In this document: positions 1 to 64,000 of the stretch, one piece after another
Layout: each line of letters starts with the position of its first letter
Position numbering within the stretch: position 1 is the stretch's first letter
Virus record (IMG/VR): IMGVR_UViG_3300032240_002285
Location: 35,746-99,745 of that record
Reading direction: 5' to 3' (one strand)
From: a virus
Length of the DNA stretch: 64,000 nt
Notes under the pieces: generated by a model
The model's input: only the letters and a program-made list of their open reading frames with translations
What the model was told of the DNA's origin: nothing
Databases searched by the model: none
Translations under genes and position numbers: made by a program

Positions 1-475
1 AATCGTCAGCGTAATCCATTTCATTCATTGTTTCTTCCTCTTCTTCTGATTCACCAAGTTTAACAAGATATTCTACATCGTTATTATCATCTGATAAATG
101 AATTTCGTTACCATCTTTTTTAACGATGATTCCGTCATCTTCACCCATCGCTTTAAATACTTTCAGAATTTCTTCGTCAGTAGCGTCAGTTAAATCTATT
201 GGACTGTCAGAGTCAATGTTCATGTCCATATCAATGTTCATTCCCATATCGTCATTATCAACCGCATCTCCTTCATCACCTAATGATGGGATAGCAGCAT
301 CTATTTCAACCTCATCTTCTTCATTTTCTTGTTCAGATAGAGATTCTTTTACTAATTGATTGATTTCTTCCTTCATTGTTGAAGCAAGTATTCCTTTTGC
401 ATTTTCGGCAATTGCCTCTTCAACGTTTTTCATTTGAATGAGTGCCTCTTGTACTAATGATTTATTTTCTTGCAT
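1..475 (-). CDS. Putative prohead core/scaffold protein (N-terminal part; runs off the window)
   Basis: ATG at 475 reads MQENKSLVQEALIQMKNVEEAIAENAKGILASTMKEEINQLVKESLSEQE, then an acidic tract. Downstream of the prohead protease as in T4-like head operons, with the late motif upstream. Not in the ORF track. Confidence 0.6.
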   Translation of the reverse strand, partial: MQENKSLVQEALIQMKNVEEAIAENAKGILASTMKEEINQLVKESLSEQENEEDEVEIDAAIPSLGDEGDAVDNDDMGMNIDMDMNIDSDSPIDLTDATDEEILKVFKAMGEDDGIIVKKDGNEIHLSDDNNDVEYLVKLGESEEEEETMNEMDYADD

Positions 476-532
476 GAAAAATTATTTTTTTTATACCTTA
501 TAAATAGTATCAAAATTCAAAAAGTTTATTTT

Positions 533-862
533 TTAGATGGCAATAAACGACCTTTTTTGATATTGAATGCTTACAACATCTTTATTTGGTTGGTTTTGAG
601 CCCAAGTTGATGAATTATCAAATGTATCGTAAATGATATTATTTGAAGTTTGTGGTGATGTTATGTCTTTCAATATTATTTGATATAACCCACTCAATGA
701 TGTGTCATTTAAAATAATATTATCAACATTTAATAAGTTGATACTTTGAATTTCTTTTTCAGTACCTTCAGCGTAGGCTAAACAATTTGACCATGATGAA
801 CCACTTACGATAAGTAAGTCAATAGATGAATCAATATTCTTAAGAGATAAATTAAATAACAT
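533..862 (-). CDS. Hypothetical protein
   Basis: 109 aa ORF, late motif upstream. Confidence 0.5.
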   Translation of the reverse strand: MLFNLSLKNIDSSIDLLIVSGSSWSNCLAYAEGTEKEIQSINLLNVDNIILNDTSLSGLYQIILKDITSPQTSNNIIYDTFDNSSTWAQNQPNKDVVSIQYQKRSFIAI

Positions 863-926
863 ATTTTTTGTGTTTACAATAAATATGTTGAAACAAAAAA
901 AAAGTGGTCAGAGACCACTTTCATAA

Positions 927-1136
927 CTATTCAATAACTTCGTCAATCTTACTTTCAGAAACTGAAGTAATTCTCCAATCGTGTGTAAAACCTTCATACT
1001 TTTTTGTGACTTTAGCTTCAACATCTGTCACGGAGTAACCTTTAACAAGTTTTTCCTCTCTAATTTTTTTAATCTTTCCTGAATTTTCGTCAGGTAAATC
1101 ATACTGAACTTTTGCTACAAAATATTTTTCTTCCAT
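927..1136 (-). CDS. DUF4494-like small protein
   Basis: YFVAKVQY..ENSGKIKKIREEKLV..SVTDVEAKV resembles the Bacteroidota DUF4494 pattern. Confidence 0.55.
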   Translation of the reverse strand: MEEKYFVAKVQYDLPDENSGKIKKIREEKLVKGYSVTDVEAKVTKKYEGFTHDWRITSVSESKIDEVIE

Positions 1137-1145
1137 TTTTTTATT

Positions 1146-1865
1146 TTATTTTCCTAAATAATCGTTCAATTTTTTCATTAAGTCAAGGGATTTATTTGAT
1201 GAAGTATCCATTGATTGTTTTATCTTTTTTTCTTCATCTAAATTTTCTTCATATTTTCCTCTGTCTTCAGGGTTTGAAAATAAATAAGCACCAGGTGTTG
1301 AAGGCGAAGACACTAAGTCAAAACAAATTAATTCAAAATCATCTTGTACTTCATTTCTTTCCCCAACTTTTTTTAATGAACCAACTCCTCTTGATGAAAC
1401 TCCCATAGTTACTCCTTGTCTCATTAAATTAGCTGCTTGGTCTCCTTTTGTTGAAACAATTCCACTTTCATGAAATCCTGGTGAAGTTAATAGTTTGAGT
1501 TTACCCATCAATATATTTTTATCCCACCATATATCAGTGATAATATGAGATACTCTGTCTAAGTCAATCAATGACGACTCAGGGTGGTTAAGTTCTGATG
1601 TTGATAAACCTTTAGCAATAGCCTTCTTATAATTGTCAGCTTCTCTTTTTAAAATTCTTTCAGGGTAGAATCTACCGTTTCTATTTGGGGTGTCATACTT
1701 TTGTAAAACCGCATAGAATTCAAAAGGATTTCTATAATCAAGTGTCGCAGCCTCTTTTAGAATTTCAAAATTACGATGGTCTTTAGGCGATACCAAACCA
1801 GCATCCATTTCAATTAATATTCCGTGACCTAATTCGTTGGCCTCTAAGATTCTTAAATTTTTCAT
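1146..1865 (-). CDS. Prohead core protein protease (T4 gp21-like)
   Basis: NRNGRFYP, ELNHP, VSHII, GVSSRGVGS, DLVSSPSTPGAY motifs. Confidence 0.95.
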   Translation of the reverse strand: MKNLRILEANELGHGILIEMDAGLVSPKDHRNFEILKEAATLDYRNPFEFYAVLQKYDTPNRNGRFYPERILKREADNYKKAIAKGLSTSELNHPESSLIDLDRVSHIITDIWWDKNILMGKLKLLTSPGFHESGIVSTKGDQAANLMRQGVTMGVSSRGVGSLKKVGERNEVQDDFELICFDLVSSPSTPGAYLFSNPEDRGKYEENLDEEKKIKQSMDTSSNKSLDLMKKLNDYLGK

Positions 1866-1906
1866 TAATTCTTTTTTAAGATAAATATACCAAAAGAGTA
1901 TCTTTA

Positions 1907-2344
1907 TTAGATTTCCTCATTTTTTGAAATTGAAAAATTAAAATATTTGTTATTTTCAACCGCGTTATTGAATATATTTTTAATAATAATTTTGACAGAT
2001 TCTTTAATTTCTTGGGATTTAAAGTCAATTTCTTGATTTGTGTATAAATTAACTTCAAGATTTAAAAATGATTTTTTACCATAAGATAAACCACTTGTTC
2101 TTAAATCTAAGTCAATAATACTTCTTTCTTTGAATATTGACATATCAATAGAATTGAATACTGATGTTTTAATGTCTCTGTTTAAACTTGACACAACTCG
2201 GTTCCAATTATCATACTCTTTTTTTGGTGTTACCCAAGATTGAATATTTATATAGAGTGATTTTAAATTTTTTGAATCTACAGTCCCATATACCGATTTA
2301 ATTGGATTATATAGATTTAATTTTACGCTTTTACCTTTTTTCAT
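1907..2344 (-). CDS. Hypothetical protein in head module
   Basis: 145 aa ORF between bS21 and the protease. Confidence 0.6.
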   Translation of the reverse strand: MKKGKSVKLNLYNPIKSVYGTVDSKNLKSLYINIQSWVTPKKEYDNWNRVVSSLNRDIKTSVFNSIDMSIFKERSIIDLDLRTSGLSYGKKSFLNLEVNLYTNQEIDFKSQEIKESVKIIIKNIFNNAVENNKYFNFSISKNEEI

Positions 2345-2443
2345 TAACCTTTACATTGGTAATCATTTATTATATATGTAAAAAATAACACATTTTATAA
2401 CGATTGTCAAAAATTTTGTAAAAATTATAGATATTTGTATTAT

Positions 2444-2629
2444 ATGTTAATAGTAGAAATTAAAAATAACGAGAGTATTGAAAGAGCCTTAAAGACTTTA
2501 AAATCTAAAGTTATCAAGACTAAGCAAAATCAAATACTTTTTGAAAGAAAACAGTTTGTTAAGAAATCACTGACAAAAAGAGTGAAAAAATTAAAAGCTA
2601 TCTACAAACAAAAATTAAATAACGATTAA
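2444..2629 (+). CDS. rpsU: Phage-encoded 30S ribosomal protein bS21
   Basis: MLIVEIKNNESIERALKTLKSKVIKTK...RKQFVKKS..KR...KAIYKQ matches Bacteroidota-type bS21. ATG at 2444. Opposite strand inside the head module. Confidence 0.9.
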   Translation: MLIVEIKNNESIERALKTLKSKVIKTKQNQILFERKQFVKKSLTKRVKKLKAIYKQKLNND

Positions 2630-3324
2630 AGAGACTCCTCTAAATTTTTTATTTTTAAAAAATTCATTTGGTCAAACTTCTCGTTTTTAATTCTATCAAT
2701 TGTTTCTGATAACTTTGTCTTCATTTCAAACTCATCTTCTTTTTCTAAAATTGTTTGAAGCTTAGATACTGCGCTCTCACGGATAGTTTCAAACTTAGTT
2801 TCAAGTGAAGCGGTATCTTCTGAAATGATTAAGAAAAATTCTTTTTTAGAATTCTCATCAAGAGTATCAATGTAATTCTTTAATGTTTGGTTAGCAATAC
2901 TAACCATAGATTTTAATGGAATGTTAATAGATTCCTTTATAGTACGATTAGTTGACGTTAACAATTTAATAATATTCTTTTTTGAATTAATTCTCTCGTG
3001 TATATCCAATTTATTTAGATAAACAATAGAATCAATGTCAGAATATTTATTTTCAACATTTTCGGATAATGTTGATGGCAATTTAATACTTGGTAATAAT
3101 TTTTGAATTAAATTAATACCTTCTTCTAAAAAATCTTTAGCGTCGGATTCGGATAAACTTTGGGGTGTACTTAACTGGTCGTACAAAGAATATATCTTTG
3201 ACATAGTTTTATTACTCAAAACATTATGCTTGAATTCTTTAAGTGACTTTTTGAAATCTTTTTCATTTTGATAAGATTCAATTAAGCTGTTTTCTATTAT
3301 GGATTTGATTTGTCCGAACGTCAT
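2626..3324 (-). CDS. Hypothetical head-module protein
   Basis: 232 aa helical ORF directly after the portal; late motif upstream; several [IL]-x-E sites. Confidence 0.6.
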   Translation of the reverse strand: MTFGQIKSIIENSLIESYQNEKDFKKSLKEFKHNVLSNKTMSKIYSLYDQLSTPQSLSESDAKDFLEEGINLIQKLLPSIKLPSTLSENVENKYSDIDSIVYLNKLDIHERINSKKNIIKLLTSTNRTIKESINIPLKSMVSIANQTLKNYIDTLDENSKKEFFLIISEDTASLETKFETIRESAVSKLQTILEKEDEFEMKTKLSETIDRIKNEKFDQMNFLKIKNLEESL

Positions 3325-3350
3325 TTATAAAGGTATTTTGAATATAAATA

Positions 3351-5201
3351 TTACGAGTTTAGTAACTTATCCAATTCTTTTGAAATTTCTCCTAAAGATT
3401 CTTGCCCTTGACCCAAATCTAAGAACGTTGACCCTCTGAAAATGTTGTTTTCCAATAGGATATTCATGTTAGCGGTTTTGGATTCTGGAGTTATTTCTGC
3501 TTCAGGTCCTGCTGGAGTTTCAGGAGCTGAAGGAGTTGCTTCTTCAGGTGTTGCAGCAGTTTCAAACTCAGATGCTCCACCACTTGCTGGAGGTGCACCA
3601 ATTTCTGTTTCACTACCCGCACTAGGTACTGCTGGAGTACCTGAAGCTCCGTTACCGTATAATTTATCAATGTTGTCAAATAAACCTGTTTTAGTGATAA
3701 CTGTTGGAGTGGCTTTAAGTTCTTCTCCGACTGCTCTTTCAATTCTTTGTTGTTGTAAATCAAGTCTGATTTCTTCATCAGAGAATCCAAAAATATGTTT
3801 CTTAGCCCATGTTGAAGAAGTTGGTTGTATACCATTTCCTGGGTCAGATACTAAGTCTTTATATAATAATACTTTTTCTTTCCAAACATCAATTTTTAAT
3901 AAATCAGCTTGTGTAGATGGATTTGTAAGGCCTAATGTAAAGTTTTGTAATTCATCCTCAAATCCAAGTAAAAATAAGTGAACAATTGCAATTTTATTCA
4001 ATTCTGCAATCATACTTTTTTGAATTCTATTAATAGTACGAGCAAAACGAATATCTTGTAATGATAAATTTTTACCATCACCAACAACTTCTTCAAAACC
4101 TAAGAATGCTTTAGGGACACGAAGCGCTGTTAATAATTTCTTTTGGATATATTCAATATCAGCAATCTCAGAAAGGTTAGTCGCACCAGGTAAAGTTGTA
4201 ATTGGGTCTGGTGCTGCTGGGTCTCTAACAGGGATAAAGTAATCTTGGTCAACCGCCATTTGGTTGAATCTCATATCTACGTTACCTGTTTTACTATCAA
4301 CAACTTGTTCTCTTTTGAATTTATTAGCAACACGGTTTACGTATGCCTCAACATCATCGTCATTCATATTACCTACGAATACCTTGAACATTCTTCTTTC
4401 AGGTGCTCTTGATGTACGATAAATTAACATTGCATCTTCAGATAGTAATAATTGTTTCCAAATTCTTCGGGCCTTTTCTAACATAGAAGTACCGTAAGGA
4501 AGTTTTCTATCGTCACCTAATAATCTAAAGTGAGCAATTTCCCATGATTGGAACTCCATGTTTTTGTTTTTCCAAGTAAAGTGTAATGCTTTCTTGTCTT
4601 TGTCAGGTTCAGCAGTGATATCTACCGAAATTTTTTGTGTTACACCAACTTCGTGGCGTTCAATTTCAATAGTTGGTAGTTGTTGACATCCTACAACACC
4701 TTTTTCTGGGTCTAATTTTAAATAAACAAAATTGTCACCATACTTACAAGTGTTTCTTGTCCACATTGGTAAGTTGGTGTTAATATCTAAATTATTGTTG
4801 AATAAATCGGCCAACACTGATTTAATTCTTTTTGACTCAGAATAGATTTGAAGAATAAATCCATCTTCATTTGTTGTTGTGGATTCTTCAGAATAGATAT
4901 CTAACGCTGCGGAAATCTCAGGAGTATACTCCATAGATTCATAATCATACTGCGAAGACAATCTTGATGGTTCATAATAAATTGCTTGAGAGTATAAGTT
5001 GTTTTCAACCTTAGACCATTGATTAGATAAATAAAACGATTGTTGAGCTTGTAATTTTTCTTTCTCATATTCATCACGATTTGTTGTACGCAAAAGTTCT
5101 TTCTTATCAAACTTAAAAGTTGGATAATCTTGCTTTAGTAAAGAATTCGGGCCGAACGTTTTAGAAAGCCTCTGCCATACCGTTAAATTATTATCATTCA
5201 T
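3351..5201 (-). CDS. Portal protein (T4 gp20-like)
   Basis: YESMEYTPEISAALDIY, LEKARRIWKQLLLSEDAMLIYRTSRAPERR, QDYFIPVR, TLPGATNLSEIADIEY, ALRVP. Confidence 0.95.
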   Translation of the reverse strand: MNDNNLTVWQRLSKTFGPNSLLKQDYPTFKFDKKELLRTTNRDEYEKEKLQAQQSFYLSNQWSKVENNLYSQAIYYEPSRLSSQYDYESMEYTPEISAALDIYSEESTTTNEDGFILQIYSESKRIKSVLADLFNNNLDINTNLPMWTRNTCKYGDNFVYLKLDPEKGVVGCQQLPTIEIERHEVGVTQKISVDITAEPDKDKKALHFTWKNKNMEFQSWEIAHFRLLGDDRKLPYGTSMLEKARRIWKQLLLSEDAMLIYRTSRAPERRMFKVFVGNMNDDDVEAYVNRVANKFKREQVVDSKTGNVDMRFNQMAVDQDYFIPVRDPAAPDPITTLPGATNLSEIADIEYIQKKLLTALRVPKAFLGFEEVVGDGKNLSLQDIRFARTINRIQKSMIAELNKIAIVHLFLLGFEDELQNFTLGLTNPSTQADLLKIDVWKEKVLLYKDLVSDPGNGIQPTSSTWAKKHIFGFSDEEIRLDLQQQRIERAVGEELKATPTVITKTGLFDNIDKLYGNGASGTPAVPSAGSETEIGAPPASGGASEFETAATPEEATPSAPETPAGPEAEITPESKTANMNILLENNIFRGSTFLDLGQGQESLGEISKELDKLLNS

Positions 5202-5238
5202 AATACAATTTTACTTAAAACCTTGAAATTATAAATAG

Positions 5239-6999
5239 TTATCTAGCGCCAAATAACCATCCATATTTCTGGTAATCCTCTTTTGAAGAACTCCGATTAT
5301 GCCCCGCACTGTCTCTACCCATTTGAGGAACCATCGGATTAAAGAACTCAGAAGCGTTTTTATTTTCATTAACCGCAGTTGACCAAGAGTTAATCATCGC
5401 TTTAGTATGGTTAGTTACTTTTTCTAATGACTGAAATGATTTCTCCGCGACATAAATTGCCATTGACAATCCCATAATGCAATCATCATGGTGTCCTTTT
5501 TGGTGGTCTGGTCTACCATTAATGTATACAAACGTGTTCATTTCATTATAAGTTCTATTTGAATAGATTCTAAATCCATGTCTACAGGCCTCCTCAAGAG
5601 CCGATATAATTTGAACCCTTTTTGCATTAAAGTTAATTCCAGGGATTTTATCATTAATTTTCGGGTCGTATTTCCATTTATTACTTGTATCAACACCATC
5701 AATATAAAAACCTCCTTGATATGATAACTCTTGTAATTTTCTTGCTGTTGCAACACCCATACCACCTGTTAAATCAACTACACAATAGGCGTTATACATT
5801 GTACCCCATTTGTAAGCAATTTCGGCTAAAACATCTGGTGGTACTTTTCCCACGTACTCCAATGCCTGTTCTCTTTCGTCAAAGTCAATAATCTGAATAG
5901 ATGAAAAGTCCTCAGAGTCTCCCCTTGAAACGTCAACACCCATTACGTACTTATGACCATTAACGGGCTCTTTGAATATCCATAGTCCACTACCCATTAA
6001 TTTTGCTTGGGGTTCTCTAAGTTGATTTTTGGCAATGTTTTGCATTAATTCAGAATCAAATACGTTATCACCTGAACCCAAGAAATTACATTCTAATTCT
6101 TGTGCTACTTTACGTCTATCGTATTTTAATTTTTTAACCATACCCTCAAACCAAGCAGAACATGGTTTGTATCCATCCTCAATGTACTTTGTTACTATAG
6201 AATGGTCTCTGTCATATGGATTGTCCATAGATAAATCTACTACAACATCTTTAGGATAATCTTCTCTATTTAATAGATAGTGAACTAAATCCTTGGTTTT
6301 AACCATATACAAGTCTTTTGTATAACGAGGGTCACGATGCCAATACATTTCAGAGATTTTGAAATCATTCATTCCTCTTAACGCTTGGTCATAAATTTCG
6401 TAATAAATTGCATCATAACCATTTGGTGTAGATACTACAATTACTTTACCACCTGTAGATAGTGAGGCCATACAAGCCGACCAAAAATCACTATCGGCCT
6501 CAATAAATGCTGCCTCGTCAAATATAAGAATTGTTGGAGTATAACCACGTAGTGCGTCTTTTGAAGTTGCAACCGCTTTAACTTCACAATTATTATTTAG
6601 TTTGAAGTGTCTTTGTGAGTTTTTCTCTTGTGAGAATCCAATACCTACCCATGATGGCCATTGTTCTACAAACCCTCTAACTTTATTTGCCATCTCCATT
6701 GACGTATCAAGTTTGTTGGCAATTATTAGAATTTTTTCAGGTTTGGTTTTTTTAGCAAAGGCTAATTTTTTGGACGCCCAAGCGGCCGTTACTGTTGAAA
6801 CTCCCGCCTGTCTGTACTTTAAGGCAATGTTTTCATTGTAATTGTCGTAATCTTCTATTAAAGATATTTGGTCTGGGAAAAGGTCTAATGGAACATACTT
6901 TGAAACTGTGTTATCGTATGTCTGTAGATAAGTACGAAGTGCGTAAGGTGTATTCCTCATGCACTTCGTAACTTCAATTATTAGTTGTTCTTTATTCAC
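5239..6999 (-). CDS. terL: Terminase large subunit
   Basis: KYRQAGVST Walker A variant, ILIFDEAAF Walker B, STPNG coupling motif, GVDVSRG and HDDCIM nuclease motifs. Confidence 0.95.
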   Translation of the reverse strand: MNKEQLIIEVTKCMRNTPYALRTYLQTYDNTVSKYVPLDLFPDQISLIEDYDNYNENIALKYRQAGVSTVTAAWASKKLAFAKKTKPEKILIIANKLDTSMEMANKVRGFVEQWPSWVGIGFSQEKNSQRHFKLNNNCEVKAVATSKDALRGYTPTILIFDEAAFIEADSDFWSACMASLSTGGKVIVVSTPNGYDAIYYEIYDQALRGMNDFKISEMYWHRDPRYTKDLYMVKTKDLVHYLLNREDYPKDVVVDLSMDNPYDRDHSIVTKYIEDGYKPCSAWFEGMVKKLKYDRRKVAQELECNFLGSGDNVFDSELMQNIAKNQLREPQAKLMGSGLWIFKEPVNGHKYVMGVDVSRGDSEDFSSIQIIDFDEREQALEYVGKVPPDVLAEIAYKWGTMYNAYCVVDLTGGMGVATARKLQELSYQGGFYIDGVDTSNKWKYDPKINDKIPGINFNAKRVQIISALEEACRHGFRIYSNRTYNEMNTFVYINGRPDHQKGHHDDCIMGLSMAIYVAEKSFQSLEKVTNHTKAMINSWSTAVNENKNASEFFNPMVPQMGRDSAGHNRSSSKEDYQKYGWLFGAR

Positions 7000-7007
7000 T
7001 AATTGAA

Positions 7008-8321
7008 TTATTTAGGTCTTGATATACCTAAACTACCTAAGAAATCATCTAAATCGTCATCATTGTCATCATCTCCAAAATCATTAGAACTTGAAAAATC
7101 AGAAGAATCATTATCTTCTTTATATTCATCAAACTCATTTTTCATTTGAATAGCTTCTCTCATAATTTCTTCAAATCTTGATGTAGCTTTTTTAACTTTT
7201 GATTCGTCTTCAGAAATAGCGTTTCCAATAATATTTAAGAATTCTTGGGCAGGTACTTGGTATAACAAAATGTGAAACCAGTTTATTAGACCTTTGTTTG
7301 AATCTTCAAACATTTGGTCAGGTAAAGCATGTCTTAATTTTTCGGCGATTTCAGGTCCGATTCTCAATTGCATTGGTTCATTTGGTAATATATCAACAGC
7401 TCCTTTTACTCTATCACGCATTGTATCAGATGTAGGTAAACCGTGTCTGCCTTTTGATTCCTCAATACCTTTGATAATCTCATGACAAAGAATTGGGAAA
7501 ATCATTCCTTGAGCTTTAATTACAGTATCTGCATCATTCTCTTCTTCTTCAAAATCATCATTTTCATCCTCGTCATCGTCAGGGTCTAATTCTACTTTAC
7601 CCGCAACACCGTTACCTGTTTGACTCATCATTTCAATCATTTGTTCCATTGTAAAATACAAGAAATCGTTGATTGCCATAATACCTAAATAAGCAGGATA
7701 TAATCTTGGGTCAATTTTGTTTAATTTTTCTCTGATATCAGGTTTTTGAAAAACATAGTGTCCTTTTTTCGCAGCCCCTTGAATGATGGCATTGATAATA
7801 TTTCTTTTATGTTTTTCTAACTCAAATTCTTCCTCGTCTGTCAGTTCATCAACATCAAAAGATGGAATTTGTAATTTTGGTTCTTTTGGTTCTTTTTCTT
7901 TTTTTGGTTTGTATTGGAAATTTGAAGTATCAATCCCTCCTCCTAATATTGCCTTAATTTTCACCCATCCTTCAGGTGTTTGAGTTTCTTCTAATGATGC
8001 TTCTTTTGCAAGTTGTTCTAGTTCCTCTTTGTGTCTTGCCTCAATTTGCATAATCATTGGCATTTTGGACATCATTTCGTTATAAACCATCTCTTGAACT
8101 TGTCTAGAACTAAGATTTTCAATACCTGTTACTTCTCTTAATTTATCGGCAACTTTTTGAAATCTCTGACTTACTAATCTTTGTACGTCAGCAGGACCTT
8201 TTTTCATTGCAGGATTTGACCCGTAAAGACTTTCAGGACTTGCTAGTTTTCTTTCCAAGTTCGAGTCCATCCTTTCGGGTGTGTTACCATAATCTAATTG
8301 TTCTCTAACATTCTTAGCCAT
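7008..8321 (-). CDS. Hypothetical virion-module protein
   Basis: 437 aa, co-oriented upstream of terL, acidic tracts. Confidence 0.6.
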   Translation of the reverse strand: MAKNVREQLDYGNTPERMDSNLERKLASPESLYGSNPAMKKGPADVQRLVSQRFQKVADKLREVTGIENLSSRQVQEMVYNEMMSKMPMIMQIEARHKEELEQLAKEASLEETQTPEGWVKIKAILGGGIDTSNFQYKPKKEKEPKEPKLQIPSFDVDELTDEEEFELEKHKRNIINAIIQGAAKKGHYVFQKPDIREKLNKIDPRLYPAYLGIMAINDFLYFTMEQMIEMMSQTGNGVAGKVELDPDDDEDENDDFEEEENDADTVIKAQGMIFPILCHEIIKGIEESKGRHGLPTSDTMRDRVKGAVDILPNEPMQLRIGPEIAEKLRHALPDQMFEDSNKGLINWFHILLYQVPAQEFLNIIGNAISEDESKVKKATSRFEEIMREAIQMKNEFDEYKEDNDSSDFSSSNDFGDDDNDDDLDDFLGSLGISRPK

Positions 8322-8323
8322 AA

Positions 8324-9061
8324 TTATTTTTTTAAAATGTCCATAATAGTATCAATAACTTTATCCTTAGCAATCTCAGGACTTATTTTCTTAGCCTTAG
8401 GATTTGGTTTTTCACCAGGGTGTGGGTTTTTCATTGGATGTGAAGGCCTTGTTCTAGGCTTAACATCAGGTTTAGTTCTGACAGGAGCCGTTTTAGTGTC
8501 TCCTCCCTCAGAAAGATATTTTAATAACTCACCTTTAGTCATTTTTGGTTGTATGTGTTTTTCCACGAGCTTAGATATTTCATTTTCTAAGAACAAAGAT
8601 AGTGGATTTTTTCCTTCCGACAATTGTTTTTTTACAGATTGTACACATCTCTCAAATTTTCTTGTTTTTTTAGGTCCAACTTGTGCGTGGCATATTGCCC
8701 ATGGATTTGGTTGACCTGGCTTTAAGTCTGCTTCGCTTTCAAACATACCCATACCGTCATCTTCAGTTTCGAATCCGTCATCTGATGATGGACCTACTTG
8801 TTTCGGGTCTTGAGTTTCAGTTTCTTTATTTGGGTCAACTGTAACTTCTTCTTCCTCGTCAAGTTCTTTTTCATAAACTTGGAAAGGTTTCTTTTCATTT
8901 TTTAACTTGGTAATTGTTGCAGTATCTGTTTTTGAAACATTTATTTGTTCCACAACTAATTTCTTGTGTAGAATGTCAATTTGTGATTCAGTTAATTTTG
9001 AAACAGTTTTTGAAGATAAACCGTTTTCTATGAGTTCAAGAGCTTTTTTATTAATTTTCAT
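8324..9061 (-). CDS. Hypothetical protein
   Basis: 245 aa; KLTESQI and NPWAIC motifs; Pro/Lys-rich tail. Confidence 0.6.
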   Translation of the reverse strand: MKINKKALELIENGLSSKTVSKLTESQIDILHKKLVVEQINVSKTDTATITKLKNEKKPFQVYEKELDEEEEVTVDPNKETETQDPKQVGPSSDDGFETEDDGMGMFESEADLKPGQPNPWAICHAQVGPKKTRKFERCVQSVKKQLSEGKNPLSLFLENEISKLVEKHIQPKMTKGELLKYLSEGGDTKTAPVRTKPDVKPRTRPSHPMKNPHPGEKPNPKAKKISPEIAKDKVIDTIMDILKK

Positions 9062-9449
9062 ATACTACTTTTTGTTCAAATTCTAAAATCAAATCTCTTT
9101 CATAGAGTTTGTCTTTTATTTCTTTTTCGGTATTACCATATCGGAATACCAATCTTTTTTGGCCATTTTGGTCATCTTCTTCCCAAGCTAAAGCAACAAC
9201 ATCATCAATTGCATCTACCATAGAAAAAAAATCGGAGTTCTGAATCAATTCCAATTTTATATTAGTATTTCTCAGAACTCCAACTTTTTTAATGTATTGT
9301 AGTTCAGGTGGTGTTGGGTAACTGTTTGATGGTTTGTTATCCCATCCGTCACCCCACACATCTTCTAAACTATCAGAAAAAATAAACTCGTAAAGATTGT
9401 CTCCCTTATAATTAGGTCCTAAACCGTTTACGTAAGTTAAATAACTCAT
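9051..9449 (-). CDS. Hypothetical protein
   Basis: 132 aa, overlaps both neighbours. Confidence 0.6.
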   Translation of the reverse strand: MSYLTYVNGLGPNYKGDNLYEFIFSDSLEDVWGDGWDNKPSNSYPTPPELQYIKKVGVLRNTNIKLELIQNSDFFSMVDAIDDVVALAWEEDDQNGQKRLVFRYGNTEKEIKDKLYERDLILEFEQKVVYEN

Positions 9450-10966
9450 AATATATTACCCTCTGGTGAAATCTTAACTTGTCCACCTTTGTTTTCAAAT
9501 ACTAAATTTTTCTTATTTGTAATTCCTACAAATTTAGAGTTAGAGTTTTCTTGTAAAAATTTCTTAGCAGCCATTTCTTGTTCGAATGTCTCAGTCATTG
9601 TTACAACTGTTTCCATAACTTTTTTAACTTGTAAGTTTTTTTGAGCTTTCTTTTCTTTGCTTTCTAAAATTTCTTTTTTTGAAGTTTCAAAATATTTTGA
9701 AATTACTTTGTCTACTTTAGATTCTCCGAATATACTATCTAAAATTGCCCCATTGTCAGATTTTTTAGCAGTTCTAACTTTGAATGGTTTACCATGTTTT
9801 TCTTTATACATGTTAAAGATTTTATTACCTAATTCCCCTTTACCAAACCATCCATGTTTTCCACCATATTTTTTTTCAAGTGATGGAAAATCTTCAAATT
9901 CTTCTTCATCATAATCAGAAAAAACATCTCCATGACTTTGAGCGTCTACGTCATCAAACCAACCATGTTCATCATCAAATGAACCAATCATTTTTGGTTT
10001 ACGAGTTGGTACGTGCCAGTTAGAGCCTTTCCCAAAGTTTCCTTCTTTTTCAGAATCAGACATATCAGATTCATCATCAGCAGCATTGAAGTAAAAATCT
10101 TCATCTACTTCACCTTCTACAGGTAAATCCATATCTGCTTGGATATCTTCTACTTCACTGTCGTCAGTTAAGTCTTCTCCACCCATGTCGTCACCACCTA
10201 AATCAACGCTATCTTTGTCAAATTTGTTTACGATATCTTCCTTATCTTCTTCTGATAATTCTTTTAAGTTTAATGAAGATAACACCATGTTAATAACATA
10301 CTTGATGTCTTCAGAAGTCATTCCTTCATTGTTATCCAGAACTCTAATTTTTTGTGTAAGTTTTCCAGTTAATTTTTGAATAGTTTTAAATGTAACTTGT
10401 TCGTCATCGTCTTCTTTCTCAGTTGCATCAATGTCAACATCTACATCAACATCATCCACCTCAGGTGCCAACTCGTCACCCATACCCATTTCATCTCCCA
10501 TTGGTGATGCAGGCAATTCAGGTGATGGTACTGCTGGAGGTGCTGCAGGTAATTCAGCAGCTGGTGCTGGTGCTTCAACCGCTGGCTTTGGAGTTTTTAA
10601 TGTAAATTTCTTTTGTTCACCATATAATGAAACACCTTCTTCATTTTCATTAATCCTATTCAATTCTCCTGCAACTAAATTTAATCTTTTTAATGCTTGA
10701 GAGTATGAAGAATAGTATTTTCTATTTTTCATTGGTTCAATGTAATCTGTCTCAGATTCAGAAATAGTTTTCTTGATGATATATCCTTGTCTTTCTCTAA
10801 CAATTTGATAGTTGTTACCATCAGCCAAAGAAACTGAAAACTCAGACTTTGAAGTTTCATTAATAGGTTGTGGAAGAGTTTCGTTGAAACGAGCGATTTC
10901 CATGATTCTATTTATCTTATCTTGGCCCTGTAACTTTTCACTTCCAATTGGTTTTAAATTTGCCAT
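9446..10966 (-). CDS. Hypothetical acidic protein (possible internal head protein)
   Basis: 506 aa; Pro/Ala and D/E-rich tracts; multiple I-x-E sites. Confidence 0.6.
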   Translation of the reverse strand: MANLKPIGSEKLQGQDKINRIMEIARFNETLPQPINETSKSEFSVSLADGNNYQIVRERQGYIIKKTISESETDYIEPMKNRKYYSSYSQALKRLNLVAGELNRINENEEGVSLYGEQKKFTLKTPKPAVEAPAPAAELPAAPPAVPSPELPASPMGDEMGMGDELAPEVDDVDVDVDIDATEKEDDDEQVTFKTIQKLTGKLTQKIRVLDNNEGMTSEDIKYVINMVLSSLNLKELSEEDKEDIVNKFDKDSVDLGGDDMGGEDLTDDSEVEDIQADMDLPVEGEVDEDFYFNAADDESDMSDSEKEGNFGKGSNWHVPTRKPKMIGSFDDEHGWFDDVDAQSHGDVFSDYDEEEFEDFPSLEKKYGGKHGWFGKGELGNKIFNMYKEKHGKPFKVRTAKKSDNGAILDSIFGESKVDKVISKYFETSKKEILESKEKKAQKNLQVKKVMETVVTMTETFEQEMAAKKFLQENSNSKFVGITNKKNLVFENKGGQVKISPEGNIL

Positions 10967-10988
10967 ATCTTGTATTATTTATTTGTTT

Positions 10989-11774
10989 TTAATTGTTTAA
11001 TCCGTTGAATCCACCTAAGGCAACCGCATTTAATTGTATTAATTCTTGTGTACCGTCATTATTGGTATATACAGGGTAAGGTACTGTATTCATTGGTGGG
11101 GCTACATATGTTCCACCACTAAAACTACCTAACATATCAATTGTATATTGATATTGTGGATTCACACCTAATGGTTGATTTTGTAATAATGCATAATTGG
11201 CTGCAATTTCTTGTGCGGTTAATGCACCTCTATACAAATTTAAAGTATTAATTTGTCCATTAAATGCTCCTTCGTAGTTAGCAACTGAAAAAATTGTATT
11301 AGCAGAAATTATACAAGTTTTTGCACTAGTTGCATCTAATACACCATTTATATAAATTTTTGAGGTTGTACCATCGTTTGTTGCAACAAGGTAAACCCAT
11401 CCTGTATCATTTGCAGGAGTATTTGAAAACATTGATTGTCCTGCGGCAGTTTCCCATCTTACATCACCATCACGTAATTGTAGATTTAAATAATTTCCTC
11501 CTCCATTATATGAAAAAATTCCTTGTACTCCTGTAACACTATTGAATTTAAAATAAGTCTCAAGAGTGGCACCTGTAACACCACCTGTTCTAAAATTAGT
11601 TAATACTGTTGCTGATGTACCAGAACTTGTACTTCCGTTGAAGCTTAACTCAGGAATTGGATATTGATTTTGTGTTACATTTGATAATGTAATATTATAA
11701 CCATTACCAGATTCATCGTTCCACGTACTTGAAGTAGCATCTGACGCATTAAGCTTAAGTATAATCGTTGCCAT
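10989..11774 (-). CDS. LamG/concanavalin A-like domain protein
   Basis: WNDESGNG..., WVYLVATNDG..KIYINGVL, FNGQI..LNLYRGALTAQEIAANY. Confidence 0.85.
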   Translation of the reverse strand: MATIILKLNASDATSSTWNDESGNGYNITLSNVTQNQYPIPELSFNGSTSSGTSATVLTNFRTGGVTGATLETYFKFNSVTGVQGIFSYNGGGNYLNLQLRDGDVRWETAAGQSMFSNTPANDTGWVYLVATNDGTTSKIYINGVLDATSAKTCIISANTIFSVANYEGAFNGQINTLNLYRGALTAQEIAANYALLQNQPLGVNPQYQYTIDMLGSFSGGTYVAPPMNTVPYPVYTNNDGTQELIQLNAVALGGFNGLNN

Positions 11775-11818
11775 CTATTTTTTTCTTTATAAATATATGA
11801 TTAGTAGGAATAATTTAA

Positions 11819-12544
11819 TTATTCAGTTATAGTTCTTTCAATTGAAAGTTCTTTATCTACCTCTTTGTTTGCGGTATCAAATAATTTTTGAATGTGTCCT
11901 GACCTTCTTAGGAATTTAAAAACTAAATTTTCATAAGATAATTCACCATCAGTTTCTAATCCAGACTTCCTATAATCTTTTAATTTAGTTTTGATTTTTT
12001 CTAAATCTTTTTCCTCTTCAATTGCCGAATCAATTTTTTCAGTCCAATTTTTTATCTTTTTTTCCAATATTTTTTTGTCAACATTGTTCTTGAATTTTTC
12101 GGGTTCACTAACCCATTCGTTATTCATTACTGAATAAACTCCTGAACTATAGTGTTCTTCTTCAACATCTTGGGCATACAATTCAACATCATATCCATAA
12201 ATTCTAATATTATGTTTGTCGTTGAATACTTGTTTTTTTAAATTGAACAACTCTTTATATAACTCCGCATCATTTTCATATTGTTGTAAATCAACAAGAA
12301 CATGTAAATCAAAATCAGAAAACTCCGACCAATTATAATTTGCCAAAGAACCAGTCAAAACAATATCCTCAACGAAAACGTCTTCACCCAAATATTCTAT
12401 AAATTTTTCCGCAATGCGTAAAAGAGTTTCCCTAACCTTGGGTATCATGACCGCTTTATCAGGGTTTTCAGGATTTTCCCATACTTTTGGATTTAAAGTT
12501 TCTTTAACAGAAAAACTATCAAGAATTTTTTGGAAATTACTCAT
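11819..12544 (-). CDS. Pol-beta superfamily nucleotidyltransferase
   Basis: LTGSLANYNWSEFSDFDLHV (GS...DxD) plus a third acid in DVELY. Confidence 0.8.
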   Translation of the reverse strand: MSNFQKILDSFSVKETLNPKVWENPENPDKAVMIPKVRETLLRIAEKFIEYLGEDVFVEDIVLTGSLANYNWSEFSDFDLHVLVDLQQYENDAELYKELFNLKKQVFNDKHNIRIYGYDVELYAQDVEEEHYSSGVYSVMNNEWVSEPEKFKNNVDKKILEKKIKNWTEKIDSAIEEEKDLEKIKTKLKDYRKSGLETDGELSYENLVFKFLRRSGHIQKLFDTANKEVDKELSIERTITE

Positions 12545-12565
12545 ACATTATAAATAGTACAAATA

Positions 12566-12808
12566 CTATACTTTTTTGTATGAATATTTTTTTGATATTT
12601 CTGCAATGAAGAATTTACCTTGTGATTCGGCCTTTCTGAATTGTGTGTAGACATTATGAGGTACGTCACTGTACTCATATTTTAATCCATTATTGAACTC
12701 AGTAACTAACTTTTTTGTTTCAACGTCGTACTCTGTTCTCTTAATGTTTGACGATTTAATTTCATTCAAAATCTTCGTCCCCTTGATTTCCTCCTTCGTG
12801 ATACCCAT
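12566..12808 (-). CDS. KTSC domain protein
   Basis: SSNIKRTEYD..L..EFNNG..YEYSDVP..VY..F..AESQGKFF. Confidence 0.9.
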   Translation of the reverse strand: MGITKEEIKGTKILNEIKSSNIKRTEYDVETKKLVTEFNNGLKYEYSDVPHNVYTQFRKAESQGKFFIAEISKKYSYKKV

Positions 12809-13100
12809 TTTCGCTTAGTGGTGTTAACTCGTTAATTTTTTGTAGTAGTGGTTTAATATACTCTTGTAATTCCGCTCTACTAACTTCAAAACCATAAGCA
12901 TTAACTTGATTTAATAAAGCGTTCATGGAACTTTGAAATCTTTTTTGTAACATAAACATTCCATTAGTATATGTTGGTGGGTCAACTAAATTGGCTTCAC
13001 TAAATCCTATTTCTTGAAAATGTTTTCTTAACTCAAGATAAATCTCGAGTAATTCTTTTGTTCCCAAACTATCGTTTAAAAATTTTTCAAATGGTTTCAT
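12762..13100 (-). CDS. Hypothetical protein
   Basis: 112 aa, late motif upstream. Confidence 0.55.
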   Translation of the reverse strand: MKPFEKFLNDSLGTKELLEIYLELRKHFQEIGFSEANLVDPPTYTNGMFMLQKRFQSSMNALLNQVNAYGFEVSRAELQEYIKPLLQKINELTPLSENGYHEGGNQGDEDFE

Positions 13101-13112
13101 GAATATAAATAC

Positions 13113-13137
13113 AAAACCCCCACCAAATGGTGAGGGT
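13113..13137 (-). terminator. Intrinsic terminator, copy 1 of a 25 bp direct repeat
   Basis: AAAACCCCCACCAAATGGTGAGGGT hairpin, U-tract on the minus strand. Confidence 0.75.
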
Positions 13138-13152
13138 TATACTTTTAACTTA

Positions 13153-13749
13153 TTACTTTTTTTGTTTTATTTCGTTTAGTATATTCACAGGGATAATTGT
13201 TCCTACTGAATACGTTGACCCTTCAGGCGCTTGTGTTACTGATGTTTCACCAGATTTAACACTGACCGCTCTACGTAATGGAATTGCCGCTTCGTTAAGT
13301 GGACCATAACATTCAGCTAGTTCAGTACCATTAACTGATTTAATAACCTTACACGGCATACAGAACATATTGCTCATTTGAGTTGTTGGTTCGTCACCAA
13401 TTACAAATGTACGACTTACTGTAGGTGAAGTTTCCCAAGTTGGAGCTTGTGGTACTTCATCATAATACCAAAAGAATGACCATACAGTATTTTCTGTACC
13501 ATCAGGTGATTCAGATGGGTTCGGAACCAATTTAAGATTTGCAATTGATGGTCCATTCATTACAGGGCATATAGAACGCCCTTCTTGGAATTTCTTACCT
13601 TGTACTGTAATCATCTTACCTGTAGGAACCGCGCCTGAAGCTCCACAAAATGCAAACTTACCTTTATAAATGTTCAATGCCTTTTCAATTTTTTTTTCAC
13701 GTTTGTTAAGACCCAAAAAAGTTAAAATGTTTGATAATATTTTTTTCAT
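13153..13749 (-). CDS. Cys-containing hypothetical protein
   Basis: 198 aa, flanked by identical terminators. Confidence 0.6.
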   Translation of the reverse strand: MKKILSNILTFLGLNKREKKIEKALNIYKGKFAFCGASGAVPTGKMITVQGKKFQEGRSICPVMNGPSIANLKLVPNPSESPDGTENTVWSFFWYYDEVPQAPTWETSPTVSRTFVIGDEPTTQMSNMFCMPCKVIKSVNGTELAECYGPLNEAAIPLRRAVSVKSGETSVTQAPEGSTYSVGTIIPVNILNEIKQKK

Positions 13750-13782
13750 AATTTTGTTTTATTATAAATATCTTTGTAATTA

Positions 13783-13807
13783 AAAACCCCCACCAAATGG
13801 TGAGGGT
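13783..13807 (-). terminator. Intrinsic terminator, copy 2 of the 25 bp direct repeat
   Basis: Identical to 13113-13137. Confidence 0.75.
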
Positions 13808-13814
13808 CTGTAAA

Positions 13815-14195
13815 TTACTTTAGTTTTCTTAATTGGTCTCTGATTTCAATAGACCTTTCAAAATTCTGTTCTTGTATTGATTGTTTTAATTCTTGTTCAA
13901 GTTTTTCAATTGTTTCTTGATTAGTTTCTAAATTTTTGATTTTATCTCTAAGAGAAACCGCTAATTCAAAATTTTCATTTTCAATTGCATTTTCAAGTTG
14001 TGATTTTAGTTTTTCAATACTGCCGTTTGAGTTAGTGTCTGAAGGTTTGTTACTCCAGTAGTGAGTTGTGATTTTAGTTGTTCCGTCAGGGGATGTTCTG
14101 GTTTGACTTTTCCATTCACCAGGAACATTAAATTGTTCAAACATTTCATCAAATATTCTGAACATGTCATTGTAGTTTCTTCTGTTTCCAAACAT
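13815..14195 (-). CDS. Tandem UVR (UvrB/C-motif) protein, candidate ClpC adaptor
   Basis: LENAIENENFELAVSLRDKI and LKQSIQEQNFERSIEIRDQL; divergent from clpC. Confidence 0.8.
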   Translation of the reverse strand: MFGNRRNYNDMFRIFDEMFEQFNVPGEWKSQTRTSPDGTTKITTHYWSNKPSDTNSNGSIEKLKSQLENAIENENFELAVSLRDKIKNLETNQETIEKLEQELKQSIQEQNFERSIEIRDQLRKLK

Positions 14196-14406
14196 AATAT
14201 TAATTTTTTAATTTAAGATTTATTATTTATCTTTGTCTTATCAAAAATAGTACCAACCAAGGTTTTATCTTATATAATTATAGAAATAATTTACAACCTG
14301 TCAATATGTCAGTATATTTTTATTTAATAAAAAAAAGTATGACAATTTGACAAAATGTTTGGCAAAGTACGAAATTTGTTAGACCTTTGTTAAAACTTAT
14401 AAGAAT

Positions 14407-16422
14407 ATGAACGACTTAATGGACGACGACGACAAAATGATGAGCAAAAAGCAAAAAGCATCCACCGAAAGCAGTACACCTGTTTTGGACAACTTTAGCC
14501 GCGACTTAAATAAACTTGCAACTGAAGGTAAACTTGACCCTGTAATTGGTCGTGAAAAAGAAATTTTGAGAATCGCTCAAATCTTATCTCGTAGAAAGAA
14601 AAATAACCCTATCATCATCGGAGAACCTGGTTGTGGTAAAACCGCTCTGGTTGAAGGTTTGGCAATCAAAATTGTTAACGGGGAGTGTCCTCGTAATTTA
14701 CTTGACAAACGAATTGTTAACTTAGACTTAACTTCAGTTGTTGCAGGTACAAAGTACCGTGGACAATTTGAGGAGAGAATGAAAGTTATAATTGAAGAAC
14801 TTCAAGCGAATCCTAACATAATTGTGTTTATTGATGAGATTCATACTTTGGTTGGCTCAGGTAACTCCTCAGGTTCTATGGATGGTTCAAACATCTTCAA
14901 ACCAGCTTTATCTCGTGGAGAACTTCAATGTATTGGAGCAACTACATTAGATGAGTTCCGTAAGAACATTGAAAAGGATGGAGCGTTAGAACGTAGATTC
15001 CAAAAAGTAATTGTAGATGCATCTACAGTAGTGGAGACAATTCAAATTTTGAAAAACGTTCGTGACAAGTATGAAGATTTTCACAAGGTATCTTATAGTG
15101 ATGAGGTTATTGAAACTTGTGTAAAACTTGCTGACCGTTACATTACTGACCGTGAGTTTCCTGATAAAGCATTTGATATCTTGGATGAGGTTGGGGCTAG
15201 AATGCAGACTGAGTTAAAAGTTCCTGAGGCTATTGAAGAACTTAAACGTCAGGCAGCAGACATCAAGACTCAAAAATTAGATGTGGTTAAGAAACAAAAC
15301 TACGAACAAGCAGCAGAACTTAGAGATAAGGAAAAGAAGTTGTTGATTAAACTTGAAACTGAGAAGGCTAAGTTTGAAGAAAGAATGTCTAAAGACAAAC
15401 AAAAGATTACACTTGAGAGTGTTTATGATGTTGTGTCTAATATGACTAAGATTCCTGTCAACAAGATGAATGCGGATGACTCCAAAGCTCTAATGAACTT
15501 GGACAAAGAATTAATGGGTAAAGTAATTGGTCAAGACGCGGCTGTCGTTAAGATTGCTAAATCTATCAAACGTAATCGTCTTGGTATCAACAACCCTAAT
15601 CGTCCTATCGGGTCATTTGTGTTCTTAGGTTCAACAGGTGTTGGTAAGACTCACTTAGCTAAGGAATTGGCGAAAGAAATGTTTGGTAGTGAAGACTCAT
15701 TAATCCGTGTGGATATGTCAGAGTACCAAGAAAAACATACAGTATCCAAATTGGTCGGAGCGCCTCCAGGCTACGTTGGTTATGAAGAAGGCGGATTGTT
15801 GACTGAGAAAGTTAAGAACAAACCATATTCGGTTATCTTATTTGATGAGGTTGAAAAAGCACACAAAGACGTGTTCACAATCTTACTTCAAATTATGGAT
15901 GACGGTCACGTAACAGATAGTTTAGGTAGAAAGATTAACTTCAAGAATACCTTAATTATCCTAACTTCAAACTTAGGTGTTAAGAAGCTACAAGACTTTG
16001 GTACTGGTATCGGGTTTTCAAGCTCCACTTATGGTGAAGAAGAAATGAAGAAAGAAATCTTAATGAAAGAAATGAAAAATTTCTTCTCACCTGAATTTAT
16101 CAACCGTATTGACGATACGATTGTATTCAACTCTTTAACAAACGACGATATTAAAAAAATCACCGAAATTGAACTTAAGAAGTTGGTTTCCCGTTTAGAA
16201 GAAATGAAATACAAAATCTCTTACGATGAGACTTTAGTTGATTACTTATCTAAAGTTGGTTATGATGAATTATACGGAGCACGACCATTGAAGAGAGCTA
16301 TTCAAGACAAAGTTGAAGACTTGTTATCTGATGAAGTATTAACAGGTAAGATTGTTGAAGGTAAGACTTATGTCCTGAAAGTGGTTGACGAAAATGTAGT
16401 TATTCAGAAAAAAGGTAGGTAG
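14407..16422 (+). CDS. clpC: ClpC-type AAA+ ATPase lacking the N-terminal Clp repeat domain
   Basis: GEPGCGKT/FIDEIH (AAA1), UVR M-domain YEQAAELRD, GSTGVGKT/LFDEVEK (AAA2), GIGF ClpP-docking loop, GARPLKR. Confidence 0.93.
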   Translation: MNDLMDDDDKMMSKKQKASTESSTPVLDNFSRDLNKLATEGKLDPVIGREKEILRIAQILSRRKKNNPIIIGEPGCGKTALVEGLAIKIVNGECPRNLLDKRIVNLDLTSVVAGTKYRGQFEERMKVIIEELQANPNIIVFIDEIHTLVGSGNSSGSMDGSNIFKPALSRGELQCIGATTLDEFRKNIEKDGALERRFQKVIVDASTVVETIQILKNVRDKYEDFHKVSYSDEVIETCVKLADRYITDREFPDKAFDILDEVGARMQTELKVPEAIEELKRQAADIKTQKLDVVKKQNYEQAAELRDKEKKLLIKLETEKAKFEERMSKDKQKITLESVYDVVSNMTKIPVNKMNADDSKALMNLDKELMGKVIGQDAAVVKIAKSIKRNRLGINNPNRPIGSFVFLGSTGVGKTHLAKELAKEMFGSEDSLIRVDMSEYQEKHTVSKLVGAPPGYVGYEEGGLLTEKVKNKPYSVILFDEVEKAHKDVFTILLQIMDDGHVTDSLGRKINFKNTLIILTSNLGVKKLQDFGTGIGFSSSTYGEEEMKKEILMKEMKNFFSPEFINRIDDTIVFNSLTNDDIKKITEIELKKLVSRLEEMKYKISYDETLVDYLSKVGYDELYGARPLKRAIQDKVEDLLSDEVLTGKIVEGKTYVLKVVDENVVIQKKGR

Positions 16423-16470
16423 TAATAAAAGGGAGGAATTTATTTCTCCCTTTTTTTATATTTATCTATA

Positions 16471-17124
16471 ATGATAAATTTAATTCGTAAAATTTTATTG
16501 GAAGAAACTAAAGATGAATCTAACTTTGATAGATTACTCAATAAATTCAAAAAAAATTTCCCCGATGAATTAAAATCTAAGGCAGATGCCATCAAAAACT
16601 TTGTAGTTAATTACGTTAAAGAAAAAGGGTATACTATTAAATTTTTAAATTCTTGTAGTACAGGTTTTAGTGGTGTCAGAACAAAAAATCAAATTATTAT
16701 TTGCTCACCAGCAAATATGCATACCATAGGTGATTTTCTTTACACTATTTTTCATGAAATAAGACATGAACAACAACTAACTGAATTCAAAGAAAAAAAT
16801 CCTTTAACAGATTATGATTTAGAGGATTTTGAAACTCTATACAAACAATATTGGGATATGGAATTGGATGCTGATAAGTTTGGTAAAGAAATGATTGCAA
16901 AACTTGTAATGGCTTTAGATATACCATTAGATTTTGCAAAACAACAATTTAATTTGTCACTATACATAAAACAATACCCCTTTATGTCAGAAGTAATCAA
17001 GCGTAATATCAAAACAATTATTGAACAAATTAAAGAACTAAAAAATGCTGGAATAGAATTCACAGATATTCAAGACCATCCAATCGTAAAACGTCATTTG
17101 GATAAGTTAGAAAACTTTTTATAA
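16471..17124 (+). CDS. Putative zincin-like metalloprotein
   Basis: FHEIRHEQQ (HExxH) with downstream ELDA. Confidence 0.55.
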   Translation: MINLIRKILLEETKDESNFDRLLNKFKKNFPDELKSKADAIKNFVVNYVKEKGYTIKFLNSCSTGFSGVRTKNQIIICSPANMHTIGDFLYTIFHEIRHEQQLTEFKEKNPLTDYDLEDFETLYKQYWDMELDADKFGKEMIAKLVMALDIPLDFAKQQFNLSLYIKQYPFMSEVIKRNIKTIIEQIKELKNAGIEFTDIQDHPIVKRHLDKLENFL

Positions 17125-17173
17125 TATAAATTTTCTTTATTTATAACTCATCGGTATTTATTGTTAAAATTCA

Positions 17174-19189
17174 ATGCCAAATCTTGTCGCCTACAATTCT
17201 GGAAGTCCAATATCAAATGCAATTCAATTTGGAACAATCGTAATGGATGTTAACGGAGATGTACCAAAAGGTTCTCTATTATGGTGTCCTGATTTTGGTA
17301 TTTGTAACCAATACATAATTATTACTGATAGTTATACCAACGGAAAAACAAACCAAGCGAACTCAAGACCTATGGGGTTCAAAACTCCAACTCTAACAAC
17401 TAATGATTTAATTGAAGCGATTAATAAATTAGCAGCATCAAAATTTGCAGGTCCTTTTCTATCATTAGAAGAGGCAATCAATTGGGCCATATATCAAGGA
17501 TATTTTATTACTAATCAAGAATATCCTTCAATTGTCACAAATGGTTGTGTTTTAAATTTAGATTCAAATTTTCCTCCATCATATCCTTTAGTTTTTGATA
17601 CATGGTATGACTTGACAGGAAATAACAATTTTGGTTTATTAAATAATGGGGTATTGTACGATGGCCCACTTAGAGGAAGTTTATTATTTAACGGCACTAA
17701 TCAATATGTTTCATTCAGTGCAACAACAAATATTCCTGTAGGAAACTCAGACTATACAATTAGTGCATGGTTCAATCCAGCATCTTTAGGAACTAAAGGT
17801 ATTGTGGGATGGGGTAATTATGGAACAACTAATGCGGTCAATGCCCTAAGACTTTCATCGTCAGGAATTGTAAATTATTGGCAATCAAATGATTTGTCAG
17901 CATCATATTCTTTTACTACGAATAATTGGTATAATGCTGTTGCAACATTTGATGGAACAACAAGGTCTATTTGGGTTAATGGGTCTTTAATTGGTTCAGA
18001 TACTCCGTTAGGGCATAACGTTCCAAATTCTACAAATCTTACTGTGGGTGTAACAAACACAACAGAATATTTTGCAGGTAATATGGGAGAAGTTCAAATT
18101 TTTAATAGAGCGTTAAGTTCTACTGAAATTACTCAAAATTATAATGCGTTACTACCAAGATATAATGGAACATATACGGACCCTTGTAACGGTGCACCAC
18201 AGTGTACACCTACACCAACAGGTACACAAGTATTAACACCTTCACAAACTGTCACGCCAACAGTCACTGCAACACAAACTTATACTCCAACAATTACACC
18301 AATGCCTACAGGTACACCTTTCCCAACTTTACCTAATTATCAAAGAGAATGTACTATTTCTTTACCAGCTTGTAGAGCATCAGACCCTGCGTTTGTCAAT
18401 CTTTACGAAAGCAATTATGATGGTTATAGTAATATATTAAATTGGTTGAATATTGGAAATACTCAAAATAATTACCCTTATAATATTAATAGTGAAATAG
18501 TCATTCAAAAAATATACAATAATATTGGTCAAGATATCACAATATATAACGGGTCAGGTAATGTAGAGTTAGATTTAAGTTATTACACACTTACCCAAGG
18601 AGCTCAATATTTTGTATTGTATGACGTTTATTGTAAGCCTTGTAGTTGTAATTCAGTAGCTGTTTTAACTAACCAAGTCGGCCAGTTTTCTATTTTATTT
18701 AAAGGAATTGGAAATCCTACTTCTTCACCTGTTAACTATAGTACAAGTACAGGTGGCCAAGATGCATGTTATCCTTTCAATCAATCATTATTTATATATT
18801 ATGATATTGCACAAACTAACGTCGGTTTAGGTGCTCCATTGGTTGTGGGGTCTACAATTTATTTAGATAGTGCGCGTACAACCACAGCTCCAGCGGGAGC
18901 TTATGTTATGAGAAACAATAACAAATATATTGTGAATTCAAGTGGTGTTGTAACATCGATTGAAACAAATGTTTGTACAAACCCACCAACATTCTCACTA
19001 AAATTTAGTAAACCGACATTTACATTTAAAGTGGGAACCTCAGTGTGTACTTTCAATGTGGGAGATTCTTATATAATCTATAATCCTAATTGTTCTTCAA
19101 GTCAAATAAGAGGTACGGTACAAAGTAAAAGTGGTGCACCTGGTGACATAACATTGACATTAATAAATTGGACCGCTTATTGTGGTTAA
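17174..19189 (+). CDS. LamG domain + PT-repeat protein (probable virion surface protein)
   Basis: WYDLTGNNN, WYNAVATFDG, IFNRALSSTEITQNY; TPTPT linker; Cys-rich C-terminus. Confidence 0.75.
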   Translation: MPNLVAYNSGSPISNAIQFGTIVMDVNGDVPKGSLLWCPDFGICNQYIIITDSYTNGKTNQANSRPMGFKTPTLTTNDLIEAINKLAASKFAGPFLSLEEAINWAIYQGYFITNQEYPSIVTNGCVLNLDSNFPPSYPLVFDTWYDLTGNNNFGLLNNGVLYDGPLRGSLLFNGTNQYVSFSATTNIPVGNSDYTISAWFNPASLGTKGIVGWGNYGTTNAVNALRLSSSGIVNYWQSNDLSASYSFTTNNWYNAVATFDGTTRSIWVNGSLIGSDTPLGHNVPNSTNLTVGVTNTTEYFAGNMGEVQIFNRALSSTEITQNYNALLPRYNGTYTDPCNGAPQCTPTPTGTQVLTPSQTVTPTVTATQTYTPTITPMPTGTPFPTLPNYQRECTISLPACRASDPAFVNLYESNYDGYSNILNWLNIGNTQNNYPYNINSEIVIQKIYNNIGQDITIYNGSGNVELDLSYYTLTQGAQYFVLYDVYCKPCSCNSVAVLTNQVGQFSILFKGIGNPTSSPVNYSTSTGGQDACYPFNQSLFIYYDIAQTNVGLGAPLVVGSTIYLDSARTTTAPAGAYVMRNNNKYIVNSSGVVTSIETNVCTNPPTFSLKFSKPTFTFKVGTSVCTFNVGDSYIIYNPNCSSSQIRGTVQSKSGAPGDITLTLINWTAYCG

Positions 19190-19218
19190 AAAAAAATAAA
19201 ATGGTAATTTAATTTTTT

Positions 19219-20061
19219 CTACAGTATACTTCTTGTTCTCCAATCGTATGGGACTGATTTTTTGTAGTGTAATTTATTACCAAGTTCATTAATTATTTTC
19301 CGACCCATATCAATCCCATTAAACACGTCATCTATAATTACGTATTCGTTTTTAGTATGGTAGTTGTAGTATCCAATTGAGAAGTTGATACATGAAAAAT
19401 CAAATTTACCTCTTAATGCATAAACATCGGTATATGGATGAACCATATATTTCATATTTTCATTAATCATTCCTTCAGTTAAAACTTTATTACAAGCTTG
19501 AAAAAATTTAGAATCTCTATCAAATAGAATTTGTCCAAAACATTTTTCTGTAATCATCCAGTTTTCAGGAGCATCAAATTGAATTGCGTACCCAACATTT
19601 TGAAAGAATTCTTTATCTGCCTTCATGGAACCAATACAACCTAATTCCTCTGATACAAAGAATGCCGCTTTCAAATTAGGTAATTCTTGTAATAGGGTTA
19701 AACAAGCAAATACTCCGCATTTATCATCACCACCAATGCCTGTTGGTTCTCCTTCATCGTTGTATGCTTTATACGCTAACTTAAGTTGATTTTGAGTATT
19801 ACGTAAATTTTCTTCACGAATATTAATTGTATCAATACCATGAACAGTGTCAGTATGAGCGACTACGCATGGAAAGTAAAAATCTTCAGGTAAAGTTTCG
19901 GATTCTTGTTTGGTGGCGTACACATTCTTGTGTTCGTCAACATAATATGGTATGTTGTTTTCGGTTAACCATTTTTCTAAAAAGGCGACCATTCGTTCTT
20001 CATGATATGTAACCGTAGGTACGCTCAGAACTTCTTTTAATAAATCTAGGTTTTGTGTCAT
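19219..20061 (-). CDS. M20/M28/M42-clan metallopeptidase
   Basis: AHTDTVH, GGDDKCG, SEELGCIGS, YHT; likely start MTQNL just after a TATATTTG promoter. Confidence 0.8.
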   Translation of the reverse strand: MTQNLDLLKEVLSVPTVTYHEERMVAFLEKWLTENNIPYYVDEHKNVYATKQESETLPEDFYFPCVVAHTDTVHGIDTINIREENLRNTQNQLKLAYKAYNDEGEPTGIGGDDKCGVFACLTLLQELPNLKAAFFVSEELGCIGSMKADKEFFQNVGYAIQFDAPENWMITEKCFGQILFDRDSKFFQACNKVLTEGMINENMKYMVHPYTDVYALRGKFDFSCINFSIGYYNYHTKNEYVIIDDVFNGIDMGRKIINELGNKLHYKKSVPYDWRTRSIL

Positions 20062-20100
20062 AGGACAAATATACAAAATTATTTGTATTTGTCCAAATTA

Positions 20101-21468
20101 TTAAAATAACTCAGGTTGATATAAGAACAAATTAAATTGTTCTTCATTCATATATTTTTTGACATATGTATTACCATTTTTATCTTTAAACAACGTGATT
20201 ATAACCATTGGTTCATTTTTATAGTCAAATCCTGTTACACGGAATTTTTGAGATGGTTCTTTTGGAGTATCATACCACATGTTTAATTCAAACTTGGACA
20301 TGATTTTATTTCTAAAATTATTGAATTCTCCAAGATTTCCTTTTTCATCAAGAATTTCAATCATTTTATCCAAATTACCTTTAACTAAATCGTGAAACAT
20401 ACTGTTTTCAGGAAACGAATCTCTTGTATCAAATTTCCAATAATCATCACTCCAACCTCCAAGATTTCTTGACCCTTGAGAAACTGCAATACGATTGAAT
20501 AAAGATTTAGAGTCTATTTTTTCAAAATTAAATCTTGCGACCCACATTAATAAATTTGCAACAGTTGTTGATACTTCATTGTCAGAATACATTTCAAAAC
20601 CAATTTTATCCATGAACTCATTCATTTCCAAGCTAATTTCATAATCAGCAACTTCATTCATATCCTTTTCTCTATAGTACCTAAATTCACTCAACAAATC
20701 TTCAATATATCCAGGAAATACTGCAAACAATGACTGTGCCAATTTTTCTCTGTAATCTTGTCTTTCTAAAATCACAGGACCATCAACAATAATTGCAGCA
20801 ATCTCTTTTATTTTTTGTAAGTTTTCTTTGTTCATAAAATCGTAAAGAGAACCGTACCCTTCTTTAAAATCTTCTATGAGGCTATATTCATCATAAAAAT
20901 CCCACTGACCTTCTTTAGAAAATGCATACATTGCTTGGTCTTGTTCATTAATATCTAAAGATTCAAATAACTCATCACGACTTTCAAATTCAATAATGAT
21001 TTCTGTTTGAGCTAAAGGTATTTTTTTTGAAACCGTGGTGATTGAATCGTCTGATAGCTTAATATCGGTTGCCTCAGCTTTACCCTTAACAAATTGTTTT
21101 AATGTTTGAACTAAATCTTGTTTACCAACCAATTCATCAATCAAGTCTTTTTGCCCACTGAAAGTTCTTTTGAACTCATCCATTTTCATAGCTTTGTTTC
21201 TTGAATCACTCATCCAATAGCTTAGACTACCGTAATTGTCATATACATATAAATTGATTTTTGTACCGTATTCCTTGTTGATAAACAAATAGATTGCTCC
21301 ATTGTCCGCATAACTTCTAAAAGAATATTCAGAGTCCCGACACCATCTCGTTTCACTTCCATAATAACAAGCATCTTTGTAAGTTAATAATCTTACAACT
21401 AAAATCTCATCATCATCAAATAAAATATTTTTTTGGAGAGAACCTTCTTCTTCGTTTAGTTTCATCAA
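20101..21468 (-). CDS. Hypothetical protein with YGxxT[RK]WC domain
   Basis: ACYYGSETRWC...F.SY...GAIY; shares this domain with 54637..55542. Confidence 0.6.
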   Translation of the reverse strand: MMKLNEEEGSLQKNILFDDDEILVVRLLTYKDACYYGSETRWCRDSEYSFRSYADNGAIYLFINKEYGTKINLYVYDNYGSLSYWMSDSRNKAMKMDEFKRTFSGQKDLIDELVGKQDLVQTLKQFVKGKAEATDIKLSDDSITTVSKKIPLAQTEIIIEFESRDELFESLDINEQDQAMYAFSKEGQWDFYDEYSLIEDFKEGYGSLYDFMNKENLQKIKEIAAIIVDGPVILERQDYREKLAQSLFAVFPGYIEDLLSEFRYYREKDMNEVADYEISLEMNEFMDKIGFEMYSDNEVSTTVANLLMWVARFNFEKIDSKSLFNRIAVSQGSRNLGGWSDDYWKFDTRDSFPENSMFHDLVKGNLDKMIEILDEKGNLGEFNNFRNKIMSKFELNMWYDTPKEPSQKFRVTGFDYKNEPMVIITLFKDKNGNTYVKKYMNEEQFNLFLYQPELF

Positions 21469-21532
21469 CAGTTTTTATTATAAATACCATTAATCTCTGT
21501 ATATTTTACCAATATATTTTATAATCTACATT

Positions 21533-22294
21533 ATGAAAACTATCCAAGAAGCAATCCAAGAGATTAAAGATTTTGATTTTAAAAATGCGACCCAACAAGA
21601 AATTGAGGCAGTCCTACCAACATTTGGTATGAATGATGAACAAACATTTGAAATGCCGCAAGAATTGAGTGAATATTTTGGATGGGGGGTTAAATTTTGG
21701 CAATACCCAAATCAACTTAGTAAACTTATTTGTTATCTTAGAGAAAAACAAATTGATTCTTATTTAGAAATTGGTTGTAGATGGGGTGGAACTTTTATAA
21801 TTTTAAATGAAGTTCTACGAAAATATAACCCACATCTTGATGCATATGCTTTAGACCATATACCAGCTTCCGATATCCTTCATAGTTATCAACATGATTT
21901 CAAAGGAAATCCATTTGCATATATTCAAATGGATTCTAATGGTTCATATTTTTTTTATCACATGGGAGGATTCCTCACGGTTCCTACGGTACAAATGGAT
22001 TGCGTACTCATTGATGGAAATCATACATATTGGGGTATTAAAGAAGATTATCATAGAGCACTTACAATGGGCGCAAAATATATAATTTTTCACGATATTG
22101 TTAATCAATCGTGTAATCCATGTAGAAAAGCTTGGAAAAATATTAAAAAAAATCATAAGAATATTGTTGAATTCAACGACCAATATGATTCAGTTACTGG
22201 AACTTATTTAGGTATCGCAGTTGTTGAAGTAAATAAAGAAGATAAATGTTTTCCACACTTTCAAGAATATTATCCAGATTTGTTTGGCGAATAG
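21533..22294 (+). CDS. Class I SAM-dependent methyltransferase (Methyltransf_24-like)
   Basis: YLEIGCRWGGT, LIDGNHTY, IIFHDI. Confidence 0.85.
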   Translation: MKTIQEAIQEIKDFDFKNATQQEIEAVLPTFGMNDEQTFEMPQELSEYFGWGVKFWQYPNQLSKLICYLREKQIDSYLEIGCRWGGTFIILNEVLRKYNPHLDAYALDHIPASDILHSYQHDFKGNPFAYIQMDSNGSYFFYHMGGFLTVPTVQMDCVLIDGNHTYWGIKEDYHRALTMGAKYIIFHDIVNQSCNPCRKAWKNIKKNHKNIVEFNDQYDSVTGTYLGIAVVEVNKEDKCFPHFQEYYPDLFGE

Positions 22295-22337
22295 AGTATT
22301 TATTCTTACATTTGTGTTCACAAGTTCTTTAAAATAT

Positions 22338-22746
22338 GGGGATGGCCAGGCATTTGATTTCAGGTGTTAAGGGTAAGTTGCAAGTAGTCAGATTTTATCT
22401 ATGACTTAAATCTATGGTAAAGAAGAATAACAGGCAATACATTTGCAAAATTAGCAGCTTTAGGTTTAACTAAAGAAGCTGGTGTTACAGTAGCTTAATA
22501 GTGAACTAACAGACGAGTCGGTGAGCATATAACTTGGGAACAGAAGCTCTTAAAGTGGATACTACTTAGTGTGTCAAAAGGTCTCGTTCAGAGGACTACC
22601 TTAATAAAAGTGAACTCGACACAGTTATTGGTAACAATGTCAAAATAGGAACCAATTATTTTTCTATTGAGAACTAATAGAATAAACTTGTAGTAACTTG
22701 CTGTTAAGCAGGAAAGACCGCGGTTCGACTCCGCGCATCTCCACCA
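22338..22746 (+). ncRNA. ssrA: tmRNA; predicted tag (A)GNTFAKLAALGLTKEAGVTVA at 22433-22498
   Basis: GGGGATG/CATCTCC-ACCA acceptor stem with G3.U70, T-arm CGCGGTTCGACTCCGCG, internal ORF ending TAA TAG TGA; TACATTTG promoter and boxA-like GTTCTTTAAAA upstream. Confidence 0.93.
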
Positions 22747-22812
22747 AATAAAAAAAGAATCTCTCTGAGGTTCTTTTTTTTTATAAAAATTTTCAGTACA
22801 TTTGTAAAAGAT

Positions 22813-23196
22813 ATGGGGACCGATTGTAATATATGTAGTGATAAGTGTTATGGTAGAATTGGTTACCACGGCAGTTGTTGTTCTCTAGAAGATAGAGATT
22901 ATATAATCGGGCCCCATCCAGATACGGAGGATTTTATTAAAAAATTATCTTCAAAATTAGGAAGAGAAATATATGAAGAAGACGTATTCATCGGATATGA
23001 GGAAGGAAGAAAACTATTCCCTTACAAGACTAGTTGGCAAAATCGAGATTCTTATCCCGCATTTAGAATTGATTTTTTTAATCCTAAGTTACCTTGTATA
23101 TTCTACAATACAAAAATAAAAGCTTGTAGTATATATGATATAAGACCTCAAACTTGTAGAGAATATGAGTGTGAGTATCTTTCCAACAACACTTAA
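22813..23196 (+). CDS. YkgJ family Zn/Fe-chelating (CxxC...CC) protein
   Basis: CNIC..C......SCC; PCIFY.....CSIYDIRPQTCREYEC. Confidence 0.85.
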   Translation: MGTDCNICSDKCYGRIGYHGSCCSLEDRDYIIGPHPDTEDFIKKLSSKLGREIYEEDVFIGYEEGRKLFPYKTSWQNRDSYPAFRIDFFNPKLPCIFYNTKIKACSIYDIRPQTCREYECEYLSNNT

Positions 23197-23197
23197 C

Positions 23198-23271
23198 GCT
23201 CCGTTGGACAAATTGGTGAAGTCGCCTCCCTTTCACGGAGGAGATTAGCGGTTCAAGCCCGCTACGGAGTA
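23198..23271 (+). tRNA. tRNA-Glu(UUC)
   Basis: Cloverleaf; CCTCC-CTTTCAC-GGAGG. Confidence 0.92.
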
Positions 23272-23321
23272 CATTTAGTTAATCACTACACAATATCAAA
23301 TAAAAACCTTACTTTTATAAA

Positions 23322-23672
23322 ATGAACAAGATTATTTCTGTAATTTATATATTAGTAATATACACTATTTCCCAAGTTTTTACCTATTATCAACTTCAAG
23401 GACATTTATTCAATAAGTGGATTAAAGAAAACCCATTTATAATGGCATTGTTAGGTTTACCAATTGGTTATTTTGTAATTAAAGCAAGTAGGGTAATGGT
23501 TGAATTATGGGGAGGCCAAACATGGCCGAATCGTTTAATTGGATTCAGCCTTGGGGTTATCATTTTTACATTTATGTCTTGGTTGATACTCAAAGAACCT
23601 CTAACTCCAAAAACAATAACTTGTTTGGTGTTATGTTTCGCCATTTTAATGATACAATTTTTATGGAAGTAA
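23322..23672 (+). CDS. Small multi-TM membrane protein
   Basis: About four hydrophobic helices. Confidence 0.6.
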   Translation: MNKIISVIYILVIYTISQVFTYYQLQGHLFNKWIKENPFIMALLGLPIGYFVIKASRVMVELWGGQTWPNRLIGFSLGVIIFTFMSWLILKEPLTPKTITCLVLCFAILMIQFLWK

Positions 23673-23894
23673 TTACTTATTAGATAATCTGCGAAAGTAA
23701 TAATAAAGACCAAAAAAGAATACCGCAATAAAGTACAACACGCAGTTGGCTTTCCATAAATTTCCTGTCAATAATATTAAAGAATATTGAATTGCGTCGA
23801 ATCCAAAAGGATTGAAGAATAGGGCTAGCATTAAAAATAGTTGTGATAGATTGTCTTGGAAGGTCCTTCTCCAAGTTTTGGTTTTCATCGTCAT
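23673..23894 (-). CDS. Small membrane protein
   Basis: Two TM segments, FFNPFGFD. Confidence 0.5.
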   Translation of the reverse strand: MTMKTKTWRRTFQDNLSQLFLMLALFFNPFGFDAIQYSLILLTGNLWKANCVLYFIAVFFFGLYYYFRRLSNK

Positions 23895-24003
23895 TCATAT
23901 GTTAAAATTAATAATTTATGTCTTTTTTTTAGACTTTCTGTTTCAAAATAAATATTCTATTATTAGATATAACCATAAAATATATTGAATTTTGCCTGAG
24001 TAA

Positions 24004-24336
24004 ATGGCCAACAAAAAAAATACAAAAATAGAAACAAAATTTTTGAATATATTACTTTCTGAATTTGGAAATCAAAAAATTATGGATGATGTTTATAAAA
24101 TTGCTGTTTGTAATTATTTAGACGGAACCGCGGACTGTATACTTATACATAAGAAAAATAAACATTACGACAGATTGTGGAATTGGGGAAAGAATTTATA
24201 TCACATAAAAGGAAATAGTGGTATTTCTTTGGAAGGTGTTATTAGAACATTTAATTTTGACCATATAGAACTTGAACCAAGACATTTTTGGGAGCGAAGA
24301 CGTTTAGGTTGTAATAATTGTAAATATATAAAATAA
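24004..24336 (+). CDS. Hypothetical protein
   Basis: 110 aa ORF. Confidence 0.45.
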   Translation: MANKKNTKIETKFLNILLSEFGNQKIMDDVYKIAVCNYLDGTADCILIHKKNKHYDRLWNWGKNLYHIKGNSGISLEGVIRTFNFDHIELEPRHFWERRRLGCNNCKYIK

Positions 24337-24596
24337 TGACTGAACAAGAAATTTTAAGTGAAGTTGTCATGTTAGAATATGAAGTAACCATGGCAAATTT
24401 GCTAGGACATAGAGCATCTGACGATGATGAATATTCAGAAAAAAGAAAAAGAATAAACGAGTTAAGAAAAAAATTAAAAAATTATGACAATTAAAATAGC
24501 AGTTGTGTTGAGTATTTTGGTTATTTTGGCAGTATCAATTTTATTGGTGGATAGAAATAATCACAACATATACCAAAGACGATAGTAAATTAAAAT

Positions 24597-25106
24597 ATGA
24601 AAACTATATTTTTAGATATTGATGGTGTTTTGGCAACTGATAAACAATTCAATAGAAACCGTGAAAAATTCAAATCCAATTACGAATGGGCTGCAGAATA
24701 TGACGTCCCTTATCCATACGATGAAGGTTGCGTTAAAATTTTGAATGAAATAGTAGAATCTACAGGTGCCCAAATTGTATTGAGTTCTGATTGGAAATTA
24801 CACTATAATTTGGATACTATGGGTAAAATTTTTGAAGCCAATGGAATCAAAACAAAACCTATAGGAACAACAGAAGATTTTGGTTATAGTGGATTGTTAT
24901 TGGAAATGTGGAGAGCATCTGAAATTGTAAGTTATATTGGCAAACATGATGTTGGACAATGGGTTGTAATTGATGACCTTAATATGCAAAAATGGTTTGA
25001 TGATTATGAAGGAGGAAAAGGTGATAGATTCTTTATAACTAGAAGTCGTGATGGTTTAAAAAAATCATCCCTCAAAGATAAAATCATCAATAAATTAAAC
25101 GAATAG
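24597..25106 (+). CDS. HAD-family phosphatase (RNA-repair-associated type)
   Basis: IFLDIDGVL, IVLSSDW, WVVIDD. Confidence 0.8.
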   Translation: MKTIFLDIDGVLATDKQFNRNREKFKSNYEWAAEYDVPYPYDEGCVKILNEIVESTGAQIVLSSDWKLHYNLDTMGKIFEANGIKTKPIGTTEDFGYSGLLLEMWRASEIVSYIGKHDVGQWVVIDDLNMQKWFDDYEGGKGDRFFITRSRDGLKKSSLKDKIINKLNE

Positions 25107-25129
25107 ACTAAAGTTATATACATATAATT

Positions 25130-25525
25130 ATGACTAAAATAATTAAAAATCCTACATTATTTGTAGACATTGATGGGACGATTGTTAAGTATCGTAATTT
25201 CAGTGAATTAGGAGAATCTACACTAACTCCAATTCAAGATGTTATTGATTTTATTAATGAACACCATTCAAATGGGGCAATAATTATTATTACAACAGCT
25301 CGTCCTGAAAAGTACAGACTATTTACTGAAGAGGAACTTACTACCATAGGTCTAAAATGGAATCAACTTGTTATGGATTGTGGTAGAGGAACAAGAGTTG
25401 TTCTTAACGACATTGACCCTAAAAGTCCTGAAATAAAAAGAGCCATTGGCATAAATTTAATTAGAGATGGCGGATTCAACAATATTGAAATTCCATCCGA
25501 TATCAAACCATATGAATCAGAATAA
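25130..25525 (+). CDS. HAD-family phosphatase (PNKP-phosphatase-like)
   Basis: FVDIDGTI, IIITTARP. Confidence 0.75.
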   Translation: MTKIIKNPTLFVDIDGTIVKYRNFSELGESTLTPIQDVIDFINEHHSNGAIIIITTARPEKYRLFTEEELTTIGLKWNQLVMDCGRGTRVVLNDIDPKSPEIKRAIGINLIRDGGFNNIEIPSDIKPYESE

Positions 25526-25796
25526 AATTTCCCCTAAAAGACACATAGCAAAAACAATAACTTATCGTATAATCAGTACCTTAGTTGGTTTTTTAACCAT
25601 GTGGTCGGTGACAGGAAGTATTAAAGTTGGAACCACATTTGGTTTATTTGAATTAGTATACAAACCAATTCAATATTTTATTCATGAGAGAGTTTGGTAT
25701 AAATGGATTAAATTTGGAGTTAGTGAAGAACCAAAGGTTGTTAAAGTAGAAGAACCTAAAGAAACTATAAAAAGGTTGAATTATACTCGTAGATAA
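25512..25796 (+). CDS. DUF2061 membrane protein
   Basis: RHIAKTITYRIIST...YFIHERVW..IKFG; likely start MNQNK. Confidence 0.75.
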   Translation: MNQNKISPKRHIAKTITYRIISTLVGFLTMWSVTGSIKVGTTFGLFELVYKPIQYFIHERVWYKWIKFGVSEEPKVVKVEEPKETIKRLNYTRR

Positions 25797-25824
25797 ACCG
25801 ATACTAATAACTATTTATTTAGAT

Positions 25825-26544
25825 ATGAATAACGAGGTTAACAAAATTATATCGGTATATACCACAATACTTGAGAATAAATCAATATTACAGGAATTTA
25901 ATTCCGTAAGCCTTGCGGATACTAATTATTCAAATGTAAAATTTAATAATGACTCAACAAGAAATGATTCGGTTAACAAAGCTCTCTTAGATGATATTCA
26001 ACAAGCAGCCTCTAATGTTGGTATAGTAGCAACAATTACAACAGCAAAATCAGGACATAGTGAAAAAACCACTACAGGTAATACAAGTAGACATTCAACA
26101 GGTGCTGGAGTTGATATTGCAAAGTTGAATGGGATTGGTTCGGATAATGCGACGAGTGCTATGGATGGTAATCCTGAATTTAGAAATTTAGGAAATAAAC
26201 TCAAAGATTCTTTAGTGTCATTAGGTTATACTTGGAATACAGAGTCGGGAAATCCAAAGGCAGTTTTATGGCAAACAAACTCTGGAGGTAACCATTATAA
26301 TCATTTACATGTATCCAATAATTCGGGAGAAACTTCTGAACCAACAAATTCTAAAGACTCAAGTGAATTAGGAGATTTAAATAAAAACTCGGTAACATCT
26401 ACATTGTCAAATTTAATGTCGACCGCATCCAAAAGTTCTTCGCAGTCTATAACTCCTGACCCTTTGATTATGGCATTTGCAAATAAACTTACAAGTGCGT
26501 TGGGTCTCACAGAAAATATCAATAAAATTAAAAGATTATTATAA
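25825..26544 (+). CDS. M15/LAS-type Zn peptidase, probable peptidoglycan hydrolase
   Basis: SRHSTGAGVDI...HYNHLHV (H-x6-D, HxH); late motif upstream. Confidence 0.7.
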   Translation: MNNEVNKIISVYTTILENKSILQEFNSVSLADTNYSNVKFNNDSTRNDSVNKALLDDIQQAASNVGIVATITTAKSGHSEKTTTGNTSRHSTGAGVDIAKLNGIGSDNATSAMDGNPEFRNLGNKLKDSLVSLGYTWNTESGNPKAVLWQTNSGGNHYNHLHVSNNSGETSEPTNSKDSSELGDLNKNSVTSTLSNLMSTASKSSSQSITPDPLIMAFANKLTSALGLTENINKIKRLL

Positions 26545-26576
26545 AAAAAACCCATCGTAAGATGGGTTTTTCTTTT

Positions 26577-27200
26577 TTAGATGATTTTGAACAAATCGTC
26601 AGTTGATTTTCTTACTTTCGGATAGTTTTGATATTCATCAGTTGCGTCTCTCTTACCTATTGGACAAACAATCACAGATGATGTTTCCGTCAATCCTAAG
26701 ATACTATCGTATTGTCCTCTATCAAATCCCTCCATCGGACAAGAATCAATCCCTAAAACGGATAAAGAGGTTAATAAATTACCTACCGCTAAGTAGATTT
26801 GTTTTTCAACCCAAGTACTTTTTTGGTCTTCAGTTTGTGAAGATACTGCATGTTTCATCATACCTTCGTATTCCGCCAACATTTCTTTAGTTACTCCTCT
26901 TGTATTGATAATGTTTTCAACAAACAAATCAACTTCGTTTTCATCAACATTTTTGTTTTTTACAAAAATTAACAAAACACTTGCGTCAGTAATTTGTGAT
27001 TGACCCCATGAAGCACCTTTTAATTGTTTTCTGATTTCAGGATTTGTTACAATTAAAATTTTGTAAGGTTGTAATCCAAAAGAAGCTGGTGATAATTGAA
27101 TAACTTCTTTAATTGTGTCTAATTCTAATTCTGATAATTGATAAGTTGAATCAAACTTTTTTGTGGCATAACGCCATTTAAGATTTTCTAAAATATTCAT
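26577..27200 (-). CDS. NAD(P)H-dependent nitroreductase (NfsB-like)
   Basis: WRYATKKFD, LSPASFGLQPY, GIDSCPMEGFD, PKVRK. Confidence 0.92.
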   Translation of the reverse strand: MNILENLKWRYATKKFDSTYQLSELELDTIKEVIQLSPASFGLQPYKILIVTNPEIRKQLKGASWGQSQITDASVLLIFVKNKNVDENEVDLFVENIINTRGVTKEMLAEYEGMMKHAVSSQTEDQKSTWVEKQIYLAVGNLLTSLSVLGIDSCPMEGFDRGQYDSILGLTETSSVIVCPIGKRDATDEYQNYPKVRKSTDDLFKII

Positions 27201-27274
27201 TTTTTTTGATTAAGGTTTAATAAAAACCCCCAACTTAAAATTAAATTGAGGGTTTTTTATTTTTACAAAATTAA

Positions 27275-27430
27275 TTATTTTGCTACTGTTGTGTCTGCAA
27301 CTACTGCAATTGTGTCAGCTTTCACTGAATCTGCAACTACTGCAGTTGAATCAGTTTTTACTTCAGTTGATGTTGAGCCTCCGCAAGAAGCTAATGTTAA
27401 AATTGATACTAATGCTACGATTTTTTTCAT
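27275..27430 (-). CDS. 51 aa lipoprotein with four O-glycosylation sequons
   Basis: MKKIVALVSILTLAS-CGGSTSTEVKTDSTAVVADSVKADTIAVVADTTVAK; lipobox LASC. Not in the ORF track. Confidence 0.8.
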   Translation of the reverse strand: MKKIVALVSILTLASCGGSTSTEVKTDSTAVVADSVKADTIAVVADTTVAK

Positions 27431-27471
27431 AATTGTTTTTTTTGTTTTTTATATAATAGTTAATTGTTTTT

Positions 27472-27563
27472 TGGCAGAAGGTACCAGATTCGAACTGGTG
27501 GATAGGTTTAACCCCATCCGCAGTTTAGCAAACTGCTGGTTTAAGCCACTCACCCAACCTTCT
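27472..27563 (-). tRNA. tRNA-Ser(GCU)
   Basis: Cloverleaf with long variable arm and encoded CCA. Confidence 0.93.
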
Positions 27564-27641
27564 ATAAATTGGTAATACAAATATAACAAAAATCCCCCAA
27601 TTTTTCAATAGGGGGAAAGTTAATAATAGAAAATTTTAAGT

Positions 27642-28091
27642 TTATTTTAAGAATCTCAACTTATATAAAGTAGAAAAAATTAATTCTTGTACTCCATCAA
27701 TTTGATTTTGAATATATGATTCTTTAACACCTTTTCTATTTTTTTCAATGTTATCATCCAAAGCTTTGAAATAAGATATTAATTGTTCAGTTGATTTATA
27801 GTCAACCATTTGAATTGTTTTGTATCCTGTTATTATATCATATTTTCCTTGGTAACTTTCAACAATACCATCAATTAATTCAACAATTTCATCATAATAT
27901 GTCCCTAAAGCCATATGTTCTGCAAATGATGATTGAGATTTGGTTTGCCAATGAAAAATATGTGCTTGGCTTCTTGAATGAAGTAATGTTGCAATCATAT
28001 CTACAACATCTCCTGTTTCTGTTGTTTCTTTTTGTTCGTTAAGCTTCATAGCTTTAAACAACTGTTCTTTAGTTATTGTTACTTTGTCCAT
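27642..28091 (-). CDS. Ferritin/Dps-like protein (DUF5856-like)
   Basis: AHIFHWQT..SFAEHMALGTYYD...DGIVESYQG...LYKLRFLK. Confidence 0.75.
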   Translation of the reverse strand: MDKVTITKEQLFKAMKLNEQKETTETGDVVDMIATLLHSRSQAHIFHWQTKSQSSFAEHMALGTYYDEIVELIDGIVESYQGKYDIITGYKTIQMVDYKSTEQLISYFKALDDNIEKNRKGVKESYIQNQIDGVQELIFSTLYKLRFLK

Positions 28092-28163
28092 GACAATAAA
28101 TACTTGTATACGTTTGTTTGTTTCGCATCATCGTATTTGTTTCGCACAAAATTTAATAACTTG

Positions 28164-28234
28164 CACTCCCTAAAGGATTCGAACCTCTACAAACGGTTTT
28201 GGAGACCGTTGTGCTACCGTTACACCAAAGAAGT
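28164..28234 (-). tRNA. tRNA-Trp(CCA)
   Basis: ACGGT-CTCCAAA-ACCGT. Confidence 0.9.
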
Positions 28235-28242
28235 GAATAATG

Positions 28243-28313
28243 AGGTCAGAACAGGATTCGAACCTGCGTAGACGGTTTTGCAGACCGCAGCCTAGCCACT
28301 CGGCCACCCGACC
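28243..28313 (-). tRNA. tRNA-Cys(GCA)
   Basis: GCGGT-CTGCAAA-ACCGT, U73. Confidence 0.92.
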
Positions 28314-28319
28314 TTATTG

Positions 28320-28390
28320 TTACCCGAGAAGGATTCGAACCTACCCAAAGCGCACCAAAAACGCTTGTGCTACCGCTACACCATCGAGCA
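28320..28390 (-). tRNA. tRNA-Gln(UUG)
   Basis: AGCGT-TTTTGGT-GCGCT, U1-A72. Confidence 0.9.
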
Positions 28391-28396
28391 ATTTAA

Positions 28397-28473
28397 TGGG
28401 GTGAAAAATGGGGGTCGAACCCATAACCTTCCGAATCACAATCGGACGCTCTGCCTGTTGAGCTATAGACACC
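28397..28473 (-). tRNA. tRNA-His(GUG) with mismatched acceptor stem
   Basis: G-1/C73, TCCGA-TTGTGAT-TCGGA, encoded CCA; acceptor pairs 4-6 mismatched. Confidence 0.8.
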
Positions 28474-28478
28474 ATATG

Positions 28479-28637
28479 CTGTAGTGGAAGGAATCGAACC
28501 TCCAAGGGGTAATTAGGTAAAGGACAATAGTGCTTGCAAGCTGGTGGTCTACCCCGATATCCTTACTTTATTTCATAATCCCCGCCCCCGAGACAGGAGG
28601 GTGCGTCTGCCAAGCGTACGCATTTCGCCACACTACA
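28479..28637 (-). ncRNA. Giant tRNA-like RNA (159 nt; GUC at the anticodon position; ~81 nt variable arm)
   Basis: Acceptor TGTAGTG/CACTACA, T-arm GGAGGTTCGATTCCTTC, Leu-type D-arm with insert. Confidence 0.75.
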
Positions 28638-28732
28638 ATTTTCAAACTAACTCACTGGAAACCTTATAACTTATTTTCAAAGCTTATGGGTTAAGCACTC
28701 CTATTATGTTAGTTTCTCGTGCTCTAAGTGTG

Positions 28733-28817
28733 AGGAGAGTTAGGGATTCGAACCCCAGGTCCTGTTACAGACTTCGGTTTTCAAGACCGACGCAATCGAC
28801 CGCTCTGCCAACTCTCC
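28733..28817 (-). tRNA. tRNA-Ser(UGA)
   Basis: TCGGT-CTTGAAA-ACCGA, long variable arm; discriminator U. Confidence 0.92.
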
Positions 28818-28835
28818 TTATTTGTTTTACTATTG

Positions 28836-28909
28836 TTGGAATAGATGGACTCGAACCATCGACATCTACCGTATCAGGATAGCGCTCTAACCAACTGAGC
28901 TATATTCCA
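28836..28909 (-). tRNA. tRNA-Ile(GAU)
   Basis: CTATC-CTGATAC-GGTAG. Confidence 0.92.
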
Positions 28910-28984
28910 AAGTACCCCACTTCACCAGCTTAACGGACTGGCTGCCATATGGGAGTGGGGGTTTCCTGTTATTTCAGGACTCCG

Positions 28985-29068
28985 TGGTCAGGACAGGATT
29001 CGAACCTGTATGAGTTTCTCACCTCTACCCCTGGACGGGGCTGCGTCTCTCCATTTCGCCACCTGACT
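28985..29068 (-). ncRNA. tRNA-like RNA with non-canonical 5-nt anticodon loop
   Basis: Acceptor AGTCAGG/CCTGACC, T-arm ACAGGTTCGAATCCTGT, arm GCCCC-GTCCA-GGGGT. Confidence 0.7.
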
Positions 29069-29090
29069 ATAAAACAAATATACTACCAAT

Positions 29091-29102
29091 ATTTCAAAGA
29101 AC
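29091..29102 (-). promoter_or_regulatory. boxA-like antitermination element
   Basis: GTTCTTTGAAAT just 5' of tRNA array 1; similar elements at 32941-32950 (-) and 22324-22334 (+). Confidence 0.55.
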
Positions 29103-29135
29103 AAAAAAAAACCTCGGAATTTTGTCCCAAGGTTT
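29103..29135 (-). terminator. Attenuator-type terminator of leader 1
   Basis: AAACCUUGGGA-CAAAA-UUCCGAGG-U9. Confidence 0.8.
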
Positions 29136-29159
29136 CAAATATTTTTAGTTTAAACTTTC

Positions 29160-29264
29160 TTATCCTAAAATGATATCTAACACACGAGACGCGTATGGGC
29201 CATTCCAACAAATTGAATTTGAGGATTGGTTACTAAACGACATAATGTGTTGTGATGTTTTCAT
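29160..29264 (-). CDS. Leader peptide 1 (34 aa) MKTSQHIMSFSNQSSNSICWNGPYASRVLDIILG
   Basis: Open frame ATG 29264 to TAA 29160, followed by terminator and tRNA array 1. Confidence 0.7.
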   Translation of the reverse strand: MKTSQHIMSFSNQSSNSICWNGPYASRVLDIILG

Positions 29265-29313
29265 TATTTTATTATATATACTTCAAATGTAGTAAAAGTT
29301 TACCTAATCTCAA

Positions 29314-29421
29314 TTATTTATGTTTTTTATGCTCAACTTTATGCATTACATAGTGAGATACAATACATGCAATAAAACATGCGGGAAATTCTTTTAATGT
29401 GTCAATTAAAAATTGTGTCAT
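29314..29421 (-). CDS. Small ORF (35 aa) MTQFLIDTLKEFPACFIACIVSHYVMHKVEHKKHK
   Basis: Open frame with hydrophobic core and His/Lys tail. Confidence 0.4.
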   Translation of the reverse strand: MTQFLIDTLKEFPACFIACIVSHYVMHKVEHKKHK

Positions 29422-29442
29422 TTTATTTTATTTAATTTTTTG

Positions 29443-29514
29443 AGCGAGTAGTGAGAATCGAACTCACATATCCAGATTGGAAGTCTGGAACACTAACCGT
29501 TGTGCTATACTCGC
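29443..29514 (-). tRNA. tRNA-Gly(UCC)
   Basis: CCAGA-CTTCCAA-TCTGG, U73. Confidence 0.92.
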
Positions 29515-29520
29515 AACATA

Positions 29521-29700
29521 AAACAAACTTATTGTGTCCTTCTACACATCATAACCAATTTTTATTGGCGGTTACATTTTGCATTGGGTTAATTACTCCC
29601 CACTTATAGTAACTCTACCCTCACCGCTCTGATATCTAGAATCAAGACAGTTCTTTAGGACTTATATACCGTGGGGTTACACCACAGTCGTCGTTTGTTT
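29521..29700 (-). ncRNA. Unknown ~180 nt structured RNA
   Basis: Terminal AAACAAAC/GTTTGTTT stem with several internal hairpins; between tRNA-Thr and tRNA-Gly. Confidence 0.5.
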
Positions 29701-29702
29701 CG

Positions 29703-29775
29703 AGCTTCCAGTCGGGCTCGAACCAACGACCTGCTGATTACAAGTCAGCTGCTCTACCAACTGAGCTACGGAAGC
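29703..29775 (-). tRNA. tRNA-Thr(UGU)
   Basis: GCTGA-CTTGTAA-TCAGC. Confidence 0.93.
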
Positions 29776-29896
29776 AATTTAATAAGAGAATGTCCCAGCT
29801 ACCTCCTTCTCTTATCTGACATACACTAACGGCTAAATGTAGCTTGACCGATTCACCATAGACGAACTATGTATATTGATGTATGTTATTTGTTTT

Positions 29897-29904
29897 ACAA
29901 AGAT
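29897..29904 (-). promoter_or_regulatory. Bacteroidota sigma70 -7 element (TATCTTTG)
   Basis: TAnnTTTG; similar elements precede the tmRNA, 22813, 33472, 38272, 46905, the peptidase and tRNA-Ser(GCU). Confidence 0.65.
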
Positions 29905-29928
29905 AAATAAATTTTTGATTAGAACAAA

Positions 29929-30618
29929 TTAGTTAGAAAATTTTTCTTCGTATAAAGTGTTTGTTTTACCTATTTCCGTATTTTCAGAATAATTCAATTC
30001 TGTTATTTCATCTTTTAGATAAAAAACAAAATTTCCTTGAGAACCTTCGTTGATTTCCCATCCACCAAAACCTTCTTCTAATAAATTATAACAATAATCT
30101 TCTATATTTGCAGGAACTGAAATGTTTGTACCTTCAAATGTTGAATGGATATATCCAGAATCTCCACCCCCATCAAATCTCACTTCCAATTTTTCAGGTA
30201 CATTTCCACCCTCAAACAATTCTTTTAATTCCATGAATATCTCTGGTTCATCTTCAAAAGTATTTGTAATTGTATCATTAGTACTATACTCTGTCCAATA
30301 CTCACTTACAGTAATTTCTTGTGTGTCACCATCGATGTCAATTTCTCCTCTAATCCAACTCAAATCGTCAGGAGTGTCATGAAATGCTAAATCATTTTCA
30401 TGTACATAATCAATAATTTTTTTCAAAATTTTAATTAATCCTGCAGGTACTTCTGCACGATACATATTTGAAAAATGAGTCAATTCATTTGTATCAACAG
30501 TGTCCCATCCACTTTCAACGTCGAATTCAATGTTACCTACATTTGTCCCTAAAGATTTCAAGTAGTTTGAAACGCTTCTAAGGTATTTTTTTTCTTCTGG
30601 TGTTAAGATTCCTTTCAT
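29929..30618 (-). CDS. DUF6878-like protein
   Basis: FDGGGDSG and GWEINEGSQG motifs. Confidence 0.6.
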   Translation of the reverse strand: MKGILTPEEKKYLRSVSNYLKSLGTNVGNIEFDVESGWDTVDTNELTHFSNMYRAEVPAGLIKILKKIIDYVHENDLAFHDTPDDLSWIRGEIDIDGDTQEITVSEYWTEYSTNDTITNTFEDEPEIFMELKELFEGGNVPEKLEVRFDGGGDSGYIHSTFEGTNISVPANIEDYCYNLLEEGFGGWEINEGSQGNFVFYLKDEITELNYSENTEIGKTNTLYEEKFSN

Positions 30619-30630
30619 AATCTATAAATA

Positions 30631-30978
30631 CTAGTCTTCTATTTTAAGTGTCCTCAACATCCATTGAGGTCTTTCATTTTTCATGATGTTATTAACCCAT
30701 TCCTTAGCAGATGGGACATAGTTGTTACAATCCTCTTTTACATGTTGTTCACCAACATAACGAGTATAAACTATGTCACCATCACTGTTAAGAAACTGTG
30801 ACCCAAACTTTTTTTCCATTTCAAATATACCTTCACTGTGATGTCTGAACATTCTATGTAAAGAATCTCCCATCCATCCTTTGGTCTCATCCATCCACTC
30901 ATGTAAGTGGATGTAATCTTCAGGTTTACCACCAAATTTCTTGGCAGAACTCTTTGAATGTAAATTAGGATGTGCCAT
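30631..30978 (-). CDS. DUF6915-like protein
   Basis: MAHP.LHSKSSAKKFGGKPEDY..LHEWMD, HR.FRHH, EQHV.ED. Confidence 0.65.
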   Translation of the reverse strand: MAHPNLHSKSSAKKFGGKPEDYIHLHEWMDETKGWMGDSLHRMFRHHSEGIFEMEKKFGSQFLNSDGDIVYTRYVGEQHVKEDCNNYVPSAKEWVNNIMKNERPQWMLRTLKIED

Positions 30979-30980
30979 TT

Positions 30981-31727
30981 TTAATTTGAATTACCTTTTA
31001 AATAATAATCTTTGTTTGAGGTCAAGATGGCTCTCAATCCTGTACCAGGATAAGTCCCATAAACTCTGTATAATCCTTTAGGAATTCGGTTACCCTGATA
31101 ATTGTATGTATATTCATAAATTATTCGTTCCATTACATAAGTAAATCCTGTCAAAGAACCATTAGTTACTAAAGTATTACCAATTTTTTCATACGTTGAT
31201 ACAGTTCTTTGTCTTTTGGTGTCATTAGCCATAGCAGATACAGGAATCATGATGTTAATCCAAGCGGTTCCAACAACAGTGTTTTTTGGAATTTTCACCG
31301 TAGTAAAATTATATGCAATTTTTGGATTACCATAATCATCTGTACCTCCATTAACTTGTGGAATATCTGCCTGAATAATCGCAGGTAACCGTCCGTCATA
31401 CCAATGTGGCATATCTACGTAATTTAAAAAATTGTACTTAATCGCTCCACCATCAACCCCATTGTACCCAAGAAACGGTCGAGGGAATAAAGGAGATTTT
31501 TGTGTACTATCCCTCAAGTAAGATGATATCATAACATATTTTGATGTCGGTTCAATAAAAATGTAAGCTTTTGGAGTTGTTGTTGATGGTGTATTTGTCG
31601 CCATCGTAGATAACACCATAGTTTCTTGAGTACTATTAGGAGATAATGGTACAATTTCTTCTTGAGTACAAGAAAATACTAAAAAAGAAAATGTGAATAA
31701 CGATAAAAATAAGTTTTTTAGTTTCAT
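30981..31727 (-). CDS. Lipoprotein
   Basis: MKLKNLFLSLFTFSFLVFS-C signal peptide II. Confidence 0.65.
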   Translation of the reverse strand: MKLKNLFLSLFTFSFLVFSCTQEEIVPLSPNSTQETMVLSTMATNTPSTTTPKAYIFIEPTSKYVMISSYLRDSTQKSPLFPRPFLGYNGVDGGAIKYNFLNYVDMPHWYDGRLPAIIQADIPQVNGGTDDYGNPKIAYNFTTVKIPKNTVVGTAWINIMIPVSAMANDTKRQRTVSTYEKIGNTLVTNGSLTGFTYVMERIIYEYTYNYQGNRIPKGLYRVYGTYPGTGLRAILTSNKDYYLKGNSN

Positions 31728-31787
31728 TTGTGTTGTATTAAGTTTCTGTAAAGGTAATAAAAAAAAATAATGATACAAAATTATTTT

Positions 31788-31864
31788 TGGTGGACCAGCC
31801 TGGGCTCGAACCAGGGACCTACTGATTATGAGTCAGGCGCTCTAACCGACTGAGCTACAAGTCC
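31788..31864 (-). tRNA. tRNA(CAU), probably Ile2 (lysidine, reads AUA); Met not excluded
   Basis: CTCATAA loop; Ile-like body GGACTTG-TAGCTCAGTCGGTTAGAGC; no initiator GGG/CCC stem; CCA encoded. Confidence 0.85.
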
Positions 31865-31875
31865 AAATTTTAATG

Positions 31876-31955
31876 TGGGAGTGGAGGGATTCGAACCCCC
31901 AATGTCGTAGACCACAGATTTACAGTCTGCTAAGCAACCGTTGCTCAACACTCCC
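31876..31955 (-). tRNA. tRNA-Tyr(GUA)
   Basis: GCAGA-CTGTAAA-TCTGT, variable arm. Confidence 0.9.
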
Positions 31956-31967
31956 AATTATTATACG

Positions 31968-32040
31968 TACCCCTGATAGGACTCGAACCTATAAAACCTG
32001 GTGCCTAAAACCAGTGACTTTGCCATTTGTCCACAAGGGC
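31968..32040 (-). tRNA. tRNA-Leu(UAG) with short variable loop
   Basis: CTGGT-TTTAGGC-ACCAG, A73, 73 nt. Confidence 0.8.
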
Positions 32041-32186
32041 GTAAATTTTACAACTTAACAATTTGTTAATAGTATTATATAAAGTTTTATCTTAAATAAT
32101 CTAACAATTCGTTGTATTATTTTTATTTTGTGAAGACTGAATTCTATTTATAATTGATAATAAACTTCAATAAATCATCAAACAAA

Positions 32187-32510
32187 ATGAAAAAAACAAT
32201 CTTCACAATCCTTTTATTAACCGCAACATTATTTGCAGCAAACGCCTCGGATTCAACAAGTATCAAACAAGTTGGTACATTTAAATTTTCTGTATCAAGT
32301 ACAGATAAAAACTTAACAGTTTTAATTTATGACTCAAATAGTGAATTAATTCACCAAGAATATCTAAACTCAAATAAATTATTTAGATTAGATAGTTTAT
32401 CTGATGGTCAATATACTATTAAAGTTTTGGACTTGAAAAAAAACCCTTTAGCAACTAAAACTTTTGAAATTAAAAGTGAAACCAAACGAGAATTAATTGT
32501 TCTTAACTAA
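32187..32510 (+). CDS. Secreted small protein, T9SS-CTD/Ig-like fold, inserted antisense in tRNA array 2
   Basis: Signal peptide MKKTIFTILLLTATLFAANA; V.IYDSN...LDSLSDGQYTIKV. Confidence 0.65.
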   Translation: MKKTIFTILLLTATLFAANASDSTSIKQVGTFKFSVSSTDKNLTVLIYDSNSELIHQEYLNSNKLFRLDSLSDGQYTIKVLDLKKNPLATKTFEIKSETKRELIVLN

Positions 32511-32545
32511 TCTAAAAGGTCCCTTTTTTAAGGGACTTTTTTTTG

Positions 32546-32619
32546 CTCTCTTTCTTGGGCTCGAACCAAGGACCTATTGATTAACAGTCAATTGCTCTAA
32601 CCTACTGAGCTAAAAGAGA
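32546..32619 (-). tRNA. tRNA-Asn(GUU)
   Basis: ATTGA-CTGTTAA-TCAAT, G73. Confidence 0.92.
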
Positions 32620-32624
32620 ATTAA

Positions 32625-32701
32625 TGGTAGGGAATGCCAGATTTGAACTGACGACCTCTTGCTCCCAAAGCAAGCGCGATACCGAGCTACGCTAATTCCC
32701 T
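32625..32701 (-). tRNA. tRNA-Pro(UGG)
   Basis: CTTGC-TTTGGGA-GCAAG, CCA encoded. Confidence 0.9.
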
Positions 32702-32702
32702 A

Positions 32703-32779
<77 letters not shown>

Positions 32780-32789
32780 AAGAAAAATT

Positions 32790-32922
32790 AGGAAAGTAGA
32801 AGATGGTTCAGTGGACATCTACTTTTACGATTGGCATTACTTTGGTGAATACCTCCAAACTCCGATTATGCCAGTCAGTATTCACTCTCGAACTATAGAC
32901 ATAACCATTCCCCAATCAACCT
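32790..32922 (-). ncRNA. Unknown pseudoknotted RNA (~133 nt)
   Basis: Crossing helices GTGAATAC/GTATTCAC and TGGCAT/ATGCCA; hairpin AAAGTAGA/TCTACTTT whose loop AACCAT matches upstream ATGGTT. Confidence 0.55.
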
Positions 32923-33022
32923 GAATGTTAATTCCCACATGTCAAAGAACAATTAGGGTAATTAACATCTCTATGTTTTTCCCCGATTGTTTTACAAATT
33001 TAAGCCAATTATTTTATAAAAC

Positions 33023-33057
33023 AAAAAACCCGAACTAATTTTTATTTTAGTTCGGGT
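33023..33057 (-). terminator. Attenuator-type terminator of leader 2
   Basis: ACCCGAACUAA...UUAGUUCGGG-U6. Confidence 0.85.
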
Positions 33058-33080
33058 CTATATTATTAAGTTAGTTTTTT

Positions 33081-33185
33081 CTATCCAACAATCACATCCG
33101 AACTTTTTATATACGTAAGCGTATAGGCAGTCCCATTATTATAAGGTCTGTCTAATCTCGGCAATATGTTAATAAAGTTCGTCAT
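33081..33185 (-). CDS. Leader peptide 2 (34 aa) MTNFINILPRLDRPYNNGTAYTLTYIKSSDVIVG
   Basis: Open frame ATG 33185 to TAG 33081; contains antiterminator AGUUCGG (33098-33104). Confidence 0.72.
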   Translation of the reverse strand: MTNFINILPRLDRPYNNGTAYTLTYIKSSDVIVG

Positions 33186-33471
33186 TGTGTTTATAAGTAT
33201 ATGTAAAGTTGGAAAAAAATCCACAATAAATAAAATTTATTTATTGATTACTTTACAAAGATAAGAATTGTGATAGATATTTATTGATAGAACAAACAGA
33301 TATGTGTCTTTTGGAAAATACATTTAACTATGAGAACTTGGATGAATTGAGAAAGGAAAAGCTCAAAACCATAAACCGCATTTAAACATTGTTTTATATA
33401 GAAGGGGGTGTAGTTTCACCCCCTTTTTTGTTTTTTAAATTAATTAAACTATATTTGTAAAAAAGATTATA

Positions 33472-33957
33472 ATGAGTGATGTATTAGTATTGAACTATGA
33501 TTACACTCCTCTAAACATTACATCAATAAAGAGGGGTTTCATACTTGTGGATAAGGGTAAGGCGGAAATTATAAAATCTGATGAGTCACCTTTGGTTACG
33601 GGATATAAGAAGTTTGCTCGTCCCTTGATTATTAGATTACTGAATTACATAAAATTCCGTGTTAAAGGGATTAGGGTTAATAGAAATAGAATCTTCAAAA
33701 GGGATGGTCACGAGTGTGTATATTGTGGGTCAAAAAAAAATTTGACATTAGACCACGTTATACCTAAATCCCGTGGGGGTGGAAATACATGGACTAATTT
33801 AGTTACATCATGTTTCAAGTGTAATGTTCGGAAATCAAACAGAACACCTGATGAGGCAAAGATGTCAATGAGAAGTGTTCCTTATATTCCAACATTAATT
33901 AATGAAAATAAGTCTTTGAATAAAGTTTGGGACGAATTTAAACAATCATTCATTTAA
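33472..33957 (+). CDS. HNH endonuclease
   Basis: [10 protein letters not shown]...[30 protein letters not shown]. Confidence 0.92.
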
Positions 33958-34030
33958 TTTAAGTACAAAACAAGAAGGAAAATATTTAAAAAACATTCGT
34001 TTATTAAAATTAATTATTAAATTTAAAAAT

Positions 34031-34342
34031 ATGGAAAATACTACAAACACAGAAGGAGCAGGTCAAGAACAACAAGCTCAAGATTTAATTAACGCATCTA
34101 TGATTTTTGCAAGAGCATTAGGTTTCATTCTACAAGAGGGTGAAGGTATTGTTGTTGATGTAAATGGAGAAATTAACTTAGGTGATGACGTTAAAAAAGT
34201 TATCGTATTCAAGAAAGATGAACAAGTTCACATTTACAGATGTGATGAAGACATTGAAGAGGGTACCGCAGTCAATTTAAACATGTCAGAAGAAACAACA
34301 ACTACTGACGAACCAACTGATTCCACTGAGGAAAACCAATAA
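34031..34342 (+). CDS. Acidic hypothetical protein
   Basis: 103 aa ORF. Confidence 0.55.
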   Translation: MENTTNTEGAGQEQQAQDLINASMIFARALGFILQEGEGIVVDVNGEINLGDDVKKVIVFKKDEQVHIYRCDEDIEEGTAVNLNMSEETTTTDEPTDSTEENQ

Positions 34343-34363
34343 AGATTAAATTAATTTAAGTAA

Positions 34364-36031
34364 ATGAGGACATTAGGATTTTCTGTTGGCCACGATAAGG
34401 GCGCGGTAATTATTGAGGATGGTAAAGTGGTGGTGGGTATCACGCAAGAAAGATTAAGCAGAATAAAACATGATGGAGCTTATAGTGGAGGTAAAATACC
34501 TTTTGAATCTATAAACTATTGTTTAAATGCTTTAGGATTAACCTTAGAAGATATTGATTCATATGTCTATAGCACAACAGAAATAGTTGATAATGTTGAA
34601 AAACAATTCAAAGAATATACTAACAAACATATTAACTTAAAATTCATTCCTCACCATTTAGCACACGCATATTCATCATTTTTCAGTTCTGGACTTGATG
34701 AAGCAGCAGTAATTGTTGCTGATGCGTCGGGAAGTATTTTATCTCACTTAAATAAATTACCAATTTGGTATCCAAATGTTACAAAAGAAGGTTTAGACCC
34801 TGAAGAGGATTGGACGGAAGCAATTTCAATTTATCATTTTACAAGAGATAAATTTAATGAAGTTTATAAAAAATGGATAAAATATCCAATACCACTAGAA
34901 ACTGATGATGATGTATCTTTAGGTACATTATATTCTGAAGGTTCACTACAATTAGTTTATGAACCAACAAATCATACATGGACTGCAGGTAAACTTATGG
35001 GATTAGCATCTTATGGCGACCCTGTAATTGTTGAAGAGGCTCCTGAATTTATTAAGGAAATTGATGGGGATATTTTTATTCCAAATCGTAGAATTTATCC
35101 AAAAGTTGATTATACATCCGATTTCTTTTCAAAGGCATGTGTGGCAGGAATTTATCAACGAGAACAGGAAAGGGCTTCATTAATTTTGGCTAAAATAGCT
35201 AAAAATTTATCAAAATCTAAAAATGTTTGTGTTGCTGGTGGGTCATTTTTAAATTGCAACTCCAACGAACAAATATTGAAATCGGAATTATTTGATAATT
35301 GTTATTTCTTACCTCCATCAGACGATAGTGGAATCCCGTTAGGTTGTGCTTGGTATGCTTACCAAGAATTATTAGATATTACATCAGATGATATGTTATC
35401 ACCTTACTTAGGTAAAACATACTCAAGAAATGAAATTGTGGAAGCAATAAATAAATTCCCTAATTTAATTTTTAATGAAATAAATGATGAGGTAGAACTT
35501 TACGACTCAGTTTCATATTGGTTATCCCAAAATAGAGTTATAGGATGGTTTCAAGGAGGGTCAGAGATTGGCCCAAGAGCTTTAGGTAATCGTTCAATTT
35601 TGGCATCTCCTATTAAATCATGGATAACTCCTCACATCAACTCAGATATTAAAAAAAGAGAATGGTATAGGCCTTTTGCTCCAGCAGTTTTATTTGAACA
35701 TCAAAATGAAATTTTTGAATCTGATTTATATTCTCCTTATATGTTAGTAACGACAACAGTTAAAGAAAAATGGAGAAATAAAATTCCTGCAGTTACCCAC
35801 ATTGACAATTCGGCCAGACATCAATCTGTAACAGAAACAAGTAATAATAGATTTTATAATTTAATTACTAAATTTTATGAAAAAACAGGAGTTCCTGTTC
35901 TATTGAATACAAGTTTCAATGGACCTAAAGAACCTATAGTAGAATCTCCTACCGACGCAATTAATACTTTTATTGAGACAGGTTTGGACTTTTTAGTTTT
36001 AAATAACTTTGTAATATCTAAAAAATTATAA
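34364..36031 (+). CDS. O-carbamoyltransferase (NodU/CmcH/TobZ family) 1
   Basis: GHD, ERLSRIKH, HHLAHA, GKLMGLA, GPRALGNRSILA, RPFAP, LNTSFN. Confidence 0.93.
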   Translation: MRTLGFSVGHDKGAVIIEDGKVVVGITQERLSRIKHDGAYSGGKIPFESINYCLNALGLTLEDIDSYVYSTTEIVDNVEKQFKEYTNKHINLKFIPHHLAHAYSSFFSSGLDEAAVIVADASGSILSHLNKLPIWYPNVTKEGLDPEEDWTEAISIYHFTRDKFNEVYKKWIKYPIPLETDDDVSLGTLYSEGSLQLVYEPTNHTWTAGKLMGLASYGDPVIVEEAPEFIKEIDGDIFIPNRRIYPKVDYTSDFFSKACVAGIYQREQERASLILAKIAKNLSKSKNVCVAGGSFLNCNSNEQILKSELFDNCYFLPPSDDSGIPLGCAWYAYQELLDITSDDMLSPYLGKTYSRNEIVEAINKFPNLIFNEINDEVELYDSVSYWLSQNRVIGWFQGGSEIGPRALGNRSILASPIKSWITPHINSDIKKREWYRPFAPAVLFEHQNEIFESDLYSPYMLVTTTVKEKWRNKIPAVTHIDNSARHQSVTETSNNRFYNLITKFYEKTGVPVLLNTSFNGPKEPIVESPTDAINTFIETGLDFLVLNNFVISKKL

Positions 36032-37620
36032 TGAGTTCAATTTATGGATTTTTTGGAGGCTCTCATAGCCCTTCTACTTCACTTGTTATTGATGGTGAAA
36101 TAATTGCTTGTGTTGAAGAAGAAAGATTAACCAGAATTAAGGCGGGTGACAATTACGATATTGTTGCCGAGTTTTCGTCTCAAGCAGTTGAAAACTTTAC
36201 GGGTCTTAATATATTAGAAGCCGACCATAAAGTTTTTGTTGAGCCTGTTACAGACAATTTTGCGAAAACATTGACACATAATAAGTATTCAAGAATAAGT
36301 CATCACGATTCACATTGTTATAGTTCATATTATACAAGTGGCATGGAAGGTAAGGTATTATCAATATCTTATGATGGTGGTGGTGATTTTTCAGTCATGA
36401 AAATATATCTTTGTGAAGATGGAAAAATGACGTTACTAAAAGATTACAAATTAGCACAAACTGCCAGTCTTTCACATTTATGGGGTTTCAGTACCTCAGG
36501 TATTATGGGATATGATGAAAAAGCCGAAGGAATTTGGAAAATGTGTAAAGATGAAGGTAAACTTATGGGAATGGCACCTGAAGGTCATTATGATAAAGAC
36601 ATCTACAAGATGTTGAACTCAATAATTAATTATAAAGACCTACTTTTTTACCCTTCAGGAACATCTTCAAAAACAAAATTTGTTGTTGATTCAATGTTTA
36701 AAAAGGGTTACTTTGAAACTCAGACTAAAAGAGAAATATATTGTTATAATTTACAAAAATTAACAGAAGATTTAATGTTAAATTTTTTAAATGACCTACA
36801 TAAATTATATCCTGAATACAATAAATTATGTTTTTCAGGTGGTTTATTTGCAAATGTTAAACTGAATCAGAAAATAAATGAGCTTGATTGGGTTGAAGAA
36901 ATTTTTGTGTTTCCCGCAATGGGAGATGAGGGATTGTCTTTAGGAGGTTGTATACGTAAATCTGTAGAGTTGGGAGAATGGTTAAAACCAAAAAAATTAA
37001 AAAATGTTTATTTTGGTTTAAGCTATACTGATAATCAAATTTTAGAATGTTCAAAATTTTATGATTTCAAAGTAAAAAATTATGACTCTAAAGAAACCGC
37101 AATTGACCTTTATGACGGTAAAATTATTGGTTGGTTTAGAGATGGGTTTGAATATGGGCCTAGGGCTTTAGGTGCAAGAAGTATTTTAGCTAGACCAACA
37201 GATGTTAATGCACATTTTGAGCTCAATAAACGACTAAATCGTAACGATGTAATGCCATTTGCACCAATAATTTTAGATGAATTATTTGAAGAGGTATTTG
37301 AATATTCAAAATCAAAATACTCAGCTGAATTTATGACAATTTGTTACCCAACAAAAGAAAAATGGATTAATAAAATACCTGCAGTAATTCAAAAGTCGGA
37401 CAAAACAGCGAGACCACAAGTTGTTAATAAAGAAAAATTACCCGAATTTTGGAAAATTTTAAATGAATATTATCAAATTTCAGGTATACCCTTATTGTTA
37501 AACACCTCTTTTAATTCTCACAATGAACCAATAATTGATATTCCAATTCAAGCGTTTGACAAATTAAAGGATGGTATTATTGATAAATTAGTTATTGAAA
37601 ATTATGTATTTTACAATTAA
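36031..37620 (+). CDS. O-carbamoyltransferase (NodU/CmcH/TobZ family) 2
   Basis: EEERLTRIK, HHDSH, DGGGD, EGKLMGMA, GPRALGARSILA, MPFAP, LNTSFN. Confidence 0.93.
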   Translation: MSSIYGFFGGSHSPSTSLVIDGEIIACVEEERLTRIKAGDNYDIVAEFSSQAVENFTGLNILEADHKVFVEPVTDNFAKTLTHNKYSRISHHDSHCYSSYYTSGMEGKVLSISYDGGGDFSVMKIYLCEDGKMTLLKDYKLAQTASLSHLWGFSTSGIMGYDEKAEGIWKMCKDEGKLMGMAPEGHYDKDIYKMLNSIINYKDLLFYPSGTSSKTKFVVDSMFKKGYFETQTKREIYCYNLQKLTEDLMLNFLNDLHKLYPEYNKLCFSGGLFANVKLNQKINELDWVEEIFVFPAMGDEGLSLGGCIRKSVELGEWLKPKKLKNVYFGLSYTDNQILECSKFYDFKVKNYDSKETAIDLYDGKIIGWFRDGFEYGPRALGARSILARPTDVNAHFELNKRLNRNDVMPFAPIILDELFEEVFEYSKSKYSAEFMTICYPTKEKWINKIPAVIQKSDKTARPQVVNKEKLPEFWKILNEYYQISGIPLLLNTSFNSHNEPIIDIPIQAFDKLKDGIIDKLVIENYVFYN

Positions 37621-38233
37621 TAAAGAAAAAATATCATTAGATTTCCGACCTAACATTTATCTATCTATCAATGGTCCTGATGATTATTACTATGTTGAAG
37701 TAAGAGAATTCAGAAAAAATGAAGACCAATCTTTGTTTGTTGAGGGATTCCATTTAGATAGTGTTAATAACGTTTTTACAATCCCTATAGAATTTTATTA
37801 TGATTTTGAAGTTATAATTTATAAATTTGTTGATGAAATTGGGTTGGTTAAAATTTATAACCACAGATATAATGATTCAGGTAAATTAGTTTTGTTTAAT
37901 TTAGAAACTAATAATATTAATGAATGTGAATTATGGATTGAAAGAATTTTAGAATATCAAAAAATTCATGATTGTAAAATTGCAATTAAAAGTAAATTTG
38001 ATGTTGTAAATAAAAAGTTTGAGAATTACTATCAAACAGACGGAGTAGATTACTACAAAATTTATAATATTGGACGATATCCAAAATCAAGTACGGATTG
38101 GAAAACAATAGACCCAAGAAAAGAAGGATTAATTTGGTTTGGTAATTGGAAAACTTTTTGGTCATACCAACATCCAAGGTCTTGGAATTATTTATCAAGC
38201 CAAGAAATTGTTGACGATATTTTGGGGCTTTAA
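37604..38233 (+). CDS. Hypothetical protein
   Basis: Overlaps the end of carbamoyltransferase 2. Confidence 0.55.
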   Translation: MYFTINKEKISLDFRPNIYLSINGPDDYYYVEVREFRKNEDQSLFVEGFHLDSVNNVFTIPIEFYYDFEVIIYKFVDEIGLVKIYNHRYNDSGKLVLFNLETNNINECELWIERILEYQKIHDCKIAIKSKFDVVNKKFENYYQTDGVDYYKIYNIGRYPKSSTDWKTIDPRKEGLIWFGNWKTFWSYQHPRSWNYLSSQEIVDDILGL

Positions 38234-38271
38234 TTTTTTTTCACTACATTTGTAAAAAAACAAAGAGACAT

Positions 38272-38952
38272 ATGAACATAGGACAAGATTTTCAAAACTA
38301 TTACACAAACCACTTAGGTAAAAATTCGTTAGACTTACATTACGCGGGTAAACAAATTGAATCTTCAATGACACCTTACATTTTGGAAGAGAGAGAAATG
38401 AGAGCAACTCAAATGGATATCTTTTCAAGATTAATGAGAGACCGCTTGTTATGGGTTGCAGGTCCTGTGGATGACCGTATGTCCACCGTAGTTCAAGCAC
38501 AGTTAATGTATTTGGACTCAACTGATAAATCGGACATCACGATGCATATTGACTCTCCTGGTGGAAATGTTAAATCAGGTTTATCTATGGTTGATGTTAT
38601 GGATTATATCAAATGTGATATCCGAACTGTCAATACAGGTATGGCGGCTTCTATGGGTTCAGTTTTATTAGGTGCGGGTACCAAAGGTAAACGTAGTTCT
38701 TTACGGTTCTCTCGTACTATGTTACACCAATCATCAGGTGGTGCTGGCGGTAACATCCAAGACGCTCGTGTAACTTTTAAAGAATGGGAAAAGATTAACC
38801 TTGTATTATTTGAATTACTTGGAGGTTATTGTGGTAAAACCTCAGAACAAGTAATGAATGATGCAACCCGTGATTTATGGTTGAGTGCTGAAGAAGCCTT
38901 AGAATATGGTATTATTGACGAGATTGTAAAACCAAAAAAGAAGGGTGTTTAA
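38272..38952 (+). CDS. clpP: ATP-dependent Clp protease proteolytic subunit
   Basis: MDIFSRL, DSPGG, GMAASMGS (Ser), MLHQ (His), RDLWLSAEEALEYGIID (Asp). Confidence 0.96.
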   Translation: MNIGQDFQNYYTNHLGKNSLDLHYAGKQIESSMTPYILEEREMRATQMDIFSRLMRDRLLWVAGPVDDRMSTVVQAQLMYLDSTDKSDITMHIDSPGGNVKSGLSMVDVMDYIKCDIRTVNTGMAASMGSVLLGAGTKGKRSSLRFSRTMLHQSSGGAGGNIQDARVTFKEWEKINLVLFELLGGYCGKTSEQVMNDATRDLWLSAEEALEYGIIDEIVKPKKKGV

Positions 38953-39037
38953 CCCTTCTTTTTTTTGAGACCTTAGAACACCTCCCTTTCGTTTTAATTC
39001 TCATTTATATCCAATAAGCTCTCGCTTGATGAATCAA

Positions 39038-39697
39038 TTAACTTACAGCAGTTTTTAATTTGTTTTGAACTGCTTTTGCATTTTGAGTAAATCCGTTGAA
39101 TAAACTACAAATGCTTCCCGATAGTTGAGACTCTAATTGTGCGACAAATGAATTACTTTTTATTGCTCCTCCAATTAAGTTTCTTAATAATGATGGTCCT
39201 TTACCACCTGCACCATGTTCTTCCATCATTGACATCACCATTGACTCAACGATAGATTCAGAAATTAATTTTGTTAATAATTTACAATCTTTCATTGCAT
39301 TAATTAAATCTGAAGGTTTTGAAGTTATAAATGAAACCATAAAATTTTTAAGTTTCCCTCTAAAACCTATACTATCAAGAATTTTTCCTACAACAGGTTC
39401 TGCAATAGTTTCAACACCACTACCAAATAAACCTCCAAATAAATCCTTGATAATACCCGCAAAATCTGCTTGTTCATTAATTAAATTGTTTTCTTGTAAG
39501 AATGCAAGTTCTTGTAAAATAACAAAATTCAATTTAAGTTGTTTGGACTCTGATAAACTGTTATAGTCATCAATAGTTTTTATATTACCAGCAATCATTT
39601 TGAGTCTTTTTTTAACTAAACTTTGTTCAATTAAAAATTTTTCTTTTTGTTCTTTTGTTTCAAGAATTGTTTTTCTTATTTGTTTATTAAGTTTCAT
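39038..39697 (-). CDS. Hypothetical late protein
   Basis: IRKTILE, LSES, LINEQ sites. Confidence 0.55.
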   Translation of the reverse strand: MKLNKQIRKTILETKEQKEKFLIEQSLVKKRLKMIAGNIKTIDDYNSLSESKQLKLNFVILQELAFLQENNLINEQADFAGIIKDLFGGLFGSGVETIAEPVVGKILDSIGFRGKLKNFMVSFITSKPSDLINAMKDCKLLTKLISESIVESMVMSMMEEHGAGGKGPSLLRNLIGGAIKSNSFVAQLESQLSGSICSLFNGFTQNAKAVQNKLKTAVS

Positions 39698-39701
39698 ATT
39701 G

Positions 39702-40760
39702 TTAGTTTAATAACCATTTACTTGTTCTTGATGGCATTGATAACCCATCAAATTCATTAGCTTTACGAGATAAAACATCTATCTTTTTATCTATTTGATT
39801 ACCTGCAAGTCCTAATAATCCCCATCTATTTGGATAGTATCTTCTCTTACATGCCATTACTTGAGCTTTCTTTTTATTAAATTCAACATCATCTCCAGAA
39901 ATGTCATCTCTATAATCTTCCCAATATTGATTAATCAATTTTTTACATTCTTGTGGGTTAATTTCACCACCTGCAGGTAATTGTTCACCTTTTTCATCAG
40001 CCTTTTTAAATAATCCTCTTTTGTCTATATAAGCAACTATTCCATTTGGGAATAATCCTCCTAATTGCTCATTGTCAAATTTAACTGGTGTTAATCCTGT
40101 TTTTTGTAAAGGTGTTGGGTCTAGTACATATCCTTGGTTAACAAGTTTTTGTAAAATTTCTCTTTCAGGAGAACCTTCAGGATAATCATCAGGTTTTGTT
40201 GCTAAGAATTCTTTTCTGTAAAGTGGGATGTATAAAAAATTAGTATCAACCCCTTTGAATGGTATCTTTTTATAAACCGAAGGGTCGTCTGCTTTACTTT
40301 TATACTGAAGTTCTGAGTATTCTTGTGCTTTGGATTTGTCTTTATATTCATTTTTTAAATCGTCCATACTTTTTTGTTGTACCTTTTCAGTAGCAGCATT
40401 CATATTAGGACAAGCCCACTTATATGTACCTTTTTTAACATTTTCTTTACTTAAAACATCATATGTAAAGTCGGCATTGATTAACAATTTATCACCTATA
40501 ATATATTTTTGGGCATTATCTTTGGTTGCAACTTTATAATAAGTTGGTTTTCCACCATAACTTATAACTTGACCACCTGTAACGCATCCAGCGGCAATTG
40601 CACCATCTAAAACTGGGTCATTAACAACTCCTGTTTTAAGTTGCTCTTGAATAAGCCCTCTATTTAAACTTTCTAAGTTTTCTTGTAGAACTTTTTTAAA
40701 ATCTTGGTGTTTTTGTAAGATTTGTGATTTTTCGTCCTCTTGTATTAACATTTTTTTCAT
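39702..40760 (-). CDS. Hypothetical late protein
   Basis: LIQEDEKSQILQKH N-terminal motif. Confidence 0.55.
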   Translation of the reverse strand: MKKMLIQEDEKSQILQKHQDFKKVLQENLESLNRGLIQEQLKTGVVNDPVLDGAIAAGCVTGGQVISYGGKPTYYKVATKDNAQKYIIGDKLLINADFTYDVLSKENVKKGTYKWACPNMNAATEKVQQKSMDDLKNEYKDKSKAQEYSELQYKSKADDPSVYKKIPFKGVDTNFLYIPLYRKEFLATKPDDYPEGSPEREILQKLVNQGYVLDPTPLQKTGLTPVKFDNEQLGGLFPNGIVAYIDKRGLFKKADEKGEQLPAGGEINPQECKKLINQYWEDYRDDISGDDVEFNKKKAQVMACKRRYYPNRWGLLGLAGNQIDKKIDVLSRKANEFDGLSMPSRTSKWLLN

Positions 40761-40770
40761 ATCTAATATA

Positions 40771-41718
40771 TTACGAGCCTGGATTTATATCTGGTTCATT
40801 AAATGTATCCGTAACACTTAATGACGGGTCTTCTTCAACTTTAGTTGTTGTACAAATTTTAGTGATATCTGCATCTGTAAATGAAGTAATTCCTTTAGCT
40901 GCTAATGCTTTTTTAGTTTTTGGTCCAAATTTTCCATCAGGAGTTAATCCACCAAGACATGCCTGTACTTTAGAAATTGCTTCTGATTTACACCCGTAAC
41001 TGTAAGTTCCTGAACATGGCTTATATCCACCTCCAGATTTTTTACCGCCAGTACCTCCACCTTTTTTTTGTTCTTCAGGTTTCAACACTACTTCAGTATC
41101 TTCAATCATCCCCTCAAGAGGTCTTGTGAACATTTTCCATTCATCAGGACTATCAGTCAAATCATCTAAAAATTCCGCAAGTCCACCAGTAACTTTACTG
41201 TTCACTGCACATAAATCGGCAACCGTTGGGATTTTAGTCAATGCTTGTACAATCGCATCTTCATCATCATTCCATTGACCTTTTGCATCCTCTATTGAAT
41301 ATGCAATTTGACGAATTTCGCTTTTAGATAATTTTGGGACTAATCTTGATGCTCCTTTTGCACTACATGCAGAGATTAGTTGTCTAAATCCCGCCTCACC
41401 TTTATCGTGATTTGATGCCCAACTAGCTAACATTCCTAAACCTAACCCTGCTAAAGCACCAACCGAAGTACCTACAACAGGAAATACACTACCTAAAGTT
41501 GCACCTGCAGTCATGGCCGCTGCAATCCCACCTCCTGCAGCAGTTGCACCTACTCCAGCACCTAATAAAGTATTTCCAACAAGAGTTGGGTCTATACTAC
41601 CAGCAGTTTGTTCTTTAATTATTTTTTTATTTTCATCTAAAGTTTTTGATGAATCATATTCCATCATTAACTTGATTCTCTGTAATGCCTCTTCAGGATT
41701 ATATTTAGGTTGTACCAT
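40771..41718 (-). CDS. Protein with glycine-zipper TM region and C-terminal peptidoglycan-binding domain
   Basis: VQACLGGLTPDGKFGPKTKKAL. Confidence 0.65.
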   Translation of the reverse strand: MVQPKYNPEEALQRIKLMMEYDSSKTLDENKKIIKEQTAGSIDPTLVGNTLLGAGVGATAAGGGIAAAMTAGATLGSVFPVVGTSVGALAGLGLGMLASWASNHDKGEAGFRQLISACSAKGASRLVPKLSKSEIRQIAYSIEDAKGQWNDDEDAIVQALTKIPTVADLCAVNSKVTGGLAEFLDDLTDSPDEWKMFTRPLEGMIEDTEVVLKPEEQKKGGGTGGKKSGGGYKPCSGTYSYGCKSEAISKVQACLGGLTPDGKFGPKTKKALAAKGITSFTDADITKICTTTKVEEDPSLSVTDTFNEPDINPGS

Positions 41719-41747
41719 TTTAACTTTTATTTATAAATATCTTATTA

Positions 41748-41996
41748 TTACCAAATTTGATTAGCAGCTCCTCTTGTAAGACCTGTTGTCCATTTTTCTC
41801 CACTTTTCCATAACATATTAGCCTTTCCTCTTTTTAATGGGTAAGAATCCTCCCATTTAGGAACTGAAGAAGAACTTCCTCCTGATGAAGGTGGTGATGC
41901 AGGTGCTGCATCGTCTTGTTCATCCATTTCTTCTTTAGTTGTGTTCGGAGTATTTTTTTGAAAAAAATGTATTAAGTAATCTACTTCTAAATTCAT
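41748..41996 (-). CDS. Hypothetical protein
   Basis: Repeated W...L.RG.AN motif. Confidence 0.5.
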   Translation of the reverse strand: MNLEVDYLIHFFQKNTPNTTKEEMDEQDDAAPASPPSSGGSSSSVPKWEDSYPLKRGKANMLWKSGEKWTTGLTRGAANQIW

Positions 41997-42017
41997 AGTT
42001 ATAAATATCTAACGATA

Positions 42018-42317
42018 TCAATAAAAATCCGCTTTAGGTAATGCTTTAGGGTTCATTTCATAATACTCATTCAAGAATGAAATTAACTCATCTTCGTCTA
42101 ATTCTATTTTATCTTCTTCATATAATTCATCTTCAAACTCGTTGTCAAAAAAATCGAAAGATTCTGATTCAAGTACGTACCCATAATCTTCAGCAACGGT
42201 ATAATCTATATTATCAAATCTTAAAACATCATCCTCGTCATTAACTGTTCTAAAAGATACTTCCAAAATATTTGAACTTGTATTCAAGAAGTAAGACACA
42301 ATTTCTTTAATTTCCAT
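42018..42317 (-). CDS. Acidic hypothetical protein
   Basis: 99 aa ORF. Confidence 0.5.
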   Translation of the reverse strand: MEIKEIVSYFLNTSSNILEVSFRTVNDEDDVLRFDNIDYTVAEDYGYVLESESFDFFDNEFEDELYEEDKIELDEDELISFLNEYYEMNPKALPKADFY

Positions 42318-42433
42318 ATTAATGTAATTTTATAATGAAATATTACAAAGGGTAGCAAAAGTCAGTATTTTTCTTATAAAAAATGATTTTTTTATTACTA
42401 TTTATGATTATACTTTATCTATAAAACTATAAT

Positions 42434-43015
42434 ATGAGATTTAATTCACTAACAATTGATGACTTTTATGCAAATCCTATGGAAGTTAGAGAGTTTGCAC
42501 TTAAACAAGAATTTAAAGTAAGAGGAAATTACCCTGGTCAAAGAACTGAGCCATTTTTATCTGATAGTATTAAGAAAAAAATAAGAGATATTCTTTATCC
42601 ATTTGCAGGTGAAATCACTTGGTGGGGCGGAGAATATACGGGCTCATTTCAATATACTACAGCAACTGATAGGTCATGGATTCATGCAGATTCAACAACT
42701 GATTGGGCTGCAGTACTTTACTTAACTCCTGATGCACCTGTAACCGCTGGTACTGGAATTTTTAGACATAAGAAAACTGGATGGATGCACTACGATTACA
42801 AACGAGCAAATGATGAAGAATACAAAAAACAAGCACCTCCTGGTGATGAATGTCAAGATTATACTAAATGGGAAATGGTTGATAGAGTAGGTAATATATT
42901 TAACAGACTAATTATGTACCGTGCAGATAACTATCATGTTTCTTTGGATTACTTTGGAAAAGATATAAATGACGGTCGATTATTCCAAGTATTTTTCTTC
43001 AATACTGAACGTTAA
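42434..43015 (+). CDS. 2OG-Fe(II) oxygenase-like (DUF6445-like)
   Basis: IDDFY.NP, YPGQRT, WIHAD, VLYLTP, FNRL, H, RLFQVFF. Confidence 0.8.
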   Translation: MRFNSLTIDDFYANPMEVREFALKQEFKVRGNYPGQRTEPFLSDSIKKKIRDILYPFAGEITWWGGEYTGSFQYTTATDRSWIHADSTTDWAAVLYLTPDAPVTAGTGIFRHKKTGWMHYDYKRANDEEYKKQAPPGDECQDYTKWEMVDRVGNIFNRLIMYRADNYHVSLDYFGKDINDGRLFQVFFFNTER

Positions 43016-43452
43016 TCTAATTTAGCGTTCAGTATATATTTAGGGTTTAATAAATATATCATATCAAGAACACCTTCCAAACATAAACAGTGTCCTTCAA
43101 ACGTAGAGGTAACTTTTCTACGTTTGTTGAATGCTAGAATAATTGTATTGAACTCGTTTGTTTCAGGTATCCAAAGGTTTTTAGCGGATATACCAAGATT
43201 AATAAGAAAATCGTAACTATCTTCAAGATAAGACTCAAAATAAGGGATATCAATTTTATCTAATAATCCCTTTAATTGATGCCCTCTAAGACTATGTTTT
43301 TGTTCGAAGTAAGAAAAAATCATTACTGGTCCAGTACTTTCTTTTCTGACAAAGTGCCATAAATAAAATTCGTTTTCACGACTTATTCTTTCATAGTCCT
43401 CAACTTTTACTCTTTCTCTAATCATTATCTTAAATTTGCGCCACAAAGCCAA
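43012..43452 (-). CDS. Hypothetical protein
   Basis: ORF track. Confidence 0.45.
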   Translation of the reverse strand: MALWRKFKIMIRERVKVEDYERISRENEFYLWHFVRKESTGPVMIFSYFEQKHSLRGHQLKGLLDKIDIPYFESYLEDSYDFLINLGISAKNLWIPETNEFNTIILAFNKRRKVTSTFEGHCLCLEGVLDMIYLLNPKYILNAKLD

Positions 43453-44018
43453 GTAACTAAAGATGTTCTGATACCTGAAGTTAATGGAGTTACTCTATGA
43501 AGTACAAACGACGGGAAGAAACAAATCAATCCTTTTTGTCTTGGTACTGTTAATATACTTCCGCCAATGTTCATTTGTAATTCACCACCTTCATATTCAC
43601 TTGGGTCTGAAAGTTGTAATACTACCGATAATTTTCTGTTTGACATATTAGGACCTAAATCTGCATGCCAGTCATAATGTCCACCATCACCATTATAAGT
43701 AGTGTATTGTAAACTATCGTGATATCCCCAAATATCAAAGTTCCACATTTCTCTATTGGCAATCATAGCCAAATCGGCAATTTTAGAATATAACCATGTA
43801 GAGTCATTATTATCAGGAATCCATGCGATATCGCTCTTACGATACTCTGAAACTTTTCCATCAGAACCTCCGCCAGTTTCACCTTTTTGTTTAGGTATTG
43901 AATCTCCAATTTTTTTGATTTTATCTATTGTTTCATCATTAAATTCTTTATCAAAATAATAATAATTGAAGTGGTTTACCTGATTTCTTTGAGTAGGGAA
44001 AAAATAATTTGCTGACAT
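43425..44018 (-). CDS. 2OG-Fe(II) oxygenase (prolyl-hydroxylase/PKHD type)
   Basis: YDWHAD, RKLS, YEGGEL, FPSFVLHRVTP...G.R.SLV.W. Confidence 0.9.
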   Translation of the reverse strand: MSANYFFPTQRNQVNHFNYYYFDKEFNDETIDKIKKIGDSIPKQKGETGGGSDGKVSEYRKSDIAWIPDNNDSTWLYSKIADLAMIANREMWNFDIWGYHDSLQYTTYNGDGGHYDWHADLGPNMSNRKLSVVLQLSDPSEYEGGELQMNIGGSILTVPRQKGLICFFPSFVLHRVTPLTSGIRTSLVTWLCGANLR

Positions 44019-44085
44019 TTTATAAAATTTAGTTATACTAATTATAATAAACGAGTAAGACCAATTCAACATTAAACATCACATT

Positions 44086-45078
44086 ATGACAAAAAAAAGA
44101 AAAATAATTGACATAATCTTTTTCAATGGTGAAATTGATATACTAAAATTCAGATTATTTGAATTAAACCCATTCGTTGATACTTTTATAATTATTGAAT
44201 CGTTATCTAATTCTTCAGAACTTGTTAAACATAATAAATTTTTTGACGAATATAATGAAAAACTTATTCATTTATACGTACCTATTGATTTCGGTTTTAG
44301 TGATAGGATTGATTTAATATATAAGACATTACAAAAACTTGAGTTGAATTTTGAAGATGTAATTGCAGTATCAAATACTAATGAAGTACCTGATTTTTCC
44401 AAATTTAGTAATGTTATTGAAGAATTAAAATACGGAATAGTTTATTTAAAACCTCAAAAATTTGTTTGGAATATCAATCATATTGATAAAAATAGAGATG
44501 TTGGTTCTTTAATTTTCTTATACACATCTCTAATTCAAAATAAACGTAATATACTTGAATTTTATTCAAATAAAGATTTATTTAATTTATCTTGTGAAAA
44601 AATAGAAAACGGATGGAAATTTGTTGGATTTAATTTAAATGATAGAATAGGTTTTGAATACCAAATTGAAGAAAAATTACCAATGACTAAAGTTAATTCA
44701 GTTACAACATATCAATTGACTGAATCAAAATTTATTGATTTACCCATAAATTATAAATTACTCCCTAAAAATAAAATTGGAAGAAATTCAAACAAAAACC
44801 ATTTATTCATAGTTAATGAATTACCTGAATCTACAATTAAAGAATTTGAACAAAAATACGACACAATTTCAATTATTAAATTTATATCAGATGTTAATGA
44901 ACAGTTAGGCATAAAAATTACCGATAAAATTACAAAACATTCAATTTTTGTGCCCAATAAAATACTTTACGGTACAGATAGTTTGAATGAATTTCAAGAG
45001 AAATATAAACTAAATGAAATTGAAAGGTTAAAACATACTTTATTTCTAAAAGAACAAGATACTGTAACTATATTATAA
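44086..45078 (+). CDS. Divergent GT17-like glycosyltransferase
   Basis: IIDIIFFNGEIDILKFRLFEL.PFVD.FIIIES; the SDxDE motif appears as SNTNE. Confidence 0.55.
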   Translation: MTKKRKIIDIIFFNGEIDILKFRLFELNPFVDTFIIIESLSNSSELVKHNKFFDEYNEKLIHLYVPIDFGFSDRIDLIYKTLQKLELNFEDVIAVSNTNEVPDFSKFSNVIEELKYGIVYLKPQKFVWNINHIDKNRDVGSLIFLYTSLIQNKRNILEFYSNKDLFNLSCEKIENGWKFVGFNLNDRIGFEYQIEEKLPMTKVNSVTTYQLTESKFIDLPINYKLLPKNKIGRNSNKNHLFIVNELPESTIKEFEQKYDTISIIKFISDVNEQLGIKITDKITKHSIFVPNKILYGTDSLNEFQEKYKLNEIERLKHTLFLKEQDTVTIL

Positions 45079-45109
45079 AAAAACCCCTCTTTTTAGGAGG
45101 GGTTTCATT

Positions 45110-46468
45110 TTAATATTTGTTAACTCTGTTAAACATTTCCATAATTTTGTTTTTTTGGTTAAAGAATGATTCTTTCAAATCTTCATCAACCTCTTCCCAA
45201 TCTCCTAACTTGCTTTTGATATCTTCCCAATAAGTGTCACTTTTAGGGTCTAAATCATAATCTTCATAATCAGATGGGTCAAATTCATCAGAGTCATAAT
45301 CTTCACCGTTTTTCTCGGCATCTTGTTTTCTTTTTGCGTGTTTCCAAACATGTGGTGGTAAAAATTGTTCGTCAGTTTCGCCTTCATACTGACTTTGTTG
45401 ATATGGTCCTGCTTTACCTGGGCCATCACTGTCAAAATCATATGCCTTTTCCATTCCTCCGTAGATTCCTTGAACTCCTGAAACATCAACTTCATCCATC
45501 TCTTCAGCCCAAGCCGATTCCATCATTTCTGGTTCGTAAGCATACATATCGTCTTCTGTCATTGGTTCGTAGTCAGCACTATTTGTATCTTCATCTTCAA
45601 AATCTAATTCATTTACTGGATAAACATCTCCACCATTCATTGGCCCACCAGATTCAAAATCATACGCTGATGCAACATCGCCAACATTCATATCATCAAC
45701 ATTTCCACCTTGTTCAGTAACATTTTCTTTTTTACCTAACAAATCAGTATTAATTAAATTTAAATCCATCAATCTTTTTGTTAAAACTTTTCTTGGTAGT
45801 TTTCTCAAATATCTAATAACAATTGGTGGAATATCGTTACCATATTCACCAAAAAGTTTTTCTAAAATATCTTTTTCTTTTGGTGTTGGTTCAAAAGTTG
45901 CTCTTGTACGAGAAGCTTTCATTCCCATTTTACCTTTTTCGTAAGGTTTGTCGTCAGAATCTTCTTCTGACATTTCAGATGCGTTTATATCTTCAAATCC
46001 ATCATCTTCATTATCGGGGTCTTCTACATCTTGTTCTTTATAAAGATTCTTGTGACTTCCTTCAAAAGTATCTTTATCGTTGGATGAACCTTCAATGTAG
46101 TCAAATCCTGCAGTTGGATTTAAATCTTCTTCATGGTAGATATCATCTAAATGACCAGTTTCTTCTTCCATGTGACCGTAGTTGCACTCAGTACACATAC
46201 CTTCCATCATCATTGCGCCACACTCATCACAAACTTCTTTTTGTTCGACTTGTTCGTTGATACCCATATTACTGTATCTCTTAACTTCACCTTTGTTATT
46301 TACAACCATTCCCTCTTTGTCACCTGCAAAATCGTGAACATATAGTGGTTGTTGGTTTGACACTTCTGGTTGCATGGTTCTATAACCATCGTATACGTGT
46401 CTGTGTTTGTCTAATATATCTGACTTTTCCTCTGCAGACAATTGACCTAATCCGAAATATCCTCTCAT
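45110..46468 (-). CDS. Acidic late protein with repeated AYDF.S.GP motif
   Basis: LSAEEKSDILDKH N-terminus; CxxC...CxxC; many M-x-E sites. Confidence 0.55.
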   Translation of the reverse strand: MRGYFGLGQLSAEEKSDILDKHRHVYDGYRTMQPEVSNQQPLYVHDFAGDKEGMVVNNKGEVKRYSNMGINEQVEQKEVCDECGAMMMEGMCTECNYGHMEEETGHLDDIYHEEDLNPTAGFDYIEGSSNDKDTFEGSHKNLYKEQDVEDPDNEDDGFEDINASEMSEEDSDDKPYEKGKMGMKASRTRATFEPTPKEKDILEKLFGEYGNDIPPIVIRYLRKLPRKVLTKRLMDLNLINTDLLGKKENVTEQGGNVDDMNVGDVASAYDFESGGPMNGGDVYPVNELDFEDEDTNSADYEPMTEDDMYAYEPEMMESAWAEEMDEVDVSGVQGIYGGMEKAYDFDSDGPGKAGPYQQSQYEGETDEQFLPPHVWKHAKRKQDAEKNGEDYDSDEFDPSDYEDYDLDPKSDTYWEDIKSKLGDWEEVDEDLKESFFNQKNKIMEMFNRVNKY

Positions 46469-46631
46469 AAATTTTAAATTTTATTATAAATACTTTTAAT
46501 TTTACATTTGACATAATAAATGGAAAGGTTTATCTTTTCATTAACAAGTCGTGTTTCTTGTTTCTCATTTGATAGTATCTTGGTAATTTACTCTTAGGCC
46601 TAACAGAAACACACTTGTTTTTTCATTCAAT

Positions 46632-46886
46632 ATGGGTATAGAAGACTACGATATTCACGAATTTGCAGAAGGAGCCATTATATTGGATGGACTTGATGAC
46701 GCTATAATCGGTATTGTAGAAGAATTTGGTAATGGCCCTCGTATCTTATACTCCAAACCTAAAATTCTTAATATTCTCTGTAAAAGAGACTTAATGACTC
46801 AAAGTGAGGCTGAAGAATTTTATGACTACAATATTATTGGTCTTTACGCTGGAGAACAAAATCCTGTATTTTTAATTACGGAATAA
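46632..46886 (+). CDS. Phage hypothetical protein
   Basis: DGLDDAIIG...EAEEFYDYNIIG.YAGE..P. Confidence 0.6.
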   Translation: MGIEDYDIHEFAEGAIILDGLDDAIIGIVEEFGNGPRILYSKPKILNILCKRDLMTQSEAEEFYDYNIIGLYAGEQNPVFLITE

Positions 46887-46904
46887 TTTTCTTATCTTTG
46901 TATT

Positions 46905-47579
46905 ATGATGAAGATAGAATTACAGAAGGGCCAAAACATTTGGGTGACATCTGACACCCACTATAACCACAAAAACATTTGTAGGGGTGTAACTAATTGG
47001 AGAACTCAAGATGGTAAGGTTCCCGATAGTCAAACACGAGATTTCAAAACTCTTGAGTTGATGAATCAGGCTATTGTAAACAACATTAACCTCAATGTTG
47101 GTCAAGATGATATTTTGATTCACCTTGGTGACTGGTCGTTTGGTGGATTTGAAAATATTGAGATTTTTCGTAATAGAATCATTTGTCAAAACATTCACTT
47201 AATTCTTGGAAACCACGACCACCACATTGAAAGAAACCGTGGAGATATTCAACAATCATTTTTAAGCGTTAATACATTAGAACAATTTGATTTGAAATGG
47301 GAAGGTGGTAAAGAGACATTTACTATTTGTCACTATCCTCTCGCATCTTGGAATAATATGAACACAGGTGTGATTCACTTACACGGTCACGTTCACTTAC
47401 CTACAGACAAAAAATTTGGTAAAGGAAAAAAAATGGATGTTGGAATGGACGGTCATCCTGAATTTAGACCATATAACATTATTAGAGAAATTATTCCATT
47501 AATGAAAAAACGAGAAATTAAATCGGATATGTTTTTTGACCACCACGAAGAAAGATTTGAAGGACAAGATGTTGGATAA
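46905..47579 (+). CDS. Calcineurin-like metallophosphoesterase
   Basis: SDTHYNH, HLGDW, GNHD, CHYP, HGHVH. Confidence 0.92.
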   Translation: MMKIELQKGQNIWVTSDTHYNHKNICRGVTNWRTQDGKVPDSQTRDFKTLELMNQAIVNNINLNVGQDDILIHLGDWSFGGFENIEIFRNRIICQNIHLILGNHDHHIERNRGDIQQSFLSVNTLEQFDLKWEGGKETFTICHYPLASWNNMNTGVIHLHGHVHLPTDKKFGKGKKMDVGMDGHPEFRPYNIIREIIPLMKKREIKSDMFFDHHEERFEGQDVG

Positions 47580-47766
47580 AAAGAAACCCTGTAGAGAATG
47601 TCCTTGGATTGTGAGGAACAAACACAATGATACAATTGTGAAATTCTCAAAAGAAAAAAATAAGAATCACAATTGTCACATGACAGAGGGTTCAAAGAAT
47701 CTTTGGAAAGTAAACAAAGACACGGAATGTGTAGGACGTAAATTGAATACGAATTATGGAAAATAA
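47569..47766 (+). CDS. Small Cys-rich protein
   Basis: KKPCRECPW...HNCH...CVG. Confidence 0.5.
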   Translation: MLDKKKPCRECPWIVRNKHNDTIVKFSKEKNKNHNCHMTEGSKNLWKVNKDTECVGRKLNTNYGK

Positions 47767-48085
47767 AGAATATATCTTATGCACATCAGTTTGGTATAAA
47801 GACCTGCCAATGAAAAAAGGTGAGGTCTTAAATAATCGTGGATTCAGACCATATAATGTTGATAGAGGTATTGTAATCAGCGGTTGGGGGCACGGAAATT
47901 GTATCTATCAAATGGTTGCAATTACAGGTCTTAAATCAAATCCTGACGAAGCTGGTGAAGAAGTACAAGGATTTCTTACCAACAAGAATAGATTTGTTGA
48001 CAGGGAAGAAGCCGCCCAAATCGCATTTGATGCTGGACAAACAGAAGAAAAAAAGATAAGATTATTCTCAGAAGATTTATACTAA
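47756..48085 (+). CDS. Phage hypothetical protein
   Basis: QGFLTNKNRFVDREEA...LFSEDLY. Confidence 0.65.
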   Translation: MENKEYILCTSVWYKDLPMKKGEVLNNRGFRPYNVDRGIVISGWGHGNCIYQMVAITGLKSNPDEAGEEVQGFLTNKNRFVDREEAAQIAFDAGQTEEKKIRLFSEDLY

Positions 48086-48086
48086 A

Positions 48087-48470
48087 ATGAAAAATTTAAT
48101 ATTATTAAGAGGACTACCTGGTAGTGGAAAATCCACCCTTTCTCAACTATTTTCAGCCTTCACATTGGAATCGGACATGTATTTTATACAAGATAGAAAA
48201 TACAACTTTGATGCAACCAAACTAAAAGAAGCTCATCAATGGTGTCAAGACCAATGCAAATCATATATGCAAAGAGAAAAACCAAAGATTGTAATATCAA
48301 ATACATTTACTCAAGAATGGGAAATGAAACCATACATAGATTTGGCAAATCAACATGGATATACTATCTTTACAATTGTTGTTGAAAACAGACATGGAAA
48401 CTCAAGTGTTCATAATGTTCCTGAAGAAACAATCAATAAAATGAAAAACAGATTTGAAATTAAAATTTAA
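48087..48470 (+). CDS. P-loop kinase (AAA_33, polynucleotide-kinase-like)
   Basis: LRGLPGSGKST, SNTF, HNVPEETI.KM. Confidence 0.85.
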   Translation: MKNLILLRGLPGSGKSTLSQLFSAFTLESDMYFIQDRKYNFDATKLKEAHQWCQDQCKSYMQREKPKIVISNTFTQEWEMKPYIDLANQHGYTIFTIVVENRHGNSSVHNVPEETINKMKNRFEIKI

Positions 48471-48482
48471 CAACCACATAAC

Positions 48483-48704
48483 ATGCAAATTCAAACATTA
48501 GTATTCAACACAACAAAAAAAACAATTAAAGTAACTGAGGGTCATTTCTATGATTCTAAAATCCTTTTTGAAGCTCAAAATGTATCTACCGTAAAAGTAT
48601 TACCTGAAGGTCTTTACGAAGTGATGCAAAAAGATGAAAACGATAACACACGACCAATCTTACGTTTTCCAATCTCTTACACAAACATGGTCATTGAAAA
48701 ATAA
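48483..48704 (+). CDS. Hypothetical protein
   Basis: 73 aa, in operon. Confidence 0.5.
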   Translation: MQIQTLVFNTTKKTIKVTEGHFYDSKILFEAQNVSTVKVLPEGLYEVMQKDENDNTRPILRFPISYTNMVIEK

Positions 48705-49768
48705 TGAAATATGATTTATCCATATTGAACGACTACATAGACAGGGGTCTTGTGATTAAGCAAGACCACCCTAGTCTACCGTTGTCAATTTATAACTACT
48801 CAAGAGAATGTCAATATAGTGGACAATGGGATGATATTACTTTGAATTGTAGAGGTTTAGTGTTGGATAACGAGGGTAATGTTGTTGCAAAACCATTTCC
48901 AAAATTTTTCAATTACGAAGAACATACTTCTGATGAAATACCAAATGAAACATTTGAAGTCTATGAGAAAATGGATGGCTCTTTAGGTATTGTGTTTTAC
49001 TATGAAAATAAGTGGCATGTTGCAACTCGTGGTTCATTTGTCTCGGAACAAGCAGTCAAAGGTTCTGAAATTTTAAAAAAATATCCAATTGATATGTTAG
49101 CTTGGCACAAAACATATCTATTTGAAATAATATATCCCGAAAATCGTATTGTATGTAATTACGGCAATGATGAAAAAATGGTATTATTGGGTGCGTATTT
49201 TAAAAAGAATGGCAAAGAAACCCCGATTGATGTTTACAGTGACCTTGGGTTTGATGTTGTAAAATTATATAAAACTTGGGGGGAAGATTGGGAAACTCTT
49301 AAAAAAGAAATATCCAATAATAATGAAGGTTATGTTATTCGTTTTTCAGGTGGAATGAGGATGAAGATTAAAGGTGAAGAATATGTACGACTACATAGAA
49401 TCTTAACTAATTTCTCAACCAAAGATATATGGGAACTGTTAAGAAATAACGAACCGTTGGAACCATTCTTAGAGAGAGTACCTGATGAGTTCGATGATTG
49501 GGTAAAACGTATCATGATGAATTTGAGATGGAGTTTTCACCACATTGACGAGAGAGTAGGTAAGATGTACGACTATTTCCGTTACGGTAAGTTTAATGAT
49601 AGATACCCCGAACCAACAAAAAAAGAGTTCGCTGAATTTGTAATGAAACAATCTGAAGAACTAAGACCAATTTTATTTAAGATGTGGGATAAAGCCCCAT
49701 ATGACGATATAATTTGGAAGTTATTAAAACCAAAATACGAAAAACCATTTAAAAACGATACAAATTAA
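48704..49768 (+). CDS. RNA ligase (T4 Rnl1 family)
   Basis: CRGLV, PFPKFFN, EKMDGSL, ATRGSF, FEII, EGYV, KIK. Confidence 0.92.
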   Translation: MKYDLSILNDYIDRGLVIKQDHPSLPLSIYNYSRECQYSGQWDDITLNCRGLVLDNEGNVVAKPFPKFFNYEEHTSDEIPNETFEVYEKMDGSLGIVFYYENKWHVATRGSFVSEQAVKGSEILKKYPIDMLAWHKTYLFEIIYPENRIVCNYGNDEKMVLLGAYFKKNGKETPIDVYSDLGFDVVKLYKTWGEDWETLKKEISNNNEGYVIRFSGGMRMKIKGEEYVRLHRILTNFSTKDIWELLRNNEPLEPFLERVPDEFDDWVKRIMMNLRWSFHHIDERVGKMYDYFRYGKFNDRYPEPTKKEFAEFVMKQSEELRPILFKMWDKAPYDDIIWKLLKPKYEKPFKNDTN

Positions 49769-49770
49769 TT

Positions 49771-50034
49771 ATGGAAAAGACAAATAATTTAGTATTACCT
49801 GTTTTATTATTAATAATTGTAGGTATTGCTTGGGGATTATCAAATAATCACACAACTGAAATTCAAGTTATTACATCAAATGTGTGTAAAGAAGATTCAT
49901 TACGTAATGTTATTGATTCTTTAAATACTGAAATTAAAACATTAAATGATGGATTTGATTCTAAAGAACAAAGATATGAGGACATCATATATGAGTTAGA
50001 GCATAAACGTAAAGTATTACTTTCTAAATTTTAA
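49771..50034 (+). CDS. Membrane-anchored coiled-coil protein
   Basis: N-terminal TM; DSL sequons. Confidence 0.5.
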   Translation: MEKTNNLVLPVLLLIIVGIAWGLSNNHTTEIQVITSNVCKEDSLRNVIDSLNTEIKTLNDGFDSKEQRYEDIIYELEHKRKVLLSKF

Positions 50035-50168
50035 TTATGATTAAGATTAAGAAAAAGTGGAAACATTTTTTTTATGGATGTTTTGGAACATTAAGCATGG
50101 TGTTCGGACTAATTTTTTTGATTGAATGGGTTTTAACACTTATATTTGGAGAAATGTAATTTAAAAAT

Positions 50169-51449
50169 ATGAATAATTTAGATACACAATATACTGACTT
50201 ACTTAAGTCCATATTAGAATATGGCGTTATTAAAGACGATAGAACAGGTACTGGTACCAAGTCAATATTTGGTTATACCATTCGTCATAATATGAAACAA
50301 GGGTTTCCATTACTAACCACAAAGAAGATGGCTTGGAAAACAATTGTTACAGAACTCCTATGGTTTTTAAGAGGTGATACTAACATCAAATTCCTATTGG
50401 ATTACGATTGCCACATTTGGGATGGTGATGCATATAAGAACTATGTAAGTAAAGTTGAAGAATATACATCTACATTAAATGTTTCCAATGATATATCCGA
50501 ATTTCAAGAAGTAATGGATTCCGTAGGAAACCAAATAAAGAGTAGTGTATTATCACAAGAACAATTCATTAACAAAATCAAAACCAATGACGAGTTTGCG
50601 AAAAAGTGGGGGGATTTGGGGCCAATCTATGGTAAACAATGGAGAAAATGGCAAGGTTGGATGGATTATCATTATGAGGATGGTAAAAAAGGGATGGGTT
50701 CTTTATGGTTTGACCAAATACAAAGATTACTGACAGATTTGAAACGCAACCCTGATAGCAGAAGATTGATGGTAAATGCTTGGAATGTTGCAGAATTAGA
50801 CCAAATGGTTTTACCACCCTGTCATTATGGTTTTCAAGTTTATACTAGATTACTAACGCCACACGAAAGACTAGGAATACTTCAAGAAAAGGGTGGTGGA
50901 AGATTAGATGGTACACCTTTAAGGGCTGGTTATGAAGACCAATATGAAATGTTTGATATACCAACAAGAGCCATTTCATTAATGTGGAATCAACGCTCTG
51001 TAGATGCGTTTTTAGGATTACCGTTTAATATTGCATCTTATGGATTATTACTTTCATTAATTGCCAAAGAGGTCAATATGGTACCTGATGAGTTAATTGG
51101 AAATCTTGGTGATACTCACCTTTATTTGAACCATATTGAACAAGCCGAGGAACAAATTGGGAGGAGATTAACTTTTGCTGAGAGATATGCTCTATACACA
51201 GGTAAAGATGAGACTTGGGAAGAAGATGGTGGAAATGCTTATGGTAAAATTAACGGTTTAGATATAATGGACGATGCTGGTATACCTTTGAAAACAAGAG
51301 AACCGTACAAATTACCAACATTGAATCTTAATTTTGATTATACTTATTGGGATGGCTATTTGATTGAGTGGGATAAAATTCCAATGGATAAAATTACTAT
51401 TGAGAATTATAAGTATCACCCTACAATTAAGGCAAAATTAAGTAATTAA
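50169..51449 (+). CDS. thyA: Thymidylate synthase with insertions
   Basis: DRTGTGT, FPLLTTKK, ELLWFL, YGKQWR, SRR, LPPCH, QRSVD.FLGLPFN, HLY.NH. Confidence 0.95.
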   Translation: MNNLDTQYTDLLKSILEYGVIKDDRTGTGTKSIFGYTIRHNMKQGFPLLTTKKMAWKTIVTELLWFLRGDTNIKFLLDYDCHIWDGDAYKNYVSKVEEYTSTLNVSNDISEFQEVMDSVGNQIKSSVLSQEQFINKIKTNDEFAKKWGDLGPIYGKQWRKWQGWMDYHYEDGKKGMGSLWFDQIQRLLTDLKRNPDSRRLMVNAWNVAELDQMVLPPCHYGFQVYTRLLTPHERLGILQEKGGGRLDGTPLRAGYEDQYEMFDIPTRAISLMWNQRSVDAFLGLPFNIASYGLLLSLIAKEVNMVPDELIGNLGDTHLYLNHIEQAEEQIGRRLTFAERYALYTGKDETWEEDGGNAYGKINGLDIMDDAGIPLKTREPYKLPTLNLNFDYTYWDGYLIEWDKIPMDKITIENYKYHPTIKAKLSN

Positions 51450-51451
51450 AT

Positions 51452-51889
51452 ATGAAAAAATACGGGATAACCTCAATGTATGCAAACCCCATACATCCAG
51501 GACATATTGAATGTCTTGAATTGTCAAAACAATTAGTTAACGAATTATGGGTAATTGTGAATAACGATAAACAAGCAGAAATAAAAAGGGGTGTCCCGTC
51601 TTTTCAAAAAGAAGACGATAGAAAAAAGATTGTGGAATCCATTAGATATGTTGACCACGCAGAAATCTCAATAGATAAAGATGCATCTGTATGTCAGTCT
51701 ATCGTCAAACTTTATGTTGATATTAAATCAATTGACCCTGATTGTGAAATTATATTCACAAAAGGTGGTGATAGATTTGCTGGTGAAATTCCTGAAAAAG
51801 CACTTTGTGATTCTTTAGGGATAAAAATCGTAGATGGACTTGGTGAAAAGACACATAATTCCAGTGAAATGGTAAAAACAAACAAATAA
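51452..51889 (+). CDS. Cytidylyltransferase-like nucleotidyltransferase (HxGH)
   Basis: PIHPGH, VIVNND, KGGDR. Confidence 0.85.
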   Translation: MKKYGITSMYANPIHPGHIECLELSKQLVNELWVIVNNDKQAEIKRGVPSFQKEDDRKKIVESIRYVDHAEISIDKDASVCQSIVKLYVDIKSIDPDCEIIFTKGGDRFAGEIPEKALCDSLGIKIVDGLGEKTHNSSEMVKTNK

Positions 51890-51890
51890 T

Positions 51891-52229
51891 ATGGATATTA
51901 GACCGTGGGGATTTTATGAAATCCTTTTAGATACAGATTATACAAAAATTAAACAGATTACAGTTAATCCAGGACAAAAACTGTCTTATCAATACCACGA
52001 AAAAAGAAAAGAATGTTGGACTGTTGTAAGAGGTGACGCTACAATAATTTTGGATGATGAAAAAGTATTCAGAAGTGCTGGAGAATCAATTACAATACCT
52101 TTAGGTGCTAAACACAGAATCATCAATGATACTGAAGATATATTGGTATTTGTTGAAGTACAAACAGGTACTTACTTTGGTGAAGACGATATTATTAGAT
52201 TAGAAGACGATTACGGTAGAGAAGATTAA
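51891..52229 (+). CDS. Type II mannose-6-phosphate isomerase cupin domain
   Basis: RPWG, LSYQYH..R.ECW, EVQTG.YFGEDDIIRLEDDYGR. Confidence 0.9.
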   Translation: MDIRPWGFYEILLDTDYTKIKQITVNPGQKLSYQYHEKRKECWTVVRGDATIILDDEKVFRSAGESITIPLGAKHRIINDTEDILVFVEVQTGTYFGEDDIIRLEDDYGRED

Positions 52230-52460
52230 TTACTCTCTTATTTTTTTCCAAGCATCTGTTGATGAAATCATTGCCAATGAGCTACCATTATCCCAACTTA
52301 CTGATATAATCTCACTATCCTTGTCAAAAGGGTCATTATTGATTTCTGTCACTTTACCTATTGACCCCATAGGTACTGAAGTTTCTCCATCCATGTGAAG
52401 AAGTATAATTTTATCTCCTATAGATAATTTTGGATTAAGGGCGTTTGGTTTTTTGTTCAT
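52230..52460 (-). CDS. DUF4314-like protein
   Basis: GDKI.L.HM...VP.G..G.V....V.WDNGSSLA. Confidence 0.7.
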   Translation of the reverse strand: MNKKPNALNPKLSIGDKIILLHMDGETSVPMGSIGKVTEINNDPFDKDSEIISVSWDNGSSLAMISSTDAWKKIRE

Positions 52461-52494
52461 AACAATAAATATATCGCATATATTTATATAACAT

Positions 52495-53115
52495 ATGGAT
52501 TTTATAATTAATGAATCTCAATTGAGAAAAATTTTATTGGAGAGTGATGAGTCGAGAATGACTGATGATATGAAAATATTATATTCATACACAAAAAATC
52601 TTATCACAAAGGCTAAAAAGACTTATGGATTCAATTTACAGTTACTTCTAACTTGGGGAGCATCTGTTGGTGGTTTAGTAATGCCATTAGACGCATTTAT
52701 AAGAACTGGTAGATTTGACTTGAATGAAAACCAACAAACTTTAATTTTAATTGGAATTGCGTGTACATATTTTTACGATAATGCCGAGGTTTTAAAATCT
52801 ATAATTGAACAAATTAAAGAAGAAGGTATTGAAGAAGCATTCAAAGAGGTTTTGGTTAAATCTAAAAACTTAAAATCTTCATTTGTTAATTTCATTAAAT
52901 CTTTAGGTGTTACAGGAAAAGGTGTTTTTGACCTTGTCGCATATTCATTCTTAATACCTATCATAACTGATATTCAAGATATTGCTTTGAATAACACAAA
53001 TTTGGATGTTGCATCTGGATTAATTTCTGAAAGATTAATTGCTTCGGGAGTTGTTGTAGTTACGTCAATGGTTCTAAACTCGGTAATCAAGAAAATTCTC
53101 GAGAGACTTAGCTAA
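52495..53115 (+). CDS. Hypothetical late protein
   Basis: IINESQLRKILLES N-terminus. Confidence 0.55.
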   Translation: MDFIINESQLRKILLESDESRMTDDMKILYSYTKNLITKAKKTYGFNLQLLLTWGASVGGLVMPLDAFIRTGRFDLNENQQTLILIGIACTYFYDNAEVLKSIIEQIKEEGIEEAFKEVLVKSKNLKSSFVNFIKSLGVTGKGVFDLVAYSFLIPIITDIQDIALNNTNLDVASGLISERLIASGVVVVTSMVLNSVIKKILERLS

Positions 53116-54244
53116 AAGTTAGTGGGTTCAACGGTAAATCAAGTCCGAAACTTTTACTATTACCCATAATTTCATTTATCCAAAATCTAACTTTAATATA
53201 TATGTCGTCTCCAGAAGTAATTCCTAATTCATTTTCTAATACTTCATATCCTATAATATCCAACGATTCTACAAAACTATCATTTTCATCTAGTCTTTCA
53301 TTTAAGAAATTTCTAAGATGTGGAATAAGTTGCTCTTTAGGAATCGATGGTTTTCCATTATAATCAAAATCATCTACTACCAAATCAACATTCAAATTAA
53401 CAGTGTCGCCATTGTAGCCATAAAAATCTTTATAAGCCTTCCATTTTGTTTTGAAGCCAAGCATATAGTCATCTTCATCAATAACCATACTTCTAACTTT
53501 CTTGTTTAATTTTTGAATTAATTCTTCTTTTTTTTCTTCTGTAATATAAACTCTACTAGATTTCTCCCCATCAATTAATATATTGGTACGGTATATGAAT
53601 TGGTCTCCAAGATACTGAATTAAATTTCTTATTATATCGTCTATGTCACCCTCTAATTTTATTCTAAGATATGATTGACCTTTTTTTGGTAATTCAACAT
53701 TGACTGTAAATTCAAAAGTATAGGCCGTGTCTGATTCTACTTTCAAAAAACTGTACACGTATCCATCAATATCAAATTGCTGCGTTTGTAAATATTTTTT
53801 TACAAAATTCATATGTCTTCTTCCAACGGACTCTTTGATATTAGTTTTTTTTGACTCAACCTTATTAACAACCCTTGTACAAATTACGTGTTCATTAACA
53901 CCAAAATATTTTAGAAAATTTTGTAATTTATCATTCATAATCCACCTTATGGTAGAATATTCGTTACTGGTAGTGCTTATTTCTGTATCTTTACCATATA
54001 TTTTACCCCATAACGTATTCCAGTTGTCTGATTCTTCATCAGTTGGTAGGATATAAAGGGTGTATTGAATGTGAGGTGTTTCATTTCCATAACTAATGTA
54101 GTTTTTAACACCAGTTAACTTTACCTTAACATTTGTCGGTATAGTAAAATCCTCATCATGTGTCGGTTGTAAATAAACCTCAAAAATGTGGTTACTAAAA
54201 AATTTGTTAAGCCTTTCTATAGGAAATTCTAATTCATTCATCAT
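53108..54244 (-). CDS. Hypothetical protein
   Basis: 378 aa, late motif upstream. Confidence 0.55.
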   Translation of the reverse strand: MMNELEFPIERLNKFFSNHIFEVYLQPTHDEDFTIPTNVKVKLTGVKNYISYGNETPHIQYTLYILPTDEESDNWNTLWGKIYGKDTEISTTSNEYSTIRWIMNDKLQNFLKYFGVNEHVICTRVVNKVESKKTNIKESVGRRHMNFVKKYLQTQQFDIDGYVYSFLKVESDTAYTFEFTVNVELPKKGQSYLRIKLEGDIDDIIRNLIQYLGDQFIYRTNILIDGEKSSRVYITEEKKEELIQKLNKKVRSMVIDEDDYMLGFKTKWKAYKDFYGYNGDTVNLNVDLVVDDFDYNGKPSIPKEQLIPHLRNFLNERLDENDSFVESLDIIGYEVLENELGITSGDDIYIKVRFWINEIMGNSKSFGLDLPLNPLTFS

Positions 54245-54636
54245 TAATAAATACTCATAAACTATAGTTAAAAAAATTTAATTGTATTATATAAAGAACC
54301 TTTTTCAACTTATCAATAAAATCCTATTTTTCTTTGATTTTTAACATTTTTGTTGTATTATTTTAATAGTTATATAAGAAAAACACAATATAAATTAAAA
54401 CAAACTAAAAACATGGCTTACTTACTTATCGTATTATTTGCAATCTGTGGAACCTTTGGTGCCACAATCTCTAAAACAACAACTGAATATGGTTTCAGAA
54501 AAATTAGAGAACACAACAAACCTTTGACAATTGAAAAAGGATTTACAGGGGAATAATTATCAAAATTAATTCCCTTTTTTTATCTATTTGATTAAGTCCT
54601 TAATATTTTATACCTTTATAAAAAAATATTAAACTT

Positions 54637-55542
54637 ATGTCAAGATTAGATACAATTAAAGAACAATTCCCTGAACTCAATATATCGTTTATTGATATTT
54701 TTGCAAAATTAGACAATACCAAAAGTTACAAGTACTTACCAATTTTATGTAAATTATTTGGTAAAAGATTTACTATTAAAAATTATAGTAATTCTAGTTC
54801 AGACCGCATACAATATATGGTTGATTTGTCGGGTCATTTGTCAAGTTTTGGAATTGATTCATCTGACTTAACTTGTAATGAAATAATCACAATGTCGTCA
54901 CTTGTAGAACATTTTAATTCTTATGACCTTGATATTTTTCAAGAATTTAGAAATTACATGGAACAAGGTTTACTTGATAATAAAGATGTTACTTCCTATC
55001 AAACTATTGGTGATATAAGTCATGCGGTGTCGTTGGCGTCTATGAAGGCAATAGAGAAAGAAATGGAAGGTCAAGTTCATGTTGAATATGAAGATGACCA
55101 ATGGTTAATTCTTAGACCTTTAACATTTGCAGCTTCTTCGAAATATGGCGCAGGGACTAAATGGTGCACAACATACAAAAAAGAGAAATCTTATTTTGAA
55201 AGATATTGGCGAAATGGTGCATTAATCTATTTTAATAATAAAAAAACTGGTTATAAATTTGCATCATTCAAAGGGATATATAACGATAGAGAATTTAGTT
55301 TTTGGACAGCATCAGACCATCGTACTGAATTCTTAAATCTTGACCTTGAAGATTATATGTTACCTGTGGTAAAAAAAATATTTAAAACTGAAAAAACTAA
55401 CAAAGATTTATGTTCAGACAAAATTATTTCCCAAGTTGAACTAGAATGTCTTCTTAGTAAAACATTAGGTGAAGAAACTGTTATGGATGAACCTGAACTT
55501 CCTATTCCTATACAAGAAATTGAACCTATACGAACATGGTAA
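54637..55542 (+). CDS. Hypothetical protein with YGxxTKWC domain
   Basis: PLTFAASSKYGAGTKWCTT...F.RY...G.LIY. Confidence 0.6.
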   Translation: MSRLDTIKEQFPELNISFIDIFAKLDNTKSYKYLPILCKLFGKRFTIKNYSNSSSDRIQYMVDLSGHLSSFGIDSSDLTCNEIITMSSLVEHFNSYDLDIFQEFRNYMEQGLLDNKDVTSYQTIGDISHAVSLASMKAIEKEMEGQVHVEYEDDQWLILRPLTFAASSKYGAGTKWCTTYKKEKSYFERYWRNGALIYFNNKKTGYKFASFKGIYNDREFSFWTASDHRTEFLNLDLEDYMLPVVKKIFKTEKTNKDLCSDKIISQVELECLLSKTLGEETVMDEPELPIPIQEIEPIRTW

Positions 55543-55608
55543 GTCTTAAATTAACCCCATTTTTAGATGGGGTTTTTTATTATAAACTTATGGAGTATTT
55601 ATATTATT

Positions 55609-56382
55609 ATGAATAACAACAAACTAAACGAAATTTTAGACAAGTATCAAGTTACAGAAAAAAATGTTTCAACAGGGACTTTCAAGTCACTTAAAGAAAC
55701 TATTATGGAATTGGACAAACTTGATAAAGTTTTATTGTTACCATGTTCCAATCGTTACAATTGGGATGAGAATAATATTGATATTCCAAAGTCTACAATC
55801 TTAGCCATGGTTATCCAAGAATACTTGGGTGACAAAGCTGTATTAATTGATGTTCCTGAATTAAACATCACACCTTGTGAAGGTAATGTTTCGAGAAAAG
55901 ACGGAAACTCTTGTGGTTTGTTGAAAGCAAAGTTGAAAGACAAAGATAAAAACCCTACAGGTTATCACAGATGTTGGGCTAGTTTGAACGATAAGGACGA
56001 TGAACTATGGAAGATATCAAAAGAATTATTTGATTCAAATGCGGTCATCTTTTTCTCTTCTATAAGATGGGGTCAAACAAATATGTACTATCAAAAATTA
56101 ATTGAAAGGTTAACTTGGATTGAAAATAGACACACAACATTAGGTGAACCTAATATTGTTGAAAATATACAAACTGGTTTTATTTGTGTTGGACAAAACT
56201 GGAAAGGTTTGGATGTTACTGACACTCAAAAGAAAGTTCATTCCTTCTTTGGTTTCAAACCTAACAATAAATTCTATTGGAATTGGCAATATACCAACAA
56301 AATGAATGATGAAAGTCCAGAATCTTACAAGAACGCGTTCCCTGCGTTTGTCAAGAAATTCAAAATCGACGAAATTATTTAA
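55609..56382 (+). CDS. Flavodoxin-fold NAD(P)H-dependent oxidoreductase
   Basis: CSNR...PKS, LNITPCEG, DDELW.I...L..SNAVIF. Confidence 0.7.
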   Translation: MNNNKLNEILDKYQVTEKNVSTGTFKSLKETIMELDKLDKVLLLPCSNRYNWDENNIDIPKSTILAMVIQEYLGDKAVLIDVPELNITPCEGNVSRKDGNSCGLLKAKLKDKDKNPTGYHRCWASLNDKDDELWKISKELFDSNAVIFFSSIRWGQTNMYYQKLIERLTWIENRHTTLGEPNIVENIQTGFICVGQNWKGLDVTDTQKKVHSFFGFKPNNKFYWNWQYTNKMNDESPESYKNAFPAFVKKFKIDEII

Positions 56383-56456
56383 TAACTTTATGCCACAGAA
56401 AATTGAAAATTTCATTTTGCGTGGCAATTCGTAATTTGTGTGGCAAAAAATCTTTA

Positions 56457-56750
56457 TTAATATAATGGTCTTTTATTCCAGTAAATGTGAAGATTTTTAC
56501 CGACACCTAACATTTTGAAAAATCTTGAAATATCCAAATCCGTTTTTTTAATTATACTTCCGTGAGCCCAATCTGGGTCCATATCTAAGAAAAAATTAAT
56601 TCTATTTGGATTCGCTTCACCTAAGGTTACTTTATGTACCGTAATTTTGATTGGTTCGTCACCTTCTCCAACTAATTCATCATTAATTTGAGGTTCAATA
56701 ACATCATCAATGTACCTTTGTAAGTATTTTTCAATTTTATCTAAATCCAT
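56457..56750 (-). CDS. Hypothetical protein
   Basis: 97 aa. Confidence 0.5.
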   Translation of the reverse strand: MDLDKIEKYLQRYIDDVIEPQINDELVGEGDEPIKITVHKVTLGEANPNRINFFLDMDPDWAHGSIIKKTDLDISRFFKMLGVGKNLHIYWNKRPLY

Positions 56751-56771
56751 AACCTATTTTACTGTAAATAT

Positions 56772-57413
56772 TTATTGTCTTTTCTTATTTCCCAATCTCC
56801 AATAAACTCCTCCGCCGACATATGGAAAAAATTCATAATTCATTCCAGTAGTTGCCCTATTCGATACACCTGCACCTAAATGAAATATTTTATCGTCTTT
56901 GGTTTTATATAAAACACCTAAACCTAAACCATTAATCATATCTTGATTGTTTATTGAACCATCAACTCCAAAAAATATTTGTTTTTCTTTTTCTTCAGCT
57001 ATTCTAATAGTATCTCTAACAATTTTTGACTTAATTTTAGGTGTAGTCCAAACACGAGATACTAATTTGTTATTAACAATAGTATCTGTCAAAATAACCA
57101 TACCAATATCTTTTAATTTTAGAGTATCTTTAATAACACTCTTAACATAATATGTACTTAAAATTTTAGAAGTATCAACTTTTTGCGGAACATAAATTGT
57201 TGTGTCGACAAATTTAGTTTCACCTTCAAGATATACTTCGAATGGTTCAGGATATGGAACGGAATCCACTTGAACTGAATCTTTAATTTTTAGAACCTCT
57301 TTTTCAATAATTGTAGGTTTTTGGTTTTTTAACATAAATGATACTACTATCATACCTGTCAGTAAAAATAGTATTACAAAATTTTTAATGGTTAATATTT
57401 TTTTTACATCCAT
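56772..57413 (-). CDS. Membrane-anchored envelope protein rich in D-S/T-X sequons
   Basis: N-terminal TM; DSV x2, DTT, DTL, DTI x2; amphipathic beta-strand C-terminus. Confidence 0.6.
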   Translation of the reverse strand: MDVKKILTIKNFVILFLLTGMIVVSFMLKNQKPTIIEKEVLKIKDSVQVDSVPYPEPFEVYLEGETKFVDTTIYVPQKVDTSKILSTYYVKSVIKDTLKLKDIGMVILTDTIVNNKLVSRVWTTPKIKSKIVRDTIRIAEEKEKQIFFGVDGSINNQDMINGLGLGVLYKTKDDKIFHLGAGVSNRATTGMNYEFFPYVGGGVYWRLGNKKRQ

Positions 57414-57424
57414 AACATTTTAGT

Positions 57425-58939
57425 TTAAAGCATCAATCTTGAACCAATCAAGAAGTTACTTAAAATTGGAGCTCCTTCAGCCGTTGAAGTTGCAACTTTA
57501 TAATTTAGACTCAATCCAAATCTTTTACTTATTTTATAATCGAACGAACTTCCAACTAAAAGACCAAAATCTCGATTAACAGTGTTTTGCCCTGTAGATG
57601 GACTATATGACAATGGAGATGACATGACAAATATTTGAGGTGAAAGTGTAAGTTTTTTGTTTACCTGATATGGTTTTGTCCAAAATGTAACCAACGAGGA
57701 TGACATCAATTGATTGAAAACTTCTTTAGTCACGTCACCAGAAGTTTTAGTGCTTTTAATGAATAAATTGACAATACCTATATTATAACCGTATGTACCA
57801 TATTTTGGATTAGGTTTAATATATGTGTATCCTACTAAGCCCATATAGTTTCCACTCAAATATGCTGTAGTTACTGAATATGAATGAATTGCGTTTAGTT
57901 TACCCAAACTGAAGTCCATTTTTGTATATCCACCGCTCAATGCAAATTGTTTGAAAGTACTCCAAATCATACTATTAACACTATAACTTTCATTACCCAT
58001 TAAAGATGATTTACTTAACCCCAATGATATAATAGTGTTAAACGTTCTATCAGGACTTTCGGTCAAACTTAAATCTGAACCAAATAATAATGGGTTATTA
58101 TCGTTAACTTTTTTCTTTTCTTCTTTCTTTTTTTCCTCTTTTTTCTCTTCTTTTTTTTCTTCCTTTTTAGATTCTTCTTTTTTTTCTTCTTTTTTGGACT
58201 CTGATTTAGATTCCTCTTTTTTTTCCTCACTTTTACTTTCAGATTTAGATTCTGATTTAGATTCACTTTTTGTTTCTGATTTAGATTCTGATGATGAACT
58301 ACCACTACTTTTATTTTCAGATGATGAAGAATTACTTCCACCTTGAGATGAGCTTGATGAAGAATTACTACTACTTTGAGCGGGTGGCGGTGTAGAGCCG
58401 TTATCTGAAGAAGGTGGAGGTGGTGTTGATGCCGCTGGTGGAGGAGTCGCCACTGCAGGTGGTGGAGTAACTGGTGGTGGAACTGCGGCTGTCGCAGCTG
58501 TACTAGCAGCAGATGAAGCAGCAGAACTTGCGGCACTACTAGCAGCTGAATTTGCTGCTTGAGATGCTGCAGTACTTGCCGCTTGAGAGGCCGCAGCACT
58601 TGCTGCTTGTGTTGCAGCAGCACTCGCTGCTTGTTGGACCGCCTGATTTACAGTTTGTTGTACTGTTTGTTGTACTACAGTATTTGTTGGACAACCCATT
58701 GAGTTGTAAGTTAAATAAGTTTGTTGTAACCAAACTTGTAATTCCCCACTTTGAACTTGTGCTGGTGTAAATGACTTCATTTGATTGTAAAATATTACGA
58801 CTGCATTCCCATTTATATAAGTTGTGGTGGCAATTTTAAGTTCGCCACTACATTTATCAATAAATGTTTGAGTCATTACTACTTGTGCATTCAACGAGAA
58901 TCCAATAAATAAAAAAAATAAAATTAGATATTTTTTCAT
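57425..58939 (-). CDS. Secreted protein with low-complexity linker and probable C-terminal beta-barrel
   Basis: Signal peptide; A/Q, P, S and E/K tracts; alternating-strand C-terminal domain. Confidence 0.6.
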   Translation of the reverse strand: MKKYLILFFLFIGFSLNAQVVMTQTFIDKCSGELKIATTTYINGNAVVIFYNQMKSFTPAQVQSGELQVWLQQTYLTYNSMGCPTNTVVQQTVQQTVNQAVQQAASAAATQAASAAASQAASTAASQAANSAASSAASSAASSAASTAATAAVPPPVTPPPAVATPPPAASTPPPPSSDNGSTPPPAQSSSNSSSSSSQGGSNSSSSENKSSGSSSSESKSETKSESKSESKSESKSEEKKEESKSESKKEEKKEESKKEEKKEEKKEEKKKEEKKKVNDNNPLLFGSDLSLTESPDRTFNTIISLGLSKSSLMGNESYSVNSMIWSTFKQFALSGGYTKMDFSLGKLNAIHSYSVTTAYLSGNYMGLVGYTYIKPNPKYGTYGYNIGIVNLFIKSTKTSGDVTKEVFNQLMSSSLVTFWTKPYQVNKKLTLSPQIFVMSSPLSYSPSTGQNTVNRDFGLLVGSSFDYKISKRFGLSLNYKVATSTAEGAPILSNFLIGSRLML

Positions 58940-59661
58940 TAATTTTTAAATACTCCTTTTTTAACCATTCTACCTAAGATTCTTGCACATGCAATATCCA
59001 ACGCTTTTTTGGTTGCAATACTAATTGTTGATTGATTAAATTTAACTTCGTCTACTGTTGCATCACTTAAGAAAGTTAACTCTCTTGTTGTTTTTGCTTC
59101 ACCTAATCCAGAACCTGCAATAATTTCTCCAGTTTCAGCGTTTGTGAAACGAACTTGTAAACCTATACGGGTTACTAACATGTTCTTTACACCGTCTTTA
59201 AGGTTCACTGTTTCATCTTCTGACACTGAGTAGTCATAACACTCAATCTCAACAAAATAATGTGCCAGACGGATTTTACCACGTCCATCAAGTTTGTCTT
59301 GTGTAATTCCTGATTGAGCAGCCTGAAATTGTTTTACCATTCTATTTTTAATTTCAGTCTTATCTTCTGTGAATGTAAAACGGTCCAAATTTTCAAGATA
59401 TTCTAAAGTGATATTTGCAACTCCAAGTCCAACTCTTTTTTCCTTTAACTCAGGATATTGTTCATACATTTCATCACTAATACCACATTTTAGGATTTGA
59501 ATTGGAATTGTTGGTCCGTCATAATCCATATATTGAGATATGTCTGTCTTTGTCTCAAAAGATGCTTTATATTGTTCTGTTTTGGTTGACCCAATAGTTT
59601 GGGAAACCCCTAAAAATGGTAGCAATACCACCAAAAAAGAAATAAAAATAAACTTTTTCAT
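58939..59661 (-). CDS. CsgG/HfaB-like protein
   Basis: Signal peptide; GLGVANI..EYL....RF.F.E, LQVRFTNAETGEII..SG.G. Confidence 0.7.
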   Translation of the reverse strand: MKKFIFISFLVVLLPFLGVSQTIGSTKTEQYKASFETKTDISQYMDYDGPTIPIQILKCGISDEMYEQYPELKEKRVGLGVANITLEYLENLDRFTFTEDKTEIKNRMVKQFQAAQSGITQDKLDGRGKIRLAHYFVEIECYDYSVSEDETVNLKDGVKNMLVTRIGLQVRFTNAETGEIIAGSGLGEAKTTRELTFLSDATVDEVKFNQSTISIATKKALDIACARILGRMVKKGVFKN

Positions 59662-59664
59662 AGG

Positions 59665-59883
59665 TTAGTTTTTATACCAAATGTTTTTTGGGTCGTTTTT
59701 ATATGCTCCGTGAAATTTGACTTCAAATTCTTTTACATATTGTTTAGTTATTTCTGTTTGGTCAGTCATTTGTAGATATACAAAATATGATTGGACTGAT
59801 AATCCTGTAAACACAATAAGGCAAGTTAGGTACAAGTATCCCCAAGCCAACGCATTTCCTGTTTTGTTTAGTATAGTTTTCAT
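59665..59883 (-). CDS. Small membrane protein
   Basis: One TM. Confidence 0.5.
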   Translation of the reverse strand: MKTILNKTGNALAWGYLYLTCLIVFTGLSVQSYFVYLQMTDQTEITKQYVKEFEVKFHGAYKNDPKNIWYKN

Positions 59884-59969
59884 AATGATTACGTTATTCT
59901 CATAAATATCACAAATAAAAAAAGGGAGTAAAAACTCCCTTTTTTATATTGACTTTATATTTTATATTA

Positions 59970-60554
59970 TTATATAGGTAAAATTTCTTTGATTTTACCA
60001 CACTTTAAACACTCTTCTTCACCATCACCATCTTCATCTCCCCACACATGTTCACATTGTCTGTGTTCAAAATACATATCAATTTTACCGTCACCGTCAA
60101 AATCTAAACCATCCATTTTACCATCACCATCTTCATCAATTTCAACACCTTTTCTTTCTTCTTTTGGTGTTTCAGCTTGGTCGTCAGCTTGGTCGGACTT
60201 GGTCGGTAACACTAATGATGATACGTCAGTTGGAACAATTGGATTGTTTGGCATATCCGCAGTATTACTTAAGGATGTGCCATCTTCTTCGTCCATTTTC
60301 TGAACTAACATTTTATCTTTGTCTGTATCAGAGAACCAATAGTCAATGATTTTACCATAACTACCAATAAATGCACCCAATAACAACAATAGAAGTTCTT
60401 TCCATTCAGTTGACATTGGATTTTGGTTCATGATTGCAACAAAAATGCCTAATATGATTACCATGAATCCACCAAGAACGATGGCTGTAATAAACCATCT
60501 TCTTCTCATCATAGCATCTAATAAATCTCTAAATCCTGTGCTTGGTTGTGACAT
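59970..60554 (-). CDS. 2-TM protein with DxDGDG Ca-binding loops
   Basis: DEDGDG, DFDGDG, DEDGDG. Confidence 0.6.
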   Translation of the reverse strand: MSQPSTGFRDLLDAMMRRRWFITAIVLGGFMVIILGIFVAIMNQNPMSTEWKELLLLLLGAFIGSYGKIIDYWFSDTDKDKMLVQKMDEEDGTSLSNTADMPNNPIVPTDVSSLVLPTKSDQADDQAETPKEERKGVEIDEDGDGKMDGLDFDGDGKIDMYFEHRQCEHVWGDEDGDGEEECLKCGKIKEILPI

Positions 60555-60560
60555 ATTATA

Positions 60561-60887
60561 TTACCATTTTGGAGCCTCTTCTTTGAATTCGTCTCCTTCT
60601 TTTTTCTTAGGTTTAGGTGCTGGCGCTGGTTTAGCTGAGCCTGATGGTTTTTCAACGACTCTTTCAATTACTTTTACTCCACCACCTGTTGCTTGTTGTG
60701 CTTGTTGATTTGAATTTGTAATGTTAATCACTGGTGCGGGTGCTGATGTCGCCTGTGCTGGCTCATCTGATTCACCTGTTAATTGTTTAGTAACATATCC
60801 ACCAACTCCTAACGCAATTGTACTTGCCAATCCAATTAGTATGCTCTTTAAAGAACCTCCACCTGAGTTTTCTGCTTCTTCTGCCAT
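60561..60887 (-). CDS. Single-TM protein
   Basis: TM followed by a Pro/Gln-rich region. Confidence 0.55.
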   Translation of the reverse strand: MAEEAENSGGGSLKSILIGLASTIALGVGGYVTKQLTGESDEPAQATSAPAPVINITNSNQQAQQATGGGVKVIERVVEKPSGSAKPAPAPKPKKKEGDEFKEEAPKW

Positions 60888-60890
60888 TTT

Positions 60891-61217
60891 TTATTTATTT
60901 AATTCATTTTTTATTTCTTCAACTTCTTTTTTCACGTCTTCAACTAAAACTTCAGAGGATTTTATTGCATCTGCAACATCTGCCATGTCTTTAGTTTCAA
61001 CCGCTTTTTCAATTTTTTCAGCAACTACTTCCGATTCATTTATTTGAGATTCTAACTTCTCTTCAATTTCATCAATTTTATGTAATACTTTCTTAGCATC
61101 AGATGCTAAACCAGGAGCATATTTGGCTGATTTATCAATCAGAACTTCAGCTTGTTCTTCCAATTTGTCAATTTTGACAAATAACCCTTTAATAAAAGAA
61201 AATATTTTTTTTAACAT
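60891..61217 (-). CDS. Coiled-coil protein
   Basis: Amphipathic N-terminus, E/K heptads. Confidence 0.5.
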   Translation of the reverse strand: MLKKIFSFIKGLFVKIDKLEEQAEVLIDKSAKYAPGLASDAKKVLHKIDEIEEKLESQINESEVVAEKIEKAVETKDMADVADAIKSSEVLVEDVKKEVEEIKNELNK

Positions 61218-61230
61218 TTTGTTTGTTTTT

Positions 61231-61602
61231 TTATAGTTTATTAAAATCTGTTATACCCATTTCTTTACCTGATACATCGTAGAATCCAATTCTATAAGCC
61301 GATGAAGGTAATGCCGACGTATAAACTTTAAGTACATTATCACCTACTTTTAGGTCTATTGTTTCTTTTGACACCACTTTATTTGAAATGTCAAAAATTT
61401 TGATTGTTGCAATTCCAGCAACTTGACTTTTTACATTCATTGCAACTTCAGAAGTTACGAATGGAGATTGTAACTTTATTCCAACAGAATTTGCAATTGC
61501 TAATTCAGGTGTTACTTGTTGGATATTTGGAAGAATTTCATTTTCTTTTGTACATCCAAAAAGAATCATTGAACTTAATACTACTATAAATACCTTTTTC
61601 AT
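61231..61602 (-). CDS. Lipoprotein with T9SS-CTD-like domain
   Basis: ILFG-C; IKIFDISNKVV...G.N....SALPSSAY. Confidence 0.65.
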   Translation of the reverse strand: MKKVFIVVLSSMILFGCTKENEILPNIQQVTPELAIANSVGIKLQSPFVTSEVAMNVKSQVAGIATIKIFDISNKVVSKETIDLKVGDNVLKVYTSALPSSAYRIGFYDVSGKEMGITDFNKL

Positions 61603-61618
61603 TTGTTTTTGTTTTTAT

Positions 61619-61969
61619 TTAATTATTTATAATTGTTGTCTTACCAATTTGATTCTTATTAATGTCTTCTAACACTAATAGTAAATACCCTTTAGGTAAG
61701 GAATTTGTATATATTTTTTTAATGTTTTCCCCTTTTTGCCCAACAAATCTTTCTCTAGTAACAACTTGATTGTTGGAATTATTAATCAATGTTAATGTGT
61801 GTATTCCTGAAGATAATAATTTGAAATGTATTGACTGTGCATTTGTAACGGCACTTTCTTTTACACTAAAAATATCATCTTTAGCCATTACTTCAGGAAA
61901 TGGTATTTCAGGGATTGTACATCCTACTAATAAAATAAAAGGTATAATTAATAATTTTTTTATCATTTT
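61619..61969 (-). CDS. Lipoprotein with T9SS-CTD-like domain
   Basis: LLVG-C; GEN.KKIYTNSLPKGY; paralog of its neighbour. Confidence 0.6.
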   Translation of the reverse strand, partial: KMIKKLLIIPFILLVGCTIPEIPFPEVMAKDDIFSVKESAVTNAQSIHFKLLSSGIHTLTLINNSNNQVVTRERFVGQKGENIKKIYTNSLPKGYLLLVLEDINKNQIGKTTIINN

Positions 61970-62217
61970 ATTTTGATATAATTTGGTTTTTTCCAAGGGT
62001 TTGAATAGTATTCACCACTTTTCCATTTATTTATTTTAAATTTTGCCATATCTTCCGAGTAATAAACAATATTATCATCATACCATTTATCCAAACCATG
62101 TTTTCTCATTGGCAAATACAATGAATACCCTGTCCCATCGTATTGTATTACTCTAATTTTATAACTTGTGCAAGACACCATTAAAAATATAAAAAATAAA
62201 AATAGTGTTTTTTTCAT
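61963..62217 (-). CDS. Small lipoprotein
   Basis: LMVS-C lipobox. Confidence 0.5.
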   Translation of the reverse strand: MKKTLFLFFIFLMVSCTSYKIRVIQYDGTGYSLYLPMRKHGLDKWYDDNIVYYSEDMAKFKINKWKSGEYYSNPWKKPNYIKIK

Positions 62218-64000
62218 TAGTTCATTTTAACTTTTAATTGTGTTCCATTTTTACTTACAGCGTCTGTGGTAGAAACTGAGGTTAGACCTAAAGTATCACT
62301 TAATAACATTAGAGGTAAAAATGTAATTTTATATTCTGTCGTTTTATCCAAAGTAGTTGACCCATCAGATATTAATGAACCAATATTTATGAAATTACCT
62401 TTATCTGTACCATAATTTATAGGATTACCTTTTGTCGTAAATTCAACTTTTTCAAATTTTAAAGCGGTATTTTCATAGTTTAACTGAAATTGAGTACCAA
62501 CAACTTCTTGTTGTAATGGGTCCAAAGTTATTGTTACAATTAATTTATTATCAATATTTTCACCCATCAAAGATGCAAATATTTCATTTGTACTTAATCT
62601 CGAGTTCATAGTTTTAACACTATTAGTTGTTAATCCATTTGAATTTGGTGTAGTTGAGTGAGATAAATTAACATCTCCTTTCCAAGCAATTGCTATATTT
62701 AAGGTGTCAATTGATTTTCCTGTGTTTACATCAAATGAGTAATTATTACCTATATTATTTGATATCGTAGTCCAATTTGATTTGCCTATTAAATCATATT
62801 TTGTTTGTGAGAACAATTTTATTGTGCTGTTTAAAGTCAAATTGTCTACAATATTTTTTACCCCTGTTAAATGTTGTAATAACAAAAAACAATCGGATTC
62901 ATTAAATACTCCATCGTCGTTTACATCTGAATTTTTATACTGAATACCGTAGGTAAACTCATTTCCTGTTTGATTACCAAATAAACCATTATTTGATAAT
63001 TCTTTAAAGGCCAAATAAACATCAGAAACTGTTAAAATACTATTATATAGAGTTGGTAAATTATTTGTGGTGCTTACAACAACTGACTGTGGTTTATATA
63101 CCATTGTTGGCATAAATGAAACGGTACAAGTGAATGCGTAGTCAGTGTGTGAATTATTTACATCTCTTATGTTTGGAAGATACGTTGAAGTACCGTCTGT
63201 TATTTTAGTTAATGACGAAGGTACTTTATATTCAGCCCATCCATTTACATCATGTGTTAAATAAGTCACAGGACCGTCATAAGCATCCAGTATTTTAACA
63301 TTTTTTACAGTTGTGGGGTCTACAGTTCCAAACTGTCTCATGTCTATAAGAAGTCTACTATTACCATTACCCAACCAACTAGCATTAGGATTTACATAAG
63401 ACCATTCAGTATTTCCTGCAGAAATTGTAGGTTTAAATCCATCATTTATTTTTATACTATCTAAATCATTTGTAATATCAACTTTACCTGTGACATCTAA
63501 CTGCGAAGTATTAATTAAAAATTTAGTTGCATCTAAATTAGTATTGAATTTGAAATTTGCAATTGCCTGTTTAGTTGGTTTTGGTGGGTCTGTAGTTGTC
63601 ACCTCATTTGATTGTAGAGACCAAGTACTTTGAGAGGGTCTTTTCCAAACTAAACGCATACCCCAACCTCCTCCCCAGTTTTGGTATCTTGCCATAAATT
63701 TATATGATTTACCTGCAACTAAAGAAACATTTCCATATCTGTATCCACCAAAGCTGTGTGCTCCATAAAATGACGTAACAACAATTCCATCCAAAGAAAA
63801 ATCAACAGCATCATCACCATCTATACCAAACGAATATGTACCAGTTTCTTTTGGGACAAAATAACCTTCAAATTTTATACCAGTATACGAACCACCGTTA
63901 GGTGTTGTACTAATGAAACCATTTTGAAATGAAAGACAATTTTGGGCACTGTTCACCCCACTTGAAAAAAGCTTTGTACCTTTAGTAACATCAAACATAT
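62217..64000 (-). CDS. Large secreted protein: PA14 + dockerin-like + cohesin-like domains (5' end outside window)
   Basis: FEGYFVPKETGTYSF.IDGDD (PA14); DVNDDGVFNESD (dockerin-like Ca loop); GTQFQLNYEN..LKF (cohesin-like). Confidence 0.7.
   Translation of the reverse strand, partial: MFDVTKGTKLFSSGVNSAQNCLSFQNGFISTTPNGGSYTGIKFEGYFVPKETGTYSFGIDGDDAVDFSLDGIVVTSFYGAHSFGGYRYGNVSLVAGKSYKFMARYQNWGGGWGMRLVWKRPSQSTWSLQSNEVTTTDPPKPTKQAIANFKFNTNLDATKFLINTSQLDVTGKVDITNDLDSIKINDGFKPTISAGNTEWSYVNPNASWLGNGNSRLLIDMRQFGTVDPTTVKNVKILDAYDGPVTYLTHDVNGWAEYKVPSSLTKITDGTSTYLPNIRDVNNSHTDYAFTCTVSFMPTMVYKPQSVVVSTTNNLPTLYNSILTVSDVYLAFKELSNNGLFGNQTGNEFTYGIQYKNSDVNDDGVFNESDCFLLLQHLTGVKNIVDNLTLNSTIKLFSQTKYDLIGKSNWTTISNNIGNNYSFDVNTGKSIDTLNIAIAWKGDVNLSHSTTPNSNGLTTNSVKTMNSRLSTNEIFASLMGENIDNKLIVTITLDPLQQEVVGTQFQLNYENTALKFEKVEFTTKGNPINYGTDKGNFINIGSLISDGSTTLDKTTEYKITFLPLMLLSDTLGLTSVSTTDAVSKNGTQLKVKMN

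Follow-up and report, generated by a model that had tools for sequence, protein, structure and literature searches.

A possible translation-coupled attenuator ahead of a tRNA array in a large uncultured phage

The 64,000-nucleotide stretch analysed here (the window) covers positions 35,746 to 99,745 of the IMG/VR virus record IMGVR_UViG_3300032240_002285, a 99.7-kb record that CheckV rates as 26% complete and that thus comes from a large phage. The GC content is about 31%, and the window carries 17 tRNA genes and a tmRNA. Most of the tRNA genes lie on the minus strand between 27472 and 32779, and a 260-nt gap inside the array at 28472-28732, between tRNA-His and tRNA-Ser, holds no tRNA called by ARAGORN or Rfam. 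The element of interest lies in the 690-nt gap between tRNA-Arg (32779) and a divergent HNH endonuclease gene (33472). On the plus strand of this gap, at 33400-33457, a terminator hairpin is followed at once by a full host-type promoter motif (33427-33457) in front of the endonuclease gene. No plus-strand gene is evident upstream of this hairpin, and it may stop transcription antisense to the leader described below.

On the minus strand of the gap an open reading frame of 34 codons, here called leader 2, runs from the ATG at 33185 to the TAG at 33083-33081. It is followed by an intrinsic terminator, a 13-pair hairpin of -17.4 kcal/mol with its 5' arm at 33059-33047, an 8-nt loop at 33046-33039 and its 3' arm at 33038-33026, where the last three pairs of the 3' arm are the first Ts of the T6 run at 33028-33023. 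The first genes behind this cassette are tRNA-Arg(UCU), tRNA-Pro(UGG) and tRNA-Asn(GUU), at 32779-32545. Candidate promoters of the leader transcript, inferred from motifs only and without transcript data, are a host-type -7 box of the TAnnTTTG form at 33263-33256 and a TATTTAT box at 33232-33226, whereas the -7 box that relatives carry about 25 nt before the ATG is degenerate here. About 10-25 nt upstream of the ATG (33195-33215) there is also an AACTTT...ATATAC signature that is shared with divergent cassettes on the related contigs L033, L038, L120, L122 and L132, and which could be a phage-specific promoter or a translation-start context.

Codons 28-30 of the leader are AGT TCG GAT, so that AGUUCGG occupies 33104-33098. 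The same heptamer is found at 33036-33030 in the 3' arm of the terminator, and its complement CCGAACU at 33055-33049 in the 5' arm. A sequence-only reading had placed the heptamer at 33104-33098 and proposed that it is one strand of a terminator/antiterminator switch, and every coordinate it gave is right. Taken alone, however, the match is not significant. A Watson-Crick run of 7 or more between the 140 nt upstream and the extended 5' arm arises in 7-9% of mononucleotide shuffles (p 0.07-0.09), which preserve only base composition, and the duplex-energy p is 0.04-0.075. The helix is only 7 bp and far weaker than the terminator (about -11 against -17 kcal/mol). Chance similarity in AT-rich DNA next to an ordinary terminator could therefore not be dismissed from this window by itself, although the comparative data below make it very unlikely. 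Predicted folds do support the geometry. A transcript cut before the 3' arm pairs 33104-33098 with 33055-33049 in both the minimum-energy and the centroid structure (z -2.4), and the complete transcript forms the terminator together with a helix between 33181-33174 (codons 2-4) and 33106-33099 (duplex -8.0 kcal/mol, p 0.065). In the predicted structures, the four regions are thus laid out as in a classical attenuator.

In an effort to find relatives, we started from a neighbouring carbamoyltransferase, which led to a related contig (L004) with a similar ORF, terminator and tRNA array. A conserved box after the terminator, used as a search pattern that says nothing about the ORF, brought in five related cassettes, and a pattern requiring the motif gave more, but that search is biased. 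We therefore ran a pattern that asked only for the start of the ORF and a T-run 118-148 nt later, and it recovered every member of the group of leader 2 as well as several groups with unrelated terminators. The tRNA regions of five near-complete phages of 263-476 kb were finally scanned for terminator, short ORF and tRNA with no sequence motif at all. In total we collected 43 distinct cassettes from IMG/VR contigs, with ORFs of 17-37 codons, heading tRNA arrays in uncultured large phages, and the 42 that have a detected tRNA array fall into 19 peptide clusters. Some related phages (L004, L026, L041, L107, L115, L130 and L038) carry a second leader type, with an N-terminus MRT or MKQ and 25-34 codons, before Val-Glu-Phe or Ile-Phe-Lys-Trp arrays, and these peptides are again rich in the matching amino acids.

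The complement between leader and terminator is specific. The duplex between the ORF and its own 5' arm beats shuffles at p of 0.1 or less in 40 of 43 cassettes. When leaders and arms were exchanged among 22 representatives, own pairs gave -14.1 kcal/mol and foreign pairs -8.6, and none of 20,000 permutations reached the observed sum. As a further control, 25 ordinary gene-end terminators after long ORFs in the same phages gave -6.2 kcal/mol (Mann-Whitney p against the leaders 3.7e-10). Cassettes unrelated to leader 2 have quite different stems, and yet the 3' part of the ORF again complements its own 5' arm. Some complements are long, with 10 to 12 pairs (L134:972-1136, L146:12637-12810, L142:16052-16188 and L139:1825-1945). 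The sequences are related by descent, and the counts overstate the number of independent events.

Covariation was found among the alignable relatives of leader 2, 18 distinct sequences with homologous ORFs of 27-36 codons, all of which were recovered by the search that required neither the motif nor the stem. Since MAFFT placed the 5' arms of the two subgroups one column apart, pairs were counted with a script anchored on the helix cores. The four core pairs (GUUC with GAAC) are invariant apart from one G.U. The next pair toward the stop codon is G:C in 8 sequences and A:U in 10, never a mismatch, and the two pairs on the other side, which involve the first loop bases that the terminator itself leaves unpaired, are A:U or U:A (15 of 18) and A:U or G:C (10 of 18). 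In all, 86% of cells are paired, against 7-46% when the partner is slid by one to three columns. The third base of codon 4 also changes together with the base three positions before the core, as read by eye from the alignment, which supports the helix of codons 2-4 with the heptamer region in this subgroup (leaders starting MKNLNT, e.g. L004, L025 and L026). That helix is not general in the family and is not significant in most other clusters.

An alternative would be that the ORF encodes a functional micropeptide, with the heptamer conserved as the codons of a Ser-Ser-Asp or Cys-Ser-Asp motif and its likeness to the terminator arm incidental. The ATG and the N-terminus (MKNLN or MTNLN type) and a central Arg-Pro..Asn-Gly stretch are indeed conserved among relatives, and synonymous variation occurs elsewhere in the ORF. 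The GUUC core is however kept in three different reading frames, with peptide C-termini that differ by frameshift while the nucleotides stay, and where the partner base is C the Ser codon is always the rare TCG, which makes up 5.3% of Ser codons in these phages. Peptide composition moreover changes wholesale with the tRNA set downstream, and we regard the micropeptide explanation as very unlikely.

The codons of the leaders follow the tRNAs behind them. The cassette at L138:1637-1770 is rich in Lys and Phe and precedes Lys-Lys-Phe-Lys-Phe-Lys, L141:2587-2702 has five Gln codons in a row before two tRNA-Gln genes, L137:12597-12735 alternates Leu, Gln and Arg before Arg-Leu-Leu-Gln-Leu, and L134:972-1136 holds Trp, Pro, Tyr and Cys before Tyr-Pro-Pro-Trp-Cys. 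With strict wobble rules, 28 of 42 leaders exceed background at p below 0.05, a swap test over the 19 clusters gave 0 of 100,000 permutations, and an amino-acid-level swap over six groups gave 1 of 720. Leader 2 is a modest member in this respect, with 10 of 33 codons cognate against a background of 0.19 (p 0.088). Its main cluster of presumed sensing codons, codons 9-17 at 33161-33135, includes Pro, two Arg AGA, Leu, Pro, Tyr and two Asn, read by tRNA-Arg(UCU), Pro(UGG), Asn(GUU), Tyr(GUA) and Leu downstream. In comparison with the close relative L031 (L031:200-700), the window lacks about 205 nt behind the leader, including tRNA-Leu(UAA), while the TTA and TTG codons remain in the leader. 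The remaining roughly 165 nt before tRNA-Arg (within 32950-32780) are about 98% identical between the two phages and match no Rfam family, and could be a small structured RNA or a processing spacer.

In 15 cassettes the first tRNA begins 9-23 nt after the start of the T-run, which leaves no room for a promoter, and those tRNAs can only be made by read-through. The terminator must then be conditional, which makes the attenuation model hard to avoid for the family. The alternative pairing could conceivably serve another purpose, such as setting the stability or processing of the leader transcript, or coupling translation termination to RNA 3'-end formation without regulating the tRNAs, and nothing here shows which outcome the conserved complement controls. 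The match of codons to tRNAs would however have no reason to exist under this reading, nor would the cassettes in which the tRNA starts right after the T-run, and we find it improbable.

In this window the tRNAs do not need read-through. A host-type promoter, TTTG, 19 nt and TAnnTTTG, which appears to correspond to the Bacteroidota consensus, lies at 33025-32995, and its upstream element is the end of the T-run of the terminator. It is a consensus match, but the motif is enriched in the window, with 11 hits against 3.0 expected, and it also precedes tRNA-Thr, several protein genes and the tmRNA (22283-22314 on the plus strand). A boxA-like dodecamer follows at 32951-32940 and is conserved at the head of tRNA arrays in related phages, with a one-mismatch copy at 29103-29092 and a related stretch that ends right at the 5' end of the tmRNA. 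It appears to resemble the rrn-type boxA of processive antitermination, and it is a separate element from the switch.

The window has a second cassette, leader 1 (29264-29075, minus strand), with an ORF at 29264-29160, a terminator at 29136-29108, the boxA-like copy, a promoter motif at 29105-29075 and then tRNA-Gly at 29068. Its codon match is strong (15 of 33 cognate, p 0.0009), but it has no convincing antiterminator. The sequence-only reading had offered only a weaker candidate here, GUCUCG at 29190-29185 with UGGGAC, and this remark holds (UGGGAC is at 29129-29124), but the best duplex is no better than shuffles (p 0.33-0.37). The counterpart of leader 1 in L038 does have an antiterminator (p 0.02). 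At the homologous position L031 (5560-5880) has the end of a protein gene, a terminator, the boxA-like element, the -7 box and tRNA-Gly, but no leader ORF, so the cassettes are dispensable and are gained or lost as modules.

These features leave room for the possibility that leader 2 is a relic, or a mere insulator that shields the internal promoter from upstream transcription, with the heptamer inherited from real attenuators without current function. The promoter and boxA-like element behind both terminators, the state of leader 1, its absence from L031, the lost tRNA-Leu(UAA) and the degenerate -7 box all speak for it. On the other hand, all 18 relatives that carry the internal promoter keep the ORF, the terminator and the complement, with compensatory changes and a rare codon, which indicates continuing selection alongside the promoter. 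We therefore read the arrangement as a basal promoter plus conditional read-through, and consider the relic explanation unlikely.

The best explanation is that leader 2 is a ribosome-mediated transcription attenuator of the trp/ilv kind, and the interpretation given by the sequence-only reading is supported. We hypothesize that RNA polymerase starts upstream of the ORF with a ribosome following it. If the ribosome runs to the TAG, it sits between the heptamer and the 5' arm, the two cannot pair, and the terminator forms. The stop codon lies 3-14 nt behind the core in the relatives and 14 nt behind the heptamer here, so a terminating ribosome would cover at most its last few bases, and we infer that it blocks pairing mainly by occupying the 42-nt loop and the inner helix predicted there. 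If the ribosome instead stalls at codons 9-17, it also keeps codons 2-4 (33181-33174) away from the heptamer, which is then free to pair with the 5' arm as soon as this emerges, so that terminator formation is delayed and polymerase reads on through the boxA-like element into the tRNA genes. With no ribosome at all, codons 2-4 would pair with the heptamer region, acting as an anti-antiterminator, and termination would follow. Translation of the leader, the ribosome positions and the effect on termination are inferences from sequence, but we think it probable that leader 2 is a working switch, and for the family as a whole our confidence is higher.

The leader-peptide attenuators of amino-acid biosynthesis operons (trpL, hisL, leuL, pheL and the multivalent thr and ilvGMEDA leaders of enterobacteria) likewise have a short ORF enriched in the codons that report on the regulated product, an intrinsic terminator, and an antiterminator strand near the end of the ORF that competes for the 5' arm, and the ilv and thr leaders sense several amino acids at once. 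Here, however, the regulated genes are phage tRNA genes rather than biosynthetic enzymes, each tRNA sub-array has its own tailored leader, the leaders sample up to about ten amino acids rather than runs of one, and in this clade a constitutive promoter and the boxA-like element sit between attenuator and genes. T-box riboswitches couple tRNA status to read-through of an intrinsic terminator by way of an antiterminator, but they bind uncharged tRNA directly through a specifier codon and the T-box sequence, need no translation, and control aminoacyl-tRNA synthetase and amino-acid genes, whereas here there is an ORF and no T-box motif. Rfam searches at gathering and permissive thresholds (E up to 1) gave only tRNAs and tmRNA plus weak chance hits. 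The leader region matched no deposited phage genome, and a 6-kb query matched only tRNA genes. We found no published account of leader peptides or attenuators in front of tRNA genes in literature that excluded most subscription journals. The nearest case is the stress-induced trn operon (L-array) of Anabaena sp. PCC 7120 (PMC8421152, PMC10272220), an extra tRNA array whose expression rises when translation is impaired, but it is cellular and regulated by direct repeats over the promoter and a repressor, and the words attenuator, leader and terminator do not occur in the 2021 paper.

Why phages carry tRNA genes, and how they are expressed, has been debated for decades, and recent work ties them to escape from tRNA-cleaving defences (PMC10264068, PMC11555353). 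It is somewhat more likely than not that large phages gate each block of their tRNA genes with a multivalent attenuator written in the codons that the block decodes, and thereby sense depletion of exactly those tRNAs, for example after host shut-off or attack by anticodon nucleases, and answer by transcribing replacements. In this clade, conditional read-through layered on a constitutive host-type promoter plus a boxA-like element would give two-tier expression. The covarying antiterminator turns a codon coincidence into a mechanistic, testable model, and the element also offers a compact natural sensor of codon-specific translation speed for synthetic biology. A translation-coupled switch in front of the arrays would mean that the phage measures the decoding of particular codons and supplies the matching tRNAs on demand, which would extend attenuation from amino-acid supply to the tRNA pool itself.
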